A DNA stretch of 32,000 nt from Pectobacterium aquaticum. GTDB lineage: Bacteria > Pseudomonadota > Gammaproteobacteria > Enterobacterales > Enterobacteriaceae. This document shows positions 1 through 32,000 of the stretch, piece after piece. The stretch covers positions 372,519 through 404,518 of the forward strand of contig NZ_CP086253.1 of the NCBI RefSeq assembly GCF_003382565.3, given 5' to 3'. The notes beneath the pieces are model-generated. The model saw only the letters and a list, made by a program, of their open reading frames with translations, was not told the origin of the DNA and did not search any database. The position numbers were made by a program, and so were the translations under genes. How positions within the stretch are numbered: the stretch's first letter is position 1; each line of letters begins with the position of its first letter.

Positions 1-1440
<1,440 letters not shown>

Positions 1441-1447
1441 CTAAATT

Positions 1448-1463
1448 GCTAAACCGGTTTTTC
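1448..1463. promoter_or_regulatory. Candidate LacI-family (ScrR-type) operator upstream of scrY
   Basis: Sequence gctaaaccggtttttc. Its left half GCTAAACC is the mirror complement of the GGTTTAGC half-site seen upstream of scrK at 2560-2567; the ideal palindrome would be GCTAAACCGGTTTAGC. In characterised scr regulons both the scrK and scrY promoters are ScrR-controlled. Confidence 0.4.
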
Positions 1464-1584
1464 AAGAGGAAAATAAAAGCCAGCAGAAGGGTTAGCAAGA
1501 AATTTCATTCGCCCGATTCTGTAACTGTGATCCTGACTACAAAACCGGGCGGTAACCGTATCAAACGAGGGGATTAGGGCTTGG

Positions 1585-2508
1585 CTAGGGGCGTGCGTGC
1601 AACTGCTGAGCGTGGGGGAGTGCGGTCATTGCGCCTTTTGCCGTGGTAGCCAGTGCACCGCACCGCTGCGCCTGCTCGATAATGGGATCCCAGCTAAGTG
1701 GCTGCGACAGGTCATCATACTGCGCCAGACCGTGCAGCAAACCGGCGACGAAAGCATCGCCCGCGCCAGTGGTATCGACGGGCGTTACCGACGGCGCGGC
1801 AAAGTGTTGTAGCCGATGGCGATCGTGCAGCCAGACACCTTCGCCGCCCAGCGTCACTAGCAAGAGTTGGGTGGGGTAGCGCTGCATAAACTGCTGAATT
1901 CCCGCTTCAACATCCGGTGTCGAGCAGAGAAAGGCCAGTTCTTCACGCGATAGCTTCACCACGTCGGCCAGCATCAGCGCCTGTGCCAGACAGTCGCGCA
2001 GTTCCTGCTCGCTTTGCCAGAGGTCGTCACGAATATTCGGGTCGAAGCTGATCCATCCCTGTGCGGCTTTCACCTGCTGCATCGCCGCAAATGCGGTGCT
2101 GCGCGAGGGCTCCTGCGAGAGTGCAATCGAGCAGAGGTGCAGCCATTCTCTCTGGCTGAACACCGGCAGGTCTTCCGGTTGTAAAAACAGATCGGCACTC
2201 GGGCGCACCATAAACGTGAAGGTGCGTTCCCCTGTTTCATCGAGGCTCACGACCACGGTTGAAGTTCGATGGAACCTGTCGTGTGCCATGTAGCGGGTAT
2301 CAACGCTTTCCCGTTCCAGCACCGTTTTTAGAAAATGGCCAAAAACATCGTCACCGACGCGACCAACAAAGGCGCTGTTTCCCCCCAGTCTGGCAATGCC
2401 GACCGCCACATTGGCGGGTGCACCGCCTGGGCATTTCAGATAGCGTTCCGTATCTTCCGGGATGAGATCGACAACCGCGTCGCCCATGACCCAAACTCTG
2501 TTTGCCAT
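1585..2508 (-). CDS. scrK: Fructokinase (ribokinase/PfkB family), ScrK/CscK type
   Basis: 307-aa ORF. The N-terminus VWVMGDAVVDLIPE...CPGGAPANVAVGIARLGG and C-terminal DTTGAGDAFVAGLL...GALATTAKGAMTALP match enterobacterial ScrK nearly colinearly. It is adjacent to scrY. Confidence 0.93.
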   Translation of the reverse strand: MANRVWVMGDAVVDLIPEDTERYLKCPGGAPANVAVGIARLGGNSAFVGRVGDDVFGHFLKTVLERESVDTRYMAHDRFHRTSTVVVSLDETGERTFTFMVRPSADLFLQPEDLPVFSQREWLHLCSIALSQEPSRSTAFAAMQQVKAAQGWISFDPNIRDDLWQSEQELRDCLAQALMLADVVKLSREELAFLCSTPDVEAGIQQFMQRYPTQLLLVTLGGEGVWLHDRHRLQHFAAPSVTPVDTTGAGDAFVAGLLHGLAQYDDLSQPLSWDPIIEQAQRCGALATTAKGAMTALPHAQQLHARP

Positions 2509-2551
2509 AACGTTACTCTTATCAAGGATAATTAGACTGTTTGCTAAAATA

Positions 2552-2567
2552 GAAGAATCGGTTTAGC
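2552..2567. promoter_or_regulatory. Candidate LacI-family (ScrR-type) operator upstream of scrK
   Basis: Sequence gaagaatcggtttagc. The right half GGTTTAGC is a perfect half-site of the palindrome GCTAAACCGGTTTAGC shared with 1448-1463. It lies about 45 nt upstream of the scrK start. Confidence 0.4.
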
Positions 2568-2834
2568 TAAGCAATATCATTATGAGAATGTCTACAGGAT
2601 AAAATAGCAGGGAGGAAATAAACTGGGGAAGAGATTGTGAGTTACAGGAATATTTTAAGTGTATGGGTAATCATGTTTTTTTGACATAAAGGCGTAGAAA
2701 AAGGAAAGTGAACGCGATCGAGTTTTCGAACACGTGGGCTAAATAAAATACCTTTTTGCCCGATACTCTTTATGTCATTTGGCGGTACTGCGCGGCTGTC
2801 ATAAGAAGGAAGATACCAAGAAGGAGAGAATGGC

Positions 2835-3023
2835 ATGGCTCATAAAATCTTGGATAACATGTTGGATGAATTAAAAACGGTAGTGAAACAGCACGTCGGT
2901 GAGAGTGCTGATGTTCAGATTGACATACGCTATCTGGAAGGTGGACGTAAAGCGCTTCGTATTACCATTCCTGATATTTCCACCCTGGAAATTGAATTTA
3001 ATCGGCGTTCCGATCGTGCGTAG
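2835..3023 (+). CDS. Small hypothetical protein (62 aa)
   Basis: ORF with a good SD (AAGGAG at 2821-2826, 8 nt before the ATG) and a balanced, protein-like composition. Its stop overlaps a GTG start candidate of the downstream bactofilin gene (GTGCGTAG). I recognise no homology. Confidence 0.4.
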   Translation: MAHKILDNMLDELKTVVKQHVGESADVQIDIRYLEGGRKALRITIPDISTLEIEFNRRSDRA

Positions 3024-3744
3024 TTACAACCTGCTTTGGGGAATATGGGCGATATGGGCTTTATTGGTTATCGCTTGGCTTATTGATATTTATAGCGAAT
3101 TTCCCCTTCACTATTACGGTCAGGGAGTGGCCGTTGTACTCGCCACAAGTGCCACGATCGCATTTTTCTATACTGTTAAAAGGAATAACACGATGTTTTC
3201 ATTCGATAAAAACAAAAAAGACGCCAAAGAATCGCAAGAGCGCAGTGAAATAAACAGCTCTCCCGCTATCAGCCCATCGAACGAGTTGATTAATTCAGTG
3301 AACCCTGTGCGCGTGAAAAAAGACACCTTCATTTCTCAGGGCGCGCGTATGACGGGCTCTCTGGCCGTGGATGGCAACATTACCGTAGAAGGCCGAGTAG
3401 AAGGTGATGTGCAGTGTGATAACACGATTAAAGTGGAGCACACCGGTCAGGTCAACGGCGAAATGAAATCGCAGCAGATCGTCATCAACGGTCGTGTTGA
3501 AGGACGCATAGCCGCAAGCGTCGTCGCCATTCTGGCACAGGGAACAGTCTTCGGCGATATTTTCACCGATGAACTCTCTATCGAAAAAGGCGGCGTCTTC
3601 ACCGGCCAATCCCACCCGCTTACCCCGCCAGCGCAGAATCAGGAAAAACTGACCTACGTGGAAAAGAAAAAAGAGAAATCCAGCAAAGCACCCGCAGAGC
3701 AAGAGAACGTCGTCGCGCTAGCGAGCAATGCGCCAACGGCGTGA
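3016..3744 (+). CDS. Bactofilin (polymer-forming cytoskeletal protein, DUF583) with two N-terminal hydrophobic helices; alternative internal start at 3193
   Basis: The C-terminal part is a bactofilin beta-helix repeat: ISQGARMTGSLAVDGNITVEGRVEGDVQCDNTIKVEHTGQVNGEMKSQQIVINGRVEGRI...GTVFGDIFTDELSIEKGGVFTG. Upstream in frame are two TM-like segments (LLWGIWAIWALLVIAWLI and GVAVVLATSATIAFFY). The ORF track starts at 2899, but that stretch overlaps the 62-aa ORF. GTG 3016 gives 242 aa; ATG 3193 (SD aaaggaa) gives 183 aa. This resembles the long and short CcmA forms described in Proteus mirabilis. Confidence 0.62.
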   Translation: MRSYNLLWGIWAIWALLVIAWLIDIYSEFPLHYYGQGVAVVLATSATIAFFYTVKRNNTMFSFDKNKKDAKESQERSEINSSPAISPSNELINSVNPVRVKKDTFISQGARMTGSLAVDGNITVEGRVEGDVQCDNTIKVEHTGQVNGEMKSQQIVINGRVEGRIAASVVAILAQGTVFGDIFTDELSIEKGGVFTGQSHPLTPPAQNQEKLTYVEKKKEKSSKAPAEQENVVALASNAPTA

Positions 3745-3780
3745 TATTGTCGGAAAAGCTCACTCTGACAGGTAAAACCT

Positions 3781-6498
3781 ATGGACAAGGAAGACATCAT
3801 CGGCCGGCGCTATTTCCAGTATTGGGGAAAAGCAAAAAGATCGACAGATGCGCTGGAGGGGGATGATTATCATCTGCTGCCTTATCACGGTTTGGATGTG
3901 GCAGCCTGTGGCTATTTCCTATTAAAGGGAAACTATTTTCAGGCTAACCATGTGCTGCGTGAACTGGCAGCGGGCGATGATGATGTCGCTGCATGGTTTG
4001 CGTATTTTTTGGCCTGGCACGATATCGGAAAATTTGCCCGTGGTTTTCAGGGCAAATATGCCAACCCTGATTCCCCGTTAGTCCAGTATTCGGGGCAGTC
4101 AGGGAGAGACAGGCATGACGATCTGGGCTTCTGGCTATGGACGATGCGTGATGACATTCCCACTTTATTTCCTTTAGGGACGAAAAAGCCCACTTCGGTG
4201 GTGAAAAATACGCTGGAGATCTGGCTGAACATTGTTACCGGGCACCACGGCAAACCGGCGGCGGAATGCAAAGGCAGTTTGGCTTTTCATCGTGATGACT
4301 ATCTGGCGGTAGAGCATTACCTGCATGATCTGGAAACGTGTTTTCCCGATGCGTCTACGCTCCCTGCCTGTTTCGCTGATAAAGGCTGGCGAAACCGGCT
4401 GAAGCAGCAAAGTTGGGCGCTGGCTGGCTTGACGGTGCTGGCAGATTGGCTGGGCTCGCGCCAGCAGGATTTCTGCTATTGCAGTACGCCGATGCCACTC
4501 GAAACCTATTGGCGTGAACACGCGCTGCCGACGGCAGAAAGGGTCATCTCGCGTTTGCCACGATCCCCGTCTCCTGCCCCTTTTCATTCTATCCCACAGC
4601 TCTTTCCGTTTATCCAGCGGCCAACGCCGCTGCAACAGCACGCGTTGGAGGCTGATATCTCCGCTGACGGGCCGCAGCTTTTCATTCTGGAAGACGTGAC
4701 TGGCGCGGGGAAAACGGAAGCGGCAATGATACTGGCGCATCGGCTGATGGCGCAGCAAAAAGCGAGCGGTATTTATGTCGGCCTGCCGACAATGGCGACG
4801 GCGAATGCCATGTATCTGCGGCTTGCCAAGGCCTACCGTGCATTATATTCACCAGAGCACAACCCTTCTCTGATGCTGGCGCACGGGGCGCGGCATATGT
4901 CATCAGCGTTTATGCAATCGCTGTGGGAAGGTGACAGTCAGGGGCAGGCGCAGTATGACAAGGAAGAAAATGCCGCCAGCAAAGACTGCAACATCTGGTT
5001 TGCGGACTCGCGCAAGAAAGCGCTGCTGGCGGATATCGGCGTGGGTACGCTCGATCAGGCGTTGATGGCAGTGATGCCGTTTCGCCACCAGTCGCTACGG
5101 GTGTTGGGGCTCCAGAACAAGTTGCTGATTCTGGATGAAGTACATGCGTATGATGCCTACATGAGCAAGCTGATCGAGCTGTTGATTGGCTTCCATGCGC
5201 AGCAGGGTGGTAGCGTGATTATCCTCACCGCGACGTTGCCGCTTAATCTGCGGGAAAAGCTGACGTGGGCGTTTTCGCAGGGGATCGCGTGTGAGGCTGT
5301 GCAGCCTGACCCCGACGCGGCTTATCCGTGGTTGACGCAGCTAACGCGTGAGGGACTACGGGAAACGCTGTTGGATACGCGGGCGGAAGTGAGACGCGAG
5401 GTCAAGATTGGCTGGTTGACGGAACGGTTGCAGGGCATTGAACGCGTGAAGGCTGCCGTGGCGGCAGGGCAATCGATCTGTTGGATCAGGAATACGGTGG
5501 ATGACGCCATCGCCGTGTATCGCCAGCTCATTGAAGCGGGGATTGCAGAGGAAAATACGTTGCTGTTCCACAGCCGCTTTGCCTTTTGCGATCGTATGGC
5601 GATTGAGGAACAGGCGCTGACGTGGTTTGGCAAAGACAGCACGCCGGAACAACGTGCTGGCAAGGTGCTGATTGCCACGCAGGTTGTCGAGCAGTCGCTG
5701 GATATTGATGTTGATAACATGATTAGCGATCTTGCGCCGATCGATCTGCTGATTCAGCGTGCAGGGAGGCTACAGCGGCATATCCGGTTGCCCGACGGGC
5801 GTCGTAAAACTGAAATGGACACTGCACCGCTGAAGGATGAGCGCCCGGCGGCGGTGCTGCACATTATGGCACCGGTCTGGCAGCCGGAAGCAGGAGCCGA
5901 CTGGCTGGGTGATGAACTGCGCAACAGCGGCTACGTTTACTCCGATCATGCTGCACTGTGGCGCACGCAGGCGATATTACGCGAACACGGTGCGATAAAA
6001 ATGCCGGAAGCGGCGCGGCTGCTGATCAACAGCGTGTATGAAGAACAGATCGCGGTGCCTCCGGCTCTGGAAGCGATAGCCTGCACGGTTTTGGGGAAAA
6101 ACTACGGTCAGCGTTCTTTCGCACTACAGTCTGCGCTGGCGTTGGTACACGGTTACTGTGCTCAATCCAGCGAAGCAGGCTGGAGCGATGCGGTGGATAT
6201 CTCCACCCGTATGGGAGAGGAAACGCTGGATCTGTATCTGGCATGGAAAGCGGAAAATGACGGTGAACTTCCACAGCCTTACGCCACATCGGACACCTTC
6301 GCCTGGGAGCAAAGCCGCGTGCAGGTGCGCTTAAGTTGGTGGCAGAAATGTAAAACTGGATTACCAATATTGGAAGGTGACGCATTGGAGCGGTTTCGGC
6401 AGCAATTACACCGTCCACAGGCCGAAGTGCTGCTGCTGAATCGGGGTGAAACCCACGCGTTTTATAGCGAGCGAGTGGGGTTGATGCTCAGTCAATAA
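3781..6498 (+). CDS. cas3: Type I-E Cas3 nuclease/helicase (HD domain + SF2 helicase)
   Basis: 905 aa. HD motifs: HLLPYHGLDVAA, WHDIGKF, VTGHHGKP. Helicase motif I LEDVTGAGKTEAA, motif II LILDEVHAYD, ILTATLP, VATQVVEQSLDID, QRAGRLQRH. It is colinear with E. coli YgcB/Cas3. Confidence 0.97.
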   Translation: MDKEDIIGRRYFQYWGKAKRSTDALEGDDYHLLPYHGLDVAACGYFLLKGNYFQANHVLRELAAGDDDVAAWFAYFLAWHDIGKFARGFQGKYANPDSPLVQYSGQSGRDRHDDLGFWLWTMRDDIPTLFPLGTKKPTSVVKNTLEIWLNIVTGHHGKPAAECKGSLAFHRDDYLAVEHYLHDLETCFPDASTLPACFADKGWRNRLKQQSWALAGLTVLADWLGSRQQDFCYCSTPMPLETYWREHALPTAERVISRLPRSPSPAPFHSIPQLFPFIQRPTPLQQHALEADISADGPQLFILEDVTGAGKTEAAMILAHRLMAQQKASGIYVGLPTMATANAMYLRLAKAYRALYSPEHNPSLMLAHGARHMSSAFMQSLWEGDSQGQAQYDKEENAASKDCNIWFADSRKKALLADIGVGTLDQALMAVMPFRHQSLRVLGLQNKLLILDEVHAYDAYMSKLIELLIGFHAQQGGSVIILTATLPLNLREKLTWAFSQGIACEAVQPDPDAAYPWLTQLTREGLRETLLDTRAEVRREVKIGWLTERLQGIERVKAAVAAGQSICWIRNTVDDAIAVYRQLIEAGIAEENTLLFHSRFAFCDRMAIEEQALTWFGKDSTPEQRAGKVLIATQVVEQSLDIDVDNMISDLAPIDLLIQRAGRLQRHIRLPDGRRKTEMDTAPLKDERPAAVLHIMAPVWQPEAGADWLGDELRNSGYVYSDHAALWRTQAILREHGAIKMPEAARLLINSVYEEQIAVPPALEAIACTVLGKNYGQRSFALQSALALVHGYCAQSSEAGWSDAVDISTRMGEETLDLYLAWKAENDGELPQPYATSDTFAWEQSRVQVRLSWWQKCKTGLPILEGDALERFRQQLHRPQAEVLLLNRGETHAFYSERVGLMLSQ

Positions 6499-6961
6499 AT
6501 GTCTCAACAGGCACATTAAAGTAGCGAGAAAAATCCTTAACTTGCTGTAATGTCATGGTTCGCTTACCGTTAATAATGTCAGAGATGACGCTTTGCGTTG
6601 CAATTTGCTTTAAATCTGACTGTTTCAGCCCTCTTTCTTCAATAAAAAAAGCTAAGGCTTCAGCCTGACTGACGTGGGGCACATCTCGGTGTTTCTTTTC
6701 ATATTCATAGACTCTGTGCGCGATGAGCTCTGCAAAAGTGGCTGGAATATCATTGACATCAGAAGAATAGAGGTAAAGTTGATTGATGCACTCCATTCTT
6801 TCCTGAAGATCATTATCGTCTTCAATAGGTTCCATACAGGCAGAGAGTAAAACAGACAAGCTGTTAAGCTGCTCAGAGGCTTCCTGAAGCAGAAGCGGTA
6901 AATTTTCGATGAGCTCACTGATTCCTACAGAATGGTTAGAACCCAGAGATGTATTTCGCAT
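6488..6961 (-). CDS. HigA-like XRE-family HTH antitoxin (157 aa); its toxin partner is decayed
   Basis: The C-terminal HTH LKQSDLKQIATQSVISDIINGKRTMTLQQVKDFSRYFNVPVETFID parallels HigA at 17665-18081 (LTQSDFEAEIGKKSLVSRILNGERTLTLDHMRALAKRFDIPVSAFVD) and E. coli HigA. SD AAGGTGA is present. The 3' end overlaps the cas3 stop by 11 nt, convergently. Confidence 0.8.
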   Translation of the reverse strand: MRNTSLGSNHSVGISELIENLPLLLQEASEQLNSLSVLLSACMEPIEDDNDLQERMECINQLYLYSSDVNDIPATFAELIAHRVYEYEKKHRDVPHVSQAEALAFFIEERGLKQSDLKQIATQSVISDIINGKRTMTLQQVKDFSRYFNVPVETFID

Positions 6962-6964
6962 AAT

Positions 6965-7146
6965 TCACCTTTTTGTCTTCGTTTGAGCTTTCCACCACTT
7001 ATCGTACTCGGCGTGAGAGCACACGTCTTTTACATACAAAGAACCTGTATTTTTGCTAATTACATAACGATTGATGAGCGAACCTGACAAACGTTAAGCG
7101 ATTGTGTGACGCCCCGGCGTGACGCTTTGAAGTCATTCGGATTCTC
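6965..7146 (-). pseudogene. higB: higB (RelE-superfamily mRNA interferase) relic: 5'-truncated, frameshifted, with an internal stop
   Basis: My translation of the minus strand. One frame reads (stop)RLSGSLINRYVISKNTGSLYVKDVCSHAEYDKWWKAQTKTKR(stop), ending 3 nt before the higA-like ATG. Compare intact HigB in this window (GKIFIKHITSHAEYDRLTEYYRRNKE) and E. coli HigB (CYIREVMTHKEYD). A second frame further upstream reads ENPNDFKAS...SLNV, which resembles TPDDMKKRF...VIDI. There is no start codon, and the N-terminal third is missing where the NTase gene ends at 7165. Confidence 0.7.
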
Positions 7147-7164
7147 ACGTCCGGTATAGCAAGA

Positions 7165-7923
7165 TTAAACGAGACCGAAGCCTATTTTTATGCGGTAAAT
7201 GACATCACTAATAGAGCCACGTATACCCAAATTTCTTAAATTAACGTTTTCGTTGGGTAGAGCAGCTAAAAATATCTCCATGTGGATTCGAATGTCATCG
7301 GGTATTTCTATTGCGTTTTCAGTTAGTTGACCAGAAAGTCGAATGACATCGTTGCGATGTTTATTTATGGTTTTGGTATCGATGGTTTCACCTGCTTTTT
7401 TACGATTTGAAAGATCGAGCCAAGCATGCATTTTGAAGGGAATTAGTCGGTCTGCACCGATGTACGATAAGCGTTCAGTTTGTTGAAGACCATTCTTCAG
7501 AAAAGCGTAGTAATTGTCGTCGAGCAGAATAGCCGAAAGGCTAGAAATATCCTCTCCCGTTGGTATGGGAATGATAGATGCATCTTTAGGTGGAGTTATA
7601 CCTTCTGGTGAACGTGAAAAAATCTCTATTTGTACTGGATAAGTGCTGTCTTCAGGGTTCTTAAAACGATAGAAGATTGATTTTTCGCCACCGCTTTGGC
7701 GATGTTCATAGCCTCCTGCTTTGATGAACTCCCAGAATTTATTCAAAAACTCAGGGGTCAAGGTTTCAATGATCAAAACGATGTCTAAATCTTTAGTCGA
7801 TCGGAATGGCTCCCCGACCTCATCGAGAGTAATCCAGGAGGCTACTCCGCCGATCAACACATATTGATCTTGATAATCCTTGAAATATTCACCAAAAAGG
7901 CCTAGTCCGCGAATTTCATCCAT
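7165..7923 (-). CDS. Nucleotidyltransferase-fold protein, AbiEii/DUF1814-like putative toxin (252 aa)
   Basis: NTase signature: YVLIGGVAS (G25-G26), FRSTKDLDIVL (D45xD47), a later acidic strand VQIEIF, and a C-terminal helical region FKMHAWLDLSNRKK...KHRNDVIRL. It overlaps the upstream gene by 22 nt in operon fashion. The region is AT-rich compared with the cas genes. Confidence 0.75.
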   Translation of the reverse strand: MDEIRGLGLFGEYFKDYQDQYVLIGGVASWITLDEVGEPFRSTKDLDIVLIIETLTPEFLNKFWEFIKAGGYEHRQSGGEKSIFYRFKNPEDSTYPVQIEIFSRSPEGITPPKDASIIPIPTGEDISSLSAILLDDNYYAFLKNGLQQTERLSYIGADRLIPFKMHAWLDLSNRKKAGETIDTKTINKHRNDVIRLSGQLTENAIEIPDDIRIHMEIFLAALPNENVNLRNLGIRGSISDVIYRIKIGFGLV

Positions 7924-8933
7924 GGGTAATTTTCCTTAATTTCATCGAGCGATAGTTGAATTCTTTCATCAGGATTATCCTTAAAAGCCAGATAAAGGGA
8001 TACTTCATCAACGACATTAGTTGAAGATTTAGGGCTACGATAGCGCCAGATCTCGATAGTGGCTTTTGCACTGTCAATATCCGTCACCTCTTTAAACTGG
8101 CCGCTCTCCAAAAATGTTGTGTAGATTTTCTGCGTCATCGCGAATACAGGGTGTCGGCCTGATGAAAGTAGGGTGTATTTCGCCAGAGCAGTATCACCGC
8201 TATAACATACGTCTTTACCTAATTTTGGGATTTTGTTCACCATAACCGTTTTCTTAACAGGGCTACGCATCATCGGCAGGGCTTTTTTAAAGGTATCTTT
8301 TTGCGAATGGGTAAAAGTATAACGTTTGGTTGTAAATGCCTCTTCAGTATCAGGAATGAGTATATCTGCGTTGATTAGTTCTGTAGTGACTTTGGAAAGC
8401 GTTACCCTGCTGTACTTATAAGGTGCCATGAGTTCATAAGCGTTGTAGGCTAAACCAGATTGGTTCCATCCGTCATAAAGTAACCGGATTAGTATGGCTT
8501 GGGTTGCGGGAGAAAATTCAGTGCCCCTTTCCTTATTCTGTTTCCTCATTCTGAATGCTTCGCGCAAATCCATAGCTAATTCAGGAATAAAGAATTGCCG
8601 GTCAATGGAGATGAAGTTAATTTGTTGTTCAATAAGGCTTTTCCGTTCTACAAAGGAGAGCGTATTAGTAACGTAAACGACAACCCTTTCCGTTTTTTTC
8701 TCGATAACAGCGAGGCGTTTTTTTAGGGCAACAATACCTGGGTATTCTCCATCGTGCTGGATGATGGCCAACAGAGGTATGAGTGCACCGTTTGGCAGGT
8801 AGATGTCTAATTCGAAGAACTGGAAAGCATCCTGGATGCTGAATGGGACATTGAGCTTTGTTTTAGCAGCCTTAATTTTAAATCCTAATGCAGATTGAAT
8901 ATAGTTTTTTAACCCGGTTATTTTCATTGTCAT
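7902..8933 (-). CDS. wHTH protein, AbiEi/COG5340-like putative antitoxin/regulator with an extra unassigned N-terminal domain (343 aa)
   Basis: SD GGAGAG lies 5 nt before the ATG. Residues ~141-192 look like a winged HTH (SPATQAILIRLLYDGW...YSRVTLSKVTTELINADILI). The C-terminal part (CYSGDTALAKYTLL...VVDEVSLYLAFKDNPDERIQLSLDEI) resembles AbiEi-type C-domains. Residues 1-135 carry no motif I can assign. The family assignment is from memory of these families, not from a search. Confidence 0.65.
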   Translation of the reverse strand: MTMKITGLKNYIQSALGFKIKAAKTKLNVPFSIQDAFQFFELDIYLPNGALIPLLAIIQHDGEYPGIVALKKRLAVIEKKTERVVVYVTNTLSFVERKSLIEQQINFISIDRQFFIPELAMDLREAFRMRKQNKERGTEFSPATQAILIRLLYDGWNQSGLAYNAYELMAPYKYSRVTLSKVTTELINADILIPDTEEAFTTKRYTFTHSQKDTFKKALPMMRSPVKKTVMVNKIPKLGKDVCYSGDTALAKYTLLSSGRHPVFAMTQKIYTTFLESGQFKEVTDIDSAKATIEIWRYRSPKSSTNVVDEVSLYLAFKDNPDERIQLSLDEIKENYPWMKFAD

Positions 8934-8944
8934 TTTTGCTCTCC

Positions 8945-9007
8945 GTGTAAACTTACTTTTTGTAATGTATATCAGGTAACTTTCAACGGCAAAAAATTAC
9001 TTTACAC
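8945..9007. promoter_or_regulatory. Imperfect inverted repeat bracketing a candidate promoter of the wHTH/NTase operon (possible autoregulatory operator)
   Basis: Arms are GTGTAAACTTACTTTTT (8945-8961) and AAAAAATTACTTTACAC (8991-9007), matching 14/17 as an inverted repeat. Between them on the minus strand are TTGCCG, a 17-nt spacer, and TACATT, a plausible -35/-10 pair. AbiEi-type antitoxins are known to autoregulate through inverted repeats. Confidence 0.35.
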
Positions 9008-9190
9008 GAAAAGATATCACAGGTGTTTTGTCTGTTATTGCTGCTTTGGCAAAGGAAAGATATAAAGGGGGTTTTGCAAGTGCCGCCACACCCCGCCTGC
9101 ACTATCCTAGTGCTGAGCCACAAACGTGAGCCATCTCTCTGGCGTCGCGGGCTGAATGCGTTAAAAAAGAGACTGTAGAACCAGCCGTAA

Positions 9191-11429
<2,239 letters not shown>

Positions 11430-11432
11430 CTG

Positions 11433-12500
11433 ATGACCACTTTTATCCAGCTTCATTTTTTAACCGCCTATCCGTCTTCTAACCTGAACCGTGATGACGC
11501 GGGACGTCCGAAAACTGCCATCGTTGGCGGCGTCGAGCGTTTGCGGGTGTCCTCGCAAAGCCTGAAACGTGCATGGCGTACCTCTGAGGTGTTTGAATCT
11601 GCGATGGACGGCCATATCGGCACCCGCAGCCGTCGCATAGGGCGTGATATTTATGCTGCGCTGATTGCCGGAGGCATGAGTGAAAAGCTGGCCGATGAAG
11701 CGGCGAAAAACATTGCTGAGCAGTTCGGTAAACCGAAAAAAGAAGAAAAAGGCAGTAAAGACCCACTGGAAAAATACGATATCGAACAGCTTGCTCACTT
11801 CAGCGTGCAGGAAAGGGCATTGATCGACCAACTGGTTGCGCGTCTGGTCGCAGAATCCCGTAAGCCGAATAGCGAAGAGCTAAAACTTTTGCGTAAGGAT
11901 GCCACCAGTGTTGATATCGCGCTGTTTGGTCGGATGCTGGCCTCCAGCCCTGAATTCGATATCGAAGCAGCCTGTCAGGTGGCACATGCGCTGGGCGTGA
12001 GTGCTGTCACCATCGAAGATGACTTTTTCACGGCGGTGGATGACCTAAATACGGCAACTGACAGCGGATCGGCGCATATGGGCGAACAGAGCTTTGCTTC
12101 GGCGCTGTTCTATCACTATGTCTGCATTAACCGCGATCTGCTGCTGGAAAATCTGAATAATGATGAAGCGCTGGTGGTGCGTACCCTGCGTGCGCTGACG
12201 GAAACGGTGCTGACCGTATCGCCGGGCGGCAAGCAGAACAGCTTTGCCAGTCGGGCGCTGGCAACCTATGCGTTGGCAGAAAAGAGCACCGATCAGCCGC
12301 GTACCTTGTCGGTCGCGTTTTTCAAACCCATCCGCAGTGACGATCAGGTCAATGACGCCATCGATCTGTTGCGTAAACAAAAAAACAAATTTGACCGGGT
12401 GTACGCCTCTGCGGGCAGCGTTCCTTCCTATGAGCTGAACGTGGAAGCCGACAGCGAGGGCGGTTCGCTGCAAGGGTTACTGGATTTCATCAGCCAGTAG
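11433..12500 (+). CDS. cas7: Type I-E Cascade backbone subunit Cas7/CasC
   Basis: 355 aa. The N-terminus FIQLHFLTAYPSSNLNRDDAGRPKTAIVGGVERLRVSSQSLKRAWR closely parallels E. coli CasC (NIHVLISHSPSCLNRDD...RISSQSLKRA). Confidence 0.95.
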   Translation: MTTFIQLHFLTAYPSSNLNRDDAGRPKTAIVGGVERLRVSSQSLKRAWRTSEVFESAMDGHIGTRSRRIGRDIYAALIAGGMSEKLADEAAKNIAEQFGKPKKEEKGSKDPLEKYDIEQLAHFSVQERALIDQLVARLVAESRKPNSEELKLLRKDATSVDIALFGRMLASSPEFDIEAACQVAHALGVSAVTIEDDFFTAVDDLNTATDSGSAHMGEQSFASALFYHYVCINRDLLLENLNNDEALVVRTLRALTETVLTVSPGGKQNSFASRALATYALAEKSTDQPRTLSVAFFKPIRSDDQVNDAIDLLRKQKNKFDRVYASAGSVPSYELNVEADSEGGSLQGLLDFISQ

Positions 12501-12509
12501 GAGCGCGCT

Positions 12510-13244
12510 ATGGATAACTATTTGGTCTTCCAGGTCTACGCCCCGCTAGTGTCGTGGGGGGAAGTGGCGGTCGGTGAGGTGCGCCACACCTCGACGGTAC
12601 CCAGCCGTTCGGCGCTGCTGGGGCTGTTGGCGGCGGCGCTAGGGATCCGGCGTGACGATCGAGCCGCGCTGACGGTTTTCAACCAGCATTACCATGTGGC
12701 GGTGCGACCGCTTTCCGATCGTGAAACCTGGCTGAATGACTACCACACGGTGCAGATGCCGAAAGAAAACCGCAAGGTGCCGCGCTACACAAGGCGTGAT
12801 GAATTGCGGCCGGAGGCAGGGCAATCGCTCGAAACCATGCTGACCTCACGCGAATACCGCTGTGATGCCTATTACCATATCGCCATTAGCGCCACGCCGG
12901 ATGCACCTTACTCGTTAAGTGCGCTGCGGGATGCACTGTTATCACCGGTGTTTACGCTTTATTTCGGGCGTAAAAGCTGTCCGCCTGCGCTGCCGCTGGC
13001 ACCGCACCTGTTTGCTGGCACGTTGGCCGAGGTGTGGCAGTTAGCAAAGCAGACGCCTGCGCTGAACGATCTCGCGTTAGAGATGATCGGCCGTGCCGAG
13101 GGCGTGTGCTACTGGGAGCAGGAAACCGACACGGGGCTAACAGAGCAATATCGGGTCTCACGAAACGATCAGCCCGCCGATCGACGGCGCTGGCAGTTCA
13201 CCTCCCGCGTGCAATATGTCGGCAGTGAAAAGGGAGATGAATGA
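12510..13244 (+). CDS. cas5: Type I-E Cas5e/CasD
   Basis: 244 aa. YLVFQVYAPLVSWGE...VPSRSALLGLLAAALGIRRDD parallels E. coli CasD (YLILRLAGPMQAWGQ...PTRSGLLGLLGACLGIQRDD). Confidence 0.94.
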   Translation: MDNYLVFQVYAPLVSWGEVAVGEVRHTSTVPSRSALLGLLAAALGIRRDDRAALTVFNQHYHVAVRPLSDRETWLNDYHTVQMPKENRKVPRYTRRDELRPEAGQSLETMLTSREYRCDAYYHIAISATPDAPYSLSALRDALLSPVFTLYFGRKSCPPALPLAPHLFAGTLAEVWQLAKQTPALNDLALEMIGRAEGVCYWEQETDTGLTEQYRVSRNDQPADRRRWQFTSRVQYVGSEKGDE

Positions 13245-13891
13245 TGTATTTTTCCAGAATAACGCTGAAAACCAATGTGTTGCCGCGCGTGATGGCGGAA
13301 AAGCGGCTGCACGCGGGGGGCTATGCCAGCCACCAGTGGCTCTGGCAGCTTTTCCCTGACCAGCCGCAGCGGTCGTTCTTGTTCCGCGAGGAAGCGCATG
13401 AAACCAAAAGCCTGTTTTACCTGCTTTCTGAACAGGCTCCACAGGCGGGTCATAACCTGTTTCAGGTGGAAACCAAACCCTATCAACCTCAGTGGCGTGA
13501 CGGTATGACGCTGGCGTTTTCGCTACGAGCTAATCCGGTGGTCACGCGGGACGGCAAGCGTAGCGATGTGTTGATGGATGCACGTCATCAGGCGAGAGCT
13601 GCCGGGCTATCTGGCGTGGAACTGTGGCAGCACCAGCAACGACGCGCCCATGACTGGCTGGTGCGCCAAGGGGAAAACGCAGGCTTTGCGGTGTCGTCGT
13701 GTCGGGTCGATGGGTATCAACGCCATCGCCTGAATAAGCCCGGCCAGTCGGCGGCGATTATGTTCAGCAGCGTGGATTATGACGGCGTGCTTCACATTAC
13801 GGATGCTGAACGCTTTGCGACGGCTGCCCGACAAGGGTTAGGAAAAAGCAAAGCATTGGGGTGCGGCCTGCTGCTGCTGAAACGGGCGTAG
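13241..13891 (+). CDS. cas6e: Type I-E Cas6e/CasE crRNA endoribonuclease
   Basis: 216 aa. It overlaps the cas5 stop (ATGATG). The motif WLWQLFPD and the glycine-rich C-terminus GLGKSKALGCGLLLL match E. coli CasE (GIGPAKSMGCGLLSL). Confidence 0.93.
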   Translation: MMYFSRITLKTNVLPRVMAEKRLHAGGYASHQWLWQLFPDQPQRSFLFREEAHETKSLFYLLSEQAPQAGHNLFQVETKPYQPQWRDGMTLAFSLRANPVVTRDGKRSDVLMDARHQARAAGLSGVELWQHQQRRAHDWLVRQGENAGFAVSSCRVDGYQRHRLNKPGQSAAIMFSSVDYDGVLHITDAERFATAARQGLGKSKALGCGLLLLKRA

Positions 13892-13912
13892 CCTGCCCCG
13901 TTACAGGGAGAG

Positions 13913-14836
13913 TTGACGATGTATGTTCCGCTTAACCCGATCCCGCTTAAGGATCGGGTTTCACTCATCTTTCTGCAATACGGGCAGATTGATGTCATTG
14001 ACGGTGCGTTTGTGCTGGTGGATAAAACCGGCGTGCGCACGCATATTCCCGTGGGGTCGGTGGCCTGCATCATGTTGGAGCCGGGAACGCGGGTTTCTCA
14101 TGCTGCCGTGCGACTGGCGGCAACGGTCGGGACGCTGCTGGTGTGGGTCGGCGAAGCCGGTGTACGGCTGTATGCGTCTGGCCAGCCCGGCGGCGCGCGG
14201 TCGGACAAGTTGCTCTATCAGGCTAAACTGGCGTTGGATGAGGAACTGCGCCTTAAAGTGGTGCGCAAAATGTTTGAGCTGCGCTTTGGTGAACCTGCGC
14301 CGAGCCGTCGTTCGGTCGATCAGCTCAGGGGGATTGAAGGTGCCCGCGTGCGCCAAACGTATACGCTATTGGCGCAACAATATGGCGTGAAATGGAATGG
14401 CCGACGTTACGATCCGAAAGATTGGGAACGAGGCGATAAGGTTAACCAATGCATTAGCGCGGCGACGTCCTGCCTGTATGGCATTACTGAAGCCGCTGTG
14501 TTGGCGGCGGGCTACGCGCCAGCGATCGGGTTTGTTCACAGTGGTAAACCGCTCTCTTTTGTTTATGACATTGCCGATATCATCAAATTTGAGGGCGTGG
14601 TGGCGAAAGCCTTTGAAATTGCAGCCCGCAACCCTGCCGAGCCGGATCGTGAAGTACGGCTTGCCTGTCGTGATATTTTCCGCAGCCAGAAAACGCTGAG
14701 CAAACTGATTCCCTTGATTGAGGAAGTCTTGTCTGCGGGTGGCATTACGCCGCCGCTCCCGCCGGACGATGCACAGCCGCCTGCAATTCCAGAACCGAAA
14801 CCGTTTGGTGATAGCGGCCACCGGGGGCAGGGTTAA
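13913..14836 (+). CDS. cas1: Cas1 integrase (type I-E)
   Basis: About 305 aa, near-colinear with E. coli YgbT: PLNPIPLKDRVSLIFLQYGQIDVIDGAFVLVDKTGVRTHIPVGSVACIMLEPGTRVSHAAVRLAA. The track start at 13913 is TTG; the ATG at 13919 is the alternative. Confidence 0.97.
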   Translation: MTMYVPLNPIPLKDRVSLIFLQYGQIDVIDGAFVLVDKTGVRTHIPVGSVACIMLEPGTRVSHAAVRLAATVGTLLVWVGEAGVRLYASGQPGGARSDKLLYQAKLALDEELRLKVVRKMFELRFGEPAPSRRSVDQLRGIEGARVRQTYTLLAQQYGVKWNGRRYDPKDWERGDKVNQCISAATSCLYGITEAAVLAAGYAPAIGFVHSGKPLSFVYDIADIIKFEGVVAKAFEIAARNPAEPDREVRLACRDIFRSQKTLSKLIPLIEEVLSAGGITPPLPPDDAQPPAIPEPKPFGDSGHRGQG

Positions 14837-15130
<294 letters not shown>

Positions 15131-15214
15131 GTTAGCGATCTTTAACAATATGGAAAAATCGGTGGGATTTTTTATGCCGAAAAAAGTATTATAAAACAAT
15201 GCTCTACTTTTAGA
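15131..15214 (+). promoter_or_regulatory. CRISPR leader (AT-rich)
   Basis: An 84-nt AT-rich stretch between the cas2 stop and repeat 1. It ends in ...CTACTTTTAGA directly before the repeat, which resembles the leader-repeat junction of E. coli I-E arrays. AATCAATAAGTTA (15122-15134) fits the IHF consensus WATCAANNNNTTR but spans the cas2 stop, so its role is uncertain. Confidence 0.7.
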
Positions 15215-17258
15215 GTGTTCCCCGCGCCAGCGGGGATAAACCGCCAGTTTTAACGCGGCACATACCGAGCGTGCATGTGTTCCCCGCGCCAGCGGGGATA
15301 AACCGCGTTGCATTCTTAACGTTTTTTACTGGTACCAGTGTTCCCCGCGCCAGCGGGGATAAACCGTGCTAGTTATATGTATAACATTGTGCATGCACGT
15401 GTTCCCCGCGCCAGCGGGGATAAACCGCTGTGTGTGCAGCAGGGAGGGATGAGCCATGAGTGTTCCCCGCGCCAGCGGGGATAAACCGCATTGATTCATC
15501 GACTAGTGTTGACATCTTAGGTGTTCCCCGCGCCAGCGGGGATAAACCGGAATCATAAATCGTGGCCACAGAATTTTCCATGTGTTCCCCGCGCCAGCGG
15601 GGATAAACCGATGCGGATCTGTCAAATAGTTGGTATATCGGTGTGTTCCCCGCGCCAGCGGGGATAAACCGCAAGTTGTTAACGGCATCCACTAAACCGC
15701 CTGGTGTTCCCCGCGCCAGCGGGGATAAACCGCTACGCATGTGCTTCTGGGCTTCTCCTAATCCGTGTTCCCCGCGCCAGCGGGGATAAACCGTATTGGA
15801 GAAAAACCCAAGCAAGCTATTACAAGTGTTCCCCGCGCCAGCGGGGATAAACCGTAGGCGTTGGATGGCATAGCCAAACGCATTGAGTGTTCCCCGCGCC
15901 AGCGGGGATAAACCGTCCAACCAGATGTTCTCCCGCTGCCAGAAATAGTGTTCCCCGCGCCAGCGGGGATAAACCGCCGATAATCATCTACTCCCCCTTA
16001 TGCTGCGGGTGTTCCCCGCGCCAGCGGGGATAAACCGAAACGCGCACGTCTGTATTTAAGTCTGTTAAAGTGTTCCCCGCGCCAGCGGGGATAAACCGTC
16101 AATGCAGGTGTAGATGATACTGTTATAGTAGTGTTCCCCGCGCCAGCGGGGATAAACCGATCGAAATCGCGGTTACTTGTTCACAGCGTATGTGTTCCCC
16201 GCGCCAGCGGGAATAAACCGCAATTGCGCTAACTTCTGTGCGTAATTTTTCCGTGTTCCCCGCGCCAGCGGGGATAAACCGTTAGATCCTCGCGCAGTTG
16301 AACTTGTCAGAGAGTGTTCCCCGCGCCAGCGGGGATAAACCGATCTTAACAACACTCCACCATCACCATTAAGAGTGTTCCCCGCGCCAGCGGGGATAAA
16401 CCGTCTGATGGTGGTGTTAGTTCAAGTGTAGTTCAGTGTTCCCCGCGCCAGCGGGGATAAACCGTAAAATAATGGAATCATCCGAATTTAAAGAATGTGT
16501 TCCCCGCGCCAGCGGGGATAAACCGCAGCGGCCAGCCGTTAACCCAACGCGCCCCGCGTGTTCCCCGCGCCAGCGGGGATAAACCGCACGTCCCGTACAA
16601 TTTCGCGCCGATGCTGGCGTGTTCCCCGCGCCAGCGGGGATAAACCGCTGCCGACCGATGTCCGTTCTCACATCGAGCGGTGTTCCCCGCGCCAGCGGGG
16701 ATAAACCGAATACTACTAGCTCTAAAATCAGCAGCATCATGTGTTCCCCGCGCCAGCGGGGATAAACCGCAGTTGGCCTTCATCATCAGGATCGCCGGCA
16801 TGTGTTCCCCGCGCCAGCGGGGATAAACCGCTGAACAAACATGGCAACCTGACTCGTAACAAGGTGTTCCCCGCGCCAGCGGGGATAAACCGTCTGCATC
16901 AAATCGCAGGCTATCTGCTGAAATGTGTTCCCCGCGCCAGCGGGGATAAACCGCAGACAGAACGGGTTATGACCGGTGACGTTCGGTGTTCCCCGCGCCA
17001 GCGGGGATAAACCGGGGTATGATGGCTTTCTCACGGCTCTCTCTGTGTGTTCCCCGCGCCAGCGGGGATAAACCGCCTGTCGATTAATGGCAAGTCATTC
17101 ACCACTGGTGTTCCCCGCGCCAGCGGGGATAAACCGGCTCTGGCAGCTTCTCAGGAATTTTCCAGCGAGTGTTCCCCGCGCCAGCGGGGATAAACCGAAT
17201 GGCCTTTCGCTCTGCCTTTCCATTCTCAGGTGTTCCCCGCGCCAGCGGGGATAAACCG
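15215..17258 (+). CRISPR. Type I-E CRISPR array, 34 repeats / 33 spacers
   Basis: The 29-nt repeat GTGTTCCCCGCGCCAGCGGGGATAAACCG recurs from 15215 to 17230 with a 61-nt period. Two steps are 62 nt, because spacers 1 and 27 are 33 nt and the rest are 32 nt. All copies are identical except repeat 17 (16192-16220, G21 to A). The leader and cas2 are on the 5' side, so transcription and new-spacer polarity run on the plus strand. Confidence 0.99.
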
Positions 17259-17320
17259 AGTAGTAGAGATGTAAATTACACATGTTTCCATATTGTCAAC
17301 TCGTTCCGTTTACGGCATAG

Positions 17321-17339
17321 TGTTTCCAATTTGGAAACA
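17321..17339. promoter_or_regulatory. Perfect palindrome upstream of higB (candidate HigA operator)
   Basis: TGTTTCCAA-T-TTGGAAACA has 9-bp perfect arms and lies 18 nt before the higB ATG. An extra half-site TGTTTCCA is at 17283-17290. A possible -35 TTGTCA (17293-17298) lies upstream. Confidence 0.55.
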
Positions 17340-17356
17340 ACAGGGAAGGCGTCAGA

Positions 17357-17668
17357 ATGCATGTTATTTCGCGGGCACCTTTCGACACTGCAACCACTCA
17401 GTTTCCGAATCAGGCGGCAGTACTTGATGACCTATATCGGGTTATCAAACGCGAAATGTATGCAACGCCGGACGATATGAAAAAACGCTTCCCCAGTCTG
17501 GATAGGATGAAATACCGGGAAAAATGGTGGGTTATTGATATTGGTGGCGGGCATCTTCGAGTGATGTTTTTTGCTGATTTTGAGCGAGGGAAAATCTTCA
17601 TCAAGCACATCACATCCCATGCAGAGTACGACAGGCTGACAGAGTATTACCGGAGGAATAAAGAATGA
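17357..17668 (+). CDS. higB: HigB toxin (RelE-superfamily mRNA interferase)
   Basis: 103 aa. MHVISRAPFD...RFPSLDRMKY...WVIDIGGGHLRVMFFADFERGKIFIKHITSHAEYD is colinear with E. coli HigB (MHLITQKALKD...FPSLDNFKY...NVGGNELRVVAMVFF...YIREVMTHKEYD). It overlaps higA by 4 nt (ATGA). Confidence 0.9.
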   Translation: MHVISRAPFDTATTQFPNQAAVLDDLYRVIKREMYATPDDMKKRFPSLDRMKYREKWWVIDIGGGHLRVMFFADFERGKIFIKHITSHAEYDRLTEYYRRNKE

Positions 17669-18081
17669 TGTACGCAGACGCCATCAAGGCAGCTAACAAC
17701 CTGACGAGTATCGTACCATTCCTTGGAGGCAGCACCTCTCGTAAGGATTATGAGGATGCGCTGAAACTAACCGAATACCTGATCGAGAGTGAACCTGACA
17801 GTCCGCTAATCGATATGCTGACTGCCAAAATTGACAAATACGAAGATGATGCACCGGAGTTTGCAGCCTTCAACGAACGTGTTAAAGCACTCCCAGCCGG
17901 TATCGCTTTACTGCGCGTCCTTATGGATCAGCATCAGCTAACGCAGAGTGATTTTGAAGCTGAGATTGGTAAAAAGTCTCTGGTATCCCGCATTCTAAAT
18001 GGTGAGCGCACTCTAACGCTTGATCACATGAGAGCGCTTGCTAAACGATTCGATATTCCTGTGAGTGCTTTTGTTGATTGA
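17665..18081 (+). CDS. higA: HigA antitoxin (XRE-family HTH)
   Basis: 138 aa, the same length as E. coli HigA and colinear with it: ...APEFAAFNERVKALPAGIALLRVLMDQHQLTQSDFEAEIGKKSLVSRILNGERTLTLDHMRALAKRFDIPVSAFVD. Confidence 0.92.
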   Translation: MMYADAIKAANNLTSIVPFLGGSTSRKDYEDALKLTEYLIESEPDSPLIDMLTAKIDKYEDDAPEFAAFNERVKALPAGIALLRVLMDQHQLTQSDFEAEIGKKSLVSRILNGERTLTLDHMRALAKRFDIPVSAFVD

Positions 18082-18097
18082 CACGACTCACTGATAC

Positions 18098-18126
18098 GTG
18101 TTCCCCGCGCCAGCGGGGATAAACTG
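18098..18126 (+). CRISPR. Isolated degenerate terminal CRISPR repeat (repeat 35)
   Basis: GTGTTCCCCGCGCCAGCGGGGATAAACTG matches the consensus at 28/29 positions (C28 to T). It is in the same orientation as the array, 839 nt after repeat 34 and 16 nt after the higA stop. Confidence 0.9.
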
Positions 18127-18307
18127 GGCTTATACCCCTTGTTGCATGTTGGTCTAAATATTCTCCGCACGGAACCAAATCTCGCTTCTGGCTGGCGCGA
18201 TGGGGGATTGCGTGTCAGTATTAGAGTACGCCATTTTTTTGCCCACCGTCACGGTGATGTGCTATGCCCATAATTTTGTCTTCCATACGTTACCGTAAGG
18301 AGGTGAT

Positions 18308-18766
18308 ATGAAAGTTGAAGCCGCAGAGTCGTCCGTTTTTGCCAGCCAGCAGGTGATGGCGAAGCGTTCTACCGAGCATGCAGAGAAAGCGGCGCTGTCC
18401 GAACAACTTCAGTCTTATCAGGCGGGCAGCGGTGCCGTTCCTGCTGGTCAGACGACGCGGTATGATTTCACCCGCATTAGCCCTGCCGATTTGTATGAAA
18501 CAGTAGAAGGCCTTGTCAGCAGTGGGCGGTTGGGGCGTGAAGAAGGGTCCGCGCTGTTGGGTTTTGTCTCATCGCCGAGAGCCGAAGGGGGAAGTATTCC
18601 GCCTTCCAACGTGTTCCAGCCGATTAATGTTTTCGACACCATTCAGCAAGGTGTCGCGGGCGCATCATCCCGTAGTGAAGTGCAAAATACCGAAAGCCTG
18701 CAGCGTGCCGCCGAGGCGTTAAACCGCTTTCAGGGGCAGGTCTCCAGTATTAGCGTTTACGTCTAG
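18308..18766 (+). CDS. Hypothetical protein (152 aa), Ser/Gly/Ala/Gln-rich
   Basis: It has a strong SD (TAAGGAGGTGATATG) and a hairpin downstream. I recognise no family. Confidence 0.6.
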   Translation: MKVEAAESSVFASQQVMAKRSTEHAEKAALSEQLQSYQAGSGAVPAGQTTRYDFTRISPADLYETVEGLVSSGRLGREEGSALLGFVSSPRAEGGSIPPSNVFQPINVFDTIQQGVAGASSRSEVQNTESLQRAAEALNRFQGQVSSISVYV

Positions 18767-18804
18767 CGCATGTCGGCACGCATAATTTGATGAAGTCCCT
18801 TTTT

Positions 18805-18833
18805 CTATCCCCGCGCTTGCGGGGATAGCCGTT
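18805..18833 (+). terminator. Hairpin (10-bp stem, 4-nt loop) after the 152-aa ORF; the sequence resembles a decayed I-E CRISPR repeat
   Basis: CTATCCCCGC-GCTT-GCGGGGATAG followed by CCGTTTTA. Aligned to the repeat, it shares TCCCCGCGC..GCGGGGATA and the terminal CCG, about 21 of 29 positions with one gap. The differences fall in the loop and flanks. The U-tract is interrupted, so it would be a mediocre intrinsic terminator. Confidence 0.5.
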
Positions 18834-19017
18834 TTATAGCACCTCATCGTTTTAGGCTTCGTTCAGCGCATCGAGCCCCAGCGGCTGGCGAGGCGTTCCA
18901 GCGCGCTGGATGAAGTTGGCGATCGCTGGGGGTTGCCAAAAGTATGCCATGTTGCCGCACTCCGCGGCAGAGCAGTTAGTGGTCGGGCAGGATACGTTCG
19001 TTCAGAAAGTGGATTGA

Positions 19018-19473
<456 letters not shown>

Positions 19474-19490
19474 CGTTTGTCATAACTAAC

Positions 19491-19524
19491 ATTTTCCATA
19501 CATAACAATTTTCCATACATAACA
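19491..19524. repeat. Perfect 17-bp tandem duplication (2 copies)
   Basis: ATTTTCCATACATAACA occurs at 19491-19507 and again at 19508-19524, in the yhbP-yraR intergenic region. Confidence 0.9.
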
Positions 19525-19577
19525 ACAGCAACGTAAAAGATGGGATAGTGAAAGACGCTGAGTAAGAGGGAAAACCG

Positions 19578-20231
19578 ATGAGCCGAGTACTGTTGTTAGG
19601 TGCAACGGGGTTAGTGGGGCACGAGTTATTACAACTGTTGAAAGCCAATAATCGGGTTGAGACGATCTATGCGCCGACCCGTAAGCCGCTGGCACCGTCG
19701 GAGAACGTGGTCAATCCACATGATCCCGATCTGTCTGCCGTGCTGGCGCAATTGACCGATCCTGTCGATATCGCCTTTTGCTGTCTGGGATCGACGCTCA
19801 AGACGGCAGGCAGTAAGCAGGCGTTCCGCTATGTGGATTACACGCTGGTGGTGGAAGGCGCAAAAGTGGCGTTGGCGCTGGGTGCGACACACCTGTTGGT
19901 CGTCAGTTCGCTGAGCGCGAGTGCGACGTCGCCTTTCTTCTATTCGCGCGTGAAGGGAGAAGCGGAAAAATCGCTGCGTCAGCAAGGCTGGCAGCATCTG
20001 ACATTGGCGCAGCCGTCGATGCTGCTAGGAGAAAGAGAGGACAGCCGTCCGCTAGAAAGTCTGGCCGCCCCGCTGTTCCGCCTGTTCCCAGCAAAGTGGC
20101 GAGCCATTGAGGGGAAAACGGTCGCGCAGGCGTTGCTGAATCAGGCGTTCTCACCCGAGCCCAAAGCGCGGGTTACCGTGCTGGAGTCCGATCAATTACG
20201 CTCACTGGGTAAACAGCAGGCGCTTCAGTAG
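19578..20231 (+). CDS. yraR: NAD(P)-binding Rossmann-fold protein YraR
   Basis: 217 aa. VLLLGATGLVGHELL...APTRKPL...VNPHDPDLSAVLAQLTDPVDIAFCCLG...FFYSRVKGE...LAQPSMLLGERE parallels E. coli YraR. Confidence 0.85.
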   Translation: MSRVLLLGATGLVGHELLQLLKANNRVETIYAPTRKPLAPSENVVNPHDPDLSAVLAQLTDPVDIAFCCLGSTLKTAGSKQAFRYVDYTLVVEGAKVALALGATHLLVVSSLSASATSPFFYSRVKGEAEKSLRQQGWQHLTLAQPSMLLGEREDSRPLESLAAPLFRLFPAKWRAIEGKTVAQALLNQAFSPEPKARVTVLESDQLRSLGKQQALQ

Positions 20232-20242
20232 CTTCCTGTCGA

Positions 20243-20707
20243 TCAACGCAGGCGGTGGACAACCTGATTGCTGCTGCCGCGCCAGATCAGTGCGGGATCT
20301 TTCAGGTCTTGCACAAATTTTCCATCGACTAACACGTTGATGAGATCGACCACCCGCTGCTGCTCCGGCGTGAGTTCCGCCAGCACGTAGCCCGTCCAGA
20401 CCCAGATATCTTTGCCGGGGCATTCCGCGCGTATCCGTTCGACCAGCCGCAGGATGTCAGGCACGTTCTGTGGGTGAAGCGGATCGCCACCAGACAGCGA
20501 AATGCCCTGCCGTGGGATCGTCGTATCCTGGAGATCGGCGATGATCCGATCTTCCTGTTCCTGCGTAAACGGTTGACCGGAGTTGAGTCGCCAGGTGCTT
20601 TTGTTGTAGCACCCCACACACTCATGCACGCAGCCAGCGACAAACAGCGTGCAGCGGGTGCCGGGGCCGTTGACGACATCAACGGGATAATACTGGTGGT
20701 AATTCAT
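20243..20707 (-). CDS. nrdG: Anaerobic ribonucleotide reductase activating protein (radical SAM)
   Basis: 154 aa. MNYHQYYPVDVVNGPGTRCTLFVAGCVHECVGCYNKSTW... is nearly identical in pattern to E. coli NrdG. Confidence 0.97.
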   Translation of the reverse strand: MNYHQYYPVDVVNGPGTRCTLFVAGCVHECVGCYNKSTWRLNSGQPFTQEQEDRIIADLQDTTIPRQGISLSGGDPLHPQNVPDILRLVERIRAECPGKDIWVWTGYVLAELTPEQQRVVDLINVLVDGKFVQDLKDPALIWRGSSNQVVHRLR

Positions 20708-20788
20708 ACGGTAGAGCCCATGTTATGACGCGGGCGCGTGTTGACGGTGCCGCGGAAGGTGGGCCGCATTGCGGCGGCCCGGAAGGGA

Positions 20789-22927
20789 TCACCCCAGTTG
20801 ACCGTTGCCTAAGTGCTTGATTCGACGCTTCACTTCTTCCTGCTTACCGGCGTTGAACGGGCGTGCATCCGGGCTGCCGAGGTAGCCGCACACGCGGCGC
20901 GTGACGGAAACGCGGGCCGAATCGTGGTTGCCGCATTTCGGGCAGGTGAAGCCTTTGCTGGTGCACTCGAATTCACCGGTAAAGCCACACTCATAGCATT
21001 CGTCGATCGGCGTGTTGGTGCCGTAGTAAGGCACGCGGCTGTAGCTGTAATCCCACACGTCTTCCAGCGCTTTGAGGTTGTGTTGCAGGTTCGGGTATTC
21101 GCCGTAGCAAATGAACCCACCGTTAGCCAGCGGCGGATAGGGCAGCTCGAAGTCGATTTTCTGGTAAGGGTTCACCTTCTTCTCCACATCAAGATGGAAG
21201 CTGTTGGTGTAATACCCTTTGTCCGTCACGCCCTGCACGACGCCAAACTCGGCGGTATCCAGACGGCAGAAGCGGTCGCACAGGTTTTCACTCGGCGTGC
21301 TGTACAGGCTGAAGCCATAGCCCGTTTCGTCTTTCCACTGTTCGGTGGCGGCTTTCAGGCGAGTGATAACGGCCACGGCTTTGGCACGCAGCGCTTCGTT
21401 ATCAAACACGTGCGTTTGGCTACCGAAGAGGGCGTTAATCGTTTCATGCAGGCCGATGTAACCCAGTGAAATCGAGGCGCGCCCATTCTTGAAGATGTCC
21501 GCAATGCAGTCGTCCGCTTTTAAACGCACGCCGCACGCGCCTTCCATATACAGGATGGGTGCGACGCGGGCTTTCACGTTTTCCAGCCGCGCAATGCGCG
21601 TCATCAGTGCTTTCTTCGCCAGCGTCAGACGCTGATCGAGCAGCGTCCAGAAGCGGGTTTCGCTGCCTTCTGCCTCCAGCGCGATGCGCGGCAGGTTCAG
21701 GCTGATCACACCTAAGTTATTGCGGCCGTCGTGAATCTGCTGGCCGTTCTCTTCATAAACGCCGAGGAAGCTGCGGCAGCCCATTGGCGTTTTAAACGAA
21801 CCGGTGACGTTCACGACCTGATCGTAATTCAGAATATCCGGGTACATGCGCTTGCTGGCGCACTCCAGCGCGAGCTGTTTGATATCGTAATTTGGATCGC
21901 CCGCTTTGTGGTTCAGACCGTCGCGAATCGCAAAGACCAGTTTCGGGAATACCGCCGTTTTGTGGTTTTTACCCAGCCCGGCAATGCGGTTGCGTAGGAT
22001 CGATTCCTGAATCAGACGCGATTCCCAACTGACGCCGAGCCCGAAACCAAAGGTCACGAACGGCGTCTGGCCATTAGCGGTGTGCAGCGTGTTGACTTCG
22101 TATTCCAGTGACTGGAAGGCGTCGTAGCACTCTTTTTCCGTGCGGGTTAAGGCATAGTTTTCCGCATCGGGAATCTGCCACTCTTCTGCCACCGCTTTGT
22201 GTTTCGCATGGCTGGCGGTGACGAACGGCGCCAGAATTTCATCAATACGGTTAATCGTGGTACCGCCATAAATGTGGCTGGCGACCTGCGCGATAATCTG
22301 CGCGGTGACGGCGGTCGCGGTTGAGATTGACTTCGGTGGCTCAATCTCCGCATTACCCATTTTGAAGCCGTTGGTCAGCATGCCATCCAGGTCGATCAGC
22401 ATGCAGTTAAACATCGGGAAAAAAGGCGAGTAGTCGAGGTCGTGATAGTGAATCTCACCGCGCTCGTGCGCCAATACCACATCACGCGGCAGGATGTACT
22501 GTTTGGCGTAATGCTTGGCGACAATGCCGGCCAGCAGGTCGCGCTGGGTGGGAATCACTTTACTGTCTTTGTTGGCGTTTTCGTTCAGCAGCGCCATGTT
22601 GCTCTGCTCAACCAGACCGCGAATTTCCTGATTCAGACGACCGTGGCGTTCACGCGCAATATCGCGGTCATGGCGATATTCGATGTAGGTACGCGCCAGT
22701 TTTTTGTAATTGCCGGACATCAACAGGTTTTCGACCGCGTCCTGAATATCGCGGATATCTACGCGCGATTTATCCTGCATTTGTTGAGCGACCGCACAGG
22801 CCACCGTTGCGCAGTAGTCTGCATCGTTGATACCCGCCGCATGTGCCGCGCGTTCGACTGCCTCTTTGATACGCACTTCATCAAAAGGCACCTGGCAACC
22901 GTCCCGTTTAATCACGACTGGTTTCAC
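20789..22927 (-). CDS. nrdD: Anaerobic ribonucleoside-triphosphate reductase (class III, glycyl radical)
   Basis: 712 aa. It has an ATP-cone N-terminus (VIKRDGCQVPFDEVRIKEAVERA), a C-terminal Zn-ribbon CxxC...CPKCG, and the glycyl-radical motif TRRVCGYLG. Confidence 0.98.
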   Translation of the reverse strand: MKPVVIKRDGCQVPFDEVRIKEAVERAAHAAGINDADYCATVACAVAQQMQDKSRVDIRDIQDAVENLLMSGNYKKLARTYIEYRHDRDIARERHGRLNQEIRGLVEQSNMALLNENANKDSKVIPTQRDLLAGIVAKHYAKQYILPRDVVLAHERGEIHYHDLDYSPFFPMFNCMLIDLDGMLTNGFKMGNAEIEPPKSISTATAVTAQIIAQVASHIYGGTTINRIDEILAPFVTASHAKHKAVAEEWQIPDAENYALTRTEKECYDAFQSLEYEVNTLHTANGQTPFVTFGFGLGVSWESRLIQESILRNRIAGLGKNHKTAVFPKLVFAIRDGLNHKAGDPNYDIKQLALECASKRMYPDILNYDQVVNVTGSFKTPMGCRSFLGVYEENGQQIHDGRNNLGVISLNLPRIALEAEGSETRFWTLLDQRLTLAKKALMTRIARLENVKARVAPILYMEGACGVRLKADDCIADIFKNGRASISLGYIGLHETINALFGSQTHVFDNEALRAKAVAVITRLKAATEQWKDETGYGFSLYSTPSENLCDRFCRLDTAEFGVVQGVTDKGYYTNSFHLDVEKKVNPYQKIDFELPYPPLANGGFICYGEYPNLQHNLKALEDVWDYSYSRVPYYGTNTPIDECYECGFTGEFECTSKGFTCPKCGNHDSARVSVTRRVCGYLGSPDARPFNAGKQEEVKRRIKHLGNGQLG

Positions 22928-23012
22928 GTTTTCTTCCTCTGGAAAGGTTATCCACAGGCGAAAACCGTAACTGGCAAGGGTTACAGGGGGCTGTGGATGA
23001 CATTGTGGATAA

Positions 23013-23059
23013 ACACTATATGTAGTTCATGTTTACAGGATAGGCACTATATATTGAAA
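23013..23059. promoter_or_regulatory. Two NrdR boxes upstream of nrdD
   Basis: ACACTATATGTAGTTC (23013-23028) and GCACTATATATTGAAA (23044-23059) fit the NrdR consensus acaCwAtATaTwGtgt at about 13/16 and 12/16 positions. They are spaced 31 bp apart, the typical tandem arrangement. Confidence 0.65.
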
Positions 23060-23095
23060 TTGCGTCGGGGTGTTTGCGCTTTTATCGCTGTAAAA

Positions 23096-23109
23096 TTGAT
23101 GTAGAGCAA
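23096..23109. promoter_or_regulatory. FNR-type site upstream of nrdD
   Basis: TTGAT-GTAG-AGCAA matches the consensus TTGATnnnnATCAA at 9/10 positions. A weaker second candidate, TTGAGCCTGAACAA, is at 23134-23147. nrdDG is FNR-activated in E. coli. Confidence 0.5.
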
Positions 23110-23275
23110 AGAAACCCTCATGTCGCGGGGAATTTGAGCCTGAACAAAAAATAGTCAAAAAAGGCGATGAGACTGGGAAGGCTTGCTACACGCGGCCTGG
23201 CGGAAATTCGTTGTTTTTTTGACCGTGATGTGCGCTGGGAATGTCAATAATGTTGTTGTGGTGAAAGAAAGAACT

Positions 23276-23306
23276 GAAAAAAAGCGCATCGGTTACCGTG
23301 CGCTTT
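23276..23306 (-). terminator. Rho-independent terminator after ridA
   Basis: The minus strand reads AAAGCGCACGGTAACCGATGCGCTTTTTTTTT: a GC stem with one bulge followed by 8 U. It lies about 25 nt after the ridA stop. Confidence 0.75.
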
Positions 23307-23327
23307 GTAGGGATATTGCGGTGATAT

Positions 23328-23714
23328 TTAGCGACGAACGGCGATCGCTTCGATTTCAATCTTCACGTCTTTTGGCAGGCGTGCAACTTCAACGCAAGAG
23401 CGAGCCGGGAACGGCGCGCTATGTTCGTTGAAGAAGGCTTCATACGCGGTGTTCACGAGAGCGAAATCGTGCAGGTCTTTCACGAACACGGTCATTTTCA
23501 CGATATCGGAAACTTTCAGGCCAGCGGCTTCCACAATCGCCTGAACGTTTTCCAGTGACTGACGCGTCTGAGCGGTGATGTTATCTGCCACCAGGCCGCT
23601 TTTCGGGTTCACGGGGATCTGGCCGGACGTGAAGATCATGCTGCCAAGGTCGACGCCCTGAACATAAGGGCCGATGGCGGCTGGGGCGTGCTCAGTGCTG
23701 ATAATGCGTGACAT
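23328..23714 (-). CDS. ridA: Enamine/imine deaminase RidA (YjgF/YER057c/UK114 family)
   Basis: 128 aa from the ATG at 23714 (SD AGGAG). MSRIISTEHAPAAIGPYVQGVDLGSMIFTSGQIPVNPK...ARSCVEVARLPKDVKIEIEAIAVRR matches E. coli RidA. The track's longer start at 23759 has no homology support. Confidence 0.95.
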   Translation of the reverse strand: MSRIISTEHAPAAIGPYVQGVDLGSMIFTSGQIPVNPKSGLVADNITAQTRQSLENVQAIVEAAGLKVSDIVKMTVFVKDLHDFALVNTAYEAFFNEHSAPFPARSCVEVARLPKDVKIEIEAIAVRR

Positions 23715-23764
23715 GGTATCTCCTTGATGGGGGCGTAAAAGAAACGCGGACGCCGCCATTATTC

Positions 23765-23801
23765 AAAAAAGCCCCGCCACAGGCAATGTTCATCGCGGGG
23801 C
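23765..23801 (-). terminator. Hairpin plus U-tract between pyrI and ridA
   Basis: The minus strand reads GCCCCGC, a 17-nt loop, GCGGGGC, then TTTTTT, starting about 12 nt after the pyrI stop. Confidence 0.5.
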
Positions 23802-23812
23802 AATGCAGAAAA

Positions 23813-24292
<480 letters not shown>

Positions 24293-25228
24293 TTACAGAA
24301 CCAGTTCGCGATTCAGGACCAGCGCCAGCAGCGCCTGACGGGCGTAGATTCCGTTGCCTGCCTGTTGGAAATAATAGGCGTAAGGCGTGGCATCCACATC
24401 AATGGTGATCTCATCAACGCGCGGCAGCGGGTGCAGCACTTTCAAATTCGGGCGGGCGCTGTGCAGGTCGGCGGCGCGCAGGACAAACTGGGATTTGATG
24501 TTGATGTATTCAGACGGATCCAGACGCTCTTTCTGCACGCGCGTCATGTACAGAATATCCAGCTCGCCGACGACATCGTCGATGCTGTTGTGCAGACTGT
24601 AAGCAATATTCTTCTCTTTCAGCATGCTCAGAATGTAGTCCGGCATCGCCAGCGCGTCCGGGGCGATGAAGTAGAAGCGATTGCCTTCAAACTTCGCCAG
24701 CGCCTGCGTGAGTGAATGTACGGTGCGGCCATATTTCAAATCACCGACCATCGCGATATTGATGTTATTCAGCCGGCCCTGCGTTTCCTGAATGGTGAAC
24801 AAATCGAGCAGCGTCTGCGTCGGGTGCTGGTTCGCGCCGTCGCCAGCGTTCAGAATCGGAATACCGCCGGAGAACTCGGTCGCCAGGCGGGAAGCGCCTT
24901 CCTGTGGGTGACGCATCACGATGGCATCCACGTATTGGCTGATGACGGAAATGGTGTCGGCCAGCGTTTCGCCTTTTTTCCCCAACGACGTGTTGTTGCT
25001 GTCAGCGAAACCGACGACGGAGGCGCCGAGGCGATGCATCGCGGTTTCAAAGGATAAACGCGTCCGGGTTGAGGCCTCGAAGAAGCAACTGGCAATCACT
25101 TTATGTTTCAACAACTCAGGCTGAGGCTTGGCTTTCAGGCTGGCGGCGACACGCAACGCCAGTTCCAAATCTTCCCGACTGAGGTCGTTAATCGAAATAA
25201 TATGTTTTTGATAGAGCGGATTGACCAT
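24293..25228 (-). CDS. pyrB: Aspartate carbamoyltransferase catalytic subunit
   Basis: 311 aa. [17 protein letters not shown], and HPLPRVDEI motifs; colinear with E. coli PyrB. Confidence 0.98.
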
Positions 25229-25288
25229 GTTGCCTTTCTCCTAACGAGTAAACAGGAAATGTCGTATCTGGCTGCCCAGATTGTGGGC

Positions 25289-25317
25289 CAAAAAAAAGCC
25301 CCTCATTGAGGGGCTTT
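25289..25317 (-). terminator. pyrBI transcriptional attenuator hairpin
   Basis: The minus strand reads AAAGCCCCTC-AAT-GAGGGGCTTT followed by TTTTTTTT, between pyrL and pyrB. The pyrL stop codon lies inside the hairpin, as in the E. coli UTP-sensitive attenuator. Confidence 0.85.
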
Positions 25318-25425
25318 CTTCATTGAATCATTGAGCAACGGAAAGGAAAACGCTAGCTGGCTGCCGGATGGCAGTTGTGGTTGAGAACCAACATAAGCAG
25401 CGGATTTTTTGGTGTAACGGCGCAT
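25303..25425 (-). CDS. pyrL: pyrBI operon leader peptide
   Basis: My translation gives MRRYTKKSAAYVGSQPQLPSGSQLAFSFPLLNDSMKKAPQ(stop), 40 aa. FSFPLL recalls FFFPLI of E. coli PyrL. The ORF ends in the attenuator stem. It is too short to appear in the ORF track. Confidence 0.6.
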   Translation of the reverse strand: MRRYTKKSAAYVGSQPQLPSGSQLAFSFPLLNDSMKKAPQ

Positions 25426-25575
25426 GACCCCTCCCAGCAAACTGTCGGGAATTATACGCGCCGACTAGGCTATTTCAAGCAGAAAACGTGGTTTTTTACG
25501 TATCGCAATCGGTTGCGGGTCGCGTGCTGTGTGCATAACGTTCGTCAGTGAAAGAAGGCCGATGGGGAAGAGTGA

Positions 25576-26142
<567 letters not shown>

Positions 26143-26174
26143 GATTGCTGTGAACAAGGACGTTCAATCATAAA

Positions 26175-26579
26175 ATGGAGAAAATAATGGCAATAATTCC
26201 TCAGATGCCCGCTGGTGGTTTTCCTCTTCTGCTTAAAAATCTCTATGAGGCTCGCAGAAATGGTATGCCACGGAGTATGGCTGTTCCGCAGACCTACTAT
26301 TGGTTTTATCAGCAGGTTCGTAATGGTGGCCCGTGGGATTACAAGCAGCGTGATCGTTCGCTGGCTAACTTCGGTAATTTTAATTACGGTGCGGCGGGTA
26401 CGGCTGCGGGAATTATGCCAAATATATTGTTGATGGGAGCTGGCTGGGCCCAGAGTCGGGCAGGCACTTCTCGACCTGACTGGGGATATTGGTATCATCG
26501 GCTACCCTATGGTGATGATCCACGCGATCAGTTCTGGATTCAACAAGGAATAGACTATGCACGCCAGCACGGCTATTAA
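26175..26579 (+). CDS. Stand-alone small toxin-domain protein resembling the polymorphic toxin type 44 (Ntox44) family
   Basis: 134 aa. VRNGGPWDYKQRD...FGNFNYGAAGTAAGI...LLMGAGWAQSRAGTS...WGYW...PYGDDPRDQFWIQQGIDY matches my recollection of the toxin-44 motif pattern (GG.WDYK / FGNFNYGA.G / AG.AQ / YGDDP.D..I..GI). An alternative start at ATG 26187 has a better SD (GGAG). I see no N-terminal delivery domain. The family call is unverified. Confidence 0.6.
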   Translation: MEKIMAIIPQMPAGGFPLLLKNLYEARRNGMPRSMAVPQTYYWFYQQVRNGGPWDYKQRDRSLANFGNFNYGAAGTAAGIMPNILLMGAGWAQSRAGTSRPDWGYWYHRLPYGDDPRDQFWIQQGIDYARQHGY

Positions 26580-27000
26580 GTGGGGGCATCGTTTATTGAC
26601 AGCGGTACTGCTCGTTGCTGTCGTCGGTTTCTGTATGATTCAGTTCTTATCATCTGGCCGCTATAATGATCGGCTTTACAGCCAAAAACCGCTTACTGAT
26701 AAAATCTGGCTCTATGTGACCCAGTACCAGAATGCTGGCGCGACGGATTCTGACGTTTATCGCTACTATCTTTACCGTCATATTGATGGCGATCCAATGA
26801 ACGTACTTGGCGATTCTGCGCCATTTCTGACGGCAGACCGTAGCGACGTGTCAGTTTCCGGAGTGGGGAGCCGTATTACGGTCAAAATGACAGGCAAAAT
26901 TTATTCATTTAGCAATTCATCATTTTTTTATGACGGTAAAATGCCAGTCATGCCTACGATTGATATTGATGCAAAAGGGATCAATGCTTGGAGAGAGTAG
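26557..27000 (+). CDS. Putative cognate immunity protein, N-terminal membrane anchor (147 aa)
   Basis: It overlaps the toxin-like gene by 23 nt. It has a single N-terminal hydrophobic helix (LLTAVLLVAVVGFCMIQFL) followed by a soluble domain. I recognise no family. The role is inferred from gene arrangement only. Confidence 0.5.
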   Translation: MHASTAIKWGHRLLTAVLLVAVVGFCMIQFLSSGRYNDRLYSQKPLTDKIWLYVTQYQNAGATDSDVYRYYLYRHIDGDPMNVLGDSAPFLTADRSDVSVSGVGSRITVKMTGKIYSFSNSSFFYDGKMPVMPTIDIDAKGINAWRE

Positions 27001-27091
27001 CGGCTTGTTTCAATATGCAGAATTAAGGCAAGAATCGTGTTTTCTGTGGTTCAGCAACAAAAACTATTACTGTTTTGAGCGATGAAACAGT

Positions 27092-27128
27092 CTGCCTCTG
27101 ATCTGTTTTTAAAACATCTCAGAGGCAG
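27092..27128. terminator. Hairpin between the convergent immunity-like gene and argI (possibly a bidirectional terminator)
   Basis: CTGCCTCTGA, a 17-nt AT-rich loop (TCTGTTTTTAAAACATC), then TCAGAGGCAG: a 10-bp perfect stem. It lies 9 nt beyond the argI stop. Confidence 0.55.
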
Positions 27129-27136
27129 GTTAAACC

Positions 27137-28144
27137 TTAATCCTGTACCAGCGTAGCGACCATCACCGCTTTGATGGTGTGCATGCGGTTTTCCGCCTGA
27201 TCGAACACGATGCTGTGCGCGGATTCAAAGACCTCATCCGTGACTTCCATTCCACCGTGCAGACCATATTGCTCCGCCATTTGTTGGCCCATCGTCGTCT
27301 GATCGTCGTGGAACGCAGGCAGGCAGTGCAGGAACTTCACCTGCGGATTGCCCGTCTCGGCGATCATTGCCATGTTCACCTGATACGGTTTCAGCAGCGC
27401 GATACGCTCTTTCCAGGTCTCTTTCGGTTCCCCCATAGAAACCCAGACATCGGTATAAATGAAATCTGCGCCCGCGACGCCCGCAGCGATATCTTCCGTC
27501 AGCGTGATGCTGCCACCAGTTTGTTCTGCCGCCGCCTGACACTCAGCCACCAGACCAGCATCCGGCCAGCAGGCTTTTGGTGCCACAAGACGTAAATCCA
27601 GCCCAGTTAATGCCGCTGCTTCCAGCATGGTATTACCCATATTGTTGCGTGCATCACCGACATAGACGAGCGTCATCTCTGACAGCGATTTACTCGGCAA
27701 ATGTTCCTGCATCGTCAGCAGATCTGCCAGCAGTTGCGTAGGGTGGAATTCGTTCGTCAGCCCGTTCCAGACCGGCACGCCCGCGTATTGCGCCAGCGTT
27801 TCGACAATTTGCTGGCCGTAGCCGCGATATTGAATACCGTCGTACATTCTTCCCAGTACGCGTGCAGTATCCTTGATGGATTCTTTATGGCCGATTTGGC
27901 TGCCGCTTGGGCCGAGGTAGGTCACTTGCGCGCCCTGATCGTATGCAGCAACTTCGAAAGAGCAGCGAGTACGAGTCGAATCTTTTTCGAAGATGAGTGC
28001 GATGTTTTTACCTTGTAGGCGGCGGGCTTCTGTCCCGTTTTTTTTGTCGGCTTTCAGTTTCGTTGACAGGGCTAAAAGATTGGCAATTTCTGCGGGTGTA
28101 AAATCCATTAACCTTAAAAAGTGACGCTTATAGAACGGTTGCAT
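27137..28144 (-). CDS. argI: Ornithine carbamoyltransferase
   Basis: 335 aa from the ATG at 28144 (SD GGAGAGG). [20 protein letters not shown]...[13 protein letters not shown]...HPTQ...HCLPAFHD is colinear with E. coli ArgI. The track's longer start at 28183 would run into the ERIC element. Confidence 0.96.
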
Positions 28145-28170
28145 GATGTACCTCTCCATGTGGCTCAACA

Positions 28171-28299
28171 CTATCCCCGTCATACTTCAAGCTGCATGTG
28201 CGTTGGCTTCTCTTACTCACCCCAGTCACTTACTTGAGTAAGCTCCTGAGGATTCGTGCGATTGCCGCCTTCCTGCAACTCGAATTATCTAGGGTATAT
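28171..28299. repeat. ERIC / IRU element (full length, about 129 bp)
   Basis: It contains CTCACCCCAGTCACTTACTT (complement of the ERIC2 primer site AAGTAAGTGACTGGGGTGAG) and GTAAGCTCCTGAGGATTC (the ERIC1R site with one mismatch). The ends are CTATCCCCGTCATACTTCAAG... and ...CTCGAATTATCTAGGGTATAT. Confidence 0.88.
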
Positions 28300-28322
28300 C
28301 TATCGGATTAAAAGCTATTCAT

Positions 28323-28357
28323 TGAATTAAAATTCACTTTATATGTGTAATTATTCA
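28323..28357. promoter_or_regulatory. Tandem ARG boxes (ArgR operator) of argI
   Basis: TGAATTAAAATTCA (28323-28336) is a perfect core. TGTGTAATTATTCA (28344-28357) starts 21 bp later, the canonical two-box spacing. Confidence 0.8.
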
Positions 28358-28449
28358 AATTCAAGTGGTGATATCAAACTTTGTGGTGGAGCAAGCCGCA
28401 GGGCTGTGGGACAATAAGTAATATTACGTCGTTTAATGAGGACTGAGGC

Positions 28450-28875
28450 ATGGCAAACCGCGAATTACTGGAAGAGCAACGGGAAGAGACACGCCTGATC
28501 ATTGAAGAACTGCTGGATGATGGCAGCGATCCTGACGCGCTCTATACCATTGAACACCATTTCTCTGCTGAGAAGTTTGAAGTGTTGGAAAAAGTCGCTG
28601 TAGAAGCCTTCAAGTTGGGTTATGAAGTGACGGATGCGGAAGAACTCGAAGTGGAAGATGGCGTCTTGCTGATGTGCTGCGATGCCATCAGTGAAGTTGC
28701 GCTGAAGGCGGAGCTGATCGACGCACAGGTAGAACAGCTGCTGGCGTTGGCAGAACGCCACGGCGTGAATTACGACGGATGGGGCACCTACTTCGAAGAT
28801 CCTGATGGTGAAGGCGAAGAAGACGGGGATGATGAAGATTTCTATGACGAAGATGATGACGGCAAACGCCATTAA
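28450..28875 (+). CDS. rraB: Regulator of RNase E activity B
   Basis: 141 aa. ...[57 protein letters not shown]... with an acidic C-terminal tail, as in E. coli RraB/YjgD. Confidence 0.93.
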
Positions 28876-28897
28876 TCCTTCGTCGAGCCGTTTGCTG

Positions 28898-28931
28898 AAA
28901 ACGCCGCAGGAAGACACTGCGGCGTTTTTTA
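28898..28931 (+). terminator. Rho-independent terminator after rraB
   Basis: AACGCCGCAG, a 7-nt loop, then CTGCGGCGTT followed by TTTTTATT. Confidence 0.85.
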
Positions 28932-28970
28932 TTCGGTATGACAACGCGTGATTACTGCATCTTAAGCCGA

Positions 28971-29474
28971 TTACAGTACTTTCAACATCGTCACTTCACA
29001 GTCGGTGTGGCCCGTGTTACCCATTGAGTGGGGAATCAGCTCGAAGCCCAGTGACTCATACAGCCGAATTGCGCTGGTCAGGTGCCCGGTTGTTTCCAGA
29101 TAGCAGCGGCGAAAGCCGTGCTGACGCGCAAAATCAAGCGCCTGTATCGCCAACTGACGTGCCAGCCCTTTGCCCCGTACGACGGGTAAGAAATACATTT
29201 TCTGTAATTCACACACATCTTCTTCGCCTGCGACCAGCGGGGCAATGCCGCCACCGCCAACCACGCGGCCTTCATATTCAACCACCCAGTAGGCGCTTTT
29301 CGGCTGGTTATACAGGGCAAACAGCGCGTCCAGATTAGGGTCGGAAACGGTATAGCCTTTATCGGCTGTCAAACCAAATTCAGCAGAAACCTGGCGGATG
29401 ACCTGAGCGATAGCGGCATCGTCCTGCGCAGTGATTGGGCGTACCTGAAGATTGGCGGAGGTCGCGGTTGTCAT
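28971..29474 (-). CDS. yjgM: GNAT-family N-acetyltransferase YjgM
   Basis: 167 aa. [28 protein letters not shown]...[19 protein letters not shown]...[18 protein letters not shown]...CYLETT is colinear with E. coli YjgM. Confidence 0.9.
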
Positions 29475-29560
29475 AATACGTACTCTTGTTCTTACGGTTT
29501 ACGAGGGGGACTGATCTTAGCCGATTGTAATACCATTTCAGACCACATGGATGCAACGTC

Positions 29561-29638
29561 TATACCCGTCATACTTCATGTTGGCTATGCGTTAACTTCT
29601 TTGCGGGCTTCCTTATTCCTTGTAATTAATAAGTATAT
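29561..29638. repeat. Short (internally deleted) ERIC-like element
   Basis: TATACCCGTCATACTTCATGTTGGCTATGCGTTAAC... matches the left end of the ERIC copy at 28171 (TATCCCCGTCATACTTCAAGCTGCATGTGCGTTGGC). The right end ...CTTCCTTATTCCTTGTAATTAATAAGTATAT resembles ...CCTTCCTGCAACTCGAATTATCTAGGGTATAT. The central ERIC1R/ERIC2 core is absent. Confidence 0.6.
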
Positions 29639-29666
29639 GAACTTGTTTGGTTGCCGTTAACTTTTA

Positions 29667-30536
29667 TTGTTGTCATTTATTCCAATTATTGTAATCCGCA
29701 ACTGGCGTTATGACGCCATTATGTCCAGCTACCGTGGCATCCGTTTTAACTATCATTGCCAGACTGGCCGCGCGTATTGGGTATTACTGCTTTGCCCTAT
29801 TCTGCTGCTGCTGGCGTTTTACGCCGTGTTGGCCGTAGCGCTGTTGATTGGCTCGCAGAGCGATAGCCCGATTCTGATTGGATTCATCGTGCTGGTAATT
29901 GCTATTCCAGGGTTTGCCGCAGTAAACGGCATCATGAAAATGATGCAACTTGATTTTTATGTGAATAACCTGTTCTTCGGCAAAACAGCGTTTAAAGCGG
30001 AATTGACGAAGGCAGCATTTATTAAATTCACCCTCATTAGCCTGCTGATTTTTGTTCCTTTCTTGATCGCGTCGCTGTCATTTATGAGCTCATTCTTTTT
30101 CACGCTGTTCCAAACGATGATGATGGGTGGTGGAAATGAAGAACTCGTGATGATGATGCTGCTGAGCAACATCTTCAATATGGTCATGATGGTTGTCGTG
30201 GCGCTGTTGGGTGTGCTGGTTTCCAGCAGCTATCTAGTGGTCGCACAGCGTAATTATCTGTTTAATCAGACGTCGCTGAATGGCGGTGTGAAATTGCACT
30301 CTTCCATGCAGACGCTGTCTTACATGGGGCTGCTGATAACCAATAGCCTGATCACTATTTTCTCTTTTGGCTGGGCTGCACCGGTGGCAGAGATTCGTCA
30401 CGCGCGCTATATTGCGAATGCGACAGCGGTTGAAGGCGATCTGGCACTGCTGCATGTTCAGGCTCATCAGGACACAGCAAACAGCGCACTGGCCGAAGAA
30501 GCCGTGCAGGCGCTCGATTTGGGTGTCGGTCTCTAA
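29667..30536 (+). CDS. yjgN: DUF898 inner-membrane protein YjgN, apparently lacking the N-terminal ~110 residues present in E. coli YjgN
   Basis: The ORF is 289 aa from TTG 29667; the first in-frame ATG is at 29721. ...RYDAIMSSYRGIRFNYHCQTGRAYWVLLLCPILLLL aligns with the middle of E. coli YjgN as I recall it (LRYQALMTSLNGVRFSFNCSMKGFWWVTFFLPIL). Similarity runs right up to an in-frame TAA at the 5' side. The protein is multi-TM. It may be a truncated gene or a pseudogene. Confidence 0.7.
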   Translation: MLSFIPIIVIRNWRYDAIMSSYRGIRFNYHCQTGRAYWVLLLCPILLLLAFYAVLAVALLIGSQSDSPILIGFIVLVIAIPGFAAVNGIMKMMQLDFYVNNLFFGKTAFKAELTKAAFIKFTLISLLIFVPFLIASLSFMSSFFFTLFQTMMMGGGNEELVMMMLLSNIFNMVMMVVVALLGVLVSSSYLVVAQRNYLFNQTSLNGGVKLHSSMQTLSYMGLLITNSLITIFSFGWAAPVAEIRHARYIANATAVEGDLALLHVQAHQDTANSALAEEAVQALDLGVGL

Positions 30537-30545
30537 GGCAGGAAT

Positions 30546-31583
30546 ATGAATATTGAGGGGCATTATCAATACCCCGGATTGGCGGCCCGCGTGGCCGCTT
30601 CTCTTCATTTAACGGACAACGGTTCGATAATGGTGTTGAACACTGGGTCATCGAATACGACATTTGCATTAGAGCAGGTCACGGTTTCCGATGCGCTGGG
30701 CTCGATTCCTCTAACGCTCACCTTTCCTGACGGTGGTCGCTTTGTTCCTGCCGACGATCCCACTTTTCGTGCGTGGTATTCCGCACGACGTCGCCCGGGA
30801 CTTGTCCATCGCCTGGAACGCCATAAGCGTGGCGTCATTCTCACGCTATTTGCCACGATCTTGCTCGTCATAAACTACGTTTACGTCGTTCTGCCGTGGG
30901 CAAGTTCTGCGCTGGCGCTACGGATGCCTAGCGCTATCGAACAACAGCTGGGACAACATACGCTGAAGTTATTACGCCACAGTGATTTTAAGCCTTCGAA
31001 ACTGCCTGTTGAACGTCAGCAGGCGATGCAAGCGCTGTTTCAACAGGTTATGCCTGCTGATATGCGGGAAGACAAAACGCCACTGCGCCTAGAAATGATG
31101 TCTGCGCCTATCGGGCCGAATGCCTTTATGCTGGCGAATGGCGCCCTAATTATCAGTGACGATCTGGTGAAGCTGGCGAAAAATGACAACGAGCTGGCCG
31201 CCGTGATGTTGCATGAAATGGGGCACCACGCCTATCGCCATCCAATGCGCATGGTGGTGCGTTCATCGCTGGTATCCCTGACTTTCATGTGGATGACGGG
31301 GGATGTCAGCGGCGTGGGGGATACCTTGTTGCAGTCTGCCGCTTTTATCAACGAGATGCAGTTTTCCCGCGATATGGAACGGGAAGCCGATGCATGGGCA
31401 ATAGCAGAAATGCAGCTACAGGGCCGTTCGCTTCAGTCGATGCAGGCAATGTATCGGACCTTGATCGCTCACGACCACACTCAGGATGAGATTGATTCGC
31501 TGGATTTACCTGACTGGCTGAGTACGCACCCCGATATGGATGAGCGGCTGAAAGTCATTGAAAGCGAGATGAATAAGCACTAA
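30546..31583 (+). CDS. M48-family zinc metallopeptidase (membrane-associated)
   Basis: 345 aa. It has the HExxH motif in AAVMLHEMGHHAYRH, a downstream E (READAWA), a TM helix (VILTLFATILLVINYVYVVLPW), and C-terminal THPDMDERL. It lies 10 nt after yjgN. Confidence 0.85.
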   Translation: MNIEGHYQYPGLAARVAASLHLTDNGSIMVLNTGSSNTTFALEQVTVSDALGSIPLTLTFPDGGRFVPADDPTFRAWYSARRRPGLVHRLERHKRGVILTLFATILLVINYVYVVLPWASSALALRMPSAIEQQLGQHTLKLLRHSDFKPSKLPVERQQAMQALFQQVMPADMREDKTPLRLEMMSAPIGPNAFMLANGALIISDDLVKLAKNDNELAAVMLHEMGHHAYRHPMRMVVRSSLVSLTFMWMTGDVSGVGDTLLQSAAFINEMQFSRDMEREADAWAIAEMQLQGRSLQSMQAMYRTLIAHDHTQDEIDSLDLPDWLSTHPDMDERLKVIESEMNKH

Positions 31584-31592
31584 TCCTCAGGT

Positions 31593-31613
31593 CTCACCTC
31601 TCACCTCTCACCT
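31593..31613. repeat. 3 x 7-nt tandem repeat (CTCACCT)
   Basis: CTCACCTCTCACCTCTCACCT lies directly after the M48 peptidase stop. Confidence 0.85.
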
Positions 31614-31938
31614 CGATCTAACCCTACCTTATGCCGATCGTGTGTGGTTTCACAGTACACGATCCCTTTCCTGTTAGATGCTTGAACAAAAAAAACACGA
31701 TTTGCTGTTTTTATAAACGAGAATGTCGAACGAAAAGCATGAACTACGTAGCCAGTCGATTAACAAAAATGCGTTAAATATCATCCTATTAAAAACTATC
31801 TGTAGAATCTCTCGCGATAAATAAAAAAATCAGAGAATAATATCTTTTTATTATTAGCTTGCTTATGTTTATTGGGATTTTTCCTAATAGGCATTAAAAT
31901 CGCTGCTTCACGACTTCATGATTACCGACGAGTTATTT

Positions 31939-32000
31939 ATGATTAACCGAATTTTATCAGGGGTGGTGGGTGTATTTCTGTTAATGCTGTCACCATTAAC
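31939..32000 (+). CDS. Possible 5' end of a secreted/membrane protein (partial)
   Basis: The ATG at 31939 opens MINRILSGVVGVFLLMLSPL..., which is signal-peptide-like, and runs off the window. It is preceded by about 350 nt of very AT-rich sequence. The SD is weak. Confidence 0.3.
   Translation, partial: MINRILSGVVGVFLLMLSPL

Follow-up and report, generated by a model that had tools for sequence, protein, structure and literature searches.

Two overlapping minus-strand genes, which separate cas3 from the Cascade operon in a type I-E CRISPR-Cas system of Pectobacterium aquaticum, probably constitute a self-contained, bicistronic toxin-antitoxin (TA) or abortive-infection module of the AbiE/MenAT kind. 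This reading is based on the nucleotidyltransferase (NTase) motif set and fold matches of one product and its link to AbiEii, on the gene order of the pair, on the winged helix-turn-helix (wHTH) of the other product and the repeat upstream of it, on the mobility of the pair, on the TA hotspot in which it resides and on a phage-encoded homologue. In the current work, all coordinates refer to the window, i.e. the whole stretch of 32,000 nucleotides that was analysed, in which the following features are relevant:

3781-6498, plus strand: cas3
6488-6961, minus strand: higA-like HTH antitoxin gene (157 aa), a module separate from the pair
6965-7090, minus strand: higB remnant (41 aa)
about 7149-9112: acquired two-gene cassette
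7165-7923, minus strand: NTase gene, predicted toxin (252 aa)
7902-8933, minus strand: partner gene, predicted antitoxin/autorepressor (343 aa)
9230-10798, plus strand: cse1

These coordinates bear out the first-pass annotation of this DNA, which had reported two minus-strand ORFs with a 22-nt overlap between cas3 and the Cascade operon; the overlap corresponds to 7902-7923 and contains the partner stop codon. Both ORFs are real genes. The NTase ATG is preceded by the RBS-like sequence AAGGAAA and that of the partner by GGAGAG, while database relatives of the NTase amount to 4,113, including a 99% match in P. versatile, and the partner is matched at 99% in P. aquaticum. Divergent from the partner gene, and with its start codon 296 bp away from that of the latter, cse1 is followed by cse2-cas7-cas5-cas6e-cas1-cas2 and then by a type I-E CRISPR array.

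The 252-aa protein belongs to a family of 3,073 clusters (at 50% identity), and carries the following motifs:

G25-G26: motif I
R41-S-T43-K-D45-L-D47 (nt 7783-7803): motif II
E100: third carboxylate
K164-M-H-A167-W168: motif III
K188-H-R-N-D192: motif IV-like

Eleven of these positions (G25, G26, T43, D45, D47, E100, K164, A167, K188, H189 and D192) do not vary among 123 diverse representatives of the family, and R41 varies hardly at all; the NTase signature residues read earlier from the 252-aa ORF are thus all present and conserved among these representatives. In motif III, K164, A167 and W168 are conserved, without an Arg at +7 (R174 being located at +10), while motif IV deviates, being K-H-x-x-D versus +DxxD with a His replacing the Asp at the second position. 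Motif II equals R63-S64-T65-x-D67-x-D69 of AbiEii (PMC3985639; bioRxiv 10.64898/2026.01.19.700257), and a hidden Markov model (HMM) alignment to MenT1 (8an4) places T43/D45/D47 on T39/D41/D43 and K164 on K137 of the latter (PMC11375011).

Direct HMM scans with the window protein itself retrieved no Pfam, NCBIfam or PADLOC match at E <= 1, nor any PHROGs match; the HMM search proposed by the first-pass annotation was in this respect negative, yet it reached PF08843 (AbiEii/DUF1814) through relatives, this model being matched by 62 of the 123 representatives (E <= 0.1, best 4.1e-9), each of which in turn matches the window NTase family profile at E < 1e-62. A plasmid homologue with 38% identity is named 'AbiEii/AbiGii toxin family' by PGAP; the JGI name for relatives of both proteins is 'hypothetical protein', and is not COG-derived, which speaks weakly against membership of COG4849 or COG4861. 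When the 123-sequence profile was compared to PDB sequences, the best matches were 5uvd (NTase-like) and 8an4 (MenT1), both at the GG..TxDxD motif; neither the NTase nor the partner family profile produced a significant match in this comparison, in which only weak NTase/MenT1 and MarR-type similarities were observed. The AlphaFold2 (AF2) model of the NTase (pLDDT 80) was weakly matched by Foldseek to Pol beta, JHP933 (4o8s/4ok0) and TglT (6j7p), at E-values of about 2e-3 and TM-scores of 0.3-0.4. Motif conservation, transitive Pfam evidence and these weak fold matches together support the assignment of the 252-aa protein as a predicted Pol-beta-type NTase within the AbiEii/MenT (DUF1814) superfamily, of which it represents a divergent branch, in agreement with the AbiEii/DUF1814 resemblance that had been suggested for it.

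AbiE is a type IV TA/abortive-infection system which has recently been reclassified as type VII. As found in Lactococcus lactis and Streptococcus agalactiae, it is bicistronic, with the winged-helix regulator first and a DUF1814 NTase of ~250-290 aa second, just as in the window pair, and it shares with this pair the NTase motifs (hGG, R-S-T-x-D-x-D, the motif III lysine and K...D of motif IV), inverted repeats in the promoter region and a location on mobile elements. The window NTase differs from AbiEii in falling below the Pfam model, in a GG-DxD spacing of 18 residues (versus 15 in AbiEii) and in its K-H-x-x-D motif IV; its partner has 343 aa and three domains, the middle one being the wHTH, as opposed to AbiEi, which comprises ~196 aa and two domains with an N-terminal wHTH. 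MenT1 (COG4849; PDB 8AN4) ranks among the top two PDB sequences with a match which is not significant by itself (E 0.18), and COG4849 proteins contain a KLxAaxxR motif resembling the K-x-x-A-aromatic motif III of the window protein; the antitoxin of MenT1 is a 68-aa peptide, unlike the 343-aa partner. In MenA2-MenT2 of Mycobacterium tuberculosis (Rv0837c-Rv0836c), the upstream wHTH partner exceeds the toxin in size, as in the window (343 versus 252 aa). MenA2 is a COG4861 antitoxin described as 'much larger than the toxin', and MenA2-MenT2 is uncharacterised. JHP933 of Helicobacter pylori (4O8S/4OK0) and TglT/MenT3 (6J7P) are the sole near full-length fold matches, both consisting of an NTase plus a helical C-terminal domain; their sequence identity to the window NTase is 12-13% and their TM-scores are low (0.29-0.41), at E-values of 2e-3 to 1e-2.

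The AF2 model of the 343-aa partner (pLDDT 87) displays three domains:

aa 1-135 (nt 8529-8933): N-terminal alpha/beta domain
aa ~141-207 (nt 8313-8513): central MarR-like winged helix
aa ~210-343 (nt 7905-8306): C-terminal domain

MarR/ArsR-type matches, obtained both by comparison of the family profile to PDB sequences and by Foldseek, cover the central part only, placing a winged helix where a wHTH-like core (~141-192) had been noted previously. No Pfam, NCBIfam, PADLOC (E <= 1) or PHROGs model was matched by the window partner in direct HMM scans, and the Pfam matches among 30 partner-family members are limited to generic wHTH models (GntR, HTH_24, MarR and HTH_36). The AbiEi/COG5340-like C-terminal part claimed by the first-pass annotation was not recovered, as none of these 30 members matches AbiEi_1, _2, _3 or _4 at E <= 0.1 and AbiEi is absent from the top 50 fold matches of the partner model. 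The N-terminal domain is conserved, and profile and Foldseek searches yielded no reliable assignment for it, as had been noted for the first ~135 residues; OtDUB, PopP2 and CodY, which were among the top Foldseek PDB matches, were rejected as its fold on account of TM-scores <= 0.2 and low probability. This architecture may correspond to the predicted, uncharacterised DUF1814-COG4861 class.

The partner promoter region contains the following feature:

8939-9013 (arms 8939-8962 and 8990-9013): operator-like inverted repeat

The 24-nt arms are 79% complementary and 27 nt apart, with CGTGTAAA (8944-8951) and TTTACACG (9001-9008) as core, and the proximal arm overlaps the partner RBS. The pattern GTGTAAA-N49-TTTACAC occurs once in the window and in 0 of 100 shuffled sequences. 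Scanning for a promoter consensus revealed sites no more frequent than in shuffled sequence. A TGTAAA..TTTACA repeat is present at the same position (-75..-12) in Rahnella, Kosakonia and a Pseudomonas megaplasmid, and in other lineages this place is taken by inverted repeats of another kind; such a position-kept inverted repeat is what would be expected for a putative autoregulatory operator. Its spacing resembles that of the AbiE operator, which consists of 11-bp arms separated by N27 (PMC3985639).

By analogy with the studied systems, the 252-aa enzyme would bind NTP and Mg2+ through GG, D45xD47 and E100, and would add nucleotides to tRNA 3' ends, thereby blocking aminoacylation and growth. 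The 343-aa partner would neutralise it, probably via its C-terminal domain, a role that we infer from gene order and from analogy with the AbiEi C-terminal domain only. Neutralisation may proceed through induced auto-phosphorylation of the invariant T43. Auto-phosphorylation has been shown for MenT1 T39, MenT3 S78 and AbiEii T65. The central winged helix of the partner, in turn, may bind the TGTAAA/TTTACA repeats over its own promoter, resulting in autoregulation of the operon.

The partner is located directly upstream of the NTase, overlapping or abutting it, in all 24 informative IMG/VR loci, and the same gene order is found in Rahnella, Kosakonia, Pseudomonas, Sulfurospirillum, Latilactobacillus, Edwardsiella and Methylocella, as well as on plasmids from four phyla. 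A search with a word-indexed method had retrieved just 60-64 partner relatives, even when a profile was used, which at first suggested that the NTase may be associated with varied partners; this was rejected, as loci checked directly always carry the partner. Conjugative plasmids, megaplasmids and viral contigs carry the pair, which also forms solo islets in housekeeping regions (next to ssb-uvrA in Rahnella and Kosakonia, and to guaA in P. veronii), no recognisable defence islands being present around it in the chromosomes examined. The behaviour of the module is that of a mobile two-gene islet.

The extra conserved N-terminal domain beside a MarR-like wHTH, a regulator type which is often under ligand control, would also suit a ligand-sensing transcription factor with an N-terminal sensor, in which case the NTase would be a regulated non-toxin enzyme (a small-molecule or antibiotic NTase, or one involved in signalling). 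The position of the module outside defence islands fits such a role, as does MenT2, the only studied toxin of the DUF1814 type with a large, COG4861-type upstream partner, which proved non-toxic in published assays (PMC7450476). We nevertheless regard this alternative as unlikely: the motifs, among them the phosphoacceptor context R-S-T-x-D-x-D, form a set specific to AbiEii/MenT toxins, half of the relatives match the AbiEii model and none an antibiotic-NTase family, and kanamycin or lincosamide NTase structures are absent from the top 50 fold matches of the NTase model. Furthermore, the occurrence as solo islets on plasmids and phage-like contigs, the regulator-first translational coupling and the location in a TA hotspot are typical of TA modules, and argue for the AbiE/MenAT-type interpretation.

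With respect to its origin, the cassette is absent from P. carotovorum DSM 30168, where 256 unrelated bp take its place in an otherwise collinear locus. This supports the earlier proposal of a horizontally acquired insert. The survey of related I-E loci that had been recommended revealed variable presence, with junctions at about 7149 and 9112; neither target-site duplications nor recombinase genes were seen at these junctions, and the conserved cse1 upstream region starts at 9113, outside the cassette. The low GC content attributed to the cassette was confirmed in that a block of ~41% GC is indeed present (0.40-0.42 over 6501-9000, versus 0.54-0.60 in the cas genes); this block is larger than had been claimed, as it begins at about the cas3 stop (6489) and includes higA and the higB remnant.

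In related species, the cas3-cse1 gap contains HicAB, HigBA, MazEF or nothing, and the pair was found in 1 of 78 cse1 loci (L017). TA modules of the HicAB, HigB, RelE/ParE and PemK families have been described in Pectobacterium type I-E loci, either in the cas3-cse1 interval or on the downstream side of cas2 (PMC6963963). These share the niche of the pair but are type II, the NTase representing a different toxin class, and the pair would have scored as hypothetical proteins or 'transcriptional regulator' in that survey. The gap is therefore a general landing site for TA modules in Pectobacterium and Brenneria, and the AbiE/MenAT-type module would have landed in the Pectobacterium gap, which repeatedly captures such modules.

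The first-pass annotation had considered the pair to be physically wired into the CRISPR-Cas operon, a view that does not hold given the assorted TA modules in the gap and the distribution of the pair, which occurs beside cas genes only in Pectobacterium (in the window, L001 of P. versatile and L017) and has no cas genes near it in the Rahnella, Kosakonia, Pseudomonas, plasmid or viral contigs examined. Functional coupling could take the form of an addiction module that counters loss of the cas locus (CreTA-like), or of co-regulation of the divergent Cascade operon by the wHTH protein, possibilities which draw on the mere 296 bp between the partner and cse1 starts, on the presence of at least four TA families in the same Pectobacterium/Brenneria gap, where something may favour TA modules (PMC6963963), and on the 99% protein identity of the cassette across three Pectobacterium species versus 93-96% for the flanking cas3, cse1 and higA. 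Such coupling appears quite improbable, as the pair is never beside cas genes outside Pectobacterium, the conserved cse1 upstream sequence lies outside the cassette with the inverted repeat at least 220 bp from the cse1 start, and working-looking loci with an empty gap exist in Samsonia, P. polonicum, Dickeya and Serratia; moreover, any stabilisation would arise as a side effect of a generic TA module. What links the pair to CRISPR-Cas is its location.

Adjacent to the cassette, a higA gene and a truncated higB had been overlooked in the earlier annotation. The 3' end of the higA-like gene overlaps the cas3 stop by 11 nt, and its product matches HTH_3 (6e-6) and the N-terminal part of PD-Lambda-2_B (1e-14, PADLOC). 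Homology of the higB remnant is limited to its C-terminal ~31 residues, its HigB_toxin match (0.005) being below the cut-off; in L001, L016 and L017, higA is accompanied by an intact HigB of 120 aa, and a deletion of ~400 bp, with its junction at about 7044-7051, took the 5' two-thirds of higB together with the promoter. That the NTase and its partner are likewise decaying passengers without current function is very improbable even in a region which, judging from this higB loss, tolerates decay, since both ORFs are full length and retain every invariant family residue, and synonymous changes per site exceed non-synonymous ones in comparison with P. versatile L001 (pN/pS 0.38 and 0.17 for the two ORFs, from 7-8 substitutions each and hence with little power).

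A further observation relevant to the AbiE/MenAT-type interpretation is that JA29_261, a stand-alone protein homologous to the C-terminal domain of the partner, is encoded by Dickeya jumbo phages. It ranked first among 959 phage ORFs (Foldseek E 3.4e-6, prob 1.0, TM 0.61; hhalign 74%, E 2.8e-5), and its homologues are limited to four near-identical Dickeya phages (JA11/13/29/33). This stand-alone domain could be an antitoxin mimic, in keeping with a phage-defence role of the module. A more far-reaching proposal, which we put forward tentatively and consider rather doubtful, is that the pair represents the founding example of an uncatalogued, widespread AbiE/MenAT branch (~3,000 clusters at 50% identity, at least six phyla, and a three-domain antitoxin with a sensor-like N-terminal domain, a central wHTH and a neutralising C-terminal domain), acting in soft-rot Enterobacterales as an anti-phage Abi system that would be countered by JA29_261 as antitoxin mimic. 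Points against the AbiE/MenAT-type interpretation itself are the negative direct HMM scans, the weak NTase fold matches, the deviating motif IV, the failure of the partner to match AbiEi models, the location outside defence islands in the chromosomes examined, the lack of toxicity of MenT2 and the finding that S. agalactiae AbiE conferred no protection against 32 coliphages (bioRxiv 2026).

NTase toxins of the AbiE/MenT type are an active topic with regard to tRNA 3'-end modification, antitoxin-induced auto-phosphorylation and persistence in tuberculosis. Since Pfam, NCBIfam, PADLOC and PHROGs miss this branch, as seen for the window proteins, its members go by 'hypothetical protein' in thousands of genomes and plasmids. 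It presents an uncharacterised antitoxin architecture together with a clear predicted operator, and owing to the invariant Thr in the position of the phosphoacceptor it would allow a direct test of the auto-phosphorylation model in a new lineage. The phage-encoded stand-alone C-terminal domain provides a concrete lead for an anti-TA countermeasure. Because the Pectobacterium cas3-cse1 gap is a landing pad for TA modules, a module found there should, absent further evidence, not be taken as a CRISPR accessory.

The window is chromosomal Pectobacterium DNA. The low-GC block between cas3 and cse1 of the type I-E locus (~41% GC against a background of 54-60%) begins at the cas3 stop and contains the following features, given as window positions.

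Features of the cas3-cse1 region
3781-6498, plus strand: cas3, left flank of the low-GC block
6488-6961: higA-like HTH gene of 157 aa, an intact orphan that at its 3' end shares 11 nt with cas3, across the cas3 stop
6965-7090: truncated higB remnant of 41 aa
7165-7923, minus strand: 252-aa nucleotidyltransferase (NTase) ORF, the predicted toxin
7902-8933, minus strand: 343-aa partner ORF, the predicted antitoxin
8939-8962 and 8990-9013: arms of an inverted repeat located immediately upstream of the partner start codon
9230-10798, plus strand: cse1, right flank of the low-GC block

The two minus-strand ORFs, including their coordinates and 22-nt overlap, are exactly as described in the first-pass annotation. 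With database relatives numbering in the hundreds to thousands, each is a gene rather than a chance ORF. That annotation had missed the start of the block at the cas3 stop and the Hig genes within it. Most of higB and its promoter have been lost in the window through a deletion of ~400 bp (junction ~7044-7051), an intact 120-aa HigB being present in sister genomes, i.e. P. versatile locus L001 and Pectobacterium loci L016 and L017. Through its residues 45-156, the HigA-like protein matches the first 118 of 402 positions of the PADLOC model PD-Lambda-2_B (E 1.3e-14), a match that reaches beyond the plain HTH_3 domain.

Downstream, cse1 is followed by cse2, cas7, cas5, cas6e, cas1 and cas2, and then by a type I-E CRISPR array (15215-~16980; repeat GTGTTCCCCGCGCCAGCGGGGATAAACCG, 61-nt period, ~29 repeats as estimated by length). 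Just beyond this array (17357-18081) lies another HigB (103 aa)/HigA (138 aa) pair, this one intact, with toxin-antitoxin modules thus bracketing the type I-E locus. Immediately upstream of cas3 lies a gene for a 281-aa bactofilin-domain protein (2899-3744; its equivalent in L001 is called as 202 aa), with a low-GC stretch ahead of it within 2501-3744 (0.39 at 2501-3000). The window furthermore contains a full-length match (269 bits) to Rfam RF02737, the soft-rot Enterobacteriaceae Rev13 antisense RNA, at 31591-31938 on the minus strand, as would suit DNA from Pectobacterium.

The NTase and its partner probably constitute a toxin-antitoxin module, the most likely function being that of an AbiE/MenAT-type toxin-antitoxin or abortive-infection module, while a role in phage defence is held with lower confidence. 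In every locus with an inspectable upstream region the partner is positioned directly upstream of the NTase, on the same strand and overlapping or abutting it. This applies to all 24 IMG/VR contigs for which that region was available, to Rahnella and Kosakonia chromosomes and P. veronii, to Pseudomonas megaplasmids of 200-375 kb, and to plasmids of Sulfurospirillum, Latilactobacillus, Edwardsiella and Methylocella. AbiE and MenAT operons are arranged and coupled in this way, the regulator gene preceding that of the enzyme. On the Pseudomonas megaplasmids (L008-L013) the pair adjoins a conserved block encoding a 670-aa RNB (RNase II-like) protein, a PAPS-reductase-like protein and many unannotated small genes.

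The 252-aa protein was matched by no model of Pfam, NCBIfam, PADLOC or PHROGs. Its family comprises 3,073 clusters at 50% identity with E <= 1e-3 to the family profile (658 with E <= 1e-30), and an alignment of 123 diverse representatives revealed as invariant columns G25, G26, T43, D45, D47, Y72, R86, P96, E100, L129, K164, A167, K188, H189 and D192. Together these columns give the signature of a Pol-beta nucleotidyltransferase (hGG ... DxD with a third carboxylate), and they also appear to include counterparts of two C-terminal motifs known from AbiEii/DUF1814 (PMC3985639). The AbiEii sequence R63-S64-T65-x-D67-x-D69, in which auto-phosphorylation takes place at T65 (bioRxiv 10.64898/2026.01.19.700257), is reproduced as R41-S-T43-K-D45-L-D47, while in a profile alignment with MenT1 (PDB 8AN4; residue roles from PMC11375011) T39/D41/D43 correspond to T43/D45/D47 and K137 to K164. 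When the 123 relatives were individually scanned against Pfam, AbiEii was retrieved in 62 (best 4e-9) and DUF6036 in seven, no other family being recurrent; a Sulfurospirillum plasmid homologue (38% identical) carries the PGAP name 'AbiEii/AbiGii toxin family'. For the AF2 model (pLDDT 80), weak fold matches comprised DNA polymerase beta, a viral poly(A) polymerase and two DUF1814 structures, JHP933 and TglT/MenT3. The AbiE-like assignment proposed from sequence is thus supported at superfamily level by the invariant motifs, the AbiEii matches among relatives and the weak DUF1814 fold matches, and the protein is predicted to be a divergent branch of DUF1814 NTase toxins that itself falls below current model thresholds.

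The AF2 model of the partner (pLDDT 87, pTM 0.59) consists of three domains: an N-terminal domain of alpha/beta type (aa 1-135), followed by a winged helix (about aa 141-207) and, at the C terminus, a domain of mixed type (about aa 210-343). Sequence profile, fold and Pfam scans of family members identified relatives for the central part only, these being MarR-, ArsR- and GntR-type regulators. The C-terminal part had been regarded as AbiEi/COG5340-like, a claim left unsupported because none of 30 family members matches an AbiEi Pfam family and AbiEi is absent from the top 50 fold matches. Characterised AbiEi differs in having two domains with an N-terminal wHTH, whereas the wHTH of the window partner is central. 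A DUF1814-COG4861 class has been predicted, for example Rv0836c-Rv0837c, in which the antitoxin contains a wHTH and is 'much larger than the toxin' (PMC3985639, PMC7450476, PMC3968373); by description, size and wHTH fit the partner.

Among viral proteins, the partner is structurally matched best by JA29_261 (MH460461:211270-211716, corresponding to L097:11270-11716; Foldseek E 3.4e-6, probability 1.0, TM 0.61), a hypothetical protein of 148 aa from the Dickeya jumbo phage vB_DsoM_JA29. This protein corresponds to the C-terminal domain of the partner as a stand-alone homologue. It ranks first among 959 JA29 ORFs searched with the partner HMM, where it aligns to that domain, with hhalign and a 49-sequence profile assigning 74% probability (E 2.8e-5) across partner residues 221-336 and with conserved P225, G246, W296 and R324 being matched. 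The gene was found only in the four jumbo phages JA11, JA13, JA29 and JA33, and in JA29 is situated two genes from JA29_263, a putative RNA 2'-phosphotransferase. In AbiEi, neutralisation requires no more than the C-terminal domain (PMC3985639); if that of the partner acts alike, JA29_261 could be an antitoxin mimic.

The inverted repeat upstream of the partner has the core CGTGTAAA ... TTTACACG, its proximal arm overlapping the ribosome-binding site, and GTGTAAA-N49-TTTACAC has a single occurrence in the window and none in 100 shuffles. In Rahnella, Kosakonia and a Pseudomonas megaplasmid, TGTAAA..TTTACA repeats likewise lie between -75 and -12, and more distant lineages possess other inverted repeats at the equivalent place. 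The repeat is a likely operator: this pattern would be expected of an autoregulatory operator co-evolving with a repressor, here the putatively binding partner, and parallels the AbiE promoter repeats (PMC3985639). By analogy, the predicted toxin would act by tRNA nucleotidylation and the partner would neutralise it, probably with auto-phosphorylation of T43, in a module that may be autoregulated through this candidate repeat.

Comparison of cas3-cse1 gap contents across species reference genomes showed no genes in Samsonia (156 bp), Serratia (40 bp), Dickeya (286 bp) and P. polonicum (577 bp), HicA/HicB in P. versatile CFBP6051, HigB/HigA in P. carotovorum DSM 30168, MazF/MazE in three Brenneria species and P. 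colocasium, and HigB/HigA plus the pair in P. brasiliense CFBP8736 and a second P. versatile strain. Type II toxin-antitoxin genes at this position have already been recorded in a survey (PMC6963963). The gap is an integration hotspot for toxin-antitoxin modules, and its borders are fixed at the cas3 stop and at ~117 bp upstream of cse1. As aligned with the P. carotovorum locus, the cassette extends from about 7149 to about 9112, the conserved sequence upstream of cse1 starting outside the cassette at 9113, and neither target duplication nor a mobility gene was found at the junctions. Among P. versatile, P. brasiliense and P. aquaticum the proteins of the pair are 99% identical, as opposed to 93-96% for cas3, cse1 and higA, which suggests recent exchange of the cassette between Pectobacterium species.

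In the loci examined outside Pectobacterium the pair never adjoins cas genes, and therefore its supposed coupling to the CRISPR-Cas operon is not supported beyond location; should the pair stabilise the cas locus at all, it would do so as a side effect generic to toxin-antitoxin modules.

Follow-up and report, generated by a model that had tools for sequence, protein, structure and literature searches.

The window, a stretch of 32,000 nucleotides of Pectobacterium aquaticum DNA, carries a type I-E cas operon, its CRISPR array and, directly behind the array, a higBA toxin-antitoxin (TA) module. A search with the pattern GTGTTCCCCGCGCCAGCGGGGATAAACCG found 35 repeat copies on the + strand of the window, where shuffled sequences are expected to give 0. 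The locus has the following features.

14837-15130, + strand: cas2, the final gene of the type I-E cas operon (from its translation; the exact protein is annotated Cas_Cas2CT1978)
15131-15214, + strand: CRISPR leader, one copy in the window (blastn)
15215-17258, + strand: I-E CRISPR array of 34 repeats and 33 spacers with 61-nt spacing (pattern search)
17259-17282, + strand: Pectobacterium-specific junction segment, whose first ~10 nt have diverged between lineages (junction table)
17293-17321, + strand: predicted sigma-70-like higBA promoter (-35 TTGTCA at 17293-17298, 17-nt spacer, -10 CATAGT at 17316-17321)
17321-17339, + strand: perfect 9+1+9 palindrome TGTTTCCAATTTGGAAACA (TGTTTCCAA-T-TTGGAAACA), the presumed HigA operator, abutting the -10 element
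17357-17668, + strand: higB, toxin gene, 103 aa (Pfam HigB_toxin PF09907, E=7e-22)
17665-18081, + strand: higA, antitoxin gene, 138 aa, with a C-terminal helix-turn-helix (Pfam HTH_3 PF01381, residues 84-134)
18082-18097, + strand: 16 nt between the higA stop and repeat 35, consisting of CACGAC(T), common to all other higBA loci, and 9-10 nt, (T)CACTGATAC, seen in this lineage only
18098-18126, + strand: repeat 35 (...AAACTG), with C28T as its single mismatch (pattern search; the hairpin is kept in the RNA fold)
18127-18182, + strand: fossil spacer (18127-18158, 32 nt) and decayed terminal repeat (~18159-18182), followed by the conserved trailer CGCTTCTGGCTGG
18308-18766, + strand: orf152, a conserved downstream gene of 152 aa, used as an anchor for the comparison of loci

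The array is regular, with one variant repeat (repeat 17, 16192-16220, bearing G21A), and all 33 true spacers are 32-33 nt long. Between the end of repeat 34 (17258) and the start of the co-oriented repeat 35 (18098), the interval 17259-18097 covers 839 nt. We found this interval with identical junctions in five complete independent assemblies, and its right junction also on a sixth, short contig. An interval recovered in five independent assemblies is not an assembly artefact. The coordinates given in a preliminary description of this DNA (34 repeats, the 839-nt interval, the palindrome, higB, higA and repeat 35 with C28T) were all reproduced. Its terminal repeat indeed lies at 18098-18126, but is not the very last one, as a fossil spacer and a decayed repeat come after it. 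The Rfam search gave no match within or near the higBA interval. Pfam and PADLOC searches were empty for orf152, and likewise for two genes of 252 aa and 343 aa that lie between cas3 and cse1.

HigB matched PF09907 with 77.9 bits (cut-off 27) and aligned over residues 1-100 with E. coli HigB (PDB 5IFG_A, E=8e-16), and HigA aligned over residues 3-138 with E. coli HigA (PDB 5IFG_B, E=5.6e-38). The toxin gene comes first, both genes lie on the array strand, and they share a 4-nt overlap (ATGA) in which the higA start lies over the higB stop. By these alignments, the Pectobacterium pair is a close homologue of E. coli K-12 HigBA (YgjN/YgjM). The inverted, toxin-first operon order is part of the definition of HigBA, and for the E. 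coli higBA (ygjNM) system, experiments have demonstrated mRNA interferase activity that depends on translation, as well as autoregulation by HigA (PMC2814082). The pN/pS ratio was 0.048 for higB (11 alleles; 34 synonymous versus 6 nonsynonymous changes) and 0.051 for higA (14 alleles; 41 versus 7), and there was no disrupted higB or higA among the alleles examined. As judged from the domain matches and allele counts, the identity of the two genes and the purifying selection on them are established. The module had been described as intact, placed between co-oriented repeats and on the array strand; the Pfam domains and the lack of any broken allele agree with the first point, and the pattern search and open reading frames with the others.

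By homology, HigB would act as a translation-dependent mRNA endonuclease, and HigA would neutralise HigB and repress the operon at the palindromic operator beside the -10 element. At the sequence level, a palindrome at the promoter fits the autoregulation expected of HigBA. Positions 17283-17290 hold a related half-site, TGTTTCCA. Plasmid homologues have kept the -35 element and the operators, and conservation of the operator extends to type E loci and to a copy on an Enterobacter plasmid. The operator is retained even in plasmid higBA copies that are only 73% identical. The plasmid copies are flanked by IS elements, and the nearest homologue outside Pectobacterium, at 80% identity, is found in Salmonella diarizonae on a P4-like island without repeats.

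We compared the window with its counterparts in a set of ~35 distinct Pectobacterium loci. The species of the window was delimited by nrdDG, which is 98.0-99.5% identical to GCA_002869945, GCA_0033825xx/0033826xx and GCA_022507345, and at most 96.4% identical to 12 named species representatives. In P. versatile, P. carotovorum, P. polonicum and P. parmentieri, higBA lies between two arrays, CRISPR1 and CRISPR2. CRISPR2 in the two-array relatives has its own cas2-fragment and leader copy, and its end repeat is a ...CTG repeat with the same trailer as in the window. Two arrays, each with its own leader, enclose higBA in L006, L033, L035 and L044, ParE/HTH plus higA in L007, L016, L027 and L034, and a TA module in the P. 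parmentieri locus L040. Blastn with the leader gave a single match in the window versus two (leader and leader') in L006, L033, L027 and L040. The sequence 3' of the ...CTG repeat in type B, C and D loci is the same fossil spacer, decayed repeat and trailer as in the window. Repeat 35 is the conserved end repeat of the array adjoining orf152, namely CRISPR2 in the two-array relatives and the sole array in strains without higBA. The window thus carries its TA module at the same site, between the bactofilin gene and orf152, with junctions homologous to those of the two-array relatives, and its second array consists of the end repeat only. The preliminary description had named a separate second array with its own leader as the finding that would overturn its account of the lone repeat; such an array, with a cas2-fragment and leader copy of its own, is what the four species above have.

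Other architectures were found at the same site. Seven loci without cas genes or arrays (L009, L014, L028-L031 and L036) still have an intact higBA; relic repeats enclose it, and the bactofilin gene and orf152 lie on either side. Four strains without higBA, two of them from the species of the window, have arrays of 40-77 repeats and full cas operons. In one of these two same-species strains, 26 normal spacers follow the two spacers that abut higBA in the window. Spacers 32 and 33 of the window are spacers 30 and 31 of L022, and the spacers adjacent to higBA vary between strains. Sampling within the window's species yielded the window type and the type without higBA, and no two-array strain. 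In L001, nrdDG is 93.4% identical, yet the cassette differs by only 9 SNPs, indicating that the locus moves between species. On the aligned loci, this range of architectures is well established.

The flanks of higBA in the window read AGTAGTAGAG...CACGACTCACTGATAC. The left, repeat-to-higBA junction is homologous genus-wide, including ~10 nt after the repeat and including genomes without CRISPR-Cas at the site, and the repeat just 5' of the higBA promoter is kept in every lineage. A small palindrome, TGTAAATTACA, lies inside the junction segment at 17270-17280, and homology to the plasmid cassette begins only at ~17283. Judged by this homology, the left junction is old.

The right junction is restricted to the lineage of the window. 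All other lineages have a stretch of 55-88 nt in common behind higA; the window has only 6-7 nt of this homology, then 9-10 nt, then repeat 35. The missing higA 3' flank is common to at least five species, including those without CRISPR-Cas at the site. Window positions 17230-18087 correspond to 9569-10423 of L033, and 18098-18800 to 13501-14207, so that the 9-10 nt stand in place of 3,077 nt of L033; they likewise replace 3,444 nt of L006 and 2,298 nt of L035. Like the architectures, these junction homologies are established by alignment. The 9-10 nt probably are the scar of a deletion or what is left of the 3' end of a lost spacer. No fetched array outside the window-type loci, and no sampled CRISPR2, had a last spacer with the ending TCACTGATAC (...CACTGATAC). 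A blastn match of window positions 18067-18124 to a spacer and repeat of L022 was rejected as a chance similarity (19/26) plus the repeat itself.

The reading that we favour, with a probability of about 0.72, is that a functional, self-regulated type II HigBA module has long resided between two arrays as a selfish cassette, and that it came to occupy a spacer-like slot through the collapse of CRISPR2. The direction of events is suggested by the comparison of loci. The module would have taken up its place behind the first CRISPR array, at the trailer end, before the divergence of the species, and most lineages would retain it between CRISPR1 and CRISPR2, the latter with its own cas2-fragment and leader copy. 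In the lineage of the window, one illegitimate join, by deletion in cis or by homologous exchange on one side, would have removed the ancestral 3' flank, the decayed repeat, an AT-rich island, cas2', leader' and every CRISPR2 spacer (~2.3-3.4 kb), and placed higA within 9-10 nt of the CRISPR2 end repeat. With higA fused to that repeat, the spacer-slot geometry would be a by-product of array collapse rather than of spacer-like acquisition. Since no sampled CRISPR2 has a last spacer with this ending, a deletion in cis and an import by one-sided illegitimate recombination look the same. For annotation, a kilobase "spacer" with a lone repeat behind it would then denote a collapsed second array and not an unusual acquisition; programs that call arrays otherwise divide such loci or give them the wrong orientation.

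The preliminary description had instead proposed an insertion into an old spacer, or a capture by repeat recombination; as recent events, both conflict with a left junction that is homologous genus-wide and a right junction that is lineage-specific. A more explicit form of the insertion would start from a single-array strain like L020 or L022, with a crossover at the left repeat and an illegitimate join on the right that left 9-10 nt of the last spacer. The sampling of single-array types only within the window's species would agree with this, as would the two spacers shared with L022, the resemblance of the 9-10 nt before repeat 35 to the 3' end of a spacer, and the interspecies movement seen in L001. 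However, the left junction is homologous to that of other lineages and was therefore not created anew, the right side calls for the illegitimate join of the deletion model and, on top of it, a further transfer, and no last spacer with the ending CACTGATAC was found. We consider a recent insertion unlikely.

As a spacer, the 839-nt interval has the expected place between co-oriented repeats, but not the length of ~32-33 nt. Its two repeats also do not come from one array by duplication: repeat 35 and its trailer are the end of a second array in relatives, and the right junction is a lineage-specific scar. If Cas1-Cas2 had integrated a fragment of ~0.8 kb as a giant spacer, with duplication of the repeat to either side, complete repeats would be found on both sides, as they are in the window; in type C loci, moreover, the upstream repeat and the post-higA remnant are both of the ...CTG type. 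The type I-E integrase works on prespacers of ~33 bp and inserts them at the leader-proximal repeat. The higBA interval stands at the other, trailer end of the array, its right repeat derives from the end of CRISPR2 with its own trailer, and extra non-cassette nucleotides are present at both junctions. Integration of a giant spacer was rejected on position, size and junction structure, and we give it next to no credence. The post-higA segment of type C loci resembles a decayed "...AATAAACTG + fossil spacer + fossil repeat". The ancestral cassette may thus itself have occupied a repeat-bounded slot, which for the deep past would come near the picture drawn in the preliminary description.

In the favoured reading of a long-resident cassette, higBA would be a selfish addiction module that is gained, lost and reshuffled at its flanking repeats. 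We infer its toxicity, autoregulation and selfish role from homology and from its distribution. A different role would be functional coupling to CRISPR-Cas, in which Cas6e excises the higBA transcript or a crRNA represses the toxin, and loss of cas genes or array frees HigB, making the module a safeguard or stabiliser like CreTA. CreTA, reportedly described by Li et al. in 2021 for the type I-B system of Haloarcula, is said to comprise CRISPR-regulated TA RNA pairs in which CreA, a crRNA-like RNA, guides Cascade to repress creT. The CreTA element lies inside the CRISPR-Cas locus, has repeat-like flanks and has been proposed to make cas genes addictive.

Several features of the Pectobacterium locus would suit such coupling. 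Array and higBA are co-oriented, the terminator scan predicted none between the array and higB (and none 3' of higA), the hairpins of repeats 34 and 35 fold intact, and every lineage has kept the repeat directly before the higBA promoter. Folding of 18175-18250 gave no convincing terminator (z = +0.8). A CreTA-like element would be expected to have a crRNA-like guide and not to survive the loss of cas genes, and neither was observed. The best complementarity of the spacers and the fossil spacer to 17259-18097 was 19/32, against a shuffled null with a mean of 16.9 and a maximum of 21; a CreTA-like guide was rejected because this is not above the null. Coupling is also opposed by the neighbouring ParE cassette, which lies on the opposite strand, and by higBA's own promoter and operator, common to plasmid copies with no CRISPR nearby. 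The seven loci without cas genes or arrays keep an intact higBA under purifying selection, and the four strains without higBA keep their long arrays and full cas operons. We regard functional coupling as very improbable. The same two groups of loci, together with the differing spacers next to higBA, contradict the earlier suggestion that higBA may stabilise the array and locus. The module appears to preserve itself and not the array, with no measurable protection of array or cas genes. The comparison across Pectobacterium serves as a natural experiment for the popular view that CRISPR-Cas loci are guarded by TA modules: the TA module outlives the immune system and heavy spacer turnover is not prevented, which argues for selfish persistence over guardianship.

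A role in defence would be compatible with the favoured reading. HigB matches PADLOC PD-Lambda-2_A (E=9e-14) and HigA the N-terminal part of PD-Lambda-2_B (E=6e-13), several TA families recur at two positions in the locus, and a P4-like integrative island carries the nearest homologue from outside Pectobacterium. On these observations, higBA could be an anti-phage module in its own right, acting by abortive infection, which shares a defence hot spot with CRISPR-Cas and lies among the repeats only incidentally. On the other hand, the HigA match is confined to positions 9-117 out of 402 in the PD-Lambda-2_B model, a third gene is missing, and no phage phenotype is known for the module. An anti-phage function seems doubtful.

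We also found full or decayed repeats on both sides of every cassette copy. The order in L043 is R-higBA-R-ParE cassette-R, and in type D loci the ParE cassette lies between 70-nt direct repeats, each beginning with a CRISPR repeat. Cassette order varies by species, and within one species the presence or absence of higBA breaks exactly at repeats. The recurrence of TA cassettes between repeats hints that cassettes are shuffled by way of these repeats. A general form of this idea, which we put forward only as a long shot, is that CRISPR repeats serve as portable recombination handles by which higBA and an unrelated ParE/HTH cassette, behaving like giant spacers, are excised, swapped, re-ordered and re-inserted between arrays and strains through recombination of repeat with repeat, TA addiction biasing which deletion products survive. 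If true, shuffling at repeat handles combined with addiction would explain how higBA outlives CRISPR-Cas.

Among known systems, HigBA of E. coli K-12 (PDB 5IFG, 6KML, 5YCL) is likewise toxin-first, with proteins of 103 and 138 aa, a C-terminal helix-turn-helix in HigA and a palindromic operator at the promoter. It differs from the Pectobacterium pair in having no adjoining CRISPR, in its operator sequence and in its exact residues. The likeness to CreTA lies in a repeat-flanked TA element within a CRISPR-Cas locus. In contrast to CreTA, the Pectobacterium higBA consists of two proteins with their own operator, has no complementary spacer and survives the loss of cas genes. PD-Lambda-2 (PDLC03979, PDLC03982) shares a HigB-like toxin and a HigA-like N-terminal domain, whereas its PD-Lambda-2_B model, at 402 positions, is far longer than the 138-aa HigA; a third gene is missing from the window, and orf152 has no PADLOC match.

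The closest comparisons come from the same genus. In P. atrosepticum, a VapC/VagC pair between CRISPR2 and CRISPR3 of the type I-F system is likewise a type II TA module between two arrays (PMC6963963); it differs in TA family, CRISPR subtype and repeat, and both arrays are intact there. Passages in Arizala and Arif (2019, PMC6963963) place TA genes of Pectobacterium I-E loci at two sites, one downstream of cas2, where they separate CRISPR-1 from CRISPR-2, the other between cas3 and cse1, and name the families RelE/ParE, HigB, HicAB and PemK. Genus, locus and positions are the same as here, and the families match those of the loci compared in this study. Those passages present gene maps only and give no account of the repeat-bounded cassette, the collapse of CRISPR2 to one repeat, higBA in CRISPR-Cas-free genomes or the junction sequences. 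TA modules in Pectobacterium I-E loci were already published in 2019, and the window is an ordinary case with interesting locus dynamics.

The type I-E array of the window is followed by a higBA toxin-antitoxin (TA) pair, which lies between the last two intact repeats, 34 and 35. The features of the locus are as follows:

3781-6498: cas3, part of the type I-E cas operon
from 9230: cse1, part of the same operon
14837-15130: cas2, end of the cas operon, before the leader
between cas2 and the array: CRISPR leader, 84 nt
15215-17258: array, 34 repeats of GTGTTCCCCGCGCCAGCGGGGATAAACCG
17321-17339: perfect 9+1+9 palindrome, abutting a promoter-like -10 element
17357-17668, array strand: higB, the toxin gene
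17665-18081, array strand: higA, the antitoxin gene, overlapping higB by 4 nt and ending 16 nt before repeat 35
18098-18126: repeat 35, a copy of GTGTTCCCCGCGCCAGCGGGGATAAACCG with the single change C28T

The array, repeat, gene and palindrome facts of a preliminary description were all borne out by pattern search, gene coordinates and five assemblies, and its intact, repeat-bounded higBA holds as well. The repeat pattern used to search the window had no matches in shuffled sequence. Repeat 35 had been called terminal, but it is followed by a 32-nt fossil spacer, a decayed repeat (~18159-18182) and the conserved trailer; it is thus the last intact repeat and not the last one. Repeat 17 (16192-16220) carries G21A (GCGGGAATAAACCG), which alters the last stem base, adjoining the expected Cas6e cleavage site. 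The sole Rfam match within the window, RF02737 ('Soft rot Enterobacteriaceae Rev 13 asRNA'; 31591-31938, minus strand, 269 bits), is consistent with its assignment to Pectobacterium.

The 839-nt interval between repeats 34 and 35 was identical in five complete independent assemblies, with the same right-hand junction on a sixth, short contig. HigB matches Pfam HigB_toxin (E=7e-22), and Pfam places an HTH_3 domain at the C-terminal end of HigA. Both align over nearly their full length with the E. coli K-12 proteins of PDB 5IFG (HigB residues 1-100, E=8e-16; HigA residues 3-138, E=5.6e-38). The K-12 pair is a translation-dependent mRNA interferase, induced via Lon, in which HigA neutralises HigB and autoregulates transcription (PMC2814082). 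We found no frameshifts or stops among 11 higB and 14 higA Pectobacterium alleles. Changes were mostly synonymous (34 versus 6 nonsynonymous in higB, 41 versus 7 in higA; pN/pS ~0.05 for each), indicating purifying selection on the module. Judged from sequence, it is very probably active, with a presumably toxic HigB.

Copies of higBA on Klebsiella, Enterobacter and E. coli plasmids are 73% identical to the window over ~17284-18059 and retain the -35 element, half-site and palindrome. The span of this homology places the mobile unit at ~17283-18081, almost filling the inter-repeat space. The nearest higBA outside Pectobacterium (L038 7693-8417; HigA 80% identical), in a read assembly of Salmonella enterica subsp. 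diarizonae, belongs to a P4-like integrative island that also encodes an integrase, AlpA and a DUF927 primase; no CRISPR repeats were found near it.

Relatives were collected by a scan for orf152, a conserved downstream 152-aa gene, in one genome per species, which covered 12 Pectobacterium species; about 25 strain loci were added by exact-protein look-ups, and species sampling is uneven. The nrdDG genes of the window are 98.0-99.5% identical to those of loci L002-L005, L020, L022, L024 and L025, which represent its own species, and at most 96.4% identical to those of 12 named species representatives. All compared Pectobacterium loci lie between a bactofilin gene and orf152, in five architectures:

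Type A (window, L001, L002, L003, L004, L005, L025): cas2, array, higBA, 16 nt, ...CTG repeat
Type B (L020 and L022 of the window's species, L008, L013): single array without higBA, ending in the same ...CTG repeat and trailer, except in L013, where the array ends in a canonical repeat
Type C (L006, L033, L035, L044): CRISPR1, higBA, 88 nt, decayed repeat, AT-rich island with a lipoprotein-like gene; then a cas2' fragment (aa 48-97) with leader', CRISPR2, ...CTG repeat
Type D (L007, L016, L027, L034): like type C, with a ParE/HTH cassette in place of most of higB and higA intact
Type E (L009, L014, L028-L031, L036): no cas genes or arrays; bactofilin, relic repeat, higBA, relic repeat, orf152

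In P. parmentieri (L040), array 1 is followed by ParE/HTH, higB, a truncated higA and a decayed repeat, and then by a short cas2' with leader' and array 2. None of the sampled loci from the window's own species has two arrays. The AT-rich island, which neither the window nor P. parmentieri contains, codes for a lipoprotein-like protein of 167-170 aa (L006 6545-7057, minus strand; equivalents in L033, L035, L044, L027 and L034) whose only domain match, DUF6726, is sub-threshold. Nearly all CRISPR2 repeats of two type C loci carry C14T (GCGCTAGC; L033 11794-13530, L035 11808-12751), unlike their CRISPR1 repeats, which are canonical. The final CRISPR1 repeats ahead of higBA in these loci carry multiple mutations, which is typical trailer-end decay.

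Insertion into a spacer, or capture, had been proposed as the origin of the window's layout, and the junctions speak against both. A CRISPR repeat precedes every higBA copy; it has decayed in some type E loci and is intact in the others, as it is in types A and C. It is followed by ~10 diverged but alignable nt and a conserved promoter region, so the left junction is old and of single origin. To the right of higA, every lineage other than type A has a common stretch of 55-88 nt and then a decayed repeat. Of this stretch the window has only CACGAC(T); 9-10 nt specific to its lineage ((T)CACTGATAC) lead from there to repeat 35. By blastn against the type C locus L033, window 17230-18087 corresponds to L033 9569-10423 and 18098-18800 to L033 13501-14207, collinearly. 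The gap between the two blocks, absent from the window, measures 3,077 nt in L033, 3,444 nt in L006 and 2,298 nt in L035, and the cas2 end and leader occur twice in two-array relatives versus once in the window.

The most economical reading is that the window's lineage lost everything from 6-7 nt past higA to 9-10 nt before the CRISPR2 end repeat. The right-hand join lacks homology and was thus illegitimate. The 9-10 nt scar may derive from the 3' end of the final CRISPR2 spacer; no spacer matching it was found in the arrays searched. A homologous exchange on one side only, bringing the cassette into a single-array locus, is possible and would leave a scar identical to that expected from deletion. 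The deletion is favoured because the missing flank is present in several species, including ones without CRISPR-Cas at this site, and because the two-array layout extends to P. parmentieri; the direction of some events was set by parsimony. The type C segment after higA aligns with the array end '...GGGATAAACTG + fossil spacer + fossil repeat', so the ancestral cassette may already have sat just ahead of a ...CTG-type repeat.

The data argue against the suggestion that higBA stabilises the array or locus. Seven loci have lost the entire cas operon and arrays at this site and still carry, between relic repeats, a higBA that is intact and under selection, while the four type B strains without higBA retain complete cas operons as well as 40-77-repeat arrays. 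Type A arrays share just 0-4 spacers pairwise, in short collinear blocks, and the spacers adjacent to higBA differ in every type A strain, though their cassettes are only 0-9 nt apart. The last two window spacers, 32 and 33, recur in the 57-spacer array of L022 as numbers 30 and 31, with 26 normal spacers after them; within one species, the presence or absence of higBA thus falls exactly at repeats. At most, higBA protects itself. Overall, the preliminary interpretation is partly supported: its geometry and intact module hold, its proposed origin and stabilising role do not.

We also found that trailer-end spacers are not conserved between the window array (15215-17258) and those of L001-L004, L020 and L022. 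What these arrays have in common is limited to short collinear runs of 2-5 spacers at differing positions, implying that deletion or recombination within the arrays has been heavy and that growth was not purely polarised.

A CreTA-like mechanism, in which TA logic would safeguard cas genes, finds no support here: matches between spacers and the cassette do not exceed chance, higBA brings an operator of its own, also found in plasmid copies, and the module persists after cas gene loss. Transcriptional read-through from the array into higBA is possible, given the shared orientation, intact repeat hairpins and lack of a predicted terminator. In relatives, the neighbouring ParE cassette lies on the opposite strand, which speaks against co-transcription being generally required.

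The assembly GCA_037136255.1 (L001/L018/L032/L045) has nrdDG just 93.4% identical to the window and thus belongs to a different species. Its Cas2, HigB, HigA and orf152 proteins are 100% identical to those of the window, and the 839-nt cassette differs by 9 SNPs, with 8/8 coding SNPs synonymous. This points to recent between-species exchange of the array-higBA region.

Other TA cassettes occupy these loci. The minus-strand ParE_toxin/HTH cassette that replaces most of higB in L027, and also in L007, L016 and L034, is bracketed in L027 by 70-nt direct repeats (9017-9086 and 9909-9978, 91% identical), each consisting of a CRISPR repeat variant (...AAACCC) and ~40 nt; an additional decayed repeat lies at 9843-9869. 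This structure looks like a duplication from single-crossover integration. L043 (CP102749.1, 10379-15634) holds two TA cassettes in successive repeat-bounded slots: array, higBA, repeat (12561-12589), HTH/ParE (minus strand), repeat (13524-13552), IS4 transposase and orf152, the cassette order being reversed relative to type D and P. parmentieri. Together, the repeat-bounded cassettes, CRISPR2 collapse, higBA outliving CRISPR-Cas and the 70-nt ParE direct repeats suggest, but do not prove, that CRISPR repeats mediate TA cassette shuffling.

The cas3-cse1 gap is a second TA hot spot (L042, L049, L045, L033, L043, L046), with PemK/MazE, HicA/HicB or HigB-like/HTH pairs depending on the strain, which agrees with PMC6963963. 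In the window, a 157-aa HigA-like HTH gene (6488-6961, minus strand) overlaps the cas3 3' end by 11 nt. It is partnered by a 120-aa HigB_toxin gene in L043, L046 and L034; this toxin gene is absent from the window, L048, L050 and L051, which makes the HigA-like gene an orphan antitoxin there. Two minus-strand genes beside it (7165-7923, 252 aa; 7902-8933, 343 aa) had no Pfam or PADLOC match.

PADLOC relates the window's HigB and HigA to PD-Lambda-2. That system has a long B protein and a third gene, both absent from the higBA module, and membership was therefore rejected. The available portion of PMC6963963 describes VapC/VagC between CRISPR2 and CRISPR3 of the Pectobacterium I-F system and, for I-E, RelE/ParE between CRISPR-1 and CRISPR-2, HigB in P. 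parmentieri, and HicAB and PemK adjoining cas3. The same portion describes no repeat-bounded cassette structure or CRISPR2 collapse in this lineage, no survival of higBA past CRISPR-Cas loss and no 70-nt direct repeats around ParE. The window's higBA is a further instance of this published TA association with Pectobacterium CRISPR-Cas loci, and its value lies mainly in counter-evidence to the idea that TA modules guard CRISPR and in a hint of repeat-mediated cassette exchange.
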